A stretch of 64,000 bases of DNA from Candidatus Neomicrothrix sp. UBA2131 (GTDB lineage: Bacteria; Actinomycetota; Acidimicrobiia; Acidimicrobiales; MedAcidi-G1): the NCBI GenBank assembly GCA_002329075.1, contig DCXR01000074.1, positions 18,083 through 82,082 of the forward strand, given 5' to 3'. Below, in pieces: positions 1-64,000 of this stretch. Positions within the stretch are counted from its first letter, which is position 1, and each line of letters opens with the position of its first letter. Under the pieces are notes generated by a model. The model worked only from the letters and a program-made list of their open reading frames with translations. It was not told where the DNA came from and did not search any database. Both the position numbers and the translations under genes were made by a program.

Positions 1-30
1 ACGCTAGCCAGTGGCCGATGGCGGGCAGGG

Positions 31-327
31 TCAGGTGGCCAGACGGAGTAGCGCCGTCGCCGCCATGGCGCCGACGACGACCACCACGAACGGCGCCCGC
101 CTCCACACCGCCACCGCCCCGACGGCCACCCCGATCAGGCGTCCGTCGATGACCAGCATCTGGCCGTCGGTGACCGACACGATTGCCAGGATCGCAGCGA
201 ACAGGGCTGCCGGCAGCAGGCCGGCGGCAGGTGCCAGCCGCACGGACAGCCGATCGCCGGTCACGAGGCCGACCACCTTGAACAGGTAGGCGCCACCGGA
301 GAGAACGAGGATGGCGGTCCAGCTCAT
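31..327 (-). CDS. azlD: AzlD-family branched-chain amino acid transport protein (98 aa)
   Basis: Small hydrophobic protein MSWTAILVLSGGAYLFKVVGL... The start was trimmed from ORF 31..618 to the ATG at 325-327, which overlaps the azlC stop by 4 nt (ATGA). The upstream part of the ORF is Arg-rich junk. Confidence 0.8.
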   Translation of the reverse strand: MSWTAILVLSGGAYLFKVVGLVTGDRLSVRLAPAAGLLPAALFAAILAIVSVTDGQMLVIDGRLIGVAVGAVAVWRRAPFVVVVVGAMAATALLRLAT

Positions 328-998
328 GCGGCCCCCGCTCCCCGACCCGGGCGGGCCCGTAGCCACAGGCCCGGACCGACGGCCAGTGCGGCCAACAACA
401 TCGGGGCGCCCGCCGGGGAGAGCGGAACGGCCACGACGGCGATCGTCGCACCGATGAGTGCCGTCGCCTGCCCCGGCCTGGTTCGCAGGTGCGGCACGAT
501 CAGCGCCACGAATGCCGCAGGGAATGCGGCGTCGAGGCCCCAGGCGTCGGGATCGTCGAGGAGCCCGCCGGCCAGCACGCCGGCGATCGTGCCCAGGTTC
601 CAGAACACGAACAGCCACAGTCCGGTGAACCAGAAGGCATCGCGCGCATCGACCGGGTCGTCCTGTGCGCTCGCCATGGCCGTGGTCTCGTCGATGACGA
701 AGTGGGCGGCAACGGCCCGCCGACCGGGTCGGGAACGCAGGACCGGCGCCACGACCGGCCCGTAGAGCGAGTTGCGGGCGGCCAACAGGAGCCCGCTACC
801 GACCGCCGCGACCGGGTTGCCACCGGCACCGACCACAGAGACCGCTGCGAACTGGGACGCGCCGGTGAACGTGAGAGCCGAGAGAGCCGCCGCCTGGACG
901 AGGCTCAGGCCTGCCGAGTCGGCGAGCACCCCGAACGTGATGCCGATGAGCCCGGTGGCCACGGTGAGGACGAACGCCTCGCGTCGGTGGGAGGTCAT
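324..998 (-). CDS. azlC: AzlC-family branched-chain amino acid permease subunit
   Basis: 224-aa polytopic membrane protein with AzlC-like sequence (FGVLADSAGLS..., TFTGASQFAAV). It is paired with azlD by a 4-nt overlap, and its start overlaps the upstream stop (ATGA). Confidence 0.85.
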   Translation of the reverse strand: MTSHRREAFVLTVATGLIGITFGVLADSAGLSLVQAAALSALTFTGASQFAAVSVVGAGGNPVAAVGSGLLLAARNSLYGPVVAPVLRSRPGRRAVAAHFVIDETTAMASAQDDPVDARDAFWFTGLWLFVFWNLGTIAGVLAGGLLDDPDAWGLDAAFPAAFVALIVPHLRTRPGQATALIGATIAVVAVPLSPAGAPMLLAALAVGPGLWLRARPGRGAGAA

Positions 999-1516
999 GC
1001 CGGGGTCGGTAACCGGCCCGTAAGCGCCTCGACGAGGAGGCGGATCTCTGCAGCACAGGCGTCGAACACGGCCTGGTCACCGGCGGCGGGGTCGACCACC
1101 TCCTCCCAGGATTCCACCTCGACGTCGGCGAGGTCGAGGGACGCCACCCGCTCGGCAAGGGGCCCGGTTTCCGACAGGTCACGGATGAGGCGGGGCAGGG
1201 TCGCTGTCCGGTCGGCCGCCTCGGGATGGTGGCGGCGTATCCAGGCCACGTGGTCGGGCTCCATCACCACGATGAGGTCGGCAGCGGCCTGCTCGTCACC
1301 GAACTGGCTGCTGCGGTGGTCGGGGTCGGCGAGCCCGTGGTCCCGCAGGGCGGACCGGGTTCGACTGCTCATGGGGTGGCCCTCCAACACCAGCGTTCCG
1401 GCCGACGTGGCCCGGTAGCCGGGCGCCAGTTCGGCGAACATGCGTCGGGCCATCACGGACCGGGCGGCGTTCCCGGTGCAGACGAAGCAGACGACCGGGC
1501 GGACATCGGCGGTCAC
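995..1516 (-). CDS. Low-molecular-weight phosphatase family protein (LMW-PTP/ArsC-like fold)
   Basis: P-loop VCFVCTGNAARS (CX5R-S) lies at the N-terminus of the trimmed ORF. The GTG start at 1514-1516 overlaps the upstream stop (GTGA). The 5' part of ORF 995..2011 is Arg-rich and overlaps the thioesterase gene. Confidence 0.75.
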   Translation of the reverse strand: MTADVRPVVCFVCTGNAARSVMARRMFAELAPGYRATSAGTLVLEGHPMSSRTRSALRDHGLADPDHRSSQFGDEQAAADLIVVMEPDHVAWIRRHHPEAADRTATLPRLIRDLSETGPLAERVASLDLADVEVESWEEVVDPAAGDQAVFDACAAEIRLLVEALTGRLPTPA

Positions 1517-2169
1517 GTTGTGTCCGTCCCCTGCAGGCTTTCCTGATCGCGGGAGACGGTGACGAAAAGCGCCTCGGCCTCGGCGGTGACCTCGCCCCCG
1601 GCGAGGCAGCGGGCCCTGGCGATCAGCCGCCGACCGCTGTGCCGCTCGACCCAGGCCTCGAAGCGCAGGTCCACGTCGATGGGCGTGGGCTTCCGGTAGC
1701 GGATCTGCAGACGGGCGGTGAACGCCTGACCGGCGTCGACGAGGCCGAGGGTGCCGCTGAGCACGTCGTCGAAGAGCCCGGCGACGTAGCCGCCGTGGAT
1801 CCGTCCCGGGGGGCCCTCGTGGCAGCGGTCGACCCGGACCTCCCCCACGACGATCGGCTTGTCGGCATCGTCCCCACCGGTCGTGACGGCCAGCGGTGGC
1901 GCCAGCGGGCTGCGCCCGCCGCGGAACAGGCTGTGGTCCCGATACTCGACGCGCAGGCGGGCTGCGTCGTCTTCGTCGACCTCGTCGGCGGGTATCTCGT
2001 ACCAACGCCACCGGACGACATCGCCCAGCGAGTCCCGGACGGCGGCCACCCGGTCGGCAGCCTCGCCGAGAACCTCGGCGGTCGGGTCGAGGGTGTGCAG
2101 GTCGACCAGCAGGGCACGCACCTCGTCGGCCAGTCGGATGCCGGCGCTGCGCTCCTGCGACTCGGTCAT
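1513..2169 (-). CDS. PaaI/hotdog-fold thioesterase family protein
   Basis: 218 aa. The C-terminal half carries a hotdog signature (GRIHGGYVAGLFDDVLSGTLG ... FEAWVERHSGRRLIARARC). Confidence 0.7.
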   Translation of the reverse strand: MTESQERSAGIRLADEVRALLVDLHTLDPTAEVLGEAADRVAAVRDSLGDVVRWRWYEIPADEVDEDDAARLRVEYRDHSLFRGGRSPLAPPLAVTTGGDDADKPIVVGEVRVDRCHEGPPGRIHGGYVAGLFDDVLSGTLGLVDAGQAFTARLQIRYRKPTPIDVDLRFEAWVERHSGRRLIARARCLAGGEVTAEAEALFVTVSRDQESLQGTDTT

Positions 2170-2207
2170 GGGGAATTGTCTAGCGGGCAGACCGGCCGAC
2201 GTGCGGC

Positions 2208-3230
2208 TCAGCCGGCGAGCAGGCCGGTGCCCACCCGTCGTCGGTGGTGGGCGGCGTCACCCCAGGAGGCCGACAGCGCCCAGCCGCGCTTGAGCCAGAG
2301 TTGGAGGTCGTGCTCGATCGTGTAGCCGATGGCGCCGTGGCACTGGAGCGCCGACCGGCACGCCAGGTCGACGGCATCGGATGCCAGCGCCTTGGCCATC
2401 GCCACGTCGACGGACGGATCACCACCCTCCGGGCCCTCGCCGTGTGCCAACACCCAGGCGGCCTTGTGGACCATCGGTGCAGCGAACTCGAGGGCGATCG
2501 CCACGTTCGAACAGTGGTGCTTGACCGCCTGGTTGACGCCCACCGGCCTCCCGAACTGCTCCCGTTCGGCCACATAGGCCACCGTCATGTCGAGCAGTCG
2601 ACGCCCCACCCCGACGGCCTGTGCGGCGGCGGCCAACGCCCCCCGGTCGAGCACCTCGCCGACCACAGACGGTTCCTCGCTGACGAGGGTGTCGGGGGAC
2701 GGCGTCCAGTCGACCCGTGCGAGGCGGCGGGCGCGGTCCACGCTCTGTCGCGACACGGACGAGAACCTGCCGGCCGGAACAGCGTGCACCTCGCTGCCGG
2801 CGCACATGAGCGCCAGGTCGGCACGCTCCGCAGCCAGCACGAAGGCATCGGTGGGCGCTCCGGCGGTGAGCACCGCCGAACCGTCGGCGGCCCGGCCCAG
2901 CCACTCGGCGGCGAGTGGCCCGGGGGCGTGGTCGCGCAGGATGGGGATGGCGACGGCGGCATGTTCAGCGACCGGCTCGGGGCAGGCGGCGTAACCGAGT
3001 TCCTCGAGCAGCAGCACCAGGTCGCAGGTCGACATGCCGAGGCCGCCGTGGTCTTCGGGTGCGGCCACGCCGAGCACCCCGGTCGCAGCCAGGGTCTCCC
3101 AGAGGCCGGGTGCCCGGCCCGCGGGGTCGTCCCATGCGGCCCTCACGGCGGACGGCGGGCACTCGTTGGCGAGAATGCCCCTGACGGTGTCGGCGAACAG
3201 GACCTGATCGTCGGTGAAGGCGAAGTGCAT
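2208..3230 (-). CDS. Acyl-CoA dehydrogenase family protein, probable non-catalytic partner subunit (IpdE2/FadE33-like)
   Basis: Trimmed to MHFAFTDDQVLFADTV... (ATG 3228-3230). ACAD-like middle and C-terminal domains are present (REQFGRPVGVNQAVKH, HGAIGYTIEHDLQLW). It lacks the terminal xGTxEIQ segment that the adjacent ACAD retains. Confidence 0.7.
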   Translation of the reverse strand: MHFAFTDDQVLFADTVRGILANECPPSAVRAAWDDPAGRAPGLWETLAATGVLGVAAPEDHGGLGMSTCDLVLLLEELGYAACPEPVAEHAAVAIPILRDHAPGPLAAEWLGRAADGSAVLTAGAPTDAFVLAAERADLALMCAGSEVHAVPAGRFSSVSRQSVDRARRLARVDWTPSPDTLVSEEPSVVGEVLDRGALAAAAQAVGVGRRLLDMTVAYVAEREQFGRPVGVNQAVKHHCSNVAIALEFAAPMVHKAAWVLAHGEGPEGGDPSVDVAMAKALASDAVDLACRSALQCHGAIGYTIEHDLQLWLKRGWALSASWGDAAHHRRRVGTGLLAG

Positions 3231-3238
3231 CGTCTCCG

Positions 3239-4399
3239 CTACTTCCTCGGGAGGCCGAGCACCCGCTCGGCGATGATGTTGCGCTGGATCTCGTTGGTGC
3301 CGGCGTAGATGGGGCCGGCCAGGGCGAAGAGGTAGCCGGCCATCCACGAGCCACCGTCGACGGCATCGTCTGCGGCGAGTTCGCCATGTGATCCGAGCAG
3401 GCGCAGTGCGGTGGCGTGTAGTTCGACGTCGAGTTCCGACCAGAAGACCTTCATCATCGATGAAGAGGCACCGAGGTCGCCGCCGGCCTGGAGCCGGGCG
3501 GCGGCGGCGTAGGTCTGCCACCGGTAGGCGTCGGCAGCGATCCGGGCCCGCACTACCTGGTCCAGGATGCCGGGGTCGACGTCGTGTTCGGCGCTGACCC
3601 GGTGATAGAGGTCGGCCAGGCGGGCGGCGGCGGCGAGGAAGCGGCCGGGGGCCCGCAGGTTGAGGCCCCGTTCACTCGACGTGGTGGCCATGGCGACCGA
3701 CCAGCCCTGGCCCTCCCCGCCCAGCAGGTTGGACTCGTGGACCCGGCAGCCGTCGAAGAACAGTTCGGCGAATGCCGGCTCGCCGTCGAGGCGGCCGACC
3801 GTACGCCGTTCGAGTCCGGGGCTCTCGGCGGGGACCAGCAGGTAGGACAACCCACGGTGGCGCTCCGATTCGGGGTCGGTGCGCACGATGCAGAACAGCC
3901 AGTCGGCCCAGGCACCACGGGAACACCACGTCTTCTGGCCGTCGAGCACGAAGTGATCGCCGTCCCGGACGGCCTTCGTGGCGATCGACGCCAGGTCGCT
4001 GCCGGAGTCCGGCTCGGACCAGCCCTGGGCCCAGATCTCGTCACCGGAGGCCATGGCGGGCAGGAGACGGTCGCGCTGGTCCTGGGTTCCGAAGGCGAAC
4101 AGCGTCGGGCCGAGCAGGGTGATGCCGTTGGTGTTGACCCGGCCCGGTGCGCCCGAGCGGTAGTACTCCTCCTCGAAGAGCAGCCACTCGACGAGGCCGA
4201 CCTCGCGGCCACCGTACGCCTCGGGCCAATTGACGACAGACCAGCGGGCGTCGAAGAGCACCCGCTCCCACTGACGGTGTGCCTCGAAGCCCTCGGGCGT
4301 GTCCATCGAGGGCAGCGGTTCGTCGGGGATGTTCTCGGCCAGCCAGGTGCGGACCTCGTCGCGGAACGCGACCTGCCCGGAGGTGAAGCGCAGGTCCAT
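3239..4399 (-). CDS. Acyl-CoA dehydrogenase (IpdE1/FadE30-like)
   Basis: 386 aa with ACAD motifs (WAQGWSEPDSGSDLAS, DGQKTWCS, IYAGTNEIQRNIIAERVLGLP). It lies 8 nt upstream of a second ACAD gene, the usual layout of alpha2beta2 steroid ACADs. Confidence 0.85.
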   Translation of the reverse strand: MDLRFTSGQVAFRDEVRTWLAENIPDEPLPSMDTPEGFEAHRQWERVLFDARWSVVNWPEAYGGREVGLVEWLLFEEEYYRSGAPGRVNTNGITLLGPTLFAFGTQDQRDRLLPAMASGDEIWAQGWSEPDSGSDLASIATKAVRDGDHFVLDGQKTWCSRGAWADWLFCIVRTDPESERHRGLSYLLVPAESPGLERRTVGRLDGEPAFAELFFDGCRVHESNLLGGEGQGWSVAMATTSSERGLNLRAPGRFLAAAARLADLYHRVSAEHDVDPGILDQVVRARIAADAYRWQTYAAAARLQAGGDLGASSSMMKVFWSELDVELHATALRLLGSHGELAADDAVDGGSWMAGYLFALAGPIYAGTNEIQRNIIAERVLGLPRK

Positions 4400-4408
4400 G
4401 GTGCCGCC

Positions 4409-5467
4409 TCAGGCGCCGCAGAGCCGGTCGAGGGCTTCGCCGGCCTCGGCCATGATCCTGCCGACCAGTTCGGCGGCCGAGGGCAGTTCGTCGATCGAGC
4501 CGACGCCCTGGCCGGTCGGCAGGATGCCGACCTCGGTGCGGCCCTCGACCATGGTGGCCCGGGTGAGCATCGGAGCGTTGGCGGCCAGCGCAACCTGTCC
4601 CCAGGTCAGGTCCTGGGCCCTTTTCATCCGGAGGCCCTCGGCGAGGAGTGCCCGCAGCGGGGTGCCGGTGAGCCGTCGGAAGCGCAGGGCGTTGGCGGCT
4701 GCACGGGGGAAGCGGGTGAGCCGGGCAGCCTCGAGTCGGCGGATCATGTCGGTGGCGATAACCCGCTGCGGAGCGCCGTCGATGGCCGTGGTGACCACGG
4801 TGCCGGTGACCGGGGTGGCGAGGTACCGGGCCTTGACGACATCCGGAACGGTGCTCTCGGCCGTGAGCAGGAAGCGGGTGCCCATGGCGATGCCATCGGC
4901 ACCCCAGGCCAGTGCAGCGGCGAGGCCCCGTCCGTCGACGAACCCGCCGGCGGCGATGACCGGCAGGTCGACGGTGTCGAGCACCTGGGGGATGAGCAGC
5001 GAGGTCGGGACGACGCCGGTGTGGCCACCGCCCTCGGTGCCCTGGGCGATGACGGCGTCGACACCCCATTCGGCGACCTTCTCGGCGTGGCGGCATGCCC
5101 CGATGGTGGGAATGACCACGACGCCGGCCTCCTTGAGCCGGGCGACGGTGGCCTGGCCCGGGGCCTGGGCGAACGATGCCACCTTCACCTCGGCGGTGAT
5201 GAGGTGCTCGACCCGGCGTTCGACGTCGTCGGCGTCGGTGCGCATGTTCACGCCGAAGGGGGCGTCGGTGCCGCCCCGCACCTCGTCGATGTCGGCCACC
5301 ATCTCATCGAAGGTCAGGGTGGCGGCGGCGAGGATGCCGAGGCCGCCGGCGTTGGCCGTGGCAATGGCGAGCCGGGGTCCGGCCACCCATCCCATACCGG
5401 TCTGCACGATCGGATACCGCACCCCGACCAGGTCGCAGAACCGCGTGTGTAGCCGGGGGTCGCCCAT
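4409..5467 (-). CDS. ipdC: Nitronate monooxygenase/2-nitropropane dioxygenase-family flavoprotein (IpdC-like enoyl-CoA reductase)
   Basis: 352 aa, NMO/FabK-type TIM-barrel motifs (YPIVQTGMGWVAG, VIAQGTEGGGHTG, IAAGGFVDGRG). It sits immediately downstream of ipdAB, as Rv3553 does in M. tuberculosis. Confidence 0.75.
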   Translation of the reverse strand: MGDPRLHTRFCDLVGVRYPIVQTGMGWVAGPRLAIATANAGGLGILAAATLTFDEMVADIDEVRGGTDAPFGVNMRTDADDVERRVEHLITAEVKVASFAQAPGQATVARLKEAGVVVIPTIGACRHAEKVAEWGVDAVIAQGTEGGGHTGVVPTSLLIPQVLDTVDLPVIAAGGFVDGRGLAAALAWGADGIAMGTRFLLTAESTVPDVVKARYLATPVTGTVVTTAIDGAPQRVIATDMIRRLEAARLTRFPRAAANALRFRRLTGTPLRALLAEGLRMKRAQDLTWGQVALAANAPMLTRATMVEGRTEVGILPTGQGVGSIDELPSAAELVGRIMAEAGEALDRLCGA

Positions 5468-5472
5468 GGGGC

Positions 5473-6234
5473 TCAGCGGAACTCGGCCTTGCGGAGGCCG
5501 TGGGGGTCGATGACCTCGCGGATGAGGCGCAGCTCCTCATCGGTCGGCTGGCGGGACTCGGCTACCTCGTCGGGCACGACCAGTTCGAAGCCGGTGGCAT
5601 CGACCACCTCATCGACCGTGACACCCGGGTGCACCGACACCAACTGCATGCGCTGTTCGTCGTTGGCGAAGTCGAACACGCCGAGGTTCGAAACCACCCG
5701 GCGGATCGCGTGGTTGTCCCGGATGAACCGGGAGAGTCCGGCCACCCGGTCGTAGCCGGGTCCCGACACCACGTCGACGGTCGGCACGAAGGACCGGGTC
5801 GAGTGGTTGGGTACCCAGTACGAGGTGGCGTGGTTGACGAGGTTCCCGGGGGCACCCCGGAGGCCCAGCAGCTGTGCCCTGGGCTGTCGCCAGTCGCCGA
5901 TGGCGGCCAGGTTCTGGTTGCCGTGGGCGTCGATCTGGCTGGCGCCCATCACGACGTGGCGGCGGCCGGACCAGACGATGTCGAACACGTCCCGGTAGGG
6001 CATCCAGGCCTCGACCAGGCGGGGGGCCTCGTCATCGCCGACGGGGAGGATGTTGGCGGCCAGCACCGAGACGGCGTCGGTCATGACCATGTCGGGCTCG
6101 AAGGTGGCCCGGGCCAGACGTCCGCCGATGATCGGCGTGGTGCCGATCGGGTTGCAGAGGATCTCGCCGTCGCCCCTGAAGGCCTCCGCCATGGCCACGG
6201 CGCAGACCTCGTCGATCGTCGCCGGGTCGCTCAC
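5473..6234 (-). CDS. ipdB: CoA-transferase subunit B (IpdB-like)
   Basis: Trimmed to GTG 6232-6234 (VSDPATIDEVCAV...), overlapping the ipdA stop (GTGA). Blocks GRRHVVMGASQIDAHGNQN, NHATSYWVPNH, RVVSNLGVFDF and PTDEELRLIREVIDP match my recollection of Rv3552. Confidence 0.85.
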   Translation of the reverse strand: MSDPATIDEVCAVAMAEAFRGDGEILCNPIGTTPIIGGRLARATFEPDMVMTDAVSVLAANILPVGDDEAPRLVEAWMPYRDVFDIVWSGRRHVVMGASQIDAHGNQNLAAIGDWRQPRAQLLGLRGAPGNLVNHATSYWVPNHSTRSFVPTVDVVSGPGYDRVAGLSRFIRDNHAIRRVVSNLGVFDFANDEQRMQLVSVHPGVTVDEVVDATGFELVVPDEVAESRQPTDEELRLIREVIDPHGLRKAEFR

Positions 6235-7109
6235 GAACTGCTCCCCTCGCGTGCGTCGACCGCCGCCAGGTAGGCCTCGTGGCCGGGGGCGTCGACGTAG
6301 CACTCCCGGAACGCCGCCCAGGCCTCGGGGTCCTTCGCCGTGGCTGCGTACTCGCGCTGGAAGGCCTCGTCCCGGCCGTAGTCGGGCGGACACTCGGTGA
6401 AGTGGGCGCCACGGGGCGCCTCGACGACCCCGTCCACGAACAGCCGCGGGATCTTGAGCGTGTGGAAGGTGCCCTCGTCGAGGAGCTGCCCGGTGGGCAC
6501 GACCTTCTCGCAACTCATGAAGGTGCGCTTCGCCGCCTTGGCGAAGAGGTCGTCGAAGTAGAGGTCGGGGCCGAGGAACTGTCCGTTGCCGCCGGCGTCG
6601 GCACGGTTCATGTGGACCAGCGACACGTCGATGTCGAAGGCGGGGATGGCGACGAGTTCCTCATGGTGGCCGTCGGCATCAGGGTACGGCGAGGCCACGG
6701 TGCGCAGGTCGGGGTTCATGGTCAGCATGTCGCTGCCGAGCCCGGCCCTGGTCGGGTAGAAGGGCACCCGGTGGGCGGCGGCCAGCAGCCCCAGGTAGAA
6801 GGCTCCCTCGTCGAACTCGGCGAAATCGACGGCAGCGGTCTGGCGGGCCACCCGGAAGTGCGGCTCGAGGGGTATCGAGTCGAGCGACACGAAGCCGTAG
6901 ACGACCTTGCGGGCCTTGCCGGTGGCGCAAAGCAGGCCGATGTCGGGGCCGCCGTAGGCGACGATGGTGAGGTCTATGAGGTCGCTGCGGGCGATCGCCC
7001 GCACCAGCGACATGGGCTTGCGGCGAGAACCCCAGCCACCGATGCCGATGGTCATGCCGCTCTCGAGTTCGGCAACCACCTCGTCCTCGGTCATCCGCTT
7101 GTCGGGCAC
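6231..7109 (-). CDS. ipdA: CoA-transferase subunit A (IpdA-like)
   Basis: 292 aa with a GTG start. Blocks MPDKR..., GIGGWGSRRKPM, YGGPDIGLLC, YGFVSLDS and PDYGRDEAFQREY match my recollection of Rv3551. Confidence 0.85.
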   Translation of the reverse strand: MPDKRMTEDEVVAELESGMTIGIGGWGSRRKPMSLVRAIARSDLIDLTIVAYGGPDIGLLCATGKARKVVYGFVSLDSIPLEPHFRVARQTAAVDFAEFDEGAFYLGLLAAAHRVPFYPTRAGLGSDMLTMNPDLRTVASPYPDADGHHEELVAIPAFDIDVSLVHMNRADAGGNGQFLGPDLYFDDLFAKAAKRTFMSCEKVVPTGQLLDEGTFHTLKIPRLFVDGVVEAPRGAHFTECPPDYGRDEAFQREYAATAKDPEAWAAFRECYVDAPGHEAYLAAVDAREGSSS

Positions 7110-7146
7110 GGGCCGATGGTAGGCGAGGTGAGCCCCCGGCGACGAT

Positions 7147-7163
7147 CCTGACGGACTGTCAGA
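7147..7163. promoter_or_regulatory. Palindromic operator candidate, copy 1: CCTGAC-GGACT-GTCAG(A)
   Basis: Lies in the 114-bp divergent intergenic region between ipdA (start 7109) and the SDR gene (start 7224). The same CCTGAC-N5-GTCAG core recurs at 15574 and 34480. Confidence 0.55.
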
Positions 7164-7223
7164 AAGTGAAACCTGTCACCGCCAACGGGCGGGAACGGCC
7201 CCGGACCGGGGCCGGGGGCTAGC

Positions 7224-8024
7224 GTGCCCGTCGTGGACTCCCCCGTCGACCCCGCATCCGCCCTCGACTTCAGCGGGCAGACCGTGCTCGTCACCGGCGG
7301 CACCCGCGGGCTGGGCCGGGTCATCTGCCGAACTTTCCTCGATGCCGGCGCCGACGTGGTCACCTGCGCCCGAAGCGCCCCCGACGAGCCCGTCACGTCG
7401 TCCGATGGCACATGTTCGGCCACCTTCTTCGCCGCCGACGTCCGGGACCCCGACCAGGTCGGGGCCGTTGTCACAGCCGCCGTCGAACAGACCGGGCGCC
7501 TCGACGTGCTGGTCAACAACGCCGGCGGCGCCCCGCCCGCCGAATCCTCGACGGCCTCGCCCAACTTCAACGCCAAGGTCATCGCCCTCAACCTGACCAG
7601 CGCACTCACGTTCAGCCAGGCCGCCCACCGGGCCATGGCCGACTCGGGCGGGGTGATCCTCAACATCTCATCCGTGAGCGGCACCCGCACCAACCCCGGT
7701 GGCGCCGCCTACGGGGCCGCCAAGGCAGGCCTCGCCAACCTGGGTCGCACCCTCGCCCACGAGTGGGGTCCGGCCATCCGGGTGGTCACCGTCACCGTCG
7801 GGATGATCGTCACCGACGAGGCCACCGCCTTCTACGGCGACGGCGGACGCCGGGAGGCCATCGGCGACCTGCTCGCCGCCGGCCGCATGGGCGAACCAGA
7901 GGACGTGGCCGACATGTGCCTGGTGCTGGCCTCGCCGCTTGCCCGCTGGGTCACCGGCACCGAAGTCGAGGTGCACGGCGGCGACGAGCGCCCCGGCTAC
8001 ATCGACGCGATCAGGTCGGACTGA
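7224..8024 (+). CDS. SDR-family oxidoreductase
   Basis: 266 aa. Motifs: TGGTRGLG, NNAG, and the catalytic S...YGAAKAG triad. Confidence 0.9.
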   Translation: MPVVDSPVDPASALDFSGQTVLVTGGTRGLGRVICRTFLDAGADVVTCARSAPDEPVTSSDGTCSATFFAADVRDPDQVGAVVTAAVEQTGRLDVLVNNAGGAPPAESSTASPNFNAKVIALNLTSALTFSQAAHRAMADSGGVILNISSVSGTRTNPGGAAYGAAKAGLANLGRTLAHEWGPAIRVVTVTVGMIVTDEATAFYGDGGRREAIGDLLAAGRMGEPEDVADMCLVLASPLARWVTGTEVEVHGGDERPGYIDAIRSD

Positions 8025-8032
8025 CCGGTTCC

Positions 8033-8545
8033 GTGACCCCGATCCACTGCTGGCGCTCCCCAAAGGTGGAGGTCCGCGACGGTGCCCTGGCCGGCAGGGG
8101 CGTGTTCGCCACCGAACCCATCGCCGCCGGCGAGGTCGTCGCCGTCAAGGTCGGACACATCGTCGACCGGGAGGAGGTCGTGCGCCTGACCGCCGAGATC
8201 GGTGACCAGGCCCTCCAGATCGACGACGACATCTACCTCAGCCCCCGGACCGCAGACGAGGTCGTCCAGACGGCGATCCTCATCAACCACTCATGCGATG
8301 CCAACGTGGGCTTCCGGGGCCAGGTCATCTACGTGGCGATGCGGGACATCGCCGTCGACGAGGAACTCTGCCACGACTACGCCATGGACCGCACCGACGA
8401 ATACCGGTTGGAGTGCCGCTGCGGCACCGATGTGTGCAGGGGCGTGGTGACGGGCGAGGACTGGCGGCTCCCAGCGGTACAGGCCCGCTACGAGGGCTTC
8501 TTCCTCGAGTACGTGAATGCCAAGATCGAGGGGCTCGGGGACTAG
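8033..8545 (+). CDS. SET-domain protein (putative protein lysine methyltransferase), 170 aa
   Basis: Trimmed from ORF 7412..8545 to GTG 8033. SET signatures are RGVFA, NHSCDANV (NHSC) and ELCHDYA (ELxxDY), followed by a post-SET-like CRCGTDVCRG. Confidence 0.8.
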   Translation: MTPIHCWRSPKVEVRDGALAGRGVFATEPIAAGEVVAVKVGHIVDREEVVRLTAEIGDQALQIDDDIYLSPRTADEVVQTAILINHSCDANVGFRGQVIYVAMRDIAVDEELCHDYAMDRTDEYRLECRCGTDVCRGVVTGEDWRLPAVQARYEGFFLEYVNAKIEGLGD

Positions 8546-8805
8546 CGCCCCGGGTCCTCGCCCATCTCGGCGAGGGCGTCGCGGACGGCGCCGCGCAGCC
8601 TTCTGGCGATGTCGGGCGAAAGGTGCCCGATGAGGCCCTGGCCGGGCTTCCCGACCTCCTCGACGGTGAGGATCACACGGGGCCGGGCGTCCGCGTAGTC
8701 GTCGCTGATGGCGACAGCCCACGAGATCGGCGTGAGCTCGTCGTCCTCGAAGTCGGACGGGTAGTCGTCGGGGTGGAACGGGTAGTCATCGATGGAGCGG
8801 CGCAT
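8542..8805 (-). CDS. Hypothetical small acidic protein (87 aa)
   Basis: ATG start, strong GC3 codon bias, and a non-Arg-rich composition, unlike the antisense artefacts. I recognise no family. The 3' end overlaps the SET gene stop by 4 nt (convergent). Confidence 0.55.
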   Translation of the reverse strand: MRRSIDDYPFHPDDYPSDFEDDELTPISWAVAISDDYADARPRVILTVEEVGKPGQGLIGHLSPDIARRLRGAVRDALAEMGEDPGR

Positions 8806-8836
8806 GCCGACAGTCTGGCAGGACGTCCTGATCCCT

Positions 8837-8861
8837 AAATATGACTAATCCGATCATATTT
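8837..8861. promoter_or_regulatory. Inverted repeat AAATATGA-N9-TCATATTT in AT-rich divergent promoter region upstream of cysH
   Basis: Perfect 8-bp arms in the only AT-rich patch of this region. It lies between the small acidic ORF (start 8805) and cysH (start 8924/8936). Confidence 0.45.
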
Positions 8862-8908
8862 CTGTTGATTCGGGGACCCGGCGTCTGTAGGTTGAGTGTC
8901 AATCCTGA

Positions 8909-8921
8909 CCGATCTGATCGG
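8909..8921. promoter_or_regulatory. 13-bp palindrome CCGATC-T-GATCGG just upstream of the cysH start
   Basis: Perfect 6-bp arms with a 1-nt spacer, 3-15 nt upstream of the candidate cysH starts. It could be a protein site or a 5'-UTR hairpin. Confidence 0.3.
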
Positions 8922-8935
8922 AATTGCCCCACACC

Positions 8936-9634
8936 ATGCCCACCGCGACCCCGACCCCCGTACGACTGCGCCGCCCGGCCGCCCTGTCCGCGGCCGAGGT
9001 CGACGCGCTGAACGAGCGGTTCGAGGCGGCACACCCGGCCGAGGTCATCCGCTGGGCCACCGACGCCTTCGGCGACGGACTCTGCCTCACCACCTCGTTC
9101 TCCGACACCCTGCTCGTCGACCTGGCCGTGGCCGTCGACCCGGACATCGAGGTGGTGTTCCTCGACACCGGCCTCCACTTCGCCGAGACCCTCGACACCC
9201 TGCGGCGGGCGATGGTCCGCTACGGACTCCACCTCCGGGTCGAACGGCCTGACGGCGATGCCCCCGACCTCTTCGAACTCGGCACGGACGCCTGCTGCGC
9301 CTCCCGCAAGGTGGCCCCACTGGATCGGGCGCTGGCCGACAAGCGGGCCTGGCTCGCCGGCATGCGCCGCGACGACCACGCCGGGCGGGAATACACGCCC
9401 ATCGTGCAGGTCGACCGCCGGGGCCTGGTCAAGGTCAACCCCCTCGCCGCCTGGCCGGCCGCAGAGGCCGACGCCTACGCCGCCGAACACGACATCGTCC
9501 TGAATCCGCTCCTGGGAGAGGGTTACGAATCCGTCGGGTGCTGGCCGTGCACCGAGCGCCCGACCGATGGCGCCGACGCACGCAGCGGCCGCTGGGCGGA
9601 CAGCACCAGGACCGAATGCGGAATCCACCTGTGA
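8936..9634 (+). CDS. cysH: Adenylyl-/phosphoadenylyl-sulfate reductase (thioredoxin-dependent), Fe-S type
   Basis: PAPS_reduct-fold motifs and the C-terminal ECGIH are present. The CC...CWPC cysteines are typical of the Fe-S (APS) type. ATG 8936 was chosen; the ORF track's TTG at 8924 is also possible. Confidence 0.9.
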   Translation: MPTATPTPVRLRRPAALSAAEVDALNERFEAAHPAEVIRWATDAFGDGLCLTTSFSDTLLVDLAVAVDPDIEVVFLDTGLHFAETLDTLRRAMVRYGLHLRVERPDGDAPDLFELGTDACCASRKVAPLDRALADKRAWLAGMRRDDHAGREYTPIVQVDRRGLVKVNPLAAWPAAEADAYAAEHDIVLNPLLGEGYESVGCWPCTERPTDGADARSGRWADSTRTECGIHL

Positions 9635-10293
9635 GCAGCCACCCCTACCCCGTAAACCTGGACCTCTCCGGGCGCAACGTGCTCGTGGTCGGGGCCGGAG
9701 CCGTGGCCGAACGCAAGGTGCAGGGCCTGGTGGCCGCCGGCGCCCGGGTCACCGTCGTCGCCCCCGAGGCCGTACCCGAACTGGTCGAGGCCGCCGAGAA
9801 CGGTGCCGTCCGCTGGCACCAGCGCACCTACCGCCGGGGCGAGGTGGCGTCGTACCGCCTGGCCGTGGCCGCCACCGGCGACCCCGACGTGAACGGTCAG
9901 GTCCACTGGGACGCCGAGGCTGCCGGCGTCTGGCTGAACGCAGCCGACGACCCCGACCGCTGCTCCTTCACGTTGCCCGCCGTCATACGCCGCGACGACC
10001 TCCAGGTCGCCGTCTCCACCAACGGTCGCTCACCGGCCGTGGCCGCCTGGCTGCGCCGCTCCCTCGAGGAGTCGATCGGACCCGAGCACGCCTCGCTCCT
10101 CGCCCTTGTCGCCGAAGTGCGTGAGGACCTCCGGGTCGAACGCTCCACCACCGAAACCTCCGACTGGGAGGCCGCCCTCGATGGGGACCTGCTCGACCTG
10201 ATCCGGAGCGGCGACGTCGACGGTGCACGCCTCCGACTCCGCCGGGCCCTCGGACTCCCCGGGGCCCCCACCCTCGAAGAGGTTGCGTCATGA
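9631..10293 (+). CDS. Precorrin-2 dehydrogenase / sirohydrochlorin ferrochelatase (SirC/CysG N-terminal-domain type)
   Basis: Trimmed to GTG 9631, overlapping the cysH stop (GTGA). It has a Rossmann motif (VLVVGAGAVAERK) and siroheme-synthase N-domain-like sequence (VSTNGRSPAVAAWLR). Confidence 0.8.
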   Translation: MSSHPYPVNLDLSGRNVLVVGAGAVAERKVQGLVAAGARVTVVAPEAVPELVEAAENGAVRWHQRTYRRGEVASYRLAVAATGDPDVNGQVHWDAEAAGVWLNAADDPDRCSFTLPAVIRRDDLQVAVSTNGRSPAVAAWLRRSLEESIGPEHASLLALVAEVREDLRVERSTTETSDWEAALDGDLLDLIRSGDVDGARLRLRRALGLPGAPTLEEVAS

Positions 10294-11063
10294 CGGTGTA
10301 CCTCGTCGGTGCAGGCCCGGGTGATCCCGACCTTCTCACGCTTCGCGCCGCCCGCCTGCTGGCCGAGGCCGACGTCGTGGTCCACGACAGACTGGTCGAC
10401 CCCCGGGTACTCGACCTGATCTCCCCGTGGGCAGAGGTGGTCGACGTCGGCAAGCACCCCGGCGGCCCGGCCGACGCCCAGGGGCGCATCCACCGACTGC
10501 TCGTCGGTGCCGCCGGCCGGTACGCCACCGTCGTGCGCCTCAAGGGCGGCGACCCGTTCGTATTCGGCCGCGGTGGCGAAGAGGCCGCAGACCTGCTCAG
10601 GCAGGGAATCGACGTCGAGGTCGTCCCCGGCATCACGTCGGCCATCGCCGGTCCCGCCGCCGCCGGCATCCCCGTCACCATGCGGGGCCACGCCAGCGGA
10701 TTCACCGTCATCACCGGCCATCAGGACCCCACCAGCGCACGCAGCATCGACTGGGAGGCCGCTGCACGCCTCGGCACCACGCTCATCGTGTTGATGGGCG
10801 CCTCGCGGGCGGGCCTCATCGCCGAACGACTCCTGCTCGGCGGCCTCGACGCCGACACCCCTGTCGCCGTGGTCGAGTCGGCCACCACGCCCGACCAGCG
10901 GGTCGCCCACACCGTCCTCGCCGACCTCCCGGAGACGCCTGTCCATGCACCGGCAATCCTCGTCATCGGCTCGGTCGCCGGCCTCGACGTCACGGACGCA
11001 GCACTCGACGACCTGGTCGCCACCACAGCCGGCGAACACGGAGGTTCGTCATGGCTCAGGTGA
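10290..11063 (+). CDS. cobA: Uroporphyrinogen-III C-methyltransferase (SUMT)
   Basis: MTVYLVGAGPGDPDLLTLRA..., VVRLKGGDPFVFGRGGEE, VPGITSA. The ATGA overlap links it to the previous gene. Confidence 0.9.
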   Translation: MTVYLVGAGPGDPDLLTLRAARLLAEADVVVHDRLVDPRVLDLISPWAEVVDVGKHPGGPADAQGRIHRLLVGAAGRYATVVRLKGGDPFVFGRGGEEAADLLRQGIDVEVVPGITSAIAGPAAAGIPVTMRGHASGFTVITGHQDPTSARSIDWEAAARLGTTLIVLMGASRAGLIAERLLLGGLDADTPVAVVESATTPDQRVAHTVLADLPETPVHAPAILVIGSVAGLDVTDAALDDLVATTAGEHGGSSWLR

Positions 11064-12841
11064 CCAGCCCGCTCGAGACCGCCCCCATCGATCCGGAGAT
11101 CGCCGCCGACATCGACAAGTTCGATGAACAACTCGCCGGCTACTTCGCCGGGCGCGTCCCCGAGGACGTGTTCCGGGTCTTCCGGCTCAACAACGGCATC
11201 TACGGCCAACGCCAGGGCGGCACCAACCAGATGGTGCGCGTCAAGGTCCCCTACGGCGCCATGACCGCCGACCAACTCGACCTGCTGGCCGACGTCATCG
11301 TCGACCACAGCCGCGGCTGGGGCCACATCACCACCCGTCAGAACATCCAGTTCCACTTCGTGGAACTTGCCGTGGTCCCCCGGGTCATGCGCCGACTCGC
11401 CTCCGTGGGCCTCACCACCCGGGAGGCCTGCGGCGACACCGTCCGCAACGTGCAGGGCTGCCACCTGGCCGGCGCCTGCCCCTACGAGGTGCTCGACATC
11501 AGCGCCTGGTCCGAGGCCGCCTACCGGCACTTCGTCCGCAACCCGATCAGCCAGCGCCTCCCCCGCAAGTTCAAGATCAACTTCTCGGGCTGCGACACCG
11601 ACTGTGGGCAGGCCATGTTCAACGACGTCGGCGTGATCGCCGCCTCGCGCACCCATCCCGACAACAGCGTGGAACAGGGATTTCGGGTCTACATCGCCGG
11701 CGGCCTCGGCACGACACCGTTTCCAGCCCTTGCGCTCGAAGAGTTCACGTCCCGCGAGGACCTGCTCCCCACGATCGAGTCCGTCCTGCGGATCTTCGAC
11801 CAGACGGGCAACCGCGACAACAAGCTGCGGGCCCGCCTCAAGTGGGTCGTCGACCAGCTCGGCATCGACGAGGTCCGCCGCCGGGTGATGGCCACACGGA
11901 AGTTCCTGCCCGCCTCGGCGACCTGGCCGGGAGGCATCCCCGACATCGTCACCGACTGGGGCGACGACCCGGCAGGCGTCGCCGCCGACGCCACCCCGAC
12001 CCTGGTCGGCCAGGGCGTGCCCGTGTCACTCGGGGCCAGGACCCCGTTCGACCGGTGGGCCGAGGCCAACGTCGTGCGCGGTGCCGCCAACGGCACCGTG
12101 TCCGCCTACGCCTGCTGCGAACTGGGCGACGTCACCGCCGACCAGTTCCGGGCCCTGGCCGCCATCGTGCGCGAGTTCGACACCGATGCGCGGGTCACCA
12201 ACCGGCAGAACTTCGTGCTCCGCGACCTCACCGAAGACCAGCTGCCCGCCCTGTTCCAACGGCTCGTCGACGCCGGCATGGCGACGCCCGGCGCCGAACT
12301 GCTGCGCGACGTCGTGGCCTGCCCGGGCGCCGACACCTGCAACCTGGCGGTCACCCAGAGCCGCGGCCTGGCGAAGGCGATCGGCGAGGCGCTCGATGCC
12401 GAGGGCCTGGCCGAGGTCGGCGGCGTGCGCATCAACATCTCGGGCTGCACCAACAGTTGCGGCCAGCACCACACTTCCGACATCGGGTTCTTCGGCGCCG
12501 AACGGCGCGCCCACGGCCAGTCGGCCCCCGGCTACCAGATGCTGCTGGGCGGCTACGTCGGCCAGGAGCAGGTCCACTTCGGGCATAAGGCGTTGCGCCT
12601 CCCCGCCCGCAACGCCCCGCAGGCAGCCGTGCAGGTCGTCCGACGGTTCGTCGACGAGCGTCAGGCAGGCGAGAAGTTCCCGACCTGGCTGGAGCGCTCG
12701 GGTGGCGCCGGGGAGGTGGCGATCGGCCTCAAGGTGCTCGACCAGTTCCCGCTGCCCGACGAGGCCCCCGACTACTACGTCGACTTCGACGAGACCGGCC
12801 CCTACTCGGCCGAGGTCGGCGAGTCGGAGTGCGCCACCTGA
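11051..12841 (+). CDS. sirA: Ferredoxin-dependent sulfite reductase (NirA/SirA type)
   Basis: Trimmed from ORF 10427..12841 to ATG 11051 (MAQVTSPLE...). It has duplicated nitrite/sulfite-reductase half-domains and siroheme/4Fe-4S Cys motifs (ACPGADTCNLA, SGCTNSCGQHH). Confidence 0.9.
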   Translation: MAQVTSPLETAPIDPEIAADIDKFDEQLAGYFAGRVPEDVFRVFRLNNGIYGQRQGGTNQMVRVKVPYGAMTADQLDLLADVIVDHSRGWGHITTRQNIQFHFVELAVVPRVMRRLASVGLTTREACGDTVRNVQGCHLAGACPYEVLDISAWSEAAYRHFVRNPISQRLPRKFKINFSGCDTDCGQAMFNDVGVIAASRTHPDNSVEQGFRVYIAGGLGTTPFPALALEEFTSREDLLPTIESVLRIFDQTGNRDNKLRARLKWVVDQLGIDEVRRRVMATRKFLPASATWPGGIPDIVTDWGDDPAGVAADATPTLVGQGVPVSLGARTPFDRWAEANVVRGAANGTVSAYACCELGDVTADQFRALAAIVREFDTDARVTNRQNFVLRDLTEDQLPALFQRLVDAGMATPGAELLRDVVACPGADTCNLAVTQSRGLAKAIGEALDAEGLAEVGGVRINISGCTNSCGQHHTSDIGFFGAERRAHGQSAPGYQMLLGGYVGQEQVHFGHKALRLPARNAPQAAVQVVRRFVDERQAGEKFPTWLERSGGAGEVAIGLKVLDQFPLPDEAPDYYVDFDETGPYSAEVGESECAT

Positions 12842-12875
12842 TTCCCGGCTGATCCCCGGCTGGTTCGCCACTCGA

Positions 12876-12893
12876 CCTGCCCACTCGGGCAGG
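12876..12893 (+). terminator. Hairpin CCTGCCC-ACTC-GGGCAGG downstream of sirA
   Basis: Perfect 7-bp stem with a 4-nt loop, 35 nt after the sirA stop. It has no U-tract and ends 8 nt before the next start codon, so its function is uncertain. Confidence 0.3.
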
Positions 12894-12901
12894 ATCAGGG
12901 C

Positions 12902-13855
12902 GTGGCCATCGAGTTCCGCACCGAGGACGCTCCCCCGTACGGGGCCATCGAGCAGGTGTCGCCGCTCGTGCGCCGGGTGGTGGCCCACAACCCGTCGAGG
13001 TTCACCTACCACGGCACGGGCACCTTCCTCGTCGGACCACCCGAGGGTGGTCGTGTGGCGGTCATCGACGCCGGGCCGGACGACGACGACCACATCGCCG
13101 CGGTGCTGGCGGCGGTACGGGGCCAGGAGGTGACCCACCTGCTGGTCACCCACACCCATCCCGACCACTCACCCGCCACAGCCGCCCTCCAGACGGCGAC
13201 CGGTGCGGCGACGTTCGGCTTCGGTCCCCACCCGGAGGCCGCCATCCGGGCACACGAGGAGCGCAAGCGCCGGGCGGTCGAGGCCGGCGAGGAGCCCGAG
13301 TCCGACGACGGGGAGGGCGGAGGCGACCTGGCCTTCGTGCCGGACCACCCCGTCGCCGACGGCGACCTGGTCGAGGGCGACGGGTTCTCGTTCGGGTGCC
13401 TCCACACGCCGGGCCACATCTCGAACCACGTGTGCTTCTCGTTCGCCGAAGAGCGGACGCTGTTCAGCGGTGACCACGTGATGGGCTGGTCGACCTCGGT
13501 GATCTCCGCCCCCGACGGTGACCTCAACGACTACCTGGACAACCTCCGCCGCCTGATCGGACGCGACGAGGTCTGCTACCGCCCCACCCACGGACCGGCG
13601 ATCACCGACCCGGACCCGTACGTCGAGGCACTGGTCGCCCACCGGGCGTCACGTGAGCGCCAGATCGTGGCGGCACTGGCCGACGGTCCCCGCACCATCG
13701 CCTCCCTGGTCGCCGAGCTCTACGCACACGTGCACGAGGACCTGCACAAGGCTGCAGGAGCTTCGGTGTACGCCCACCTGCTGGCCCTGCAGCGGGCCGA
13801 CCGGGCCATCGTCGAGGGCGAGTCCGGGCCGAAGTCGGAGTGGGGGCTGCGGTAG
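12902..13855 (+). CDS. MBL-fold metallo-hydrolase (LACTB2-like, with C-terminal winged-helix-like tail)
   Basis: GTG start. It has the HxHxDH motif (THTHPDH) and downstream His/Asp ligands (TPGH, GDHV). Confidence 0.85.
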   Translation: MAIEFRTEDAPPYGAIEQVSPLVRRVVAHNPSRFTYHGTGTFLVGPPEGGRVAVIDAGPDDDDHIAAVLAAVRGQEVTHLLVTHTHPDHSPATAALQTATGAATFGFGPHPEAAIRAHEERKRRAVEAGEEPESDDGEGGGDLAFVPDHPVADGDLVEGDGFSFGCLHTPGHISNHVCFSFAEERTLFSGDHVMGWSTSVISAPDGDLNDYLDNLRRLIGRDEVCYRPTHGPAITDPDPYVEALVAHRASRERQIVAALADGPRTIASLVAELYAHVHEDLHKAAGASVYAHLLALQRADRAIVEGESGPKSEWGLR

Positions 13856-13862
13856 CGCCCGG

Positions 13863-14639
13863 TTACGGGTGGCGGCTCGAGACCGAGACGACCTCGCCGG
13901 TCATGTAGGACGACAGGTCACTGGCGAGGAACACCATCACGTTGGCGACCTCCCACGGCTCGGCGGCACGCCCGAAGGCCTCGCCGGCGACGAGGCCGGC
14001 CAGGAGTTCCTCGCTGCTGGTCTTCGCCAGGTGCGGGTGCATGGCGATGCTGGGCGCCACACAGTTCACCCGGACCCCGTACTCGGCGGCCTCGACCGCC
14101 GCCGATCGGGTGAGCGCCATGACGCCGGCCTTGGCGGCCGCGTAGTGGGCCTGGCCGGCCTGCGCCCGCCAGCCCAGCACGGAGGCGTTGTTGACGATGG
14201 CTCCGCTGCCACGTCCGGTCATGTGGCGCAGGGCGGTTCTGGTGCAGCGCATGGTGCCGGTGAGGGTGATGTCGAGCACCCGGTGCCACTCCTCGTCCGC
14301 CATGTCGACGAGGAGTGCCTCGCCGCCCAGGCCGGCGTTGTTGACCAGCACGTCGATGTGGCCATGGGCGTCGATGGCAGCGGCGAAGAGCCCCTGGACG
14401 TCGTCTTCGACGGTGACGTCGCAGCGGACCGCCAGCGGGCGTTCGCCGGCGAGTTCGGCCAGGGAGTCGGCCGCCTCGCCCAGGCGACGCTCGTGGACGT
14501 CGGAGACAACCACGACGGCGCCCTCTTCGACGCAGCGCTTCGCAGCGGCGAAGCCGATGCCCGCTCCGGCGGCGGCCGTGACGACAACGACCCGGCCATC
14601 GAGCAGGTTGCGACCCGGCGGGTACTCCGGAGCGGTCAC
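13863..14639 (-). CDS. SDR-family oxidoreductase (258 aa)
   Basis: Motifs VVVVTAAAGAGIG, NNAG and S...YAAAKAG. The 4-nt overlap links it to the upstream SDR gene. Its size and motif resemble the Rv3549c-type SDRs of steroid clusters (from memory, low certainty). Confidence 0.85.
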   Translation of the reverse strand: MTAPEYPPGRNLLDGRVVVVTAAAGAGIGFAAAKRCVEEGAVVVVSDVHERRLGEAADSLAELAGERPLAVRCDVTVEDDVQGLFAAAIDAHGHIDVLVNNAGLGGEALLVDMADEEWHRVLDITLTGTMRCTRTALRHMTGRGSGAIVNNASVLGWRAQAGQAHYAAAKAGVMALTRSAAVEAAEYGVRVNCVAPSIAMHPHLAKTSSEELLAGLVAGEAFGRAAEPWEVANVMVFLASDLSSYMTGEVVSVSSRHP

Positions 14640-15559
14640 GGGGCGGCGGCCTCTTCCGCCACCTTCTTCTCCGCCATCTCCTTCATACGTCGCTCGAGGT
14701 CTGCGAACATCGGCATCTCCTCCTGGCCTACCGAGACCGGAAGTCTCTCAGCAATCTCGTCCACGGTGAAGACACCATCGGTGTTGGCGACCATCTCGCG
14801 GACCTCGACGGGCTGGTTCCAGACGGCGATACGGCTCCCCGTGCAGGTGTAGGTCTGGGCGGTGATGTCCCGTGCTGCGTCGGAGAGCAGGTAGACGGCC
14901 AGCGGTGCGATGTCCTCGGGGGCACCGGCCTCGATCTCGAACGGCACGTTCTCGGCCATGCGGGTCATGGCGGTGGGGGCGATGCAGTTGGCGTTGATGC
15001 CGTACCGGCGCAGGGCGAAGGCGGCGCTGCGGGTCAGCGAGACGACGCCGCCCTTGGCCGCCGAATAGTTGGGCTGTGCCGTCGAGGCGACGAAGGCGCC
15101 CGAGGTGAAGCCGACCAGGCTGCCGCCGGTCTCCTGCTTGCGCATGACCGCCGAGGCGGCCCGGTAGAGGGTGAAGTGGCCCTTGAGGTGCACGGCCACG
15201 ACGTCGTCGAACTCTTCTTCGCTCATGTTGAACAGCATCCGCTCGCGCACGATGCCGGCCACGCACACGACGCCGTCGATGCTGCCCCAGTTGTCGACGG
15301 CGGTGTCGACGACCTGCTGGCCGACCTCCATCTTCGAGACGTCGCCGGCGACGGCGATCGCCGTGCCTCCGGCCGCCTCGATCTCGACGACGACGGCGTC
15401 GGCGACCTCGCTCGAGGGGTCGAGGCCGTCCAGGGAGACGCCGTAGTCGGCGACGACGACGTTGGCGCCCTCGGCGGCACAGGCGAGGGCGATCCCGCGA
15501 CCGATGCCGTTGCCTGCGCCGGTGACGGCGATGTTCTTTCCTGCGAGGTGTTCGTTCAC
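14636..15559 (-). CDS. SDR-family oxidoreductase with C-terminal extension (307 aa)
   Basis: GTG start. Motifs VTGAGNGIGRG and S...YSAAKGG are present, plus a roughly 60-aa C-terminal tail. Its size resembles Rv3548c (from memory, low certainty). Confidence 0.85.
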   Translation of the reverse strand: MNEHLAGKNIAVTGAGNGIGRGIALACAAEGANVVVADYGVSLDGLDPSSEVADAVVVEIEAAGGTAIAVAGDVSKMEVGQQVVDTAVDNWGSIDGVVCVAGIVRERMLFNMSEEEFDDVVAVHLKGHFTLYRAASAVMRKQETGGSLVGFTSGAFVASTAQPNYSAAKGGVVSLTRSAAFALRRYGINANCIAPTAMTRMAENVPFEIEAGAPEDIAPLAVYLLSDAARDITAQTYTCTGSRIAVWNQPVEVREMVANTDGVFTVDEIAERLPVSVGQEEMPMFADLERRMKEMAEKKVAEEAAAP

Positions 15560-15573
15560 GTGAACTCCTGGTT

Positions 15574-15590
15574 CCTGACGGTGCGTCAGG
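15574..15590. promoter_or_regulatory. Palindromic operator candidate, copy 2: CCTGAC-GGTGC-GTCAGG
   Basis: Perfect 6-bp arms in the 93-bp divergent region between SDR genes starting at 15559 (-) and 15653 (+). Confidence 0.55.
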
Positions 15591-15652
15591 TCACCCTACC
15601 GTCGACGCCACCGCACACGAAGGCCGCACCCGGCTGAGCGTAGGGTCATCAC

Positions 15653-16474
15653 GTGGCACTCCCCGATCCGCCCCCACCAGGCCCCGACGCCATCCGACTC
15701 GACGGCCGGGTGGCCGTCGTCACCGGCGGCGGCGCCGGCATAGGCCGCGGTGTGGCCGAGGTGCTTGCCGCCTTCGGCGCCAGCGTCGCCGTCTGGGAAC
15801 GCGACGCCGATACGGCCGACGTCGGCGCCGAGGTGGGTGGACTCGGCCTCACGGTCGACGTGCGCGAGGCAGACCAGGTCGAAAGGGCCCTCGAGGAGAC
15901 GACCGCCGGTCTCGGAACACCGACGATCCTCGTCAACAACGCCGGTGGCACCTTCCGGCAGCCCTTCCTCGAATCCACCCAGAATGGACGGGACGCCATC
16001 CACCGGGCGAACCTCGGACAGGTCCTGCTCTGCACACAGTCCGTGGCCCGGGCGATGGTCGACGCCCGGCTGGGCGGAAGCATCGTCAACCTCACGTCCA
16101 TCGAAGGAGACCGGGCCGCACCCGGCTACGCCGCCTATGCCGCCTCCAAGGCCGGCATCGCCAACTTCACGAAGAGCGCCGCCGTCGAACTGGCGCCCCA
16201 CGGCATCCGGGTCAACGCCGTCGCCCCCGACATCACCGCCACCGAAGGCATCCTCGAACGTGCGGGGGCGGACGCCCACCGGCGCTGGGCCGACCTGGTC
16301 CCACTGGGCCGCGCCGGCACCGTCGCCGAGATCGGTGCCGCCATCGCCTTCCTGGTGTCGGACATGGCCGCCTACATCACCGGCGAGACCCTCCACGTCG
16401 ACGGTGGCACCGCGGCCGCCGGGGGCTGGTACCGGCACCCCGGCACAGGCGACCAGGTACTCGGACCACGCTGA
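15653..16474 (+). CDS. SDR-family oxidoreductase
   Basis: GTG start. Motifs VTGGGAGIGRG, NNAG and S...YAASKAG. Confidence 0.9.
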   Translation: MALPDPPPPGPDAIRLDGRVAVVTGGGAGIGRGVAEVLAAFGASVAVWERDADTADVGAEVGGLGLTVDVREADQVERALEETTAGLGTPTILVNNAGGTFRQPFLESTQNGRDAIHRANLGQVLLCTQSVARAMVDARLGGSIVNLTSIEGDRAAPGYAAYAASKAGIANFTKSAAVELAPHGIRVNAVAPDITATEGILERAGADAHRRWADLVPLGRAGTVAEIGAAIAFLVSDMAAYITGETLHVDGGTAAAGGWYRHPGTGDQVLGPR

Positions 16475-16490
16475 ACCACCCGTCACCGCC

Positions 16491-17264
16491 TCAGCGGGCG
16501 ATGAACAGCCCCCCGTCGACAATCAGGCACTGGCCGGTCATGAAGCTCGATGCGTCGGACACCATGTACAGGACGGCGCCGACCATCTCGTCGGGTGAGG
16601 CCAGGCGGCCCATGAACGTGGCCCTCGCCATGGCTGCCACCCCCGCCTCACCGGTGTTGCGGGCCATGTCCGTGTCGACCGGCCCGGGGGCCAGGGCGTT
16701 GACGCGGATGCCCCGACCGGCCAACTCCGCCGCCATCGACCTCGTGAAGCTGAGCAGGGCCGACTTGCCGGCTGCGTAGAGGGACCTACCCGGGCTGGGG
16801 AGGAAGGCACCCGCCGAGACCACGTTCACGACAGCAGAGTGTCCGGAGACCTCGAGGTGCGCCAGACAGGCCTGGACCAGGAGCACCGGCCCCCGGACGT
16901 TCACGGCGAACGACTTGTCGAACCCGGCCAGGGTGATCCCGCCCAGCGGTTCGGCCAGGGCATTGGCTGCGTTGTTGACGACGATGTCAACGCCGCCGAA
17001 GGCCTCGACGGTGGCAGCGACCAGGCGCTCGGCGTCCTCGGGCTCGCCGAGGTGCGCCGGAACCGCCAACGCCTCGCCACCGGCGTCACGGATGGCGGCG
17101 GCCACCCCCTCACAGGCATCGGCCTTGCGACTGGCGACCACCACCCGGGCACCCTGGGCGGCAAGGCCCTCGGACACGGCACGGCCGATCCCCCGGCTGC
17201 CACCGGTCACGATGGCGACCCGGTCGGTCAGGTCGTACAGGGCGGCGATCTCCGCTCGGTCCAC
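16491..17264 (-). CDS. SDR-family oxidoreductase
   Basis: Motifs VTGGSRGIGRA, NNAA and S...YAAGKSA. The start was trimmed to GTG 17262-17264 so that it does not run into the upstream cupin gene; the exact start is uncertain. Confidence 0.85.
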   Translation of the reverse strand: MDRAEIAALYDLTDRVAIVTGGSRGIGRAVSEGLAAQGARVVVASRKADACEGVAAAIRDAGGEALAVPAHLGEPEDAERLVAATVEAFGGVDIVVNNAANALAEPLGGITLAGFDKSFAVNVRGPVLLVQACLAHLEVSGHSAVVNVVSAGAFLPSPGRSLYAAGKSALLSFTRSMAAELAGRGIRVNALAPGPVDTDMARNTGEAGVAAMARATFMGRLASPDEMVGAVLYMVSDASSFMTGQCLIVDGGLFIAR

Positions 17265-17299
17265 GTGCGCGCTCTCAGACAGGGTGGCCCGGTGCGGGA

Positions 17300-17653
17300 T
17301 CAGGCCTCGCCCTCGCCCCGCTGTCCGACGAAGTAGCCCACACCGAAGTCGGGCGTCGAGAACGTGACCTCGCAACCGTCCGGGAAGTAGAAGAGGTCTC
17401 CCTTCGTGCCGGCGACCGTCTCGCCGGTGCAGTCGGTGATGTGCAGTTCACCGTCGATGACGAGCTTGATCTCGTGGTACGTGTAGGTGTAGGTCATCGA
17501 TTCGCCGGCCTCGAGGCGGAAGATCCCCGCCGTGATGGCCTTGTCGGGGTCCTCCGACACGGCGAAGTCCTCGAGGAAGGCGTTGGCTTCGAACTCGTCC
17601 ATGGCGGGAAGTTCCCGACCGAGGATCTTTCCCTTGTGCTGCATCGCGGGCAT
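17300..17653 (-). CDS. Small cupin-domain protein (DUF861/EutQ-like)
   Basis: 117 aa with beta-barrel-type sequence (FRLEAGESMTYTYTYHEIKLVIDGELHITD...GDLFYFPDG). Confidence 0.65.
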   Translation of the reverse strand: MPAMQHKGKILGRELPAMDEFEANAFLEDFAVSEDPDKAITAGIFRLEAGESMTYTYTYHEIKLVIDGELHITDCTGETVAGTKGDLFYFPDGCEVTFSTPDFGVGYFVGQRGEGEA

Positions 17654-17767
17654 TGCGGTTCTCCCCTGTCACTGTGTGGCACCCGTCGGAGCGGGACACT
17701 GATGCGGATCACGGTCAACCTACAGCCGGACTCACCGCCGGATGCGACGCACCCCTAGCCTCCGCAT

Positions 17768-18697
17768 GTGCCCACCGACCGGAAGATCCTCGTCACCGGC
17801 CTGACCGGCCAGATCGGCCATCCCGTGGCCCGGATCCTGGCGCAGGACAACGAGGTGTGGGGGGCCGCACGCTTCTCCGCCGAGGACAGCCGGGAGCGGG
17901 CCGAGTCGATCGGGGTCAGGACGGTCGCGGTCGACCTCGAGACCGGCGACTACACCGGACTCCCCGACGACTTCACCCACGTTGTGCACTTCGCCGCCTG
18001 GATGGGGCCCCGTCCCGACCACGAGCGGGCGCTGCGGGCCAACGCCGAGGCGACCGGGCTGCTGATGCAGCACTGCCGGTCGGCCGAGGCGTTCCTCATG
18101 GCATCCACCAACTCGGTGTACCGACCCAACGCCGACCCCTGCCACCGCTACACGGAGGACGATCCGCTCGGCGATCCGACCTCGCCGTTCAGCCCCACCT
18201 ACTCGATGTCGAAGAACGCCCAGGAGGCCGTGGCCCGCACCATGTCCCGGGCACTCGGGCTGCGCACCACGATCGCCCGCATCAACGCCAGCTACGGCCC
18301 CAACGGCGGCCTGCCCGCCTACCACGGCGACTGGATGGCCGCCGGCCAGACGGTCCACCTGCGGGCACCCGGCCCCAACCCCTACAGTCCGATCCACGAG
18401 GACGACCTGGGCGCCCAGGTGGCGCCGCTGCTCGACGCCGCCTCGACGCCTGCCACGATCGTGAACTGGTGTGGCGACGACGTGGTGACCGCCGAGGAGT
18501 GGTGTGCCCTGTTCGGCGAATGCCTCGGCGTCGAGCCGGAACTCGTCTACGACGAGGTGCCCGGCAGCCAGCCCGGAAGCGCTGCCGACCCGACACGGCG
18601 CCTCGAACTCACCGGTCCGTGCACGGTGCCGTGGCGCGACGGCATGGCGGCGATGCTCGAAGCGCGCAGCGCCGGCGCCGCACCGGCCCGCAACTAG
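17768..18697 (+). CDS. NAD-dependent epimerase/dehydratase family protein
   Basis: GTG start. It has an extended-SDR N-terminus (ILVTGLTGQIGHPV) and a YSMSK (YxxxK) catalytic motif. Confidence 0.8.
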   Translation: MPTDRKILVTGLTGQIGHPVARILAQDNEVWGAARFSAEDSRERAESIGVRTVAVDLETGDYTGLPDDFTHVVHFAAWMGPRPDHERALRANAEATGLLMQHCRSAEAFLMASTNSVYRPNADPCHRYTEDDPLGDPTSPFSPTYSMSKNAQEAVARTMSRALGLRTTIARINASYGPNGGLPAYHGDWMAAGQTVHLRAPGPNPYSPIHEDDLGAQVAPLLDAASTPATIVNWCGDDVVTAEEWCALFGECLGVEPELVYDEVPGSQPGSAADPTRRLELTGPCTVPWRDGMAAMLEARSAGAAPARN

Positions 18698-18708
18698 GTT
18701 CGCCGACC

Positions 18709-19134
18709 ATGGAGGCACACGAACTCGAGGCCCTGGCCGACCGACTCGCCATCGAGGACCTCCTCACCCGCTACGCCAGCGCCGTCGACCGCCGCGACTG
18801 GGGCCTGTACCGCAGCGTCTTCACCGACGACGCCCACATCGACTACACGTCGGCCGGCGGCATCGCCGGGTCCCTGGAGGAGGTCGTGGCGTTCCTCGAG
18901 GCCACGATGCCGATGTTCGAGATGACCCAACACCTGGTCGCCAACGTCGAAGTGCGGATCGACGGCGACACGGCGACCGTGTCGGCCATGTTCAACAACC
19001 CGATGAGGCTGCCGGACGGCGACGCCTGGTTCACCGGCGGCTGGTACCACCACGACCTCGTTCGCACAGGCGACGGCTGGCGCAGCCGGAACCTGCGCGA
19101 AGAGACCGCCTGGTTCGACCGGGCGCCGTTCTGA
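18709..19134 (+). CDS. NTF2-fold / SnoaL-like protein
   Basis: Trimmed from ORF 17653..19134 to ATG 18709. It has a typical SnoaL_4 opening (LEALADRLAIEDLLTRYASAVDRRDW) and is 141 aa. Confidence 0.7.
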   Translation: MEAHELEALADRLAIEDLLTRYASAVDRRDWGLYRSVFTDDAHIDYTSAGGIAGSLEEVVAFLEATMPMFEMTQHLVANVEVRIDGDTATVSAMFNNPMRLPDGDAWFTGGWYHHDLVRTGDGWRSRNLREETAWFDRAPF

Positions 19135-19169
19135 AACGCCCACGCTCCCTCCCGGCTACGTTCCCCGCC

Positions 19170-20357
19170 ATGCCCGGACCCCTAGACGGCATCCGCATCG
19201 TCGACTTCTCCGTTGCCCTGACCGGGCCGCTGGCCGCCGGCATGCTCGTCGACCAGGGTGCCGACTGCATCAAGGTGGAGCAGTCCCCGAACGGCGACCT
19301 GGTGCGCTGGCTCGGCACGTCCCTCGAAGGCATCTCCTCGATGTTCCAGATCGCCAACAGGGGCAAGCGCTCGGCCGCGATCGACCTCCAGCAGGCCGAG
19401 GGGCGGGCCATCGCACTCGACCTCGTCGCCGACGCCGACGTGGTCGTCCAGAACTTCCGTCCGGGGGTGGCCGAGCGCCTCGGGATCGCCTACGCAGACG
19501 TTGCCGCCGTCGTACCCGACGTCGTCTACGCCGACATCACGGGCTTCGGACCGACCGGTCCAGCCAGTAGCCGGCGCGTCTACGACACGGCCATCCAGGC
19601 CGCCTCCGGCCTGGTCGCCAGCCAGACGGGGGTCAACGACGACCGGCCGAGGCTGCTCAAGCAGTTGATCGCCGACAAGGTCACCGCCTACACGGCCTGC
19701 CAGGCGATCACCGCAGCCCTGCTCGCCCGCGAGCGGGGCCAGGGCGGGCAGCACCTCGAACTCTCGATGCTGGACGCCTGCATCGCATTCCTGTTCGTGG
19801 ATGCCGCCGACCATGAGATCGTGCTGGACGGCGACCACTCGGGGCCCCAGTGCGTCGCTGCCAACAACACGCCCCTCGAACTGGCCGACGGGTTCGCCAC
19901 CATCGCCGTGCCGGGAGACCTGGAGTTCCACGGTATGGCGGCCGCCTTCGGCGTGGACACCTCCGACCCCGACCTGGCCACGCTCCACGACCGCTTGCGC
20001 CATCCGGAGAAGGCGCGTGCGATCCACAGGGCGGTCAGGGAGGCCTCCCCTTCCATGACCATCGCCGAGGCGGAGGCCTTCCTCGACACCCTGGGTGTGC
20101 CGTTCGGCGTCGTGCGCGCCGTGGACGAGGTCGCCGAGGATCCCCAGGTGCTGGCCAACGAACTGTTCGAGGAACACGACCACCCCGTTGCGGGTCGAAT
20201 CCGCCAGCACCGTCCCCCGACACGGTTCCACGGCACGCCCGCCGAGCTCCGGGAACGGTCGGCACCGACCCTCGGCCAGCACACCGAAGAGGTCGTGGCC
20301 GAAACCGGACGCGGTGACCGGCTCGCCGAGCTCCGTTCGGCAGGAGTGGTCGGATGA
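19170..20357 (+). CDS. CaiB/BaiF family III CoA-transferase
   Basis: Trimmed to ATG 19170. It has the family opening GPLDGIRIVDFSVALTGPLAAGMLVDQGADCIKVE and NFRPGV. Confidence 0.85.
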   Translation: MPGPLDGIRIVDFSVALTGPLAAGMLVDQGADCIKVEQSPNGDLVRWLGTSLEGISSMFQIANRGKRSAAIDLQQAEGRAIALDLVADADVVVQNFRPGVAERLGIAYADVAAVVPDVVYADITGFGPTGPASSRRVYDTAIQAASGLVASQTGVNDDRPRLLKQLIADKVTAYTACQAITAALLARERGQGGQHLELSMLDACIAFLFVDAADHEIVLDGDHSGPQCVAANNTPLELADGFATIAVPGDLEFHGMAAAFGVDTSDPDLATLHDRLRHPEKARAIHRAVREASPSMTIAEAEAFLDTLGVPFGVVRAVDEVAEDPQVLANELFEEHDHPVAGRIRQHRPPTRFHGTPAELRERSAPTLGQHTEEVVAETGRGDRLAELRSAGVVG

Positions 20358-21103
20358 GCGACGGGACCCGGGAGGAGCGACGCTACGACGCCTGGGTACG
20401 CCAGCACGCCGAGGCCGGAACCACGGAGTTGATCCCGGCGGCAACGGTGCTGGTCCTCCGGGACGGCGCCGACGGCCTCGAGGTCCTGATGCTGCGCAAG
20501 AACTCGAAGATCGCCTTCGGGGGCATGTGGGTGTTCCCGGGGGGCCGCATCGACGACGAGGACAACGTCCCGGGCGACGACGGCGAGCCCGATGAGTTGG
20601 CGACAGCGGGTCGGGCGGCCGTCCGCGAGGCGGCCGAGGAGGCCCGTATCGCGGTCGACCCCGAAGCCCTCGTCTGGTTCTCGTACTGGGTGCCCCCGCC
20701 CATCACGCCAAAGCGATTCTCGACGTTCTTCTTCGCCACCCGGGCGGCCCCGGGCCCGGACGGGGTCGTGGAGATCGACGACGGCGAGATCGTGGACCAT
20801 GCCTGGATGACCCCTGCCGGGGCGATGGCCCGAAGGGATGCCGCCGAGATCGAGTTGGCGCCGCCCACCTGGGTGAGCCTGAACCTGCTGTCGACATGGA
20901 CCACGGTCGGAACTGCGCTCGAGGCGCTGGCCGACCTGGACCCCGAGTTCTACGAGACGCACATCGGCCGATCCGACGACGGCGCCGTGGCGATGTGGTC
21001 GGGCGACGCCGGCTACGAGACCGACGACCCGTCGCAGGACGGCCCCCGCCACCGGCTCACCATGAGCGACGGCGGCTACGTCTACGAGCGCACCGGTTGC
21101 TGA
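20354..21103 (+). CDS. NUDIX hydrolase
   Basis: The ATGA overlap links it to the CoA-transferase. It has a Nudix box-like GGMWVFPGGRIDDED...AAVREAAEEARI. Confidence 0.75.
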   Translation: MSDGTREERRYDAWVRQHAEAGTTELIPAATVLVLRDGADGLEVLMLRKNSKIAFGGMWVFPGGRIDDEDNVPGDDGEPDELATAGRAAVREAAEEARIAVDPEALVWFSYWVPPPITPKRFSTFFFATRAAPGPDGVVEIDDGEIVDHAWMTPAGAMARRDAAEIELAPPTWVSLNLLSTWTTVGTALEALADLDPEFYETHIGRSDDGAVAMWSGDAGYETDDPSQDGPRHRLTMSDGGYVYERTGC

Positions 21104-21128
21104 GCCGCACGGCCCTACCATCTCCCGC

Positions 21129-23456
21129 GTGAGCACCGACACCCTTTCCGGCCTGACCGCAGCAGAGGTCGCCCAGCGGGTCGCCGATGGGCGGGTCAAC
21201 GACGTGCCGGACGCCCCGGTCCGCACCACCCGGCAGATCCTGCGGGCCAACGTGCTGACCCCGGTCAACGCCATCATGGGCACGCTGCTGGTGCTGATCC
21301 TGGTGGCCGGCCACCCGAGTGACGCCCTCTTCGCCGGGGTCATCGTCTCGAACAGCGTGATCGGGGTGGTCCAGGAACTACGTGCCCGTCGCACGCTGAC
21401 AGCCCTGGCGGTGCTCTCGGCGCCGAAGGCCCGGGTGGTCCGCGACGGCTCCACCACGGAGGTCGGCGTTTCGGAGGTCGTGGCCGACGACCTGCTCGAA
21501 CTCTCCCCGGGCGATCAGGTCGTGGTCGACGGCGAGGTCGTCGCCGCCCACGGCCTGGCCTTGGACGAGTCGCTGCTGACCGGCGAGGCGGACGCCGTCG
21601 ACAAGGAGGTCGGCGACGACGTGTTGTCCGGCAGCTTCGTGTCGTCGGGCTCCGGCCACATGCGGGCGACCCGGATCGGCGCCGACGCATACGCAGCGTC
21701 CCTGGCCGACGAGGCCCGCCGCTTCACCCTCGCCAACAGCGACCTCCGGAACGGCGTGAACCTCATCCTGCGTGGGCTCACCGTCATCATCCCGCCGGCC
21801 TCGCTGCTGCTGCTCGCCCGCCTGCTCGTCGAGGAGGACCACTGGCAGGAGGCGCTGCGCGGCACGGTCGCCGCCGCTGTGGCGATGGTCCCCGACGGCC
21901 TGGTGCTGCTGACCAGCCTGTCGTTCATCGTCGGCGTGGTCGCCCTGGCCCGGCGACAGGCGCTGGCCAAGGAACTGGCGTCGGTCGAACTGCTGGCCAG
22001 GGTCGACGTACTGTGCCTGGACAAGACCGGGACCATCACAACCGGCGAGATCTCGTTCGCCGGACTCGAGCCGCTGGGCGGTTCATCCGAACAGGACGCC
22101 GCCTCGGCACTGGGCGCCCTGGCCGCCGCCGATCCCAGTCCCAATCCGACGTTGGCCGCGATCGCCGCCGCCCACGGCGACCCGGGCTGGCAGGTCGAAG
22201 ACGCACTCCCCTTCTCGTCGGCCCGCAAGTGGGCGTCCGCCACCTTCGAGGGGCATGGCCTCCACCACCTCGGCGCCCCCGACATCCTCCTGCCCGACGA
22301 CGACGAGGTCCGTGCCCGCGTCGCCGCCCACGCCGGGGAGGGCCGGAGGGTCCTGGCACTCACCCGCAGCGACGCCGTCGGCCCCGGCGAGCCCGAGTCG
22401 CTCCCCGCCGAGCGGCAACCGGTCGCCCTGGTGCTGCTCGAGGACACCGTCAAGCCCGACGCCCGCGAGATCCTCGACTACCTCGTCGCACAGGGCCTCG
22501 AACTCAAGGTCATATCGGGCGACCACCCCGCGACCGTGGCGGCCGTGGCGAGGAGGGCGGGCGTTCCCAGCGCCGAGGACGGCATCGACGCCGGGACGCT
22601 CCCCGACGACCCGGACGAGTTGGCCGACATGGTCGACGGACAGGCGGTGTTCGGCCGCGTCACCCCACACCAGAAGCGGGCCATGGTCGAGGCACTGCAG
22701 TCGCGGGGCCATACCGTCGCCATGACCGGTGATGGCGTCAACGACGTGCTGGCCCTCAAGGACGCCGACATGGGGATCGCCATGGGGTCCGGCAGCGAGG
22801 CCACCCGGGCCGTCGCCCAACTCGTGCTCCTCGACGACCGGTTCGGCACCCTCCCCCGGGTGCTCGACGAGGGACGTCGCGTCATCAACAACATCGAGCG
22901 GGTCGCCAACCTGTTCATCACCAAGGCCGCCTACGCCATCCTGCTCACCGCCCTCATCGGCCTGCTCGGGGCTCCCTTCCCGTTCCTTCCCAAGCAGCTC
23001 ACCCTGATCGGCACGTTCTCGATCGGGGTACCGGGTTTCTTCCTCGCCCTCGCCCCCGACACCTCGCTGGTCAGGAAGGGGTTCCTGCCGCGGGTCCTGT
23101 GCTTCTCGTTGCCGACCGGGGTTGCTGCCGCCATCGCCACCTTCGTCTGCTACGAGTCCGTCCGCGCCGGCGAGGCCACCCTTGCCGAGGCCCGGACGAC
23201 CGCCACGATGACCCTCCTGGCGCTCGGCCTCGTCATCCTCCTGTCGATCGCCCGGCCACTCCGGCCGTGGAAGCTGGGCCTGGCGCTGGCCATGGGATGC
23301 TCCTACGTGCTCGTCATGGTGCTGGAGGTAGGCCGCGACTTCTTCGAACTGGACGCTCCCCCGACCGCCGCCTGGGTGATCGCCGCTACCTGTGTGGCGG
23401 TCGGGGGCGTTGCCATCGCCATGGCCCCACGGCTGGCCAACCGCCTTTTCGGCTAG
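21129..23456 (+). CDS. Cation-translocating P-type ATPase (HAD-IC; CtpE-like)
   Basis: 775 aa with a GTG start. Motifs are TGEA, the phosphorylation site CLDKTGTIT, MTGDGVNDVLALK and multiple TM segments. Confidence 0.9.
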   Translation: MSTDTLSGLTAAEVAQRVADGRVNDVPDAPVRTTRQILRANVLTPVNAIMGTLLVLILVAGHPSDALFAGVIVSNSVIGVVQELRARRTLTALAVLSAPKARVVRDGSTTEVGVSEVVADDLLELSPGDQVVVDGEVVAAHGLALDESLLTGEADAVDKEVGDDVLSGSFVSSGSGHMRATRIGADAYAASLADEARRFTLANSDLRNGVNLILRGLTVIIPPASLLLLARLLVEEDHWQEALRGTVAAAVAMVPDGLVLLTSLSFIVGVVALARRQALAKELASVELLARVDVLCLDKTGTITTGEISFAGLEPLGGSSEQDAASALGALAAADPSPNPTLAAIAAAHGDPGWQVEDALPFSSARKWASATFEGHGLHHLGAPDILLPDDDEVRARVAAHAGEGRRVLALTRSDAVGPGEPESLPAERQPVALVLLEDTVKPDAREILDYLVAQGLELKVISGDHPATVAAVARRAGVPSAEDGIDAGTLPDDPDELADMVDGQAVFGRVTPHQKRAMVEALQSRGHTVAMTGDGVNDVLALKDADMGIAMGSGSEATRAVAQLVLLDDRFGTLPRVLDEGRRVINNIERVANLFITKAAYAILLTALIGLLGAPFPFLPKQLTLIGTFSIGVPGFFLALAPDTSLVRKGFLPRVLCFSLPTGVAAAIATFVCYESVRAGEATLAEARTTATMTLLALGLVILLSIARPLRPWKLGLALAMGCSYVLVMVLEVGRDFFELDAPPTAAWVIAATCVAVGGVAIAMAPRLANRLFG

Positions 23457-23491
23457 CGTTCCGCCCGGCGAACGGCCACGAAGGGGCGCAC

Positions 23492-24760
23492 ATGCCGGAA
23501 ACCGACCAGGGACTCTTCGCCACCGCGCTGGCGCAGTTCGAGCGTGGGGCCGAGTTGGTGGGCATGCCCGCCGACCTCCGGTCGATCATCTCGCAGCCCA
23601 AGAACGAGATCATCGTCAACTTCCCCGTCCGCATGACCGACGGGAGCTTCCGGGTCTTCCGCGGCTACCGCATCCAGCACAGCAACCTGTTGGGCCCCTA
23701 CAAGGGGGGCGTCCGGTTCCACCCGGCGGTCGACCTCGACGAGGTCAAGGCACTGGCCTCCTGGATGACCTGGAAGTCGGCCCTCTGCGAAATCCCGTTC
23801 GGTGGGGCCAAGGGTGGCATCTCCTTCAGCCCCCGCGACCACGACGAGGACGAGCTGGAACGCATCGTCCGCCGGTTCACCCACAGCCTCGGCGCCAACA
23901 TCGGTCCCGACCACGACATCCCGGCCCCGGACCTCGGCTCGAACGCCCAGTCGATGGTCTGGATGATGGACACCTATGCCAACTCGACCGGCGCCACCGA
24001 GCGCCAGAACGTGAAACGGGTCGTCACCGGAAAGACGCTCGAGACCGGCGGCAGCCCCGGCCGGGACAAGGCCACCGGTCAGGGTGTGGTCTTCTGCCTG
24101 CAGCACTGGGCCGACGAGGTCGGGTTCGACCTCTCGAGTGCCACGGTCGCGATCCAGGGCTGGGGCAACGTCGGGAGCGCCACCGGCCGCATTCTGCAGG
24201 TCCACGGGACGACGGTGACCGCCGTTGCCGACCATCAGGGCGCCGTCGCCGACGAGGACGGGATCGACGCCTTCGAGCTCACCGACTGGGTGCGCGAGCG
24301 GGGCACCGTGAAGGGCTTTCCAAGGGCCGGCTGGATCGACAACGACGACTTCTGGTCGTCCGACGTCGACATCTTCGTTCCGGCAGCGATCGAGAACCAG
24401 GTCCGCGCCGACAACGCCCCGATGATCCGTGCAAAGGTCATCGTCGAGGCTGCCAACGGGCCGACGACCCTCGAGGCCGAGCGCCTTCTCCAGGACCGGG
24501 GCGTCGAGATCCTCCCCGACATCCTCGTGAACGCCGGAGGCGTCATCGTGTCGTACTTCGAGTGGGTGCAGAACCGCTCGGCTCAGCGCTGGTCGCTCGA
24601 CGACGTCGACTACAGGTTGCGGGACGTGCTCTGGAGGGCATGCGACACCGTCGCCGAGGCGCGCAGGGACTACGAGGTCGAATCCCGCCGGGATGCCGCC
24701 TACGCCGTGGCCCTCAGCCGCCTCCAGGCCGTGTACCAGCAGCGCGGCATCTTCCCCTGA
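23492..24760 (+). CDS. Glu/Leu/Phe/Val dehydrogenase (glutamate dehydrogenase-like)
   Basis: Trimmed to ATG 23492. Motifs: GPYKGGVRFHP, the catalytic-Lys motif PFGGAKGG, and the GWGNVGS Rossmann motif. Confidence 0.9.
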   Translation: MPETDQGLFATALAQFERGAELVGMPADLRSIISQPKNEIIVNFPVRMTDGSFRVFRGYRIQHSNLLGPYKGGVRFHPAVDLDEVKALASWMTWKSALCEIPFGGAKGGISFSPRDHDEDELERIVRRFTHSLGANIGPDHDIPAPDLGSNAQSMVWMMDTYANSTGATERQNVKRVVTGKTLETGGSPGRDKATGQGVVFCLQHWADEVGFDLSSATVAIQGWGNVGSATGRILQVHGTTVTAVADHQGAVADEDGIDAFELTDWVRERGTVKGFPRAGWIDNDDFWSSDVDIFVPAAIENQVRADNAPMIRAKVIVEAANGPTTLEAERLLQDRGVEILPDILVNAGGVIVSYFEWVQNRSAQRWSLDDVDYRLRDVLWRACDTVAEARRDYEVESRRDAAYAVALSRLQAVYQQRGIFP

Positions 24761-24766
24761 TCCGAT

Positions 24767-24784
24767 CCCGGGAGGTCGCCCGGG
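24767..24784 (+). terminator. Hairpin CCCGGG-AGGTCG-CCCGGG after the dehydrogenase gene
   Basis: 6-bp stem with a 6-nt loop, 7 nt after the stop. There is no U-tract, so the evidence is weak. Confidence 0.25.
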
Positions 24785-24803
24785 CGTTGCTACGGTCGAC
24801 CCC

Positions 24804-25457
24804 ATGGGCACCCGGACGCTTGTGTGTGGCGCCGGAGGCCTGTACGACGAACTGGTCGCCCGGCTTCGTGCACGTGGCCACCTCGTCGAGACCCTGGGTC
24901 TTTCGTCGCTGGCCGCCCGGCCCACTGCCGAAACGGCCGTGGACACCGCCGCCGCCGCACTGGGGACCGTGGACCTCCTGGTCCACGTGCTGGAGTCCCC
25001 GGGGCAGCCGATCCCCCTGGTCGACCTCTCGACCGACGACTGGGTGGCCGTCTGCGAGGATCCGATGGTGGGCGCCCTCCACCTGCTCCAGGCCTGTCGC
25101 CCGCACCTCGGCCCCGGCAGTCGGGTCGTCCATGTGGTGCCCACCTCCGCCATGGGAGGCGCACCGGGGTTCGCCGCCACGGCGACGGCGGCCGAGGGCA
25201 TCCGGGCCCTGAACAAGAGCGCTGCCCGCCAGTGGGGCACCGATGGGATCACGACCGCCGTGGTCGCCGCAGCCCCCGAACTGCTCATCGGTCCGGCGGC
25301 GAGCTCGTCGGGTGGTGCCCTCTCCGGCCCGGCACTCGGACGCACCGGCGGGGCGGAGGACCTGGCCGGGATCATCGACACCCTGGCCTCACCCGACGCC
25401 GCCTTCACGAGCGGGTCGACGATCGTTGCCGATGGCGGCACCTGGATGGCGCCGTGA
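24804..25457 (+). CDS. SDR-fold protein lacking the catalytic Tyr/Lys (probable non-catalytic SDR partner)
   Basis: Trimmed to ATG 24804. It is Rossmann-like (LVCGAGGLYDE). Where SDRs have YxxxK, it reads FAATA. Its stop overlaps the next SDR start (GTGA). Confidence 0.6.
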   Translation: MGTRTLVCGAGGLYDELVARLRARGHLVETLGLSSLAARPTAETAVDTAAAALGTVDLLVHVLESPGQPIPLVDLSTDDWVAVCEDPMVGALHLLQACRPHLGPGSRVVHVVPTSAMGGAPGFAATATAAEGIRALNKSAARQWGTDGITTAVVAAAPELLIGPAASSSGGALSGPALGRTGGAEDLAGIIDTLASPDAAFTSGSTIVADGGTWMAP

Positions 25458-26230
25458 GCAAGGACCTCGATGCGGGACTGCTCGGGGGCCGGGTGGCGCT
25501 GATCACGGGCGGCGGCGCCGGCATCGGCCTCGGAATCGCCACGGCGATGGCGAGGGAGGGTGCTGCAGTGGTGCTCGCCGCCCGCCGGATCGAGAACGGC
25601 GAGCCGGCCGCCGAGGCGCTCCGGGACGCCGGGCACCGGGCGCTCTGCGTGCGCTGCGACGTCACCAGCCGGATCGACCTGGAATCCGCCGTGGCCGCCA
25701 CGATCGACGGGTTCGGCCACCTGGACTGCTTCGTCCACAACGCCGTCGGTGGCAGCGTCGCCCCGGGCCCGATCGAAGGGATGGACGACGGCTGGCCAGG
25801 CCTGCTCGCCACGACGGTGAGGGCCTCGTTCGACGCCGCCCAGGTGGCGCACCCACACCTCGCCGCCGCCGGGGGCTCGTTTCTCCTACTGACCTCGGCG
25901 GCGGGCATGGAGGGCAGCGCCAGCCTGCCCGCCTACGCCATGGTCAAGGCGTCACAGCGGGCGCTTGCGAAGAGCCTCTCCCAGGAGTGGGGGCCGGCAG
26001 GGATCCGCGTGAACTGCATCGCCCCCGTCGCCCGTACGCCGGCCATGGATCGCGCCTACAGGGCCAACCCGGACCTCGAGGAGCGACTGCTGGAACGGAC
26101 GCCGCTTCGACGGATCGGTGACCCGACCGATGACATCGGACCGGTGGCGGTGTTCCTCACCAGCGACCTGGCCCGGTTCGTGACCGGCCAGACGATCGTG
26201 GCAGACGGTGGGGGGTTCCTGGGGCTCTGA
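25454..26230 (+). CDS. SDR-family oxidoreductase (canonical)
   Basis: GTG 25454. Motifs ITGGGAGIGLG, HNAV and S...YAMVKAS are intact. Confidence 0.85.
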   Translation: MSKDLDAGLLGGRVALITGGGAGIGLGIATAMAREGAAVVLAARRIENGEPAAEALRDAGHRALCVRCDVTSRIDLESAVAATIDGFGHLDCFVHNAVGGSVAPGPIEGMDDGWPGLLATTVRASFDAAQVAHPHLAAAGGSFLLLTSAAGMEGSASLPAYAMVKASQRALAKSLSQEWGPAGIRVNCIAPVARTPAMDRAYRANPDLEERLLERTPLRRIGDPTDDIGPVAVFLTSDLARFVTGQTIVADGGGFLGL

Positions 26231-26244
26231 GCCCGGGTGGAGCC

Positions 26245-26610
26245 TCAGTTCGCCCGGGCGAGTGCGGCGGCGGCCCGTTGGGCGGCCACCTGACGACGAC
26301 CAATGATGGGCGTGGTCGGGGCGAAGCCGGCGGTGGCGCGCTCGGACTCGGATTCGCCACCCCAGTAGCCCAACTCGCGGTTCTGGCGGGCGTAGTTCTT
26401 GCAGGAACCGGCGACGGGGCAGGCATCGCACAGTTGGTTGGCCTTGGCCTCCCGTCGGACCCGGGCCTCGGGGCGTTCGGCGAAGGGGGCGAAGAACAGG
26501 TCGCTCTCCCCATGGCAGGCGGCGGCGTCGACCCAGGTCATCCGGTCGTCCGCCAGCAGGATCGCTGCTGCCACGGTCAGGTCATCGATGCGGGTAGCCA
26601 GGTCGGTCAT
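26245..26610 (-). CDS. WhiB-family (Wbl) Fe-S transcription factor
   Basis: Four Cys in the Wbl pattern (C-x28-C-x2-C-x5-C: AACHG...LCDACPVAGSC), followed by GYWGG. A GGAGG-type SD lies upstream of the ATG. Confidence 0.9.
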   Translation of the reverse strand: MTDLATRIDDLTVAAAILLADDRMTWVDAAACHGESDLFFAPFAERPEARVRREAKANQLCDACPVAGSCKNYARQNRELGYWGGESESERATAGFAPTTPIIGRRQVAAQRAAAALARAN

Positions 26611-26722
26611 CGTGGGATCTCCTCGTCTGTCTCGATGGAGGCGGCCCCTCTGCCGTCCCCCTCATCCACGGCACGCGAACGTACGCCCTTCTGTGACGCC
26701 GGTACAGGGATTCGCGATAATT

Positions 26723-26741
26723 GATAGAGAACCTATCTATC
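26723..26741. promoter_or_regulatory. Inverted repeat GATAGA-N7-TCTATC in AT-rich whiB / MaoC divergent region
   Basis: Perfect 6-bp arms in the most AT-rich stretch of the window (ttcgcgataattgatagagaacctatctatctcttctggtgattgatg). Confidence 0.35.
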
Positions 26742-26847
26742 TCTTCTGGTGATTGATGAGTCGGTGTCACATGCCTCCCCACGATTACTCCTCGGTAGTA
26801 ACCACGAACAGTCGGCCCATGGCGGCGCTCGGCCACGACGGAGTGCC

Positions 26848-27867
26848 ATGCTCTCCCCGATGAGCACGCCCGACCCGGCCAGCGACCCGGGCCCCTACTT
26901 CGACGACCTCTCGCTGGGACAGTTGCTCGACCCCGCTCCCGCCGTCACGATCGACGAGGGTGAGGCCGCCGTCTACCAGGCCATCTGCGGCGACCCCCTC
27001 GCCCTCACCCTGAGCGCACCGCTTGCGGAGGCCGTGACCGGAGCCCCCGGACGCCTGGCCAACCCGGCGCTCGTCATGCACGTCTCGATCGGCCAGAGCA
27101 CGGTCGCCACCCAACGGGTCATCGCCAACCTCTTCTACCGGGGCGTGGCACTGAGCGAGACCATCCGACTCGGCGAGACCCTGCACACCACGGTCGAGGT
27201 CCGAGGGCTGCGCGAGACCACCCGTCGCGACGACCGCCCGCCCCGGGGACTCGCACTGCTAGGCATCCGCACCGTCCGGGTCGACGACGGCGCCCCGGTC
27301 GTCGACTACGAGCGCTGCGCCATGCTGAGGTTCCGCGATGAGGCTGCCGAAACCGGCCACGCAGACGACCTCGGCGGCGCAGATCCCGAGGTCGACCTGG
27401 CCGCATGGACAGAACGCATACCACCGGGTTGGGACCCCTCGCCGTTGGCCGATGCCGCCGACCGGGACTGGGCCGTCGGCGAGACCCGGGCCGACCTGAT
27501 GCGCGACACCGTAACGGCCGCCCCCGAGTTGGCCAGGCTCAGCCAGAACCTGGCGCCGGTGCACCGCGACGCCGCCGCCAACGAGGGCGGCCGACGACTC
27601 GTCTACGGCGGCCACACCATCGGACTGGCCCAGGCCTCCCTGGCGCGCCGCATGCCCGGCACCGCCACGGTGCTTGGCTGGCAGTCCTGCGACCACCCCG
27701 GACCCGTGTTCGAGGACGACGTGCTGTCGTGTCGCCACACGCTGCTCGACGAACAGGCGGTCGCCGGAGGTCGCCTGCGGGCCGTCCGCACCGAGGTGTC
27801 AGCCGAACGGGACGGTGAAGACGTCGGCCCGGTCCTCGACTGGCGGCTCGTGACGTGGGGTGCCTGA
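26848..27867 (+). CDS. MaoC-family (double hotdog) acyl-CoA hydratase/dehydratase
   Basis: About 340 aa with two hotdog-like halves. The C-terminal half carries RLVYGGHTIGLAQA, which is typical of itaconyl/mesaconyl-CoA hydratase-like MaoC proteins. ATG 26848 was chosen; 26860 is also possible. Confidence 0.7.
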   Translation: MLSPMSTPDPASDPGPYFDDLSLGQLLDPAPAVTIDEGEAAVYQAICGDPLALTLSAPLAEAVTGAPGRLANPALVMHVSIGQSTVATQRVIANLFYRGVALSETIRLGETLHTTVEVRGLRETTRRDDRPPRGLALLGIRTVRVDDGAPVVDYERCAMLRFRDEAAETGHADDLGGADPEVDLAAWTERIPPGWDPSPLADAADRDWAVGETRADLMRDTVTAAPELARLSQNLAPVHRDAAANEGGRRLVYGGHTIGLAQASLARRMPGTATVLGWQSCDHPGPVFEDDVLSCRHTLLDEQAVAGGRLRAVRTEVSAERDGEDVGPVLDWRLVTWGA

Positions 27868-27871
27868 CCCG

Positions 27872-29071
27872 CTAGGTCGCGACGACTCCGCGCTCTACCA
27901 GTGAGCCGATCTCGGTGGCACCGAGGCCGAGGTCGTCGGCGAGCACCTGCTCGGTGTGCTCGCCCAGCCGTGGCGCCGTTGCCGCACCCCGTCCCTCGAC
28001 CCCGGCGAACGCCAGCGGCGAACCGCACACCAGGTGGCGGCCCACGCCGGGCTGGTCGAGGTCGGCGAACAGCGGGTTGACCGTCGAGCACCTCTGGTCC
28101 TCGTCTACCATTTCGATGAAGGTCCGGTAGGGACCCCAGCACACGCCCTCGGCATCGAGACCGGAGGCGACCTCAGCGAGCGTGCGTGCGGCGAACCATG
28201 GCCCGAACAGGCCGCCGAGCCGGTCGCGGGCGAGGTAGCGCTCTCCCTCGTCGGCGAAGTCGACGCCCAACTCGTCGGCCAACGCCTCCACGGCATCGGT
28301 CGTACCCGTGGCCGACTGGAGGCCCCGCCACTGCTTCGGACTGATCGCCACGACCATGACCCGGCGGCCGTCCCCGGTCGGGAAGTCTGAGCCGTAGGCG
28401 CCGTAGAGGTCGTTGCCGATGGCCTCCCGCTGCGTACCGAGCAACTGGGCCTCGGCCAGGGAGCCGAGCATGGAGACCGTCGCCAGCGCCACATCGGACA
28501 GGGCAAGGGTCACGAGGTCGCCTACTCCCTCGAGGATCCGTCGCCGGTCGGCGGCGAGGAGGCCCACGGCGGCCATCTGCCCGCACACCAGGTCCCATGC
28601 CGGTACCACGTTGTTGACGGGCCGGGGGTCGTCGGCATGTCCCGTGGCCGACGGGTAGCCCACGGCGCAGTTCACCGTGTAGTCGACAGCGGTGGTGCCG
28701 TCGTGGTTGCCGGTGATGGCGACCATCACCAGGCCGTCTCCGCGCTGACGCAGCGATTCGTACGACAGCCATCCGACGGCCGGGAAGTTGGTGAGGAAGT
28801 TGCCGGCCCGTCCGACCAACTCGGCGACCAGGTCCTGTGCCTCGGGGTCCCCGAGGTCGACCGCCAGCGAGCGCTTGCCCTTGTTGAGTCCGTTCCAGTA
28901 GAGGCTGGCGCCGTCGGGGGTGAGCGGCCAGCGCCGGTGGTCGATGCCGCCGCCGATGCGGTCGAAGCGGATGACATCGGCCCCCAGTTGGGCCAGCGTC
29001 ATGCCACCCGACGGTGCGGCGACGAAGGCGGAGCCCTCGACGACCGTCAGGCCCTCGAGCGGAAGCGACAC
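27872..29071 (-). CDS. CaiB/BaiF family III CoA-transferase
   Basis: 399 aa with a GTG start. The family opening is LEGLTVVEGSAFVAAPSGGMTLAQLGADVIRFD. The start lies 5 nt after the peroxiredoxin stop. Confidence 0.85.
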   Translation of the reverse strand: MSLPLEGLTVVEGSAFVAAPSGGMTLAQLGADVIRFDRIGGGIDHRRWPLTPDGASLYWNGLNKGKRSLAVDLGDPEAQDLVAELVGRAGNFLTNFPAVGWLSYESLRQRGDGLVMVAITGNHDGTTAVDYTVNCAVGYPSATGHADDPRPVNNVVPAWDLVCGQMAAVGLLAADRRRILEGVGDLVTLALSDVALATVSMLGSLAEAQLLGTQREAIGNDLYGAYGSDFPTGDGRRVMVVAISPKQWRGLQSATGTTDAVEALADELGVDFADEGERYLARDRLGGLFGPWFAARTLAEVASGLDAEGVCWGPYRTFIEMVDEDQRCSTVNPLFADLDQPGVGRHLVCGSPLAFAGVEGRGAATAPRLGEHTEQVLADDLGLGATEIGSLVERGVVAT

Positions 29072-29076
29072 GCTCT

Positions 29077-29544
29077 CTAACTCAGCGTGGCTATGTCGGC
29101 CAGCAGGTCGGCGGCGTGCTCGTCGAGCGTCGTCGAGGCGTTGAGGTCGTAGGCCCTGGCGATGGTGCCGTCGGGGCCGATCAGGTAGGAGATGCGCAGC
29201 GGGAAGGCTGCGAGTCCCCCGTCTTCCGGCCGTAGCACCTCGTAGGCCTCGCCCATCGTCCGGTCCGGGTCGGCCAGCAGGGCGTACGGGAACTGCTCGC
29301 TCTCGGCGAAGGCCTTCTGCTCCTCGACGGTGTCGAAGCTGGCGCCGACGATCACGGCGTTGGCGCCGGTGAACTCGGGGGCTCGATCACGGAGCCCCCC
29401 TCCTTCGATCGTTCAACCGGGGGTGCTGGCCTTGGGGTACCACCACAGGGCCACCCACCTGCCGGCCAGGTCGTCGAGGGTGACGGTGTTGCCGTCCTGG
29501 TCGGGCACCGAGAATGCCGGCGCCGCGGTTCCTGCTTCGAGCAT
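29077..29544 (-). CDS. Bcp/PrxQ-type peroxiredoxin with in-frame TGA at the peroxidatic position (candidate selenoprotein, 155 codons)
   Basis: ATG 29542-29544 is preceded by AAGGA. Translation gives ...WVALWWYPKASTPG-TGA(29413-29415)-TIEGGGLRDRAPEF...VIVGASFDTVEEQKAF..., and it runs in frame into ORF 29077..29355. The TGA replaces the Cys of the PxxxTxxC motif. Confidence 0.7.
29377..29399 (-). promoter_or_regulatory. SECIS-like hairpin GGGGGCUC-CGUGAUC-GAGCCCCC
   Basis: Perfect 8-bp GC-rich stem with a 7-nt loop containing GU. It starts 13 nt after the in-frame UGA, so the apical loop lies 22-28 nt downstream, within the range described for bacterial SECIS elements. Confidence 0.6.
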
Positions 29545-29611
29545 CGTGGTCCTTTCAGGTCCGGGGGTCGATCGATGACGACCCTAGTTGGCGGCCGCGA
29601 GGATGGCCCGA

Positions 29612-32563
29612 TCAGTCGTCGAGGGCCTCGACCATCACCGAGTCGACGGACACGGCGGGTTCGTCCACATCCGGTTCGTCATCGTCGCCTTCGAACGCCT
29701 CGTCGAGTACCGACATGGCCTCTTCGAAGGCGTCGAAGACCGCGTTGTCGCCTGTGCCGCAGGCGAGGAAGAAGCCGTCGATCGCATACTCGGCCTCGCC
29801 GGGATCCTCGAACCCGTACTCCGACCCCAGGGTTTCGAGGGATGCCAGTTCGGGCAGGGCGGAGAGGAAGTCGTCCTTGCCGTCGAAGGCGTCGGCCACC
29901 CCGGCGGCCGCCGCGGACAGGTAGGCGGCGTTCGGCTGGAGTACGTCAGGGAGTTCGCCGACCAGCCAGGCCGCGTAGTCGCCGCCGGCACGCATGGTGT
30001 CGGCAAGGTCGGTGGGCGTGGCCGGTCGCCGATCCATGGAAGCGAGCGCCGTGGCCACCCGGGCTTCGTTGTCGGCGCAGAGGCCCTCTGAGGCGGTCGG
30101 ACCGTCGTAGGCGTCGGGCACGGGAACCTCCTCGAGGATCCCGACCTCGCCGTACTCGGGCTCGAGGTGGGCGCAGGCGGCATAGGCGGCGTCGTTGCGG
30201 TCCTGGAACTCCTCGGTCCACTCCTCGTTCCACCATCCGGGGCCACCCATCTCGGCGTCCATGCACTCCTCGTGGGCGACCCAGGCCTCGGTCGAGGCGA
30301 TCTGCTCCTCGATCCACCTCTTCTCGTCGTCGGGAGCCAGTTCGACGCACGACTTCATGCCCTCGAGGTACGCCGACTGGGACCATTCGTCGTCGGAGCT
30401 GACGTGGCCCCCCATGCACTCCTCGTACGGGAGCATCTCCTCCATTTCGACCAACCACTCCTCCATCTCGGCGCGCTGACCCTCGGGTGCGAGCGACACG
30501 CACTCGCTCATGCCCCGGACGTAGGCGGCCTGTGACCACTCCTCGTCGTCGAAGCCGATGTGGCCCTCCATGCACTCCTCGTACGGGAGCATCTCCTCCA
30601 TCGACTCGAGGTCACGCAGCATTTCGGCCTGAGCGTCCTCGGGCAACAGCGGCAGGCAGTCGCGCATGGCCTTGGTGTACGCCACCGACGACCACGAGTC
30701 CCGCGGCACCGCATCCTCGAGGCATTCCTCGTAGGGGCCCCACTCCTCGTCGTAGCCGCCCCGGTCGTCATCGTCCCAGTCGCCGTCACCCGCACAGGCC
30801 CCGAAGGCGAAGCCGCCGCCGTCCGAGACGGCGTCGGCGGGGTCACCGCAGCCGGAAGCCAACTTCTCGTCGTCGGAACCCGGATCGGAGTAGTCCCAGA
30901 GCACGTCGCAACTCCACGGGTCGCCGGACGTGCAGTCCCCGGCCAACACGGCCGGGTCGATCTCGGGCATGGCGGACTCGGTGCGCAACGCACCGGCACT
31001 CGTGCTCGACGGGTAGTCGTCGTTCGGTTCCATCGCCTGGTCCATCCCGCCCTCGGCCTTGCCGTCGCCGCCCATCAACTCCTCGGAGGCACCGAGGATC
31101 TCGCCCGCCGCCACGGGTGCGAGGAGGACGTCCTCGATGCCGAGGCCGATGTCGTCGAAGGCGCCCGAGAGTGCTGCGTCGAGCACCACGGCCATGTACT
31201 CGACCACGGTCTCGACCGGGCTGAGGTACCACGAGCCGTCGATCCTGCGCGTCACGACGAACAGGCCGTCGACGCCCAGGCCCGGTATGGCGTCCTCGAG
31301 GCAGCCCTCGTGCAGGCCCGTCGACCGGTCGGGGCCACCTTCGTCCTGCAGGTCGGCCAGGTAGTCGAACGCCGCACAGGTACCCCGGATCGTCAGCGTG
31401 GCGTCGGCGGACGCAGAACCCGCACCCTCGGGAAGGGTCAACGACCCGACCAGGTGCAGTACGACATCGGATACCACGACCTTGGTGCGTTCTTCGTCGA
31501 GCACCTCCTCGGTGGTGCCGATCTCGAGCGTGATGTCGAGTGCCGGCTCCATCTCGGCGACGAGGTCCTCGACCATGTCGGCCATCTCGTCGGTGTCCAT
31601 CTCCATCCCGTCGGGCACCGACTCGTTGACCTCGTCGAACAGACCCTGGAACATGGGGAGGTGGTCGAGGAACACGGACATCTCGTCGGGTGCGACCGGG
31701 ATCACCCCCTGGAGGGGATCCGCCAGGTCGATCGAGGGCACGAGCACCCCGGTCCGTATCTGGGCCAGCGCGGCATCGACCTCGGTATCGAAGTCGAAGC
31801 CGTTGACCTGGTCGACCACCACCTGGAGCACCCCGGAGGCGCTGTCGGTGCCCGCCGGCAGGCCGACCGTGGAGCCCTCGTAGTCGACCGGAGGCAGGTC
31901 GAGGAGCGTCCTCACGTATTCGAAGGAGGTGTAGAGAGGGCTCACGAACCAACGGCCCCGCTCGTGGACGACCATCACGAAGAGTTCTGATGGAAGCCTG
32001 ACGTCGAGGAGGTCGCCCGACTCGTAGGCGGCCGCCTCCTCGGCCAGCATCTCGTTGATCTCACCGAGCGTGATCGACTCGTCGACGGCCTCGGCCCCCT
32101 CCCGGAGGTTGGCGTCCATGGCCGACGGATCGACCGTGATACCGAGGCCGCCGTCGACGAGGTACACCTTGTGGACCCGTTCGTGGAGTGCGTCGACCCG
32201 GATGTCGAGGTCGGCGACCTGGAGGTCGATTCCTGCAAGGGGGTCGCTGCCGGCCAACGCCCCCTCCTTCTGCGCCAACTCGATCACCCGCGTGTAGAGG
32301 TCGACGGCATGGCCGACCTCGGACGGCGGAAGCATGGCCGCTGCACCCACCACGTCCTCGGCGGCCAGCGCCACGGCGAGGCCGTTGACGGCCTCCTCGG
32401 GAGAAGCCGCACCGATCACCGAGCCCTCGGAGGCGGAGCGCAGGCTCAGGATGACGGCGACGACGACGACCGCCGCCACGAGTGCCCCCAGAAGTGTCCA
32501 GCGCCTCGAACCCGAGGCCCGGCTCGCTTCACCTACGTGGTCGGGTACCGCCGTCGCGTCCAT
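29612..32563 (-). CDS. Large, extremely acidic, N-terminally membrane-anchored protein of unknown function (983 aa) with Cys-pair tandem repeats
   Basis: Long ORF with GC3 bias. Its antisense partner ORFs are His/Arg/Leu junk. The N-terminus has a basic patch followed by a TM helix (SRRWTLLGALVAAVVVVAVILSL). The rest is D/E-rich with very few K/R. I recognise no family. Confidence 0.8.
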   Translation of the reverse strand: MDATAVPDHVGEASRASGSRRWTLLGALVAAVVVVAVILSLRSASEGSVIGAASPEEAVNGLAVALAAEDVVGAAAMLPPSEVGHAVDLYTRVIELAQKEGALAGSDPLAGIDLQVADLDIRVDALHERVHKVYLVDGGLGITVDPSAMDANLREGAEAVDESITLGEINEMLAEEAAAYESGDLLDVRLPSELFVMVVHERGRWFVSPLYTSFEYVRTLLDLPPVDYEGSTVGLPAGTDSASGVLQVVVDQVNGFDFDTEVDAALAQIRTGVLVPSIDLADPLQGVIPVAPDEMSVFLDHLPMFQGLFDEVNESVPDGMEMDTDEMADMVEDLVAEMEPALDITLEIGTTEEVLDEERTKVVVSDVVLHLVGSLTLPEGAGSASADATLTIRGTCAAFDYLADLQDEGGPDRSTGLHEGCLEDAIPGLGVDGLFVVTRRIDGSWYLSPVETVVEYMAVVLDAALSGAFDDIGLGIEDVLLAPVAAGEILGASEELMGGDGKAEGGMDQAMEPNDDYPSSTSAGALRTESAMPEIDPAVLAGDCTSGDPWSCDVLWDYSDPGSDDEKLASGCGDPADAVSDGGGFAFGACAGDGDWDDDDRGGYDEEWGPYEECLEDAVPRDSWSSVAYTKAMRDCLPLLPEDAQAEMLRDLESMEEMLPYEECMEGHIGFDDEEWSQAAYVRGMSECVSLAPEGQRAEMEEWLVEMEEMLPYEECMGGHVSSDDEWSQSAYLEGMKSCVELAPDDEKRWIEEQIASTEAWVAHEECMDAEMGGPGWWNEEWTEEFQDRNDAAYAACAHLEPEYGEVGILEEVPVPDAYDGPTASEGLCADNEARVATALASMDRRPATPTDLADTMRAGGDYAAWLVGELPDVLQPNAAYLSAAAAGVADAFDGKDDFLSALPELASLETLGSEYGFEDPGEAEYAIDGFFLACGTGDNAVFDAFEEAMSVLDEAFEGDDDEPDVDEPAVSVDSVMVEALDD
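30130..30745 (-). repeat. Four tandem about 52-codon repeats inside the acidic protein gene (consensus PYEECM-x8-W-x3-AY-x3-M-x2-C-x2-L-x-P)
   Basis: An identical 33-nt block, catgcactcctcgtacgggagcatctcctccat, occurs at 30413-30445 and 30569-30601, a period of 156 nt. The protein repeats start PYEECLEDAV, PYEECMEGHI, PYEECMGGHV and AHEECMDAEM. Confidence 0.8.
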
Positions 32564-32988
32564 GCGGCGAGGCTACCGCCGACCGTGGTCAAGATCCCGG
32601 CCATCCCGGCCAGCCAGAGCCCCGTCCCGATGTGCGTGGCGTCGGCGACCCTCGCCGCCACTGCGACCACTACGGCGACCAGCATGACGACCCCGCCGAG
32701 CAGGCCGTGGGAAGGTCGCGCCCGCGGCGGTCCGGGCCAGGTCAGGAGCAGCACCGAGGCCGCTCCTGCCAGTGGAACCAGGTACCAGGCGATCCCCACC
32801 CACCCGGGTGGCCCGCCGCCCAGGTCGTCGCCCACGACCACCCAGAGTTCGGCCATCCGGAACCCGGTGACCGACGAGCCGACGACCTCGACCCAGGTGG
32901 CCCAGCCGCTCAGGATCGTGCCGACGGCCCCGAGCGCCACCAGGCCGACGGACAGGCGACCCGCAGCAGCAGGACCGGTGCTGGTCAT
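32533..32988 (-). CDS. Hypothetical integral membrane protein (151 aa, about 4 TM)
   Basis: Hydrophobic segments and good GC3 bias. The ATGA overlap links it to the aldehyde dehydrogenase stop. Its 3' end overlaps the acidic-protein start by 31 nt. Confidence 0.65.
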   Translation of the reverse strand: MTSTGPAAAGRLSVGLVALGAVGTILSGWATWVEVVGSSVTGFRMAELWVVVGDDLGGGPPGWVGIAWYLVPLAGAASVLLLTWPGPPRARPSHGLLGGVVMLVAVVVAVAARVADATHIGTGLWLAGMAGILTTVGGSLAAWTRRRYPTT

Positions 32989-34445
32989 GCCAGCCAGGAG
33001 ACCGCCTGGACCTCGCTGTAGGCCTCGAGGCCCCAGACGCCGCGGTCGCGACCTATGCCCGACATCTTGAAGCCGCCGAACGGGGCCTCGTTGTGGGGCT
33101 GGATGCTGTTGAGCGCCACGTTTCCGGACTGCAGGCGCCTGGCGATGCTGTGGGCACGTGCGGTATCACCGGCATAGACGTAGCTGAACAGCCCGTAGTC
33201 GGAGTCGTTGGCGATCGACACTGCCTCGTCGTCGTCATCGTGTGGGAGCACCACGACGACCGGACCGAAGGCCTCCTCGCGCACGCAGTGCATGTCGGGG
33301 GTGCAGTCGGCCATAAGGGTCGGTGCCACGTAGTAGCCGGGCAGGTCGGGGCGCTCGCCGCCGGCGACCAGCGTGGCCCCGGCGTCGACGCCGCCACGGA
33401 TGAACGCCTCGACGCTGTCCCGCTGGCGTTCGCTGATGAGCGGACCGACCAGGGTGTCGTCGTCGAGCGGGTCGCCCACCTTGAGCATCCCGGACACGGC
33501 CTCGAGGGTCGACACGAGCTGGTCGTAGAGGCTGCGGTGGCAGATGACCCTGGTGGGCGCCGTGCAGATCTGACCGCTGTGGAAGCCCCACACGCTGGCG
33601 ATGGCCTGCACGGCGGCGTTCACGTCGGCGTCGTCGGTCATGACGAGGGCGCCCTTGCCGCCGAGTTCCATGAGCACCCGGGTCATGGTGGCGGCGCCAT
33701 TGGCGTAGATGGCCGCACCGATGGCCGACGAGCCCGTGAAGCTGACCATGTTGACGCCCGGCGAGGCGACCAGGGTCGACGGTACATCCGAGCCCGAAGA
33801 GGTCAGGACGTTGACCACACCGGGCGGGAAGCCGGCCTCGGTGACGGCCCGGCCGAGGAGCAGGATGCCGAGCGGGTCCTGGGGCGCCGGCTTGATGATG
33901 CAGGTGTTGCCCATCGCCAGCGCCGGGGCGATCTTGCCGGCCATGTTCACGAGCGGGAAGTTGTAGGGGGTGATGCAGACGACCACGCCGACCGGCTGGC
34001 GGTGGACGACGGCTCCGACGAGGCCGGCCGGACCGAGTGCGGAGGCTCCGGCGGGCATGGGTTTCTCGGCGACGTCGAGATCCCGGGGTCTCGAGTAGTA
34101 GCGGAACCGGTCCACGAAGGTGCCACCCAGTTGCAGGGTCTGTGCGATCTTCATGGTGGCGCCGGTCTCGGCCTGCACGAGGGTCGCCCAGTCGGGCGAA
34201 CGTTCGGCCAGGATGTCGGCCAGGCGGCCGAGGAGGGCGCACCGCTCGACCATGGGCGTGTCGCGCCATCCGGGGAGCGCCCGGTTGGCGGCGACGATGG
34301 CGGCCTCGGCATCGGCGACGGTGGCCTCGGGGGCGTGGCCGATGACGGCGGTGGTGCTGGGATCGACGATCTCGTAGGTGGCGGAGGTTGCAACCTCGTC
34401 GCCTCCGATGAGGAGGTTCCACTGCTCCTGGGGGTCGATCTCCAT
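32985..34445 (-). CDS. Aldehyde dehydrogenase family protein
   Basis: 486 aa. Motifs: FTGSSAIG, the catalytic Glu in VLMELGGKG, the catalytic Cys in GQICTAPTR, and EEAFGPV. Confidence 0.9.
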   Translation of the reverse strand: MEIDPQEQWNLLIGGDEVATSATYEIVDPSTTAVIGHAPEATVADAEAAIVAANRALPGWRDTPMVERCALLGRLADILAERSPDWATLVQAETGATMKIAQTLQLGGTFVDRFRYYSRPRDLDVAEKPMPAGASALGPAGLVGAVVHRQPVGVVVCITPYNFPLVNMAGKIAPALAMGNTCIIKPAPQDPLGILLLGRAVTEAGFPPGVVNVLTSSGSDVPSTLVASPGVNMVSFTGSSAIGAAIYANGAATMTRVLMELGGKGALVMTDDADVNAAVQAIASVWGFHSGQICTAPTRVICHRSLYDQLVSTLEAVSGMLKVGDPLDDDTLVGPLISERQRDSVEAFIRGGVDAGATLVAGGERPDLPGYYVAPTLMADCTPDMHCVREEAFGPVVVVLPHDDDDEAVSIANDSDYGLFSYVYAGDTARAHSIARRLQSGNVALNSIQPHNEAPFGGFKMSGIGRDRGVWGLEAYSEVQAVSWLA

Positions 34446-34479
34446 CGTCGCTCCTGGTCGGTGTGCCCCGGCCGGGGGG

Positions 34480-34496
34480 CCTGACTGTTCGTCAGA
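34480..34496. promoter_or_regulatory. Palindromic operator candidate, copy 3: CCTGAC-TGTTC-GTCAG(A)
   Basis: Lies in the 162-bp divergent region between the aldehyde dehydrogenase (start 34445) and the amidohydrolase (start 34608). It is 35 nt from the ALDH start, similar to the 38 nt between copy 1 and ipdA. Confidence 0.55.
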
Positions 34497-34607
34497 TCGT
34501 AGGAGCCAGCCGACCGCCGCCCCAACGCCGCCGCCCCGTTCGACCCCATGTCCGGTCGGTCGGTACCGTGGTCATCGTTCAGTCCGCGTCTGATTGGGGA
34601 AGGCCGA

Positions 34608-36311
34608 ATGCTCGACACGGTGATTCGCGGCGGCTGGATCGTCGACGGCACCGGCGACGATCGCCGGCGTGCCGACCTCGGCATCGTCGACGGTCGGATC
34701 GTGGCGCTCGGAGACGTTGACGACGAGGCCGCCCACACGATCGATGCCGACGGCCGAGTCGTGGCCCCGGGGTTCATCGACGTCCACACCCACCTCGACG
34801 CCCAGCCCTTCTGGGACAGCACCCTCAGCCCCTCACCCCTGCACGGAGTGACCTCGGTGGTCGGGGGCAACTGCGGCTTCTCCATCGCTCCCCTGTCCGA
34901 CGACCCTGCCGACGGTGCGTACCTGATGCGGATGCTGGCCCGTGTCGAGGGCATGCCGATCGAATCGCTCCAGGAGGGCGTTCCCTGGAACTGGCGCACC
35001 ACCGCCGAGTACCTCGACGCGATAGAGCCCCACCTGGCCATCAACGCCGGCTACAAGGTCGGACACTCGGCCCTGCGACGGGTGGTGATGCACGAGGAGT
35101 GCACCGGACGCGAGGCCACACCCGACGAGTTGGCCGCCATGTGCGACCTGCTGCGGGACGGGCTGGCGGCAGGGGCGCTCGGCTTCTCGTCATCCTGGTC
35201 ACGCACCCACAACGACGGCGACGGCCACATGGTCCCCAGCCGCTACGCACACCGCGACGAACTCATCGAACTCTGCCGGGTGGTCGGCGAGTTCCCCGGC
35301 ACGGGCATCGAGTTCCTGCCCATGGCCGGTCGGCACGAGGACTGGGCCGTCGAGTTGATGACCGACATGTCGCTGGCCGCCGGCGGCCGCCAACTCAACT
35401 GGAACGTCCTCACGGTCAGCGCCACAAGCCTCGACGATGCCCGCCACCGGATGCGGTCCGGTCCCTACGCCGCCGAGCGCGGCGCCAGGGTCGTCGCCCT
35501 CACGGTGCCCTTCACCTTCGGGCTGCGCATGTCGTTCGCCAGCGGCTTCATCCTCGACGCCCTCCCCGGCTGGGAAGAGGCGATGCTGCTCCCGAGGGAG
35601 GCCAAGAAGCGCCTGCTCTCCGACCCCGACCAGCGGCGCCGCCTGGAGCAGCAGGCGCAACAGGACAGTCCCTTCCGGGGGCTCGCCAGGTGGGAGACCC
35701 AGGTCATCTTCGACACGTTCGCCCCGGAGAACGACGGCTACTCGGGCCGCACGGTCGGCGACGTGGCCGCCGAGCTCGGCAAGGAGCCCTTCGACGCCCT
35801 GGTCGACATCGCCCTGGCCGACGACCTGTTGACCTCGTTCGGCCGGGAGGACCCCTTCCAGTCCCGGGAGGACTGGGAGGCCCGGATCGGCGTCTGGCGG
35901 GACGAGCACGTGGTGGTCGGCGCATCCGACGCCGGCGCCCACCTCGACATGTTCGGCACCTTCAACTTCACCACCCGCCTCATCGGGGGAGCCGTCCGGG
36001 AACACGGCCTGATCGACCTCGAGGAGGCGGTGCACCTGCTGACCGCAAGGCAGGCCGACCTCTACGGACTGGTCGACCGGGGCCGGATCGCCGAGGATGC
36101 CCACGCCGACCTGGTGGTCTTCGACGAGCACAGCATCGGATCCGACCCGCTCAGCCTGCGGGCCGACCTCCCCGGCGGTGCCGCCCGCCTCTACGCCGGT
36201 TCGTCCGGCATCGACGAGGTGCTGTGCGCCGGAGTTCCCGTAGTGAGCGGCGGTGACTTCACCGAAGCCCGCCCGGGCCGCGTGCTGCGAAGCGGCACGG
36301 ACACCCGCTGA
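34608..36311 (+). CDS. Amidohydrolase, N-acyl-D-amino-acid deacylase (D-aminoacylase) family
   Basis: Trimmed to ATG 34608 (MLDTVIRGGWIVDGTG), with a GGGGAAGG SD-like element upstream. It has the metal motif PGFIDVHTHLD and the C-terminal ADLVVFD. Confidence 0.85.
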   Translation: MLDTVIRGGWIVDGTGDDRRRADLGIVDGRIVALGDVDDEAAHTIDADGRVVAPGFIDVHTHLDAQPFWDSTLSPSPLHGVTSVVGGNCGFSIAPLSDDPADGAYLMRMLARVEGMPIESLQEGVPWNWRTTAEYLDAIEPHLAINAGYKVGHSALRRVVMHEECTGREATPDELAAMCDLLRDGLAAGALGFSSSWSRTHNDGDGHMVPSRYAHRDELIELCRVVGEFPGTGIEFLPMAGRHEDWAVELMTDMSLAAGGRQLNWNVLTVSATSLDDARHRMRSGPYAAERGARVVALTVPFTFGLRMSFASGFILDALPGWEEAMLLPREAKKRLLSDPDQRRRLEQQAQQDSPFRGLARWETQVIFDTFAPENDGYSGRTVGDVAAELGKEPFDALVDIALADDLLTSFGREDPFQSREDWEARIGVWRDEHVVVGASDAGAHLDMFGTFNFTTRLIGGAVREHGLIDLEEAVHLLTARQADLYGLVDRGRIAEDAHADLVVFDEHSIGSDPLSLRADLPGGAARLYAGSSGIDEVLCAGVPVVSGGDFTEARPGRVLRSGTDTR

Positions 36312-36341
36312 ACCCCGTGGACTAGGGACGGAGAACCGATT

Positions 36342-37001
36342 GTGACCGGGCACCGTTCCTTCTTCCTCGAAGAGGCCCTCGACGCCTACGTGCAGGCCCA
36401 CTCACCGCCCGTCGACGACGTGCAACGGTCGCTGATCGAGGCGACCGCCTCGCTCGGCCCGGTCGCCCGGATGCAGGTGGCGCCCGACCAGGCTGCCTTC
36501 CTCGCCCTGCTGGTCGCCGCCGTACGCCCGATGTTCGCCGTCGAGGTGGGCACCTTCACCGGCTTCTCCTCGCTCGCCATCGCCCGAGCGCTCCCCGATG
36601 GCGGCCGCCTACTGTGCTGCGACGTCTCGGCCGAGTGGACCGACATCGCCCGCGAACACTGGTCCAGGGCCGGCGTCGACGACCGCGTCGACCTCGTGGT
36701 CGCCCCCGCCCTCGACACGCTGCGGGCGCTGCCCGCCGACCGGGAGGTCGACTTCGCCTTCCTCGACGCCGACAAGGCGGGCTACCTCGCCTACTACGAG
36801 GAGATGGTGCCCCGCCTGTCCCCGCACGGCCTCATCGCCGTCGACAACGTGTTGTGGTCCGGCAGGGTGCTCGACGCCGGGGCCGACGACGCCGACACCG
36901 TGGCACTGCAGGAGTTCAACGACCACGTCATGTCCGACGACCGGGTCACCTCGGTGCTGCTCTCCGTGGGCGACGGCATCAACCTCATCCGACGGGCCTG
37001 A
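36342..37001 (+). CDS. Class I SAM-dependent O-methyltransferase (caffeoyl-CoA OMT-like)
   Basis: GTG start. Motifs VEVGTFTGFSSL and FAFLDADKAGY. Confidence 0.85.
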   Translation: MTGHRSFFLEEALDAYVQAHSPPVDDVQRSLIEATASLGPVARMQVAPDQAAFLALLVAAVRPMFAVEVGTFTGFSSLAIARALPDGGRLLCCDVSAEWTDIAREHWSRAGVDDRVDLVVAPALDTLRALPADREVDFAFLDADKAGYLAYYEEMVPRLSPHGLIAVDNVLWSGRVLDAGADDADTVALQEFNDHVMSDDRVTSVLLSVGDGINLIRRA

Positions 37002-37110
37002 GGCATGTGCCACACGGACCCGACTCGGCCCCGCAGGCCGGGCACTGGATAGGCTCGGAACCTACCGGCCGGTAACCCACCGGACCGCGGATCAACCAGG
37101 AGCCCCCACC

Positions 37111-38313
37111 ATGACCGAAGCCGTCATCGTCGCCACCGCCCGCACTCCGATCGGACGGGCCGCCAAGGGCAGCCTCGTCGAGGCCCGCCCCGACGACATG
37201 TCCGCCTTCATCATCGACGACGTCCTGGGCAAGGTCCCGGAACTCCCCCGCGAGCAGGTCGAAGACGTCATCTGGGGGACCGGGCAGCCCGGCGGCGAAC
37301 AGGGCTACAACGTGGCCCGCGTCGCTGCACTTCTGGCAGGACTCGACGCTCCCGGCGTCACCGTCAACCGCTACTGCTCCTCGTCGCTCCAGACCATCCG
37401 CATGGCTGCCCACGCCATCAGGGCCGGCGAGGGCGACGCCTTCGTGACCGGCGGCGTCGAGTGCGTCAGCCGCTACCAGTTCGGCGCCGCCGACAACGGT
37501 CCCCACAACGCCGAGTTCGCCGACGCCGAGGCCCGCACCGCCGGCCGCACCGGCGAGGACACCGACGGGTGGACACCACCGGAGGGCCTACCCGACATCT
37601 ACATCGCCATGGGCCAGACCGCAGAGAACGTCGCCCAGCACATGGGAGTCTCCCGCCAGGCCCAGGACGAATGGGGTGTGCGCTCCCAGAACCGGGCCGA
37701 AGCCGCCCGGGACCGCGGCTTCTTCGAGCGCGAGATCACCCCCTACACCCTCCCCGACGGCACCGTCGTCAGCCAGGACGACGGCATACGCGCCGGCACC
37801 ACCTACGAGAAGGTCTCACAACTCAACCCGGTGTTCCGCCCCAACGGCACGGTCACGGCCGGCAACGCCTGCCCGCTCAACGACGGTGCCGCCGCCGTGG
37901 TCGTCATGAGCGACACCCGGGCCGCCGAGCTCGGGCTCACCCCTCTGGCCCGAGTCGTCGCTTCCGGCGTCTCGGCCCTCGACCCCGAGATCATGGGCCT
38001 CGGCCCGATCGGCGCCATCGAACAGGCCCTCGGCCGGGCCGGCATGACCGCCGACGACATCGACCTGTTCGAGATCAACGAGGCCTTCGCCGCTCAGGTG
38101 CTGCCCTCAGCCGACGCCGTCGGCATCGACCTCGACAAGCTCAACGTCAACGGTGGCGCCATCGCCCTGGGCCACCCCTTCGGCATGACCGGCGCCCGCA
38201 TCATGACCACGCTGCTCAACGGCCTCGAGGACTCCGACAAGGAGTTCGGGGTGGAGTCCATGTGCGTGGGTGGCGGGCAGGGCATGGCGATGGTGGTCCA
38301 GCGGCTCAACTGA
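37111..38313 (+). CDS. Acetyl-CoA C-acyltransferase (thiolase)
   Basis: Trimmed to ATG 37111, with an AGGAG SD upstream. It has the active-site Cys in NRYCSSSLQ, plus NVNGGAIALGHPFG and CVGGGQG. Confidence 0.9.
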   Translation: MTEAVIVATARTPIGRAAKGSLVEARPDDMSAFIIDDVLGKVPELPREQVEDVIWGTGQPGGEQGYNVARVAALLAGLDAPGVTVNRYCSSSLQTIRMAAHAIRAGEGDAFVTGGVECVSRYQFGAADNGPHNAEFADAEARTAGRTGEDTDGWTPPEGLPDIYIAMGQTAENVAQHMGVSRQAQDEWGVRSQNRAEAARDRGFFEREITPYTLPDGTVVSQDDGIRAGTTYEKVSQLNPVFRPNGTVTAGNACPLNDGAAAVVVMSDTRAAELGLTPLARVVASGVSALDPEIMGLGPIGAIEQALGRAGMTADDIDLFEINEAFAAQVLPSADAVGIDLDKLNVNGGAIALGHPFGMTGARIMTTLLNGLEDSDKEFGVESMCVGGGQGMAMVVQRLN

Positions 38314-38333
38314 GCCCCGGTTCTCCCCTGGGC

Positions 38334-38353
38334 GTCCGAGTGGGGCGTCGGAC
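38334..38353. terminator. Hairpin GTCCGA-N8-TCGGAC between convergent thiolase and ilvC
   Basis: 6-bp stem in a 48-bp convergent spacer. There is no U-tract, so the evidence is weak. Confidence 0.25.
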
Positions 38354-38361
38354 CTGGAGCG

Positions 38362-39393
38362 CTACCCCTGGCCGCCAGAGGCTTCCTGGACGGAGACCTT
38401 GCCGGCGCTGATCCACGGCATCATGGCCCGCAGTTCCTCGCCGACCTTCTCGATGCGGTGCTCCCTGCCCTCGGCCTCGAGGCGGTAGAAGTTCTCGCGG
38501 CCCGAACTAGCCTCGGCGACCCACTCCTCGGCGAAGGCGCCTGACTGGATCTCCGAGAGGATCTGACCCATCGTGGAGCGGACGTTGTCGTCGATGACCC
38601 GGGGGCCACGCGAAAGGTCGCCGTACTCGGCGGTGTCGGACACCGAGTAGCGCATCCCGCCGATGCCCTGCTCGTACATGAGGTCCACGATGAGCTTCAG
38701 CTCGTGGAGGCACTCGAAGTAGCAGATCTCCGGTTGGTAGCCGGCGTCGACGAGGGTGTCGAAGGCGCTGCGGACCAGTTCGGTCAGGCCTCCGCACAGG
38801 ACCACCTGCTCGCCGAACAGGTCGGTCTCGCACTCCTCGGTGAACGTGGTCTCGATCACTCCGGCCCGGGCACCGCCGATCCCGTCGGCGTAGGCGAGGG
38901 CCAGCGCCTTGGCTCCGCCCGTCGGATCCTGCTCGATGGCGATGAGGCACGGCACGCCGCCGCCCTCGACGAAGGTGCGGCGTACCAGGTGGCCGGGACC
39001 CTTCGGGGCGATCATGATCACGTCGACGTCCTCGGGCGGGTTGATGAGGTCGAACCGGATGTTGAACCCGTGTGAGAACGCCACGGCGTCACCGGGGTTC
39101 AGGTTCGGGGCGATGTGCTCCTCGTAGATAGCCGCCTGGTCGGTGTCGGGCAGCAGCAGCATCACGACATCGGCCCAGGTGGTGGCGTCGGCGATCGACT
39201 TCACGTCGAGGCCGGCCTCGGTGGCCTTGGCGACCGACCTCGAGCTCTCCCGCAGGCCGACGCAGACGTCGATACCCGACTCCTTGAGGTTCAGCGCATG
39301 GGCGTGGCCCTGGGAGCCGTAGCCCAGGATCGCCACCTTGCGATCCGCTATCGCCGAGCGGTCCACATCCTGTTCGTAGTACACGTTCGCCAC
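38362..39393 (-). CDS. ilvC: Ketol-acid reductoisomerase (NADP+)
   Basis: GTG start with an AGGAGG SD. Motifs [15 protein letters not shown] and the class I KARI sequence throughout. Confidence 0.95.
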
Positions 39394-39449
39394 GGGGGGT
39401 CCTCCTGTTTTCTCGTTGTGGAAATGGTCGAATGGGTTCGGGCGCCGGG

Positions 39450-39959
39450 TCAGGCGTCCTCGTCGAGGACGGGCAGGGCGACGCGGCCCGTGCGCTGCAA
39501 CTCGACGATGCCGAAGGGTCGCAACAGGTCCTCGAACTCGTCGATCCGCTTCGGCGGACCGACCAGCGACAGCATCATGCGGTCGGCACCCACGGACAGC
39601 ACCTTGCCGCCGGCCCGGTCGAGCTGCTCGACGAGTTCGTCTCGACGGTCCGGCTCGGCCTCGACGGTCACGATCATGAGCTCCCGCTCGACTGCGCTAC
39701 CGGGGTGGAGTTCCCGGATCTCGACCACGTTGACGAGCTTGTCGAGTTGCTTGACGACCTGTTCCAGCGGCGCAGATTCGAGGTCGACGACGATCGTGAG
39801 GCGGCTGAAGCGGTCATCGTCGGTAGGCGCCACGGCCAGGGACTCGATGTTGAAACCGCGGCGTGCGAACAGGCCGGCAACCCGGGCCAGCACACCGGAC
39901 TTGTTCTCGACCGTGACCACGAGCGTGTGGTACCGGTAGTCGGGACCGGCGACGTTCAT
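39450..39959 (-). CDS. ilvN: Acetolactate synthase small (regulatory) subunit
   Basis: Trimmed to ATG 39957-39959, overlapping the ilvB stop (ATGA). It has the ACT domain [31 protein letters not shown]. Confidence 0.95.
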
Positions 39960-41698
39960 CGGGACAGGTCCGCCTGCGAGGGGGGCACGACGAGGTCCGA
40001 GTTGGTGGCGCCGGCGGGCACCATCGGGTACACCTTCTCCTCGGCCATGACCCGGAAGTCGATGACGACCGGGCGGTCGTCGATCTCGTTGGCCTTGGTG
40101 ATGGCGGCATCGATCTCGTCGGGGTCGTCGACTCGCATGGCCTCGCATCCCATGGACTGCGCCCACATCTTGTAGTCGGGCACGTCCTTCGACAGGAAGA
40201 CCTCGGAGTAGCGCTCCTCGTAGAACATCTCCTGCCACTGGCGGACCATGCCCAGGTAGGAGTTGTTGAACAGCGCCACCTTGATCGGGAACCCCTCGAC
40301 AGTGGCGGTCACGAGTTCCTGGGCGGTCATCTGGAAGCAGCCGTCGCCGTCGACGGCCCAGACCGTGCGGTCGGGCATTCCGGCCTTGGCGCCGATGGCC
40401 GCCGGGATCGAGTAGCCCATCGTGCCGAGGCCGCCGGAGTTGATCCACGTGTAGGGGTGGTCGAACCTCCAGTACTGGCTGGCCCACATCTGGTGCTGGC
40501 CGACCCCCGATACGACAATCGTGTCGTCGGGCGAGAGGTCGCGCAGGCGCTCGATGACGTACTGGGGCTTGAGGGCCTGACCGGGCTCCCAGGCCTCGTA
40601 GGCCAACGGGAAGCGCTCCTGCCAGCCGCTTATCCGCGAGCGCCAGGCACCCCGGTCGGCGTCACCGAGCCCGTTTGCCTGCAACTCTGCGATCAGAGCC
40701 TCGATGGCGACGCGGCAGTCGCCCTGGATGGCTACGTCTGCACGGCGGACCTTGCCCAACTCTGCGCTGTCGATGTCGACGTGGACGACCCTGGCGCCGG
40801 GGGCGAAGCCGTCGAGGCGGCCGGTGACCCGGTCGTCGAAGCGTGCGCCGAGGACAACCAGCAGGTCGGCCTCCTGCATGGCGGTGACGGCCGTGAAGTT
40901 GCCGTGCATGCCGGGCATGCCGAGGCACAGGTCGTGGCTGTCGGGAAAGGCACCCCGGGCCATGAGCGTGGTGACGACGTGGATGCCGGTCATCTCGGCG
41001 AGTTGGTACAGCACCTCTGCGGCCCGGGCCTTGAGGATTCCGCCGCCCACGTAGAGGACGGGTCGTTCGGCGGCCCGCATCAGGTCGGCGGCAGCCGCGA
41101 TGGCCGCCGGGTCGACCTCCACGTTCGGGTCGTATCCCGGGAGGTCCATCTCGATCTCGTCGGACCACTCCATGGCCGAGCGGGGGCTGTTGGGGTCGAC
41201 GATGTCCTTGGGGATGTCGACCAGCACCGGACCGGGTCGGCCCGTGGTGGCGATGTGGAACGCCTCCTTGACGACCCGGGGGATGTCCTGTGCCTCGGTG
41301 ACGAGGAAGTTGTGCTTGGTGACCGACATGGTGATGCCGGTGGTGTCGCACTCCTGGAAGGCGTCGGTGCCGATGGCGGCAAGGGGCACCTGGCCGGTGA
41401 TGCACACCAGTGGCACGGAGTCGAGGTGGGCATCGCAGAGGGCGGTGACGGCGTTGGTGGCGCCGGGCCCGCTGGTGACCATCATGACCCCGGGCCTGCC
41501 GGCGGCATGCGCATAGCCGGATGCCATGTGGCCGGCACCCTGCTCGTGGCGGACCAGGACGTGGCGGATGGACGAGTCGATGAGCGGGTCGTAGACCGGC
41601 AGGATCGCCCCGCCGGGCAGCCCGAACAGCAGATCTACGCCCTCGTTCTCGAGGGCCCTGATCAGCGCCTGACCGCCATCCATGGGTGTCGTCGTCAT
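39956..41698 (-). CDS. ilvB: Acetolactate synthase large subunit
   Basis: 580 aa. It has the ThDP-enzyme layout, including the ThDP motif DGDGCFQM...NN. Confidence 0.95.
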   Translation of the reverse strand: MTTTPMDGGQALIRALENEGVDLLFGLPGGAILPVYDPLIDSSIRHVLVRHEQGAGHMASGYAHAAGRPGVMMVTSGPGATNAVTALCDAHLDSVPLVCITGQVPLAAIGTDAFQECDTTGITMSVTKHNFLVTEAQDIPRVVKEAFHIATTGRPGPVLVDIPKDIVDPNSPRSAMEWSDEIEMDLPGYDPNVEVDPAAIAAAADLMRAAERPVLYVGGGILKARAAEVLYQLAEMTGIHVVTTLMARGAFPDSHDLCLGMPGMHGNFTAVTAMQEADLLVVLGARFDDRVTGRLDGFAPGARVVHVDIDSAELGKVRRADVAIQGDCRVAIEALIAELQANGLGDADRGAWRSRISGWQERFPLAYEAWEPGQALKPQYVIERLRDLSPDDTIVVSGVGQHQMWASQYWRFDHPYTWINSGGLGTMGYSIPAAIGAKAGMPDRTVWAVDGDGCFQMTAQELVTATVEGFPIKVALFNNSYLGMVRQWQEMFYEERYSEVFLSKDVPDYKMWAQSMGCEAMRVDDPDEIDAAITKANEIDDRPVVIDFRVMAEEKVYPMVPAGATNSDLVVPPSQADLSR

Positions 41699-41753
41699 GT
41701 GTCCTACTGAAGGTGGTTGGGAGGGGTGGGATAGGTGATCGGCAACCGTGCCG

Positions 41754-41786
41754 AAAAAGCGAACGACCTCCCGTAGCGGGAGGTCG
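41754..41786 (-). terminator. Intrinsic terminator / attenuator between ilvD and ilvB
   Basis: On the minus strand: a 10-bp stem (41764-41786; core GACCTCCCG, 3-nt loop), followed by TTCGCTTTTTC. It lies 112 nt after the ilvD stop and about 55 nt before the ilvB start. Confidence 0.65.
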
Positions 41787-41812
41787 GGGCACGCGGACGG
41801 TGGGTCCGGTGC

Positions 41813-41848
41813 CTACCGCAGTACCCGTACCTCATGCGCCGTGGTCAT
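41813..41848 (-). other. Candidate ilv leader peptide MTTAHEVRVLR*
   Basis: An 11-codon ORF ending 26 nt upstream of the terminator hairpin. It contains Val/Leu codons (VRVL) but has no obvious SD, so it is speculative. Confidence 0.25.
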
Positions 41849-41897
41849 GACTGACAAGTATCGCCGGACCGTGCACGGGCGACAACCTGCCTGGCCC

Positions 41898-43601
41898 CTA
41901 CGCCCTGGTAACGGCGCCCTGGTCGGCACCCTGGGCGAGGGCGGCGTACTTGGCGAGGAAGCCGGAGGTGTAGCGGGGCTCGAAGGGCTTGAGGTTGGCC
42001 TGCCGCTCGGCCAGTTCGGCCTCGTCGACCATCAGGTCGATGGTGTGGGCCCGCACGTCGATCACGATCCGGTCGCCTTCGGCGATGAGGGCGATGGGTC
42101 CGCCGTCGATGGCCTCAGGGGCGACGTGGCCGACGCAGAAGCCGTGGGTACCGCCTGAGAAGCGGCCGTCGGTGATGAGCGCCGCATCACCGCCACGGCC
42201 GGCGCCCTTCATGGCGCCGGTGATGGCGAGCATCTCGCGCATGCCGGGGCCGCCCTTGGGTCCCTCGTAGCGGATGACGACGATGTCGCCGGCCTCGATG
42301 CGGTCGTCGAGCACGGCGGCCATGGCGTCGTCCTCGCCGTCGAACACGCGGGCCCGTCCGTCGAAGTGGTCGACATCGAGACCAGCCACCTTGACCACGG
42401 CCCCCTGCGGGGCCAACGATCCGCTCAGCACGGCGATGCCACCGATGTTGTGGATGGGGTCGTCGAAGGCGTGGATGACCTCGCCGTCTGGGGCGGGCGG
42501 GTCGAGCAGCGCCAGGTTCTCGGCAACGGTCCGGCCGGTGACGGTGACCTCGTCGCCGTGCAGGAGGCCCTCCTCGAGGAGCATCTGCATCACAACCGGC
42601 ACACCGCCGATGCGGTCGATGTCGATCATGTGGTAGTTGCCGTGCGGCTTGGTGTCGGCGAGGTGCGGCACCCGGGCGGCCACCCGGTTGAAGTCGTCGA
42701 GCTCGAGAGCCACGCCTGCCTCGAAGGCGATCGCCAGCAGGTGCAGCACGGCGTTGGTGGAACCCCCCAGCGCCATGACGACGGCAATGGCGTTTTCGAA
42801 TGCGGCCATGCTCATGATCTGGCGTGGCCGGATGTCCTCGCGGAGCAACTGCATCACGGCGGTACCGCTGGCGTAGGCGCTGTCCCCACGGCGGCCGTCG
42901 ATTGCGGCGGCCGATGCCGAACCCGGCAGCGACATGCCGATCGCCTCCCCCACCGCCGCCATGGTGTTGGCGGTGAACATGCCGGCGCAGCTGCCGATGG
43001 TGGGGCAGGCGGCACGCTCGATGGCGAGCAGTTCGTCGTCATCGATGCCGCCCACGGCGTGGGCGCCTACGGCCTCGAACACGCTGACCACGTCGAGCTT
43101 CTGGTCACCGTGCTTGCCCGGCATGATCGAGCCGCCGTAGACGAACACCGATGGCAGGTCGATTCGGGCGGCGGCCATGAGCATCCCGGGCAGGGACTTG
43201 TCGCAACCGGCGAAGCTGACGAAGGCGTCGAGCCGTTCGGCGTGCATGACGGCCTCGACCGAGTCGGCGATGATCTCGCGGCTTACGAGGCTGGCACGCA
43301 TGCCCTCGTGGCCCATCGAGATGCCGTCGCTGACGGCGATGGTGTTGAACTCCATCGGAAAGCCGCCGGCGGCGGTGACGCCCTCCTTGCAACGCTTTGC
43401 GAGGGCGTCGAGCGGCAGGTTGCAGGGTGTGACCTCGTTCCACGACGAGGCAACGCCGACCTGGGCCTTGTCGAAGTCGTCCTCGGTCATACCGACGGCA
43501 CGCAGCATGGCCCGGGCGGGGGCACGGCTGTCACCGTCGGTGACCTCGTGCGAGCGGGGTTTCATGTTGGATGAGGCTGGCGGGTTCGTGGTGTCACTCA
43601 T
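41898..43601 (-). CDS. ilvD: Dihydroxy-acid dehydratase
   Basis: Motifs [32 protein letters not shown] and [18 protein letters not shown] 43601 was preferred (MSDTTNPP...); an ATG at 43637 is also possible. Confidence 0.95.
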
Positions 43602-43659
43602 GACCTGCAGGCTAGGGGAGAACAGGGGCCGTGACATCGGCGGGACCTACGATCCCACC

Positions 43660-44964
43660 GTGCGCCCGGTGGACCGAGAACTGCTGCGACTGGCGATACC
43701 GGCGCTCGGAGCGCTGCTCGCCGAACCGCTCTACGTGCTGGCCGACACGGCGGTGGTCGGGCACCTGGGAACCTCGGAACTGGGCGGCCTGGCGGTCGCC
43801 TCGGCTGCGCTGCTGTTCGGCTACGGGCTGTGTGTGTTCCTCGCCTACGGCACGACGGCGGCGGTCGCCCGGCTGACCGGCGCCGGCCAGGACCGCAGGG
43901 CCGCCCACCAGGCGGTGCAGGGGCTCTGGCTGGCACTCGCGCTCGGCGTGGTCCTGGCGGTGCTCGGCGCTGTGTTCGCCGGTCCCCTCCTGCGCCTGCT
44001 GGGCGCCGGGGGCGAGGTGCTGGCCCAGGCGGACACCTACTTCCGGATCAGCCTGCTGGGAACACCGGCGATGCTGATGATGCTGGCCGGCGTCGGCTAC
44101 CTGCGGGGCGTCAAGGACACGGTCCGCCCGCTGTGGGTGGCGGCCGGCACGGCCGTCGTGAACCTGGTGCTCGAGGTGGTCCTCATCTACGGGTTCGACC
44201 AGGCCATCGGGGCTTCGGCAGCAGCGACGGTCGTGGCCCAGTGGCTGGGCGCCGGTTGCTACCTGGCGTGGATCGGCCGCGGGGTCCGTCGCCTCGACGT
44301 GTCGCTGGCACCCGACGTGCAGGTCATCGGGCGCATGCTCGTAGTGAGTGCCGAACTCATGGTCCGCAACCTCTCGACGACCGGCACGTTCCTGGTCGCT
44401 ACCGCGGCGGCGACCCGGATCGGCGTCGTGGACGTGGCCGCCCACCAGGTGGCGTTCCAGGCCTGGATAGTGCTGGCCCTGTCGATGGATGCCGTGGCGA
44501 TCGCAGCGCAGGCGATGGTCGGCAGCCTGCTGGGCGCCGACGACCCGGACGGTGCCCGTTCCGTGGGGAGGAGCGTCATCGGCTGGTCGATCGCCATCGG
44601 CGCCGTGCTGGGTGCTGTGATCGCCGCCTCGCACGGGGTGCTGGGCCGGGTCTTCTCGGCGGACGAGGCCGTGGTCACCCTGGCTGGCTTCCTGCTGCTG
44701 CACGTGGGGCTCATGGCGCCGCTCTCCGGGGTGGCGTTCGCCCTGGACGGCATCCTCATCGGCGCCGGCGACCAGCGGTTCCTGGCGTGGGCGATGGCCG
44801 GCGCTGCAGCGGTGGCGGTACCGGTGATGGTCGCGACCCGGCTCGCGGGCCTCGGAATCGGCCCGCTGTGGGCCGGGATCTGGGCCTTCATGGGCGTCCG
44901 GGGGATCAGCCTGTGGGCCCGCTTCCGCAGCGGTCGGTGGCAGGTGGTCGGCGCCGGAACCTGA
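43660..44964 (+). CDS. MATE-family efflux transporter (DinF-like)
   Basis: Trimmed to GTG 43660. It has about 12 TM segments and the typical opening LLRLAIPALGALLAEPLYVLADTAVVGHLG. Confidence 0.85.
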   Translation: MRPVDRELLRLAIPALGALLAEPLYVLADTAVVGHLGTSELGGLAVASAALLFGYGLCVFLAYGTTAAVARLTGAGQDRRAAHQAVQGLWLALALGVVLAVLGAVFAGPLLRLLGAGGEVLAQADTYFRISLLGTPAMLMMLAGVGYLRGVKDTVRPLWVAAGTAVVNLVLEVVLIYGFDQAIGASAAATVVAQWLGAGCYLAWIGRGVRRLDVSLAPDVQVIGRMLVVSAELMVRNLSTTGTFLVATAAATRIGVVDVAAHQVAFQAWIVLALSMDAVAIAAQAMVGSLLGADDPDGARSVGRSVIGWSIAIGAVLGAVIAASHGVLGRVFSADEAVVTLAGFLLLHVGLMAPLSGVAFALDGILIGAGDQRFLAWAMAGAAAVAVPVMVATRLAGLGIGPLWAGIWAFMGVRGISLWARFRSGRWQVVGAGT

Positions 44965-44977
44965 TCCGGCGACGGCG

Positions 44978-45763
44978 CTATGCGCCCAGCACCACCGAGG
45001 GGTCGGGGACGACATGGCGGGCCAGCCACTGGAAGGTCCGCCATCCGATGGTGCTGCACCCGAGGGTGCCGGCCACCACCTTGGCGGATTCGTCGGAGAT
45101 GGGCTGCGGGTCGATGGCCTTGACATGGACCTCGGCGACGCGTTCGGCCATGGCGAAAAGCCCGATCGCCTCCCCCGGTGATGCCCCACCGGCCAGGAGC
45201 CCGTGGTTGCGCAGAATGCACAGGCGTGTGGCGCCCATGGCCCTGGCAATCGCGCGTCCGCCGTCGAGCGTGGTGACCTCGAGGTCCTCGCCCCGGTAGA
45301 TCGACTGGTCGTAGACGAACACACACGACTCCTGGGAGATCGGCTGGAAGGGCCGCACGTTGGCCGACCACGGCGTCCCGAATGCGGTGTGGGTGTGTGC
45401 CGCCGAGACGAGGTCTGGGCGGGCGTCGAGGATCGGCCAGTGGATGTTGTGCGCGGCGTAGTTGATTCCGCCCCCGAAATGCCCTTCGACGACCGAGCCG
45501 TCGGGCCCGACCAGCGAGAGGTTGTCGACCGTGGCCGCCCAGAACGGGATGCCGTGGGCGAGCACCCAGAAGTGGTCGGACCGTTCGGGGTCGCGGGCTG
45601 AGATGTGGCCGTCGCCGAGTTGGCCCCAGCGCATCGCAGAGAAGATGCGGTAGCCGATGGCCACCTCCCACTTGTGCAACTGGCGCATCTCTACAGGGTC
45701 GGCGGGTACCGGTGGGTCGACCTCGTAGCCCATCTCGGGGTAGCGGTCCAGGTCGAGTGCCAT
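44978..45763 (-). CDS. Class II aldolase/adducin-domain protein
   Basis: 261 aa with His-rich metal-site blocks (AAHTHT, LRNHG). Confidence 0.75.
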   Translation of the reverse strand: MALDLDRYPEMGYEVDPPVPADPVEMRQLHKWEVAIGYRIFSAMRWGQLGDGHISARDPERSDHFWVLAHGIPFWAATVDNLSLVGPDGSVVEGHFGGGINYAAHNIHWPILDARPDLVSAAHTHTAFGTPWSANVRPFQPISQESCVFVYDQSIYRGEDLEVTTLDGGRAIARAMGATRLCILRNHGLLAGGASPGEAIGLFAMAERVAEVHVKAIDPQPISDESAKVVAGTLGCSTIGWRTFQWLARHVVPDPSVVLGA

Positions 45764-45795
45764 GGACGTACCTCTCCTTCCCCGTTTCTCCTCGT

Positions 45796-47235
45796 TCAGG
45801 CCTCGGCGGAGCGCCTGGCCAGCAGTTCGTTGACGATGCGGCCGTCGGCCTGGCCCCGGGTGGCCTTCATGACCTGGCCGACGAAGAAGCCGGCCTTCTT
45901 CTTGCGTTCCTTGTCGTCGCCGCCGACGAAGCCTGCCCAGTCGTCGGGGTGTTCGGCGATGAACCGGTCGACGAGGGCTTCGAGTTCCGAGGTGTCCATG
46001 GCCTCGAAGCCATGGGTGGAGGCGTGCGTGGCAGGGTCACCACCGGAGGCCACGAGGTCGGCGAGCACGCTCCTGGCCTGGGCGGCGGTGAGGTCACCGC
46101 CGGTCTCCATCGCCACGAGCGCAGCGAACGGGGCGGCGGTCAACTCGCCGACGCCGTCGGCGAGGTTGTTCGCTATATGGACCAGCACCCGCGCAGCATC
46201 GGCACCTGCGGCGATGGTGTCAACCGCCAGGTCGTCCATGCCCCGTTCGACCGTGAGCGCCGTGTCCGACGGCTCGACGCCGGCGGCGTCGGCCAGGCGC
46301 CGGCGACGCTCGCGGGGCAGCATCGGCAGGGCGGCACGGATCTCGGCGATCCACTCGTCGGAGGGCTCGACGGGAACGAGGTCGGGTTCTGGGAAGTAGC
46401 GGTAGTCGTAGGCCTCTTCCTTGGAGCGGAGCTTGTGGGTGCGTCCGTCGTCCTCGTTCCAGTGGCGGGTCTGCTGTTCGACCTTGTCTCCCGACTCGAT
46501 GAGGTCGACCTGTCGGCGGGCCTCGTACTCGATGGCCCGTCCCAGGGACCGCAGCGAGTTGATGTTCTTGACCTCGCAGCGGGTGCCGAGCCCGGCGGTG
46601 CCCTCCCGGCGCACCGAGATGTTGCAGTCGACCCGCATAGACCCCTCCTCCATCTTCCCGTCTGAGGCGCCGATGGCTACGAGGATGGCCCGCAGTTCGG
46701 ATACATACGCCCGTGCGTCCTCGGCGCAGCGCATGTCGGGGGCGCTGACGATCTCGATGAGCGGCACGCCCGACCGGTTGTAGTCGATGAGCGAGTGGCC
46801 GGCCTCGTGGATGCGGCCGCCACCACCCACGTGCGTGGACTTGCCGGTGTCCTCCTCGAGGTGGGCCCGCTCGATGCCGATACGGCGCCCGTCGGGGAGT
46901 TCGAGGCTGCCGACGCCGTTGATCGGCAGGTCGTACTGGGAGATCTGGAAGTCCTTGGGCATGTCCGGGTAGAAGTAGTTCTTGCGGGAGAACACGGACG
47001 GCTGGATCACGCATTCGAGGGCCAGGCCGACCCGGATGGCCAACTCGACGGCCTTTTCGTTGAGTACCGGAAGCGAGCCGGGCAGGCCCAGTGAGACGGG
47101 GTCGATGTTGGTGTTGGGCTCTCCGCCGAACCGGTTGAGTGCGGACGAGAACATCTTGGTGACGGTGGCCAGTTCGGCGTGGACCTCGAGGCCGATCACG
47201 ACCTCCCAGCCCGGGATGAGGGCCTGGTCGCTCAT
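45796..47235 (-). CDS. gatB: Asp-tRNA(Asn)/Glu-tRNA(Gln) amidotransferase subunit B
   Basis: 479 aa with GatB sequence throughout ([18 protein letters not shown]) and a C-terminal YqeY-like tail. Confidence 0.95.
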
Positions 47236-48674
47236 GGAGTCGCCCCTTCCAGTACGGCCGCCGCCCGGAACATGGTGGCCTCGTCGAGGGCCGGTGCCAG
47301 GACCTGCACGCCGACGGGCAGGCCGTCGTCGCCGGTACCGAACGGCACCGACATGGACGGATGGCCGGCCAGGTTCGACGGGATCGTGCAGACGTCGGCG
47401 AGGTACATCATCATCGGGTCGTCGGTTCTTTCGCCCACGGGGAAAGCCGTGGTCGGGGCGGTCGGCGACAGCAGCAGGTCGAACGTCTCGTAGGCCCGGG
47501 CGAAATCGCGTTGGATCAGGGTGCGGACCTTCTGGGACCTCCCGTAGTAGGCGTCGTAGTAGCCGGCCGACAGGGCGTAGGTGCCGAGCATGATGCGGCG
47601 CTTCACCTCGTCGCCGAAGCCGGCGGTACGGGTGGCGGTGTTCATCTCGGGTGCGGTGTCGCCGTCGACCCGCAGGCCGAAGCGGACGCCGTCGAAGCGG
47701 GCCAGGTTCGACGAGGCCTCGGCGGGGGCGATCAGGTAGTAGGCGGACAGGCCGTAGATGGTCGACGGGACGGAGGCGTGTTCGACGGTGGCGCCGGCGG
47801 TCGCCAGCGCCTCGGCGGCCTGCTCGACCCTTGCCCGGACGTCGTCGGCGATGCCCTCGACGCTGGCCGCCCGGTCGGGGCCGCCCATGAGTTCCGAGAT
47901 GATGCCGATGCGGAGGCCTTCGACGCCCTGTCCGAGGACGCCGAGCAGGTCAGGGGACGCCTCGGGGATCGAGGTCGAGTCGCGGGGGTCGTGCCCGCCG
48001 ATGGCCTCGAGCAGCAGCGCCGCATCCTCGACGGTTGCGGCGAACGGGCCGATCTGGTCGAGGCTGGAACCGAAGGCCACGAGCCCGTAGCGGGAGACCC
48101 GGCCGTAGGTGGGCTTGACGCCGACCGTGCCGCAGAGTGCGGCAGGCTGGCGGATCGAGCCGCCCGTGTCGCTGCCGAGGGCCAGCGGTGCGAAGCCTGC
48201 GGCCACGGCGGCGGCAGATCCACCGGACGATCCGCCGGGTACCCGGCTGGTGTCGAGCGGGTTGAGCGTGGGTCCGAAGGCGGAGTTCTCGGTCGAACTG
48301 CCCATGGCGAACTCGTCGCAGTTGGTCTTGCCGATGACGACGGCACCGGCTTCGGCGAGGCGTTCGACGGCGGTGGCGTCGTAGGGCGGGCGCCAACCCT
48401 CGAGGATCCTCGAACCACACGTGGTGTCGATGCCGCGGGTGCAGAGGTTGTCCTTGAGGGCGACCGGCACGCCGGCCAGCGGGCCTGGGTCCCCACCGTC
48501 GGCGATGCGCCGGTCGAGTTCCTCGGCCCTGGCAAGGGACTCGTCGGCCAGCACCAGGTTGAAGGCGTGGATCTCGTCCTCGTGGGCGTCGATGGCGGCC
48601 AGGTGTTCCTCGACCACGGAGAGGGCGCTGCGCTCACCGGCCCTGACGGCGGCTGCGGTGGATCGGGCGCTCAC
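47232..48674 (-). CDS. gatA: Asp-tRNA(Asn)/Glu-tRNA(Gln) amidotransferase subunit A
   Basis: Amidase signature [12 protein letters not shown]...[12 protein letters not shown]. It has 4-nt overlaps with both gatC and gatB. Confidence 0.95.
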
Positions 48675-48985
48675 GGTGCCTCTCCGAGCACCGGCGGGAC
48701 CCGGAAGCGGCCATCCTCGACCGAAGGCGCTGCGGCGAGGACCTCTGCGCGGACGTCGTCGTTGCCGGGCTCGTCCGCCCGCAGCACGTTGACAAGGGGA
48801 AACGGGTTGGCCATCGGCGGTACATCGTCGAGGTCGAGGGCATCGAGGTCGGCTGCGTGGTCGAGAACGTCGGCCAACTGCCCTGTGAATGCATCGAGTT
48901 CGTCGTCGGTCAGCGCAAGGCGTGCCAGGTCCGCCACATGGGCGACGTCTTCCCGGCTGAGGCGCGGGTTCTCCGGCGAGGTCAC
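48671..48985 (-). CDS. gatC: Asp-tRNA(Asn)/Glu-tRNA(Gln) amidotransferase subunit C
   Basis: 104 aa with a GTG start. The GatC pattern is [24 protein letters not shown]. Confidence 0.9.
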
Positions 48986-49015
48986 GGCAGTGAGGGTAGG
49001 GCCACGGTCGGCAAG

Positions 49016-50956
49016 TCAGTCGACCGGGTCGTCGGTGCTCTCCGAGCCGTCGACGGGCGGTTCGACGCCTTCGAGTACAAGGACGACCCGTTCGGTCGGT
49101 GATGCCTCCTCACCCGCTGTCGGAGTCTGCGAGGCGACCGTTCCGACGTTCTGTCCATCTGTCGAACCGACGGCCTCGATGATCTCGATGGTCCGGAAGC
49201 CGGCGGCGGCCAGCCGGGCCTCGGCGGCGACCAGTTCGCGGCCGACCACGTCGGGGACGGGTCGCGGGAGCGGCCCGATCGACACGACGACCTCGATTGC
49301 GGCCCCGAACGGCACCTCCTCGTCGGGGGCCGGGGTGAGCGAGACGACGGCGCCCGCCGCTACGAACTCGTCGTGGGCCTCGACGAGCGTCGCCTCGAGG
49401 CCGAGGGCGGTCAGGGCGGCCACGGCCTCCTCGGCGGAGCCCTCGACGAGGCCGACCGGCACGGTCCGCGGTGCAGCACCGGCGGAGACGATCAGGTCCA
49501 CGCCGTCGCCCCTGGGCAACTCGGTGACCACGGCAGCCACCTGGAGGACGATCCCCGCCTCGACCTCGTCGTCGTGGGCCTCGGCGACCGTGCCGACCGT
49601 CAGGTCGGCGGCCTCGAGCAGGCGGGTGGCCTCAGGGAGGCTCAGCCCCACGAGTCCGGTCGGTACGGCCACCCGGGTGGAACCGAGAGAGACGACGAGG
49701 ACGACCGTTCCGCCCTCCTCGAGTTCCGCGCCCCTGTCTGGTTCGGTGGCGATCACCTTGCCCTCGAGGGTGCCGTCCCTTCGTTCGTAGCGGAGTTCCA
49801 CCACCCAGCCGGCCTCCTCGATCGAGGCGACAGCATCCGCCTCGTCGACACCCCTCAGGAGCGGCACCAGGGCTGTCGAGTCCTGGTTTCCCTGCCAGAG
49901 TGCTGCGCCTCCGAGGGCGGCGCCGACCACCATCAGGCCGGCCACCAGCACCCACGGAGCGCGCCGGCTCGGGCCGACGACCCTTTCCGGCCTGGCTTCT
50001 GCCGGCGCCCTGGTCCTGGGGACGACCGGGACCTCGCCCGACAGCGGGGCGACACCGATCTCTCCCGGGCCGACCAGCGGGAGGGGCTCGGGCCGCAACA
50101 GCCCGGTCGATGCATCGAGGAGCAGTCGGCCGAACTCGCCGGCAGTGGGACGACGGTTCGGGTCGACGACCCCGGCCCGGGCAACGGCAGGACCCAGAGG
50201 CCCCAGGGACGCCGGCACGGGTACGTCCCGGCGGCGGCGGGCCCGCAACGTGCCGACCAGGGTGTCCTCGACGAACGGCAGGTGGCCGGTCACGGACTCG
50301 ACGAGCACCAGTGCCAGCGCGTAGACGTCGGAGCGGCCGTCCAGCGGCTGCCCCTTGGCCTGTTCGGGCGACGCAAAGCGGGCGGTGCCGACGATGCCCT
50401 CCACGAAGATGTCGGTACGTGACGTCTCGGCCAGCGCACCCGCCAGGCCGAAGTCCGAAATCTTGAGGTGGCCGTCCTGGCTGAACAGCAGGTTGGCCGG
50501 CTTGAGGTCCCGGTGCACGACGCCCATCTGGTGGGCGTGGTCCAGCGCCCGGCACACCTCGAGGCCGACGACCAGGGCCTGTGAGTGCGACAGGGTCCTG
50601 CCCGTGGCGAGGAGGCTGCGGAGGCTGCCGCCGGCGAGGTACTCGGTGACGAGGTAGGCCGAGCCGTCGACGCCCCAGTCGTAGACGGTGAGGATGTTGG
50701 GGTGCTGGAGGCCGGCGGCGATGCGGGCCTCTTCGCCGAGCTTGTCGACAAACATCGGATCGCCGGCGAGGGCCTCGTGGAGTACCTTGACGGCGACGTG
50801 ACGACCCAGGTCCAGGTCGTCGGCAGCGTAGACCGTGCCGGAGGCTCCGGTGCCGATCGCCCGCCCGAGGGCGTACCGGCCACCGAGTACGCGTGCGGGG
50901 GGCTGGTCAGGTCCCGGCCCCGCCGGTCCGGACTCCCGTGGGGATCCGTCGGTCAC
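49016..50956 (-). CDS. Ser/Thr protein kinase with four extracellular PASTA repeats (PknB-like)
   Basis: GTG start. Kinase motifs are [30 protein letters not shown] and SPEQ. One TM helix follows ([20 protein letters not shown]), then four roughly 65-aa repeats, each beginning VP..(L/V)(V/R)G. Confidence 0.9.
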
Positions 50957-50985
50957 GGCAGCGAGGCTAGCCCCTGCCCCGACGG

Positions 50986-51420
50986 GTGCTCGCTAGCCTG
51001 CGCCGGGTGAACCGTCGGAACGCCCTCGTCATCAGCGTGCTGTTCGCACTGGGGGCCGGTGCCCTGGCGGCTGCTGTGCTGGTGGCCGGCAGCGATGGCG
51101 GCGATGTCGAGGTCGATTCGAACCCGGCGGTGCGCGAGTTGCTGCCGCCGCGCAACGACTCCGTCCTGCCGCAGTCCAATGTGGGGGCGATCCTGTCGGC
51201 CGGCTGGTCCGGCGAGATCCTCCACATCGGCGGCACGATCATCCCACTCGACCAGCAGCGGCTCGAGCCGGCGCTCAACTCGGTGGTCTTCCGGCCCGGC
51301 GACGGGCGGGCGCTGCGGCGCCTGCCGCCCGGTGACCTGTGCGCCACGGTGCGCTACTGGCCGACCCGCACCCCGGACCGGACGGCGACGATCGACTGGT
51401 GCTTCCGCGTCGACAGCTGA
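50986..51420 (+). CDS. Hypothetical membrane-anchored protein (144 aa)
   Basis: N-terminal basic patch plus a TM helix (RRNALVISVLFALGAGALAAAVLVA), good GC3 bias, and no family recognised. The start is uncertain (GTG 50986 or 51007). Confidence 0.55.
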   Translation: MLASLRRVNRRNALVISVLFALGAGALAAAVLVAGSDGGDVEVDSNPAVRELLPPRNDSVLPQSNVGAILSAGWSGEILHIGGTIIPLDQQRLEPALNSVVFRPGDGRALRRLPPGDLCATVRYWPTRTPDRTATIDWCFRVDS

Positions 51421-51424
51421 GGCG

Positions 51425-53485
<2,061 letters not shown>

Positions 53486-53546
53486 TCAAGTCTACCGGCG
53501 GCCCCATCGCTGCTCGGGAAGCACGTGGTCCCCCTAGCGTTGGGTC

Positions 53547-54413
53547 GTGCAGCGAGATCGGATCCCCGTCTGGGCCCTGCGCGCCGTCTGGCTGGCGCAG
53601 CCCGTGACGCTGGGGCCGGCACTGGCCGACGGGCTCCACGACCTCGACGGCCGCACGTTCCTCTCGGTGGCCGTGTGGGTGCTCTGGGGGCTGGGCCTGC
53701 TGGCGACGCTGGTCCCACGCCCGGCCACCCTGACCGCCATCCGCATCGGCGGCCCGGCGGCGGCGGCACTCTCGGTGTGGACGGCGACCGCCGTCGACGA
53801 CACGACCCTCGTGGTGGTCGGCCTGGTCGGCGCCTTCGTGCTCGGCGTGCTCTCCCACTGGCCGGCGGTCGCCGACGCCTGCGTCGACGGCGCCTCGTAC
53901 GGTGACGAGAACCGCTTCCTGCTGCGGGCCCCCGGCCCGGTGGTGCTGGCCCTCGGCCCGATCGCCTGGGTACTGGCCGTGGCCGGGGTGGTTGCCGGGC
54001 CGCTGCTGCTGGCCTCGGGCGACACGGCCGTCGGATCCGCTGCCTGCGTGGCGGGGCTGCCGGTCGCCGCCGCCTCGGTGCGGGCGCTACACCACCTGCA
54101 CCGGCGTTGGATCGTGCTGGTGCCCGCCGGGTTCGTGCTCCACGACCACCTGGCGCTGGCCGATCCCACGCTGGTTCCCCGCGACGCGATCGCCATGGTG
54201 GGTCCGGCCCCCGCCGGCACCGACGCCCACGACCTCACCCTGGCCGCCCGCGGGTTGGCGCTCGAGGTGCGCTGCCGGGAGGCCCACGACCTACGACCCG
54301 CCAGCCGCGACGGTGGTGCAGAGGTGATCGTGGCCGAGGCGTTCCTGTGTGCCCCGGCCCGCCCCGATGCCGTCCTGGCCGAGGCGAAGCGCCGCCGACT
54401 GCCGGGCGTCTAG
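53547..54413 (+). CDS. Hypothetical integral membrane protein (288 aa)
   Basis: GTG start. It has several TM segments in the first 190 aa and then a soluble tail. No family recognised. Confidence 0.55.
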   Translation: MQRDRIPVWALRAVWLAQPVTLGPALADGLHDLDGRTFLSVAVWVLWGLGLLATLVPRPATLTAIRIGGPAAAALSVWTATAVDDTTLVVVGLVGAFVLGVLSHWPAVADACVDGASYGDENRFLLRAPGPVVLALGPIAWVLAVAGVVAGPLLLASGDTAVGSAACVAGLPVAAASVRALHHLHRRWIVLVPAGFVLHDHLALADPTLVPRDAIAMVGPAPAGTDAHDLTLAARGLALEVRCREAHDLRPASRDGGAEVIVAEAFLCAPARPDAVLAEAKRRRLPGV

Positions 54414-55444
54414 GTGGCGACGGCGCCGCCGAGGACTTCTTCGCCTTCGTAGAACACGACGCTCTGGCCGGGGGCCACCCGGCGGTGGGGCGAGGACCAG
54501 CGGACGCTGTCGGCCACCAACTGTGCCTCGACCGCTGCGCCGTGGGCACTGACCTGTGCGAACACCGGGCCGGTGACCGGGCCGTCTGCCCATGAGAACC
54601 CGCCGACCGGGGTGGCGTCGACCAGCAGGTCGTCGGCGTTGCCGACGGTGACGGTGGCCGTGGGCATGTCGACGGCGATGGCGTAGCGGGGGGCAGCGGC
54701 GCCGGCCAGTTCCATGCCCCTGCGCTGTCCGACGGTGACCAACTCGATGGCGTCGACCCGTCCCACCTCGGTGCCGGTGGCGTCGACCACCCGGCCCGGC
54801 GTGAGCGGGATGCGTCGGGAGAGGAAGTCGCCGCGGCCGTGCTCCCTGGTGATGAAGCAGACGTCCTGGCTGTCGGGCTTTCCGGCGGTGCGTAGGCCGA
54901 GCGAGGTGGCCCGTTGTCGCACCTCGTCCTTGGTGAGGTCGCCGATGGGCAACTCCAGGCCCGACAGTTGGTCCTGGCCGAGCATGTGCAGCACGTACGA
55001 CTGGTCCTTGGCCGGATCGGCGGGCCGGGCGATCCGGCGGGTGCCGTCGGGGCGGACGGCCACGCGGGCGTGGTGTCCGGTGGCCAGTCGCTCGAACCCG
55101 AGCGCCCGTGTCCGGTCGAGCAGTCGGTCGAACTTGACGTGTCGGTTGCACTCGATGCACGGGTTGGGGGTGAGCCCGACGGCATGGGCGGAGACATAGG
55201 GGGCGACCACGTGGCGGTCGAAGTCATCGCCCAGGTTGAACACGTGGTGCTCGATGCCGAGGGCGTCGCAGACCCGGCGGGCGTCGTCCACGTCGGAGAC
55301 GGCACAGCAGCCCGAGTCGGACTCGCCACCCCAGAGCCGCAGGGTCACGCCGACGACCTCGCTGCCCTCCGCCAGCAGCAGGGCGGCGGCCACCGAGGAG
55401 TCGACGCCGCCTGACATGGCGACCATCACCGGCGGGGCGCTCAC
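54410..55444 (-). CDS. mnmA: tRNA 2-thiouridine(34) synthase
   Basis: Trimmed to GTG 55442-55444, overlapping the desulfurase stop (GTGA). It has the PP-loop VAMSGGVDSS and the catalytic Cys region NPCIECN. Confidence 0.9.
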   Translation of the reverse strand: MSAPPVMVAMSGGVDSSVAAALLLAEGSEVVGVTLRLWGGESDSGCCAVSDVDDARRVCDALGIEHHVFNLGDDFDRHVVAPYVSAHAVGLTPNPCIECNRHVKFDRLLDRTRALGFERLATGHHARVAVRPDGTRRIARPADPAKDQSYVLHMLGQDQLSGLELPIGDLTKDEVRQRATSLGLRTAGKPDSQDVCFITREHGRGDFLSRRIPLTPGRVVDATGTEVGRVDAIELVTVGQRRGMELAGAAAPRYAIAVDMPTATVTVGNADDLLVDATPVGGFSWADGPVTGPVFAQVSAHGAAVEAQLVADSVRWSSPHRRVAPGQSVVFYEGEEVLGGAVAT

Positions 55445-56577
55445 CGTGTGTGCTCCAGCAGGTGGGCCACGGCGGCCGGGACGGCGGCGAGGGCGTGGTC
55501 GACCTCGGCGTCGGTGGTGGCGTGGCCCAACGACAGGCGCAGTGAGCCGACGGCGTCGTCGCGGTCGACACCCATGGCGGCCAGCACGTGTGAGGGCTCC
55601 TGGGCGCCGCTGGCGCACGACGAGGCGGCGCTGGCGCTGATGCCGTCGCGCTCGAGCAGGAACAGCAGCGCCTCGCTCTCGATGCCGGGGAAGCACACGT
55701 GGGCGATGCCCGGCGTCCTCGGCACGTCGTCGGGGACGGTGCGGCGGGCGGTGGGCACCGCTGACAGCAGGCCCGCCTCGAGTCGGTCGCGCAGTGCGCC
55801 GACCCGGGCGGCGGTGGCCTCCCGGTCGGCGGTGACGAGCGTGGCCGCCATGCCGAGGCCGACGATGGCCGGGACGTTCTGCGTACCGCTGCGACGCTCG
55901 CGCTCCTGGCCGCCGCCGCGCAGCATCGGGGCGACGGTGGCACCACCGCGCAGCACCAGGGCACCCGCTCCCTTGGGTCCGCCGAACTTGTGGCCGGTGA
56001 TGCTCACGAGGTGTGCCCCCCGGCAGGCGTCGGAGAGGTCCAGCCAGGCGGTGGCCTGCACGGCGTCGGTGTGCACCAGCGCCTCCGGGGCGTGCCCGGC
56101 GACGAGTGCCGCCACCTCCGGCACCGGATTGACCACGCCGGTCTCGTTGTTGGCGGCCATCACGGAGACCAGCCTCACGTCGGCGATGGCGTCGAGGGCG
56201 TCGACCAGGGCGCCGAGGTCGATCCGACCGCCGACGTCGGTCGGCACCACCACGCCTCCCGAGAGGCGCACCGGGTCGAGGACGGCCGGGTGCTCGGTGG
56301 CCCCGCACACGGCGACCCCGCCGCGGGCCCCGAGGACCCCGTCGACCGCCAGGTTGTCGGCCTCGGTGCCGCCACTGGTGAACACCACGTCGCCGGGATC
56401 GGCGTCGATCAGGGCGGCCACGGCGTCACGGGCGTCGTCGATCGCCCGGCGGGCCTCACGGGCGAGGCGGTGCGACCCGGACGGGTTGCCGGGGTGCTCG
56501 GCCAGCCAGGGCAGCATCGCCTCGACCACCTCTGGCCGGGCGGGCGTGCTGGCGGCATGGTCCAGGTAGGCCTCCAC
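55441..56577 (-). CDS. Cysteine desulfurase (class V aminotransferase, IscS/NifS-like)
   Basis: 378 aa with a GTG start. It has the PLP-Lys motif SITGHKFGGPKG and the active-site loop SASAASSCASG. Confidence 0.9.
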   Translation of the reverse strand: MEAYLDHAASTPARPEVVEAMLPWLAEHPGNPSGSHRLAREARRAIDDARDAVAALIDADPGDVVFTSGGTEADNLAVDGVLGARGGVAVCGATEHPAVLDPVRLSGGVVVPTDVGGRIDLGALVDALDAIADVRLVSVMAANNETGVVNPVPEVAALVAGHAPEALVHTDAVQATAWLDLSDACRGAHLVSITGHKFGGPKGAGALVLRGGATVAPMLRGGGQERERRSGTQNVPAIVGLGMAATLVTADREATAARVGALRDRLEAGLLSAVPTARRTVPDDVPRTPGIAHVCFPGIESEALLFLLERDGISASAASSCASGAQEPSHVLAAMGVDRDDAVGSLRLSLGHATTDAEVDHALAAVPAAVAHLLEHTR

Positions 56578-56624
56578 GCGAATAACGCTACGGGCAACGG
56601 ACGTCGCTGGGCCAGACTGCGGAC

Positions 56625-57386
56625 ATGGAACGGTACGGACCCGAGACCTACGGCGAGAACTACGCCGACGTGTACGACGACTGGTACGGCGAGGACGGCC
56701 GGATGGCCATCAGCCAGATCGGCGCGCCCGACGCCGTGGCCGACGGCATCACCGACCTGGCCGACGGTGGACCCGTCCTGGAGTTGGGCGTGGGCACCGG
56801 GCGACTGGCACTGCCGCTCGCCGACCGGGGCCTCGACGTCACTGGCCTCGACGCCTCGCCCGCCATGCTCGGGCGCCTGAGGGCCAAGCCCGGCGCCGAC
56901 CGGATCACCGTGGTCGAGGGTGACATGGCCGACCCCCTGCCCGGGGCGGTCGACGGGTCGTTCGCCGTCGTGCTCGTGGGCTTCAACACGTTCTTCAACC
57001 TGACCACGGCCGAGGCGCAGGCCTCCTGCGTCGCCGCTGTGGCGCGCCTGCTGCGCCCCGGCGGCCGCTTCGTGGTCGAGGCGTTCGTGCCGGCCCCCGA
57101 GGCCCACGACGGCTTGTCGGTTCGCACGGTCGACATGGACCGGGTGCTGTTGGACGTGGCGGCCATCGACCCCGACACGCAACTCATCACCGGCCAGCGG
57201 ATCGAGATCAGCGAAGCCGGCAACCGGCTGTTCCCCTACCTGCTGCGCTACGTCACACCCGAGCAGTTCGACGCCCTGGCAGCAGGCGTCGGCCTGTCGC
57301 TGGAGCACCGCTGGGCAGACTGGTCGGGCACCCCGTTCGGCGAGGCATCGGCCTCGCACGTGTCGGTCTGGCGGCGACCCGCCTGA
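56625..57386 (+). CDS. Class I SAM-dependent methyltransferase
   Basis: Motif I VLELGVGTGRLALPLA, and motif post-II LRPGGRFVV. Confidence 0.8.
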   Translation: MERYGPETYGENYADVYDDWYGEDGRMAISQIGAPDAVADGITDLADGGPVLELGVGTGRLALPLADRGLDVTGLDASPAMLGRLRAKPGADRITVVEGDMADPLPGAVDGSFAVVLVGFNTFFNLTTAEAQASCVAAVARLLRPGGRFVVEAFVPAPEAHDGLSVRTVDMDRVLLDVAAIDPDTQLITGQRIEISEAGNRLFPYLLRYVTPEQFDALAAGVGLSLEHRWADWSGTPFGEASASHVSVWRRPA

Positions 57387-57404
57387 CGGTGGCCGCCCGG
57401 GCGC

Positions 57405-58091
57405 TCAGTCGGCGCGGCCCGTCAGGATCGGCAGGTCCAGCGACGGTCGGTTGGTGCGCTTGAGCTCCGAGAACGCCGGATTCGACACCAGGGCCAGCAC
57501 GGTGTCGTACAACTCCAGGCACTCCTCGTCGGACTCGGGCACCGACGAGATCACCGGGCCGAAGATGGATGGACCGTCGGGTGGACCGAAGGTGAGGATC
57601 GGGGTGCCGACCTCGGGGCCGGTGCGGCCGATGGCCTCCTCGGTCTCGGCACGCAGCGCCTCGTCCCACGAACGGTCGGTCGAAGCGGCCGTGTGCGCTG
57701 CGTCGAACCCCGCGGACTCCAGCACTCCGGCAAGGTGCTCGTCGGTTGCCACGTACTGGCGGAAGTCGACCCCGGGCTCGGGCACCACGTGCCAGATCGA
57801 GCGGCCGAGAGCCTCGTAGAGCCGCTCCATGGCGGCCGGGCCCTCGGTCGCGCGCACGCTGGCCGCCACCCGAAGCATCCGCCGGCCCCTGTCGTGTCCC
57901 TCCTGGTAGCCCTCGGGGAACTCGGCGTCGTAGTCGCGCTCCTCGTTGAGGATCGACAGCGTGATGAGCCGCCATTCGACCGTGAGGCCCCGCAGGGTGG
58001 CGACCCGCCGCAGCCAGTGCGAGGTCTGCCAGGCGAACGGGCAGATGGGGTCCCAGAAGAACTCGATGTCGGCAGGCGCTTCGTTGGTCAT
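57405..58091 (-). CDS. DsbA-like thioredoxin-fold protein (single-Cys CPFA motif)
   Basis: [19 protein letters not shown] lies at the N-terminus, and GTPILTF in the C-terminal part. It resembles the mycobacterial Rv2466c-type family but has CPFA instead of CxxC. Confidence 0.65.
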
Positions 58092-58142
58092 GGTCGAACC
58101 CTAGGATCACCGCCGATAGGTCCCGCAACCAGGAGCCCAACC

Positions 58143-58928
58143 ATGGCCATCTGCCACGACGTCGACTACACGGTGAGGGGCGACGACCTGCAGTTCGTCG
58201 AGATCGGGCTCGACACGGGTGAGACCGTGGTCGCCGAGGCCGGCGCCATGATGTTCCTCGAGGAGGGCATCGCCTTCGAGACCAAGATGGGCGACGGCTC
58301 CGAACCCGACGCCGGGATGTTCAAGAAGCTCAAGTCGGCTGCAGGGCGGGCGATCTCCCAGGAGTCCGTGTTCCTCACGCACTTCACCAACAACGGCGGC
58401 GGCCGCAAGGTGGCGGCATTCGGTTCGGACGTGCCCGGCAAGATCCTGCCCCTCGACATGGGGCAGCTCGGCGGTTCGATCCTCGCCCAGAAGGACGCCT
58501 TCCTCGCTGCCGCCCTAGGCACGAAGTTGAGCGTCGCCTTCAACCGCAAGCTCGGGTCCGGCTTCTTCGGCGGGGAGGGCTTCATCCTCCAGCGCATCGA
58601 GGGCGACGGCATGGCCTTCCTCAACGCCGGCGGCACCATCGTCGAGAAGCACCTGGCCGGAGAGACCCTCCGCGTCGACACCGGCTGCCTCGTGGCCTTC
58701 GAGGACGGCATCGACTACTCGATCGAGAGGGCCGGGAACCTCAAGTCGATGGTGTTCGGCGGCGAGGGGCTCTTCGTCGCCACGCTGAGCGGCTCCGGAC
58801 GGGTGTGGCTGCAGTCGCTGCCGTTCTCCCGCCTCGCCGACCGCATCATCCAGCACGCCCCGGCAGCCGGCGGCACCTCGAAGGGCCAGGGCTCCGTCCT
58901 GGGAGGTCTGGGCCGGCTGCTGGACTAG
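58143..58928 (+). CDS. TIGR00266/AIM24 (DUF124) family protein
   Basis: Trimmed to ATG 58143, with an AGGAG SD upstream. The family pattern is [30 protein letters not shown] ... [19 protein letters not shown]. Confidence 0.75.
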
Positions 58929-58956
58929 CCGGACGACGCTCCCGACCGGACAGGGT

Positions 58957-59871
58957 TCAACCCAGGATCGGGTCGTACCAGTTGGCGGCGGCCCAGATGC
59001 CTCCGGCGAAGAAGGCGAGGGCGAAGGCGTAGGTCATGGTCGTGCCCGCCCGGCGGGGCAGGCCTCGTGCGTCGGCGGTGTCGACCAGCCAGGCCAGGGC
59101 GGCGCCTCCCAGCAGGCCGCCGAGGTGGCCGCCGATGCTGATGCCCGGCCGGCCGAACGTGAAGAGCAGGTTGACGACCACCAGGGTGCCGATTCCGGAA
59201 CTCCACGGGTTGATCCCCCTCCGGTACTGGTGGACGACCGTGGCGCCCATGAGCCCGAACACCGCCCCCGAGGCGCCCACCGTGAGGGTCGTGGGGGAGA
59301 TCAGCAGCACGCCGAGCGATCCTGCGGCCAGCGAGCCCGTGTAGAGGCCGAGAAAGCGAACCGGGCCCTGGAGGCGCTCCAGTTGGTTGCCGAGCATCCA
59401 GGCCAGGAACATGTTGAATGCGATGTGCAGCAGCCCGGCGTGCAGGAACGCCGACGTGACGAGCCGCCACCACTCCCCCTCGTCGACGCCGAGCGGCCCG
59501 ACGCACGTCCGGCCGATGACCGCCCTGCAGCCGAAGCCGATCAGCCCGAAGTCGACGCCGACGTCTCCGAGTGACCCGGCGAGCGAGCCGCCGCTGCTGA
59601 GGGCGTACAGGAAGGCGGCTGCGTTGAGGGCTATGAGCACCCGGATGGCGACCGGATCGCGGTGGGCGAGACCCTGACGACCCGATGTCGAGGCCCGGAC
59701 GAGTCGGCGCCGGCCCACGACGACCGGCCCCACACACGACGGGCAGTGGAAGCCCACGTCGGCCTGGTGCATGCACACGCCGCAGATACGTCGGTCGCAG
59801 CGCTGGCATGACACGCCGGCCCGCCGCTCGGGGTGCCAGTGGCAGGCGTCGGCCTCGGGGGGAGTGCTCAC
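58957..59871 (-). CDS. Rhomboid-family intramembrane serine protease with N-terminal Cys-rich zinc-ribbon-like domain
   Basis: Trimmed to GTG 59869-59871. The N-terminus reads CHWHPERRAGVSCQRCDRRICGVCMHQADVGFHCPSC. The rhomboid core has HAGLLHIAFNM, the catalytic GASGAVFG and GHLGG. Confidence 0.85.
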   Translation of the reverse strand: MSTPPEADACHWHPERRAGVSCQRCDRRICGVCMHQADVGFHCPSCVGPVVVGRRRLVRASTSGRQGLAHRDPVAIRVLIALNAAAFLYALSSGGSLAGSLGDVGVDFGLIGFGCRAVIGRTCVGPLGVDEGEWWRLVTSAFLHAGLLHIAFNMFLAWMLGNQLERLQGPVRFLGLYTGSLAAGSLGVLLISPTTLTVGASGAVFGLMGATVVHQYRRGINPWSSGIGTLVVVNLLFTFGRPGISIGGHLGGLLGGAALAWLVDTADARGLPRRAGTTMTYAFALAFFAGGIWAAANWYDPILG

Positions 59872-59911
59872 GCCCGCACGGTACCCGGCGCCCCGGGCCC
59901 GATGCGGCGCC

Positions 59912-60556
59912 TCAGGATCGGATGACCACCGGGACGCAGTCGGCGTCGGACGTCCAGGCGAACAGCACCAGCTGGGGTTCGTCGGTCGTGACGGTGGCGT
60001 GGCGCGTGCCCGTCGGGTGGAAGATCGTGGCGCCCGGTCCACGGCTGGTCCACTCGTCGCCCATCTGCCAGTCGGCGGTGCCTGCGACGACCCAGAAGGC
60101 CTCGGTGGCCTTGTGGACATGCGACGGGTACGTCACCCCCGGTCCCTGGATGACGGCGCCGGCGAAGACGTCTTCGCTGGCGTAGAGCGGGGACGGTTCC
60201 TCGAGGATGCCGCTGCTGATCGGATTCGTGCCAACGATCGGGGCATAGGCGTAGTTGGCCCGCATGTGGTCCATGTCGGGCTCGCCGATGTGCTCCGGGT
60301 ACGGGATCGCCCAGCCCACGCTGTCGGCCACGAGGTGCAGCAGGTCGCCCGCCGCACCGACGGTGGCGCCGAGACACGTGCCGAGGTGTTCGTCGATGAC
60401 CGGATAGGTCGGTCGGACACCCGGGGTGACCCGCGTACAGCGTTCGAGGGCGTCGACCAGGTTGGCCATGGCGTCGGCCATGGCTGGATCACGGGCGGCC
60501 TCGGCGTGGGCGAACCCGATGAATCCGGCGAGGAACGGGCCTGCAGGGCCGCTCAT
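59912..60556 (-). CDS. Cupin-domain protein (DMSP-lyase DddL-like family resemblance)
   Basis: Both cupin motifs are intact (G-VTYPS-HVH-KAT-E-AFWVVA-G and G-ATIFH-P-T-G-TR-H). ATG 60556 was chosen; GTG 60565 is possible. The DddL-like label is from memory and has low certainty. Confidence 0.7.
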   Translation of the reverse strand: MSGPAGPFLAGFIGFAHAEAARDPAMADAMANLVDALERCTRVTPGVRPTYPVIDEHLGTCLGATVGAAGDLLHLVADSVGWAIPYPEHIGEPDMDHMRANYAYAPIVGTNPISSGILEEPSPLYASEDVFAGAVIQGPGVTYPSHVHKATEAFWVVAGTADWQMGDEWTSRGPGATIFHPTGTRHATVTTDEPQLVLFAWTSDADCVPVVIRS

Positions 60557-60589
60557 CGCGCGCACCCTAGACCCGGCGTGCGGTACCGC

Positions 60590-61378
60590 TCAACGGTCGG
60601 TGAAGGTTGCCTTGCCGGGGCCGTGCTCGAAGAACGACGCCACGCCGCTGGCGGCGTCGGCGCTCTCGAAGACCTCCATGAACAGGTCGAGTTCGAGGTC
60701 GACGCCGTCGGCGAGCGTGCCCTGGATGCCCTCGTCGATGGCCCGCTTCGAGGCCCGCAGGGCGATCCGGGGACCATTGGCGTAGCCGGTGGCCCGCTCG
60801 ACGGCCCGATCGAGCACCTGGTCGTCGGGAACGACCTCGTCGACCCATCCGATGGCAAGCGCCTCGGGGGCCTTCACCTGGGCACCGCCCCAGATCAACT
60901 CCTTGGCCTTCGTTACCCCGACGAGGCGGGCCAGGCGCTGGGTGGCGCCACCACCGGGGATGAGGCCGAGCAGCACCTCGGGCTGGCCGAACACGGCACC
61001 CTCGCCGGCGATCCGGAAGTCACAGCACATGGCCAGTTCGGCTCCACCACCGAGGGCGAAGCCGTTGACGGCGGCGATGGTCGGGCAGGGCACGGTCTCG
61101 AGGGCGGCGAACCCGGACCGGAAGGCGTCGCCCTGGGCCTGGCGGAAGGCTGGGTCGGCGAAGACCGTCAGGTCGGCGCCGGCGGCGAAGTGCCGTCCAC
61201 CTCCGGTGAGTACCAGGGCACCGGGCGGTTCGGCATGCAGTGCCCCGGCCAGGTCGCCGATCTCGAGGAGCAGCGCCGTGTCGAGGGCGTTGACCTTGGG
61301 CCGGTCGAGTGTCGCGATGACGACGTCGTCGTCGGTCCGCTCTATGCGCAGGAACTCGAAGTCAGGTGGAGAGGTCAC
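60590..61378 (-). CDS. Enoyl-CoA hydratase/isomerase (crotonase) family protein
   Basis: Trimmed to GTG 61376-61378. It has the oxyanion and catalytic blocks FAAGADL, NGFALGGGAELAMCCDFRIA and GLIPGGGATQRL. Confidence 0.9.
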   Translation of the reverse strand: MTSPPDFEFLRIERTDDDVVIATLDRPKVNALDTALLLEIGDLAGALHAEPPGALVLTGGGRHFAAGADLTVFADPAFRQAQGDAFRSGFAALETVPCPTIAAVNGFALGGGAELAMCCDFRIAGEGAVFGQPEVLLGLIPGGGATQRLARLVGVTKAKELIWGGAQVKAPEALAIGWVDEVVPDDQVLDRAVERATGYANGPRIALRASKRAIDEGIQGTLADGVDLELDLFMEVFESADAASGVASFFEHGPGKATFTDR

Positions 61379-61618
61379 GGCCGGGAGGGTAGTGAACGGG
61401 CGGCGAATCGAAACTCCCCAGCCACAGGTAGGCGCGGGTACGGCCCTTCGGCCAGTTTCGCGGGGAATCCGCCGTCCTGGCCCGGCCGGGCGGGGTGGCC
61501 TCCCGGGAGGCCGACGAGTTCGCCCGGACCCGCTCGCTTGTGTCCAGCCCTGCCCGGCCCGCGGCCCTGCGGACCGGCTGGCCACTCCCGGCCGGCAGCG
61601 TCCGCCGCACCGGCTCGC

Positions 61619-62836
61619 TCACGAATTCCCACTGGTGGCATCAGCCGCCTCGATCTCCTCACGTCTCACGCCGAGCAGGAACAGCACTGCGTCGAGGTAC
61701 GGCACGCTGAGCGTGGCATCCGCCGCCTCCTTCACCACAGGACGGGCATTGAAGGCGATCCCGAGGCCGGCGACCGCCAGCATGTCGACGTCGTTGGCAC
61801 CGTCGCCGATCGCCACGACCTGCTCCAACGGGACACCCTCGTCGACGGCTATGCGCTCGAGCAGGCGCGCCTTGCCCGCCCGGTCGACCACCTCACCCAC
61901 CAACTCGCCGGTGAGCCGCCCGTCGACGACTTCGAGGGAGTTGGCGTGGGCGTGGTCGATGCCGAGTCGACGCCGGAGCGGCTCGACCACCTCGAGGAAA
62001 CCGCCGCTGACGGCGGCGGTGGCGAAGCCGAGGCGCTGCAACGTCCGGATGAACGTGGCGGCACCTGGCGTCAACCGGACGCGTTCGGCCACCCGTTCGA
62101 GGACCGAGGCGTCGGTCCCCGCCAGGAGCCGGACCCGTTGGCGCAGCGAGGCCTCGTAGTCCAGTTCGCCGGCCATCGCCCGCTCGGTGAGGACGGCCAC
62201 CTCTTCGCCGACCCCGGCCGCCTCGGCAACCATGTCGATGACCTCGTCCTGTATGAGCGTCGAGTCGACGTCGATCACGACCAGCCGCTGTGCCCGACGG
62301 GACAGGCCCTCGGCCTGGACGGCCACCTCGACCCCCCGGTGCGCGGCACCGGCCGTGAGCAGCGATGTCCGGATCTCCGTGGGGTCTCCCCCGGACACGA
62401 GCAGTTCGTAACTCCAGACCGGATAGCGGGCCAGTCGAGCGATGCGCTCGATGTTGGCACCGCCGGCCGCGACGGCGTCGGCCACCATGCCAAGGGCATC
62501 GGGGCCGAGGCGCTCGCCGACGATCGTGACCACGTGGCCGAGCGGCCGCGCCTCGACCGGCTCCTCGGCGACCTCGAAGCCGATCTCGATCTCGTGTTCC
62601 CAGCCGAAGAGCAGAAGTTCCTTGAGCAGGTCGCGTCCCCCGGGCACGATGACCTCCAGGCCCAGGTTGAGCCGACCGTGCAGGACGATCTGTTCCATGT
62701 CCTCGACGGCGGCACCCGCCTCGTCGAGGATGCGCAACAGGCCGGCGGTGATGCCCGGGCGGTCCCTTCCCGTCACGCGCACGAGCACTGTCCGGGCACG
62801 GGCCTCCGTTGCTTCCGCCTTGTGCCGCCCTGTCAA
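61619..62836 (-). CDS. serB: Phosphoserine phosphatase with N-terminal tandem ACT domains (SerB2-like)
   Basis: HAD motifs VIDVDSTLIQDEVI and GDGANDVDML, preceded by ACT-like repeats. The TTG start at 62836 overlaps the serA stop. Start uncertain. Confidence 0.9.
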   Translation of the reverse strand: MTGRHKAEATEARARTVLVRVTGRDRPGITAGLLRILDEAGAAVEDMEQIVLHGRLNLGLEVIVPGGRDLLKELLLFGWEHEIEIGFEVAEEPVEARPLGHVVTIVGERLGPDALGMVADAVAAGGANIERIARLARYPVWSYELLVSGGDPTEIRTSLLTAGAAHRGVEVAVQAEGLSRRAQRLVVIDVDSTLIQDEVIDMVAEAAGVGEEVAVLTERAMAGELDYEASLRQRVRLLAGTDASVLERVAERVRLTPGAATFIRTLQRLGFATAAVSGGFLEVVEPLRRRLGIDHAHANSLEVVDGRLTGELVGEVVDRAGKARLLERIAVDEGVPLEQVVAIGDGANDVDMLAVAGLGIAFNARPVVKEAADATLSVPYLDAVLFLLGVRREEIEAADATSGNS

Positions 62837-64000
62837 GCCAGGTCCAGACGGTCGGCGGAGAGGATGTCCTGGTGGCTTCGGAGTTCGTCCAACACGCCAC
62901 CGGGCACCGAGGAGTCGGTGGCCAGGACCATCAGCATGGTCTCACCATCGTCGGACTGGCCCACGTCCATGTTCCCGATGTTGACCCCGGCATCCCCCAG
63001 TGCCGAACCCATTACGCCGATCACCCCGGGACGGTTGAAACTGCGTGCTATCAGCATGTGGTCTGACCAGGGCACGTCCACGCTGTGTTCGTCGACCATG
63101 ACGATGCGCGGTTCGCCGTGGAGCCCCACCACCGTGCCGGCCAGGGAGTGGCTCGCGGAACGCAGGGTGATGGTGTTGAGGTAGTCACGGGGAGCAGCCA
63201 CGCTGATGGCCCGGACCTCCAAACCCCTTTCGCGTGCCATGTCCATGGCGTTGACGAAGGTGACCGCCTCAGCAGAGACGTGGTCCAACAGGCCCTTGAC
63301 GACAGCCAGGATGGCCATCGAGTTGTCGTGGGTGCCGATCTCCCCGCGGAACTCCACGTCGAGGCATTCGGGCAGCGAACCGGGCAGGAGGCCGAAGACC
63401 GCGCCCAGCGTCTGCGCCAGGGGGATGAACGGCCGGATCTCCTTGGAGGCGGCTTCGGCCTCCACGTTGACGGCGAAGGGTACGTATTCGCCTGCCAGGG
63501 CCAGGTCGACCTGCTCAGCGATGATCACCCCGGCCTTGTCCTGGGCTTCGGTGGTGCTGGCCCCCAGGTGTGGGGTGACCACCACCTGGGGCAGGCCGAA
63601 GAGGGGCGATTCGGTGGTCGGCTCGGTGGCGAACACGTCGAAGGCCGCTCCGCCAACCTGCCCGGAGGCGATCGCCGCGGCCAGCGCCTCCTCGTCGACG
63701 ATCCCGCCCCGAGCCGCGTTGACGATCCGGATGCCTGGCTTGGCCAGGGACAACAACCCGGCGTCGATCAGCCCCAGCGTCTCGGGGGTGCGGGCCAGGT
63801 GGAGGCTCACGAAGTCCGACCGGCCCATCAGGCTCTCCAGGGGACACAACTCCACGTCGATGCGGTGCGCATACTCCTCGGCCACATAGGGGTCGTGGGC
63901 GATGACCCGCATCCCGAAAGCCTTGGCACGCTCGGCCACCATGCGTCCGATACGGCCCAGACCCACGATCCCCAGGGTCTTGTCGGCCAACTCCACGCCC
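62833..64000 (-). CDS. serA: D-3-phosphoglycerate dehydrogenase (5' end outside window)
   Basis: Motifs GIVGLGRIGRMVA and HLGASTTEAQ, plus C-terminal ASB and ACT domains. The ORF is open to the window edge. Confidence 0.9.
   Translation of the reverse strand, partial: GVELADKTLGIVGLGRIGRMVAERAKAFGMRVIAHDPYVAEEYAHRIDVELCPLESLMGRSDFVSLHLARTPETLGLIDAGLLSLAKPGIRIVNAARGGIVDEEALAAAIASGQVGGAAFDVFATEPTTESPLFGLPQVVVTPHLGASTTEAQDKAGVIIAEQVDLALAGEYVPFAVNVEAEAASKEIRPFIPLAQTLGAVFGLLPGSLPECLDVEFRGEIGTHDNSMAILAVVKGLLDHVSAEAVTFVNAMDMARERGLEVRAISVAAPRDYLNTITLRSASHSLAGTVVGLHGEPRIVMVDEHSVDVPWSDHMLIARSFNRPGVIGVMGSALGDAGVNIGNMDVGQSDDGETMLMVLATDSSVPGGVLDELRSHQDILSADRLDLA

Follow-up and report, generated by a model that had tools for sequence, protein, structure and literature searches.

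In the stretch of DNA that we analysed (64,000 nt, hereafter the window, to which all positions refer), five adjacent genes that run from an aldehyde dehydrogenase (ALDH) to a family-III CoA-transferase (CoAT) probably form an evolutionary mosaic of three units, and not one pathway operon. The string is best read as a conserved enzyme cluster with an unrelated, genus-specific envelope module inserted into it, and a new pathway is therefore superfluous. The first unit would be the ALDH with its operator, facing an amidohydrolase/O-methyltransferase pair; the second, an anciently conserved selenocysteine (Sec) peroxiredoxin (Prx) of the Bcp/PrxQ type with a mesaconyl-CoA-isomerase-like CoAT, under a predicted promoter of their own; and the third, a cell-envelope pair of a four-transmembrane (4-TM) protein and a 983-aa protein, which the ancestor of the genus would have acquired. 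The insertion point of this pair would lie precisely between the stop codon of ALDH and the promoter of Prx. Since the first ATG of the pair overlaps the stop of the ALDH gene (ATGA), the ALDH promoter probably drives the pair as well, by read-through.

Organization of the five-gene string

The genes lie head-to-tail on the minus strand in the order ALDH, 4-TM, 983-aa, Prx and CoAT (Table 1), which confirms the order and tight packing described in the initial annotation. The ALDH and the 151-aa 4-TM genes overlap by 4 nt (ATGA) and the 151-aa and 983-aa genes by 31 nt; a 67-nt gap precedes the Prx gene and a 5-nt gap the CoAT gene. A common strand with short or no gaps is typical of an operon, and no intrinsic terminator was predicted across 26500-35500. 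Both observations would fit the alternative of a joint function, in which the operator-controlled promoter of ALDH drives transcription of the whole string; the surface protein, for example, would capture or sense a lipidic substrate, the ALDH and the CoAT would process aldehyde and acyl-CoA intermediates, and the Prx would remove peroxides. We consider this alternative unlikely in view of the comparative data given below.

Table 1. Positions of genes, protein regions and regulatory elements in the window
Feature	Position	Strand	Evidence or remark
Family-III CoA-transferase	27872-29071	-	Pfam CoA_transf_3 PF02515, 1e-55
Selenocysteine Bcp/PrxQ-type peroxiredoxin, 155 aa	29077-29544	-	Pfam AhpC-TSA PF00578, 9.4e-33
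SECIS hairpin, 7-bp stem, CGUGAUC loop	29378-29398	-	Begins 14 nt after the UGA
CTAGGGTC, predicted -10 element, separate promoter of Prx-CoAT	29580-29587	-	Precedes the Prx ATG by 43 nt
983-aa acidic envelope protein, N-terminally anchored or secreted (predicted)	29612-32563	-	Second gene of the envelope pair
C-terminal domain, aa 820-983	29615-30106	-	Also present in further extracytoplasmic proteins from this genus
Cys-rich acidic region, aa 541-815	30119-30943	-	Includes four ~52-aa repeats with paired cysteines
Ectodomain core, aa 50-470	31154-32416	-	Two alpha+beta domains, each with a terminal G-x-W-[YF]-x-S-P
151-aa membrane protein, 4-TM-type hydrophobic profile	32533-32988	-	ATG overlaps the ALDH stop; first gene of the envelope pair
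Aldehyde dehydrogenase, 486 aa	32985-34445	-	Pfam Aldedh PF00171, 1.7e-146
17-bp palindromic operator-like site CCTGACTGTTCGTCAGA	34480-34496	.	Exact match; ALDH and amidohydrolase genes diverge from this region
Candidate -10 hexamer TACGAT, ALDH promoter	34496-34501	-	Abuts the operator; TAnnnT form; inference only

Conservation of the gene order

The full five-gene block was syntenic in all four usable genomes of the same genus (4/4) and was found in this genus, g1, only. The ALDH gene also stands upstream of Prx and CoAT in the sister genera g2, g4 and g5, where 70-125 nt and no other gene separate it from Prx, and genera g3 and g7 have only the Prx-CoAT pair, with no ALDH at that position. 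Prx and CoAT are adjacent in all six genera with loci examined. The six other genera of the family keep ALDH-Prx-CoAT or Prx-CoAT but lack the 4-TM and 983-aa genes. The initial annotation had proposed a single operon for an undescribed pathway and had suggested neighbourhood conservation as a check; the order is not conserved beyond close relatives, and the arrangement around the 4-TM and 983-aa genes is restricted to very close members of the same genus. This restriction of the envelope pair, together with the internal promoter predicted below, is largely the kind of evidence that the annotation had named as refuting the proposal. The conservation of the order in all same-genus genomes could be taken in favour of the operon; however, synteny among these genomes spans the whole 12-kb region, and the gene order therefore carries little functional information.

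A profile of the N-terminal half of the 983-aa protein matched 5 of 57 genomes of the family, all from g1 (one of seven genera), and 24 of the 251 genomes of the class. Immediately upstream of these relatives we found a 4-TM gene of ~145 aa in seven other genomes and an ECF sigma factor in eight, and no ALDH or CoAT recurred among the neighbours of the relatives elsewhere in the class. Such unrelated contexts also argue against a common pathway. By parsimony, we infer that the envelope pair was gained in g1; alternatively, it may have been lost in six genera.

The ATGA and 31-nt overlaps are kept in all same-genus genomes. They show that joint expression of the ALDH and the envelope pair is either selected for or tolerated, and a regulatory link of the pair to the catabolic regulon is therefore possible in genus g1. 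The pair could instead have its own promoter in the 3' end of the ALDH gene, giving three separate transcription units. Other genomes carry the pair as an autonomous module, and actinobacterial -10 boxes are short and could be embedded in coding sequence; nevertheless, the ALDH 3' end yielded no candidate promoter, and an ATGA overlap preserved throughout the genus is a classic arrangement for translational coupling, so we regard a separate promoter for the pair as very unlikely.

Promoter elements

The palindrome CCTGACTGTTCGTCAG (CCTGAC-N5-GTCAG) occupies 34480-34495 in the region that separates the ALDH gene from the divergent amidohydrolase/O-methyltransferase pair; the ALDH start is 35 nt further downstream. 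Other exact copies occur in the window at 7147 and 15574, and with at most one mismatch the palindrome matched nine times in the window as against 2.8 expected, a count reached in 0 of 100 shuffles. Genome-wide, CTGAC-N5-GTCAG is present at 11 sites, compared with 0-3 for other spacers. All 11 are at gene 5' ends, beside genes for CoA-transferases, SDRs, an acyl-CoA dehydrogenase, a ChsH2-type OB-fold protein and amidohydrolases. The site between the ALDH and amidohydrolase genes is kept in three genera, namely g1 (4/4 same-genus genomes), g4 and g5; the g4 site and those of two g1 genomes carry one mismatch, and the consensus is yCTGACGGnCCGTCAGr. Over-representation, proximity to promoters and conservation of orthologous sites are the properties expected of an operator, and we conclude from them that the palindrome is a real operator-like motif, predicted to mark about 11 promoters of acyl-CoA/SDR-type catabolic genes. 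The proposed link between the ALDH promoter and other catabolic promoters through a shared palindromic operator was thus upheld by 11 promoter-proximal sites and by the conservation of the ALDH/amidohydrolase site in three genera. Most likely, a dimeric repressor would bind the palindrome over the ALDH transcription start. This connection of the ALDH promoter with a catabolic regulon is also among the points in favour of a five-gene operon.

Actinobacterial catabolic regulons with palindromic operators include the KstR/KstR2-type TetR regulons of steroid catabolism. As in those operators, a perfect inverted repeat is found here at several CoA-transferase, SDR and acyl-CoA dehydrogenase promoters, often in divergent intergenic regions; to our knowledge, CTGAC-N5-GTCAG differs from the KstR and KstR2 consensus.

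A second promoter is predicted before Prx. The element is kept as CTA(G/C/T)GGTC in 12 of 17 orthologous Prx upstream regions from five genera, whatever the upstream gene. Genome-wide, 15 of the 33 copies of CTAGGGTC are situated 0-120 nt upstream of a same-strand start (~1.4, or ~4%, expected), and 10 of these 15 are at 13-16 nt, a spacing that fits leaderless starts. Since CTAGGGTC behaves across the genome as a -10 box, the Prx-CoAT pair probably has its own promoter, as predicted from conservation and motif geometry. An operon would be expected to have no internal promoter, and this conserved -10-like element speaks against a five-gene operon; with this prediction, the earlier view that the only obvious promoter region is upstream of the ALDH is not upheld. 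Read-through from the ALDH promoter into Prx-CoAT is possible and compatible with the predicted internal promoter.

The envelope pair

The 983-aa protein (pI 4.05, 22% Asp+Glu, 16 Cys, one N-terminal hydrophobic helix) had no match in Pfam or NCBIfam. This absence, and the many long overlapping ORFs on both strands of a region of 66-73% G+C, would suit a spurious long frame of GC-rich DNA, which would make the operon an artefact. However, we regard the ORF as a real gene because it has full-length homologues (65-98% identity) and a strong codon-position GC signal (GC3-GC2 = 0.45). In addition, 36 homologues show domain-wise conservation, a profile search with the ectodomain core recovered a family of 462 representative clusters, and the family alignment gave a high-confidence AlphaFold2 fold for the core (pLDDT 87.9, pTM 0.83). 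The conservation pattern and the co-evolution signal behind this model refute a spurious frame, to which we assign practically no probability.

Extracytoplasmic location, as proposed in the initial annotation, is supported by the single N-terminal helix, the paired cysteines and a C-terminal domain in common with a lipobox lipoprotein. The protein would be exported or anchored through the N-terminal helix and would display, in order, two alpha+beta domains from an unnamed, widespread family, helical Cys repeats of the disulfide type and a secreted-protein domain. Against the PDB, the ectodomain core gave no significant match, with weak NTF2-like or cystatin-like hints only, and the Foldseek matches of the ectodomains were weak (best E-value 1e-2, TM-scores <0.2), including PBP2a chains with probability 0.8-0.96 at an rmsd of ~5 A over ~155 columns. 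NTF2-like folds often bind hydrophobic ligands, and the hints, weak as they are, would agree with the substrate capture envisaged for a five-gene operon. The Cys-rich region was modelled as helical hairpins (pLDDT ~76-86 over aa 607-800) and is common to two close representatives only, besides one 58-aa fragment. The paralogous C-terminal domain of the lipoprotein accompanies a right-handed beta-helix; the orthologues of the 983-aa protein in two genomes (G001 and G003) lack the C-terminal domain. The most likely role of the 983-aa protein is that of an envelope scaffold or a sensing/binding protein, and not a step of acyl-CoA metabolism.

The 151-aa protein also had no match in Pfam or NCBIfam, and a crude hydropathy scan resolved three hydrophobic stretches. 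Distant relatives of the 983-aa protein are immediately preceded by genes that match the 151-aa gene in size and topology, and the 4-TM proteins are weakly similar to each other (pairwise E-values 6e-4 to 4e-3), with only two invariant columns.

The distant homologues from the eight class genomes with an ECF sigma gene resemble the single-pass anti-sigma partners of ECF sigma factors: they are encoded directly downstream of the sigma gene and overlap it, and each joins the ectodomain seen in the 983-aa protein to a single TM helix and an N-terminal segment in the cytoplasm. Unlike those pairs, the 983-aa locus has no adjacent sigma factor and its partner gene encodes a 4-TM protein. An anti-sigma identity was rejected, given this 4-TM upstream gene, a cytoplasmic tail of ~22 aa and no detectable anti-sigma domain. 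It is conceivable, and in our judgement distinctly unlikely, that the 4-TM protein and the tandem-domain ectoprotein form an undescribed envelope sensing/binding module of Acidimicrobiia, captured in g1 by a substrate-responsive catabolic promoter. If so, a large acidic surface protein would be induced alongside the ALDH, for instance to capture or sense the regulon substrate at the cell surface.

The enzymes of the conserved cluster

No NCBIfam equivalog cut-off was reached by the ALDH. For the CoAT, the closest NCBIfam model was TIGR04253, 2-methylfumaryl-CoA isomerase, with 491 bits, and other family-III enzymes scored <100 bits. Equivalog status was rejected on the 725-bit cut-off, and the protein is filed as a family-III CoA-transferase only. 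It resembles the 2-methylfumaryl-CoA isomerase (mesaconyl-CoA C1-C4 CoA-transferase) in its family-III fold and in a convergent gene for a MaoC-type hydratase that adjoins it; unlike the equivalogs, it scores under the cut-off, and its substrate specificity is putative. A single orthologue is present in 41/41 genomes of the family, and the gene is directly downstream of the Sec-Prx gene in the 16 loci examined (16/16).

An in-frame TGA interrupts the Prx gene at 29413-29415. The surrounding motif is T-P-G-U-T (...KASTPGUTIEG...), in which the UGA takes the position of the peroxidatic Cys in T-x-x-C, as in Sec-peroxiredoxins. The TGA is kept in 16/16 relatives from six genera, and the consensus fold of the SECIS hairpin over 12 sequences had no broken pair and two pairs with compensatory changes. 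The genome also encodes selA (390 bits), selB (270 bits) and selD (359 bits), all above their cut-offs, and a tRNA-Sec with anticodon tca (ARAGORN). The conserved TGA, the covarying SECIS and this machinery indicate that the Sec-peroxiredoxin reported initially is genuine.

By its sequence, it is a member of a known selenoprotein family, the Sec-containing Prx (T/SxxU) family (Zhang et al. 2006, PMC1794560), with which it has in common the AhpC-TSA fold, the UGA at the peroxidatic Cys (TPGU), a bacterial-type SECIS just downstream and complete selA, selB, selD and tRNA-Sec. Nothing essential differs from that family; the form found here is the short Bcp/PrxQ type, from an aerobic marine lineage of Acidimicrobiales, and its constant partner is a family-III CoA-transferase.

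Gene layout and conservation of the neighbourhood

The five minus-strand genes are probably best seen as a mosaic of a regulated aldehyde dehydrogenase (ALDH) gene, a genus-specific envelope pair (the 151-aa and 983-aa genes) and an ancient selenocysteine (Sec)-peroxiredoxin/CoA-transferase (Prx-CoAT) operon for which a separate promoter is predicted. The initial annotation had proposed one undescribed pathway operon, a reading that is not supported in view of this predicted promoter, the restriction of the pair to a single genus and the unrelated contexts of its relatives. All five reading frames were recovered in the 2.27-Mb genome (~70% G+C, 83 contigs, 96% complete) with exactly the coordinates, overlaps and gaps first described; the window corresponds to positions 18083-82082 of contig C43. 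In a streamlined genome of this size (2.3 Mb), tight packing and start/stop overlaps are not in themselves a sign of a shared pathway.

Coordinates and domain matches of the five genes
Gene	Position	Strand	Match
ALDH	32985-34445	minus	Pfam Aldedh
151-aa hydrophobic protein	32533-32988	minus	no match in Pfam or NCBIfam
983-aa protein	29612-32563	minus	no match in Pfam or NCBIfam
155-aa peroxiredoxin	29077-29544	minus	Pfam AhpC-TSA
CoA-transferase, 399-aa	27872-29071	minus	Pfam CoA_transf_3

The ATG of the 151-aa gene overlaps the ALDH TGA as ATGA, a coupling that arises from the last base of the ALDH Ala codon together with the opening two bases of the stop codon. The 983-aa and 151-aa genes overlap by 31 nt, and gaps of 67 nt and 5 nt separate the 983-aa gene from Prx and Prx from CoAT, respectively. 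No RNA genes were found in the window (Rfam at gathering thresholds; ARAGORN). A promoter/terminator consensus scan of positions 26500-35500, which is uninformative for the actinobacterial promoters in question, returned no terminators and a single sigma-70-like site, in front of the MaoC gene.

Among the genera of the taxonomic family (g1 to g7, with g1 holding the window), four g1 genomes are wholly syntenic in the order SDR, MaoC, CoAT, Prx, 983-aa, 151-aa, ALDH, amidohydrolase and OMT, and their flanking enzymes mostly share 80-95% protein identity. The neighbourhood conservation proposed as a check on the operon is thus found, in a trivial sense, for the full block within the genus, and fails for the inserted pair, which is missing in other genera. 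CoAT has one orthologue in each of 41/41 genomes of the family, and its surroundings were compared in 12 genomes from five genera other than g1. The order in g2, g4 and g5 is ALDH, a space of 70-125 nt, Sec-Prx and CoAT, with no genes between, and g3 and g7 have Sec-Prx followed by CoAT only. The 3.4-kb segment with the 151-aa and 983-aa genes, which sits between the stop codon of ALDH and the region upstream of Prx, is therefore probably a genus-specific insertion, since other genera lack it and a profile built on the 983-aa protein's N-terminal half has matches in g1 only (5 of 57 family genomes; one of seven genera). No transposon-like flanking direct or inverted repeats were found at its borders. 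The 5-nt gap and universal adjacency of Prx and CoAT indicate a real conserved operon. Here it is the comparison between genera that sets the old enzyme cluster apart from what is probably a recent insertion.

In the interval 26749-29071, CoAT is by far closest to 2-methylfumaryl-CoA isomerase (TIGR04253, 491 bits), and a two-domain MaoC hydratase is convergent with it, with synteny in most genera. Together, these genes suggest a mesaconyl/citramalyl-CoA-type module.

The selenocysteine peroxiredoxin and its predicted promoter

Translation of the Prx frame requires decoding of the TGA at 29413-29415, which stands in place of the peroxidatic Cys (...STPGUT...). This TGA is kept in 16/16 orthologues examined, from six genera, and a 7-bp hairpin starts 14 nt past the UGA; across 12 sequences, none of its pairs is broken and two show compensatory changes. 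The genome carries selA and selB as neighbours on one contig (C35), as well as tRNA-Sec and selD. The conserved TGA, the hairpin and the Sec machinery indicate that the peroxiredoxin was correctly called a selenoprotein; the observation is a known one, because Sec-containing Prx (T/SxxU) are a described bacterial selenoprotein family (PMC1794560). The match to selD, the selenophosphate synthetase gene (G000:C65:28085-29005, minus strand, in this genome), has one in-frame TGA, and SelD itself is probably a selenoprotein in this organism.

The gap before Prx contains the 8-mer CTAGGGTC (29587-29580, minus strand), which is 43 nt away from the ATG. Twelve of 17 genomes from five genera have the element CTA(G/C/T)GGTC at 30-50 nt before Prx, in GC-rich and AT-richer genomes alike and independently of the upstream gene (983-aa, ALDH, OMT or other). 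Of the 33 genomic copies of the 8-mer, 15 fall 0-120 nt upstream of a start codon on their own strand, where about 4% would be expected, so that, judged by its positions, it acts like a strong promoter motif of the -10 type here. As the element is conserved and the 8-mer is often start-proximal in the genome, an independent Prx-CoAT promoter is predicted. In 10 of the 33 copies the distance to a same-strand start is 13-16 nt; TAGGGT then stands shortly before the start codon, where the -10 box of leaderless mRNAs is expected. This suggests many leaderless transcripts in this genome, and the spacing could aid promoter mapping in these genomes.

A probable shared operator at catabolic genes

The palindrome CTGAC-N5-GTCAG occurs 11 times in the genome, compared with 0-3 occurrences for spacers of 2-9 and control arrangements. 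Its consensus is yCTGACGGnCCGTCAGr and every site is at a gene 5' end. The flanking genes encode one family-I and one family-III CoA-transferase, one acyl-CoA dehydrogenase, several SDRs, two Amidohydro_2 proteins, a ChsH2-type OB-fold protein, a PEP-utilising enzyme and a DAO oxidoreductase, and two sites are beside less typical genes (tRNA synthetase, GH3 glycosidase). The site between ALDH and the divergent amidohydrolase is kept in four of four same-genus genomes and in g4 and g5, with one mismatch in two same-genus copies and in the g4 copy. The number, position and retention of the sites bear out the earlier claim of a shared operator and point to a regulon, in uncultured marine Acidimicrobiales, that takes in some 11 promoters of catabolic genes of the acyl-CoA type.

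On the ALDH strand the palindrome is directly adjoined by a TACGAT hexamer, so that a bound dimer would occlude the ALDH start site. Control by the operator can be stated with confidence for ALDH and is probable for the divergent amidohydrolase/OMT genes. The inserted pair probably rides on the ALDH promoter through ATGA coupling; read-through may also extend into Prx-CoAT, and the envelope pair may have been drawn into the catabolic regulon.

The two further exact copies in the window (7147-7163 and 15574-15590) each lie between divergently transcribed genes. In one case these are the genes for a family-I CoA-transferase subunit and an SDR, in the other case two SDR genes. At three loci of genus g3 (L059:11644, L068:9590, L060:8878), one-mismatch palindromes are located about 260 nt upstream of Sec-Prx, without ALDH.

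The 983-aa protein and its family

The 983-aa protein is acidic (pI 4.05, 22% Asp+Glu), with 16 Cys and a single N-terminal hydrophobic helix. Its ORF is a real gene: besides a GC3-GC2 of 0.45, we found 36 homologues with 65-98% identity, in MAGs named 'Acidimicrobiales bacterium' or 'Actinomycetota bacterium' in the case of close homologues, and the N-terminal 470 residues are nearly invariant. A profile search of 1.84 billion representatives gave 462 clusters at E-values up to 1e-3, and this conservation, together with a confident family model, rules out a spurious frame. The best matches are mostly proteins of 370-590 aa that span query residues ~15-465; the Cys-repeat region is common to only two close representatives and one 58-aa fragment. 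Family members have a variable cytoplasmic N-terminus, one TM helix and two domains, each of which closes with G-x-W-[YF]-x-S-P...T..EY; the second domain also carries two conserved Cys. A Tat signal (S-R-R-W) was not adopted, since close homologues have K-R at that position.

The N-terminal AlphaFold2 model (66-sequence alignment) is confident (pLDDT 87.9, pTM 0.83) and had no significant Foldseek match in PDB, with only weak hints of NTF2-like or cystatin-like folds (e.g. PBP2a chains). A PDB sequence profile search left the core unmatched, the sole match being a protease C-terminal-type domain of longer family members. The full-length model, from 10 close homologues, was poor (mean pLDDT 40), confident in the Cys repeats alone, which form helical hairpins (pLDDT about 80), and was left out of the fold search. 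This is a widespread envelope protein family without a name, with a confident predicted fold and no solved relative. Within the Cys-repeat region, a 59-nt direct repeat (window 30387-30445 and 30543-30601) is 93% identical, which implies that the repeats have recently been duplicated within the gene or have undergone gene conversion with each other.

Ectodomain family members are present in 24 of 251 genomes of the class, and the gene immediately upstream of the relatives is of two types. The first encodes a 4-TM protein of about 140-165 aa (G053, G092, G291, G106, G125, G140, G039 and the window); these proteins are alike in size, topology and an invariant Trp after TM1, with weak sequence similarity. 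The second, in eight genomes, is an ECF sigma factor gene (Sigma70_r2/r4) that is directly adjacent to, or overlaps with, the beginning of the homologue's frame. ALDH, Prx and CoA-transferase genes are absent from the contexts of the relatives, except for one distant ALDH 6 kb away. Taken together, the family layout, these contexts, the Cys-repeat model and the sharing of the C-terminal domain point to an extracytoplasmic protein of modular build that has no relation to acyl-CoA chemistry. The 160 C-terminal residues have a counterpart in a lipoprotein that carries a lipobox, a Thr/Pro linker and a right-handed beta-helix, and are missing from two same-genus orthologues.

The homologues directly 3' of ECF sigma genes in other Acidimicrobiia (L082-L085, L087, L089, L090, L095) have a cytoplasmic segment of 60-100 aa with a conserved L-A-x-R-G-T-P-R-G-x-D and no recognised anti-sigma domain, and may represent an undescribed class of anti-sigma factors. 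The 983-aa protein itself is ruled out as an anti-sigma factor, having neither a sigma neighbour nor a cytoplasmic domain.

The paralogous lipoprotein was located at L076:5292-8087 (plus strand; G004:C9, another genome) and at the end of contig C4 of this genome. It combines a lipobox and TTTAAP repeats with a copy of the 983-aa C-terminal domain and a NosD-like right-handed beta-helix, and a small cupredoxin-like gene adjoins it.

Follow-up and report, generated by a model that had tools for sequence, protein, structure and literature searches.

A predicted BCP/PrxQ-like selenocysteine peroxiredoxin conserved across marine Acidimicrobiales

Results

A split peroxiredoxin gene and its neighbour

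On the minus strand of the window (the whole 64,000-nucleotide stretch of DNA analysed here), direct translation of 29544..29077 gives one 155-codon frame interrupted by a single in-frame TGA. From the ATG at 29544 the frame reads MLEAGTAAPAFSVPDQDGNTVTLDDLAGRWVALWWYPKASTPG, then TGA at 29415..29413, then TIEGGGLRDRAPEF... to the TAG at 29079..29077 (Table 1), and the resulting protein contains no Cys at all. A first-pass annotation of this DNA had proposed just such a read-through translation, with the N-terminal half present and in frame, and the sequence agrees with it. GC content at codon positions 1, 2 and 3 is 0.65, 0.58 and 0.88 before the TGA and 0.70, 0.48 and 0.90 after it, so the GC3 bias is indeed unchanged across the stop, as had been claimed. 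The AAGGA reported ahead of the ATG is also there, but its offset had been given as 7–11 nt and was one base out: the motif lies at −10 to −6 (29554..29550).

The open reading frame list holds two pieces of this gene and nothing longer. A 92-aa piece (29077..29355), opened by a GTG at 29355, corresponds to residues 64–155. The first-pass annotation had taken this fragment to be the only one reported; the fragment stands, but a 43-aa piece (29413..29544) is listed as well. Downstream, a CoA-transferase family III gene is probably co-transcribed with the peroxiredoxin gene (prx). A homologue of it occurs at 37 of the 80 related Sec loci described below, in 31 of them downstream on the same strand. 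An identical CoA-transferase protein is encoded on marine contigs, from Tara Oceans among other assemblies, and by the metagenome-assembled genome (MAG) GCA_030745785.1.

Table 1. Features of the predicted selenoprotein gene and its neighbour in the window
Feature	Position	Strand	Details
Complete selenoprotein gene (predicted), BCP/PrxQ-like	29077..29544	-	154 standard codons + 1 Sec, then TAG; same architecture in 80 genomes
Shine-Dalgarno-like AAGGA	29550..29554	-	5 nt ahead of ATG; sequence inspection alone
ATG start	29542..29544	-	Aligned start codon in 80/80 relatives, 43 codons before TGA
N-terminal coding part, residues 2-43, with the Pro37 and Thr41 of PxxxTxxU	29416..29541	-	Stop-free in 81/81 sequences
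Predicted UGA Sec codon, residue 44, peroxidatic position	29413..29415	-	TGA in 80/80 related loci
C-terminal coding part, residues 45-155, with conserved catalytic Arg117	29080..29412	-	Translation; Arg117 aligned to Xanthomonas BCP Arg
Putative bSECIS hairpin	29377..29399	-	5' arm 29399..29392; loop CGUGAUC 29391..29385; 3' arm 29384..29377
True stop TAG	29077..29079	-	Sequence and translation
CoA-transferase family III gene	27872..29071	-	GTG start 5 nt past prx stop; Pfam CoA_transf_3 E 1e-55

Family and active site

With Cys substituted at the TGA, the protein matches Pfam AhpC-TSA (PF00578) at 113.2 bits (cut-off 26; E 9e-33) over profile positions 2–122 of 124. At E ≤ 1e-10 there are 14 PDB matches, the best at E 1e-18, and each is either of BCP/PrxQ type or named simply as a peroxiredoxin; none is labelled as an AhpC/Prx1, Tpx or Prx6 type. 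The best NCBIfam model is Bcp PRK09437, with 97 bits against an equivalog cut-off of 140, and PrxQ NF053650 scores 78 against 260. Alignment to X. campestris BCP places an intact motif, P37-x3-T41-x2-U44 plus Arg117, around the interrupted position. The stop coincides with the Cys of YPKDSTPGCT in the Xanthomonas BCP/PrxQ structures, which bears out the earlier proposal that it replaces the Cys of the universal PxxxTxxC motif.

The usual resolving Cys, five residues on from position 44, is Gly in the window protein, as the first-pass translation had it. Most orthologues have Gln or Gly there, and locus L079 alone has Cys. The residue aligned with X. campestris Cys84 is Ala, so the protein has a resolving Cys neither at CP+5 nor at the helix alpha-3 site of atypical 2-Cys forms. 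1-Cys BCPs exist, and the missing resolving Cys therefore does not exclude the subfamily. That 69 of the 80 orthologues are Cys-free, with a single Cys at the +5 site across the set, is consistent with the 1-Sec mechanism that had been suggested. Cys-type BCP/PrxQ proteins, such as E. coli Bcp (PRK09437) and Xanthomonas campestris PrxQ (PDB 3GKK/5IIZ), share the fold, the YPKxSTPGxT motif and the conserved Arg with the window protein, which differs from them in its predicted Sec in place of Cys and in missing both usual resolving-Cys positions.

The UGA codon in relatives

One scan of species-representative genomes recovered 80 related loci, whose proteins are 54–90% identical to the window protein. 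Nearly all come from marine Acidimicrobiales or 'Microthrix'-labelled MAGs, six complete chromosomes among them (OZ241836.1, OZ220474.1, OZ241886.1, OZ244836.1, OZ241903.1 and OZ220491.1). The closest species representatives, NAT100 and ActinoDeep01, are ~90% identical in DNA. The aligned codon is TGA in all 80 loci and TAA or TAG in none, at pairwise protein identities among the Sec forms that reach as low as 43% (median 58%). The aligned start codon is ATG in 78 relatives and GTG in two, and the 43 codons before the TGA are free of stops throughout the 81 sequences. Pro37, Thr41, position 44 and Arg117 are conserved across the 80 orthologues.

The pattern of substitution in the N-terminal part is that of a coding sequence. 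Mean pairwise differences at codon positions 1, 2 and 3 are 0.27, 0.21 and 0.55, position 3 being about twice as variable as the others, which indicates that this part is translated and under purifying selection. Such a translated, constrained N-terminal part excludes a pseudogene, a sequencing error and a recent nonsense mutation. The idea of a nonsense mutation (TGC or TGT to TGA) or an assembly error in an ordinary Cys-peroxiredoxin draws on the facts that gene callers give fragments only and that both Cys codons are one base away from TGA. Against this, the TGA recurs in 80/80 independent assemblies from differing species and studies, the identical 92-aa fragment is found on 233 contigs, both halves are under purifying selection with no second lesion and a conserved RNA structure lies downstream of the TGA. 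According to the first-pass annotation, a Cys codon in close relatives together with an unconserved hairpin would point to a pseudogene; what we found instead was TGA in 80/80 loci and a hairpin kept with compensatory changes. We give this explanation practically no weight.

A hairpin with the shape of a bacterial SECIS

Beginning 13 nt past the UGA, the sequence GGGGGCUC-CGUGAUC-GAGCCCCC forms a hairpin with an 8-bp stem and a 7-nt loop, within codons 49–56 (GGLRDRAP). The sequence agrees, at 29399..29377, with the perfect 8-bp hairpin that had been described at this distance. Its energy is −16.2 kcal/mol, the spacing from UGA to apical loop is 21 nt, and position 2 of the loop is a G, followed by U. 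Published criteria for bacterial SECIS elements (bSECIS) call for a loop of 3–9 nt, a stem of 4–16 bp, a G at loop position 1 or 2, a UGA–loop spacing of 16–37 nt and a minimum free energy (MFE) of −7.5 kcal/mol or lower (PMC13188914). The window element lies within all of these limits, as do 78 of the 81 elements overall, which supports the earlier reading of the hairpin as one of bacterial SECIS position and shape; three divergent loci (L007, L079 and L080) fall below the thresholds. The loop is CGUGAYC at 21-nt spacing in 71/81 elements.

As a single sequence, the fold is only moderately unusual (z = −2.2 over 61 nt; 7/200 shuffles equally stable). The decisive weight falls on the 80/80 TGA codons, the covariation of the hairpin and the synonymous constraint. 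A covariance-model search of the window, a check that had been proposed with the original observation, returned the prx hairpin at 43.8 bits (E 8e-10) as the sole real match there. The hairpin-only covariance model R1 recovers the prx SECIS in 76 Sec loci, with a second-best match in the window of 12 bits; it found no further SECIS elements in the window or in those loci and is probably over-specific to the prx coding sequence. At gathering thresholds, Rfam matched no family anywhere in the window, and bacterial SECIS elements are thinly represented in Rfam. We also considered a lower helix round the UGA (GAAC/GUUC; GAA/UUC). It is pairable in most sequences but has zero covariation and is confounded by coding, and for these reasons we do not claim it.

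The element resembles the E. coli fdhF-type SECIS (the bSECISearch consensus) in being a stem-loop within the coding sequence, 3' of the UGA, with an early loop G followed by U. It differs in its primary sequence, which is unrelated, and in a loop that is near-invariant across the order.

Covariation and codon constraint

Alignment A1 takes 54 nt from the TGA, ungapped, in 81 sequences (77 distinct rows). Within it, 84.9% of helix cells are paired, against 17–61% when the register is slid by 1–3 columns. Double-change cells number 39, compared with 3.8 ± 2.8 in shuffles, a count reached by 0 of 500. Pair 22/34 occurs as U-A, C-G and U-G and ties Leu/Phe (CUC/UUC) to Ala/Thr (GCC/ACC). Pair 21/35 occurs as G-C, A-U and C-G, tying a synonymous Gly change to Thr/Ala → Ile/Val/Ser. 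Because these covarying pairs alter amino acids, the RNA pairing is upheld at the expense of the protein sequence. The eighth and outermost pair of the stem seen in the window forms in just 12 of the 77 distinct rows, which leaves a conserved helix of 6–7 bp.

Codon choice under the hairpin is constrained as well. Counting from the UGA, Arg+8 is CGT in 80/81 sequences (window background 7.7%) and Arg+10 is CGA in 76/81 (background 5.3%). Gly+6 is GGG in 71/81 (14%) and Asp+9 is GAT in 50/81 (7.4%).

Cys-type homologues as a natural control

Full-length homologues with Cys at position 44 (P0002, P0007, P0008, P0011–P0013, P0016 and P0018; YPKASTPGCT or FYPEADTPGCT) provide a natural control. 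Two others, P0001 and P0006, show a 'W' at the site, which is a TGA read under an alternative genetic code. At the DNA level, eight Cys-form genes have TGC and assorted Arg codons, and the hairpin is mostly absent. Mean MFE is −5.3 kcal/mol in the Cys set versus −11.5 kcal/mol in the Sec set, and the hairpin covariance model found zero matches in the Cys-type loci. The Cys protein P0002 nests within the Sec clade: it shares 76% identity with the Sec form L072, more than the 61% between L072 and the window type and more than the median among the Sec forms. The hairpin of P0002 has nevertheless decayed, so it is the TGA, rather than the protein sequence, that the hairpin follows.

This control bears on the proposal that the TGA is a genuine stop, giving a 43-residue peptide, a C-terminal thioredoxin-fold protein that has its own start and lacks the catalytic residue, or both, with the hairpin serving a purpose such as mRNA stability or translational coupling. 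Such an arrangement would make use of the internal GTG at 29355, which begins the 92-aa ORF, and the case for Sec decoding here is itself an inferential one. Yet across the 81 sequences TAA and TAG are never seen at the site; the stop sits precisely at the catalytic residue, in an active site otherwise intact at Pro37, Thr41 and Arg117; and residues 45–63, which separate the TGA from the internal GTG, are kept as in-frame protein among the 80 orthologues. The hairpin geometry fits SECIS rules, and where the codon is TGC the hairpin is mostly lost. Genuine termination is thus extremely unlikely.

Genetic code and selenocysteine machinery

TGA is the true stop of 23 of the 34 Pfam-supported genes in the window; as the main ordinary stop, it has not been reassigned genome-wide. 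No tRNA gene, tRNA-Sec included, was found by ARAGORN in the window or in loci L001–L060. Pfam detected no SelA, SelB or SelD domains among ~40 scanned window proteins, all of them products of housekeeping and catabolic genes, and tblastn with approximate E. coli SelA, SelB and SelD queries gave no match in the window and 89 loci (581 kb). In the sister order Actinomarinales, also of class Acidimicrobiia, all 84 complete genomes encode selA, selB, selC and selD (bioRxiv 10.64898/2026.04.03.716425).

A crude scan for other read-through genes in the window, based on TGA codons joining same-frame segments, returned only separate adjacent gene pairs. Its candidates (NMO/acyl-CoA dehydrogenase, sulfite reductase/MBL and amidohydrolase/O-methyltransferase) were all rejected as such pairs. 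The scan is insensitive, since its thresholds overlooked prx as well.

In bacteria, Cys tRNAs that resemble tRNA(Sec) may work together with SECIS-like elements. The UGA could accordingly be recoded, with help from the hairpin, to a residue other than Sec, through such a tRNA and a SelB-like factor or through a near-cognate Trp or Cys tRNA, to give a thiol peroxidase or an inactive protein. That no Sec machinery was detected in the window or in 581 kb of related DNA is compatible with this. However, a plain TGC codon would supply Cys for free, and members of the family have in fact switched to TGC, with loss of the hairpin. Position, TxxU motif and SECIS shape are those of established Sec-peroxiredoxins (PMC13188914), and the sister order has canonical selA/B/C/D. 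We regard recoding to a non-Sec residue as decidedly improbable. It is likewise very improbable that, across the order, the UGA and hairpin are read by another system in place of canonical SelB and Sec-tRNA(Sec), for example a Cys-inserting tRNA(Sec)-like system or a different recoding stimulated by the hairpin; if they were, abundant ocean bacteria would carry a widespread non-Sec UGA recoding signal.

Public annotation of the gene

Standard gene callers mis-annotate this gene, as had been predicted: the public record holds fragments of 43 aa and of 92 or 110 aa, or the codon read as W. ENA gene calls divide the gene into 43 + 92 aa, and the public fragments are named 'hypothetical protein', 'peroxiredoxin Q/BCP' or 'redoxin domain-containing protein' [Acidimicrobiaceae bacterium]. 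One NCBI record (GCA_030745785.1) has a single 155-aa call at the locus. No entry of the sequence collection matched the 155-aa product exactly when position 44 was set to X, W or C, and no NCBIfam selenoprotein model reached its cut-off on the window protein.

Discussion

We conclude that the window gene very probably encodes a selenoprotein, a BCP/PrxQ-like 1-Sec peroxiredoxin of 155 residues with Sec at peroxidatic position 44. The case is built from comparative sequence data: the conserved TGA, the coding constraint upstream of it, a hairpin within the published SECIS limits, compensatory changes, near-fixed rare codons and the Cys-type control together support the selenoprotein reading and lead us to reject a pseudogene. 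The predicted Sec-peroxiredoxin gene has been kept in no fewer than 80 marine actinobacterial species.

How such a gene would work can be sketched from known systems. A ribosome arriving at the UGA (29415..29413) would find the hairpin 13 nt further on acting as a bacterial SECIS. This element, with its 7–8 bp stem and its CGUGAYC loop carrying G-U at positions 2–3, would bring in SelB, GTP and Sec-tRNA(Sec), so that Sec would be incorporated at position 44 in place of termination. By analogy with the family, the selenolate would then reduce H2O2 or an organic hydroperoxide and become a selenenic acid. Because there is no resolving Cys, the selenenic acid would need an external thiol as its reductant, most likely thioredoxin.

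The TxxU peroxiredoxin is an established family of prokaryotic selenoproteins (PMC13188914, PMC2398784, PMC5029168), and by motif and domain the window gene belongs to it. The first-pass annotation had placed Sec-peroxiredoxins in a few anaerobes, which does not hold: 253 were found in Global Ocean Sampling (GOS) surface-ocean reads, among the most abundant selenoprotein families there (PMC2398784), and 91 genes were counted across 78 sequenced bacterial genomes (PMC5029168). Its view that one would be unusual in Actinomycetota was overstated as well, given that selenoproteins had been catalogued earlier in Actinobacteria (PMC1794560) and that Sec machinery is present in all Actinomarinales genomes mentioned above. 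The Prx selenoprotein family as defined by Zhang and Gladyshev (PF00578, TxxU) has the same design as the window gene, an AhpC/TSA domain with Sec for the peroxidatic Cys and a bSECIS immediately downstream. Within that family, the window type stands apart in having its predicted Sec in all 80 recovered genomes and in being BCP/PrxQ-like and 1-Sec, with a window protein that is Cys-free. In the literature searched, surveys of the family had not assigned its marine sequences to Acidimicrobiales, and no paper assigned a Sec-peroxiredoxin to this order. A search for selenoproteins of Acidimicrobiales, Ilumatobacter and marine Actinobacteria gave only the Actinomarina preprint as specific, and that preprint does not mention peroxiredoxin (bioRxiv 10.64898/2026.04.03.716425).

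The closest experimental precedent is PrxU of Eubacterium (Peptoclostridium) acidaminophilum, a Sec-peroxiredoxin verified by experiment (Sohling et al. 2001, as cited in PMC13188914). PrxU (NCBIfam NF040737) likewise has Sec at the peroxidatic position and is decoded through a SECIS. The window protein is not a PrxU equivalog, scoring 39.8 bits against a cut-off of 270; the PrxU model has 233 positions, whereas the window protein has 155 residues and best matches BCP/PrxQ. The hosts differ too, a strict anaerobe for PrxU and marine Acidimicrobiales for the window type.

The finding is a lineage-wide addition to a known kind of selenoprotein, no surprise to specialists, and it leaves the known picture of Sec biology unchanged. 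It is of use for annotation and for the ecology of selenium in the sea, and it supplies a clean SECIS data set for comparative work. For annotation, hundreds of public contigs, Tara Oceans data included, record the gene as fragments or with Trp at the TGA. The near-invariant SECIS, with its stem and CGUGAYC loop 21 nt from the UGA, offers a lineage handle for selenoprotein finding and for studies of SelB recognition. The family also illustrates how a SECIS constrains the protein that it lies in (R-D-R-[A/T]-[P/S]), a constraint relaxed on the switch to Cys. For marine ecology, these bacteria are a likely taxonomic home for part of the GOS 'Prx' selenoproteins. A Sec codon in all 80 recovered genomes implies that marine Acidimicrobiales (Microtrichales-type) would be Sec decoders in need of selenium, which would extend to this order what the 2026 preprint reported for the sister order Actinomarinales.

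Sec and Cys forms of the peroxiredoxin

The Cys-type homologue P0002, which carries TGC at the catalytic position, is 76% identical to the Sec-type orthologue at locus L072 and therefore nests inside the Sec clade. The SECIS hairpin is gone from the P0002 gene, as are the CGT and CGA codons (Arg+8 and Arg+10) that are almost fixed among Sec forms. The pair has the appearance of a Sec/Cys switch inside the peroxiredoxin family, in one direction or the other.

Two Sec loci from soil labelled 'Mycobacteriales', L076 and L078, have a variant SECIS that keeps the 21-nt UGA spacing of the other Sec loci. The gene for another Cys-type homologue, P0008, retains a mini-hairpin, CCUG-CGUGA-CAGG, that is similar to this variant and may be a SECIS remnant or a SECIS precursor. 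Among the orthologues, only that of L079 has Cys at U+5 (PGUTIEACGF), the canonical resolving position of BCP, and may thus be a two-residue variant that pairs Sec with Cys. The L079 hairpin is the weakest of the orthologues and falls below the bSECIS thresholds.

Taxonomic labels and gene calls

An Acidimicrobiales-like Sec-peroxiredoxin with 58% identity lies at L053 (PAQX01000033.1), in a bin labelled Deltaproteobacteria, and its downstream structure differs. Either the contig is mis-binned or the Sec-peroxiredoxin occurs outside Acidimicrobiales.

Two database homologues recorded as full length, P0001 and P0006, have Trp in place of the catalytic residue, and in P0006 later TGA stops are likewise read as Trp; this Trp is a gene-calling artefact of an alternative genetic code applied to those contigs. 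The DNA of the window peroxiredoxin is divided into 43 and 92 aa in ENA assemblies. In an NCBI assembly (GCA_030745785.1, JASLNW010000011.1; locus L091), the same DNA is a single 155-aa gene call, so at least one pipeline reads through the TGA.

Coordinates of the peroxiredoxin loci and of other genes in the window
Feature	Location	Strand	Details
P0002 gene	L081:170-640		Cys-type
Sec-type orthologue	L072:3001-3468
P0008 gene	L083:739-1203		Cys-type
Variant SECIS	L076/L078, around 3130-3183		7-bp stem GGCGCUG/CAGUGCC; 5-nt loop CGUGA (L076: CGGGA)
U+5 Cys	L079, 3130-3183
Single gene call	L091:9528-9995
983-aa ORF	window 29612-32563	-	immediately upstream of the peroxiredoxin
DMSP-lyase-like cupin and adjoining enoyl-CoA hydratase	window 59912-61618	-	cupin: PF16867, E 5e-19
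PAPS reductase and sulfite reductase (NIR_SIR)	window 8918-12841	+	near each other, same strand

Other genes in the window

The coding bias of the 983-aa ORF is strong (GC3 0.89), yet neither Pfam nor NCBIfam gave a match, and recognisable conservation is limited to 5 of the 80 loci. The cupin and enoyl-CoA hydratase neighbours are plausibly a DMSP/acrylate catabolic pair, which fits a marine origin. The PAPS reductase and sulfite reductase genes constitute an assimilatory sulfate-reduction cluster, which may bear on selenium handling.
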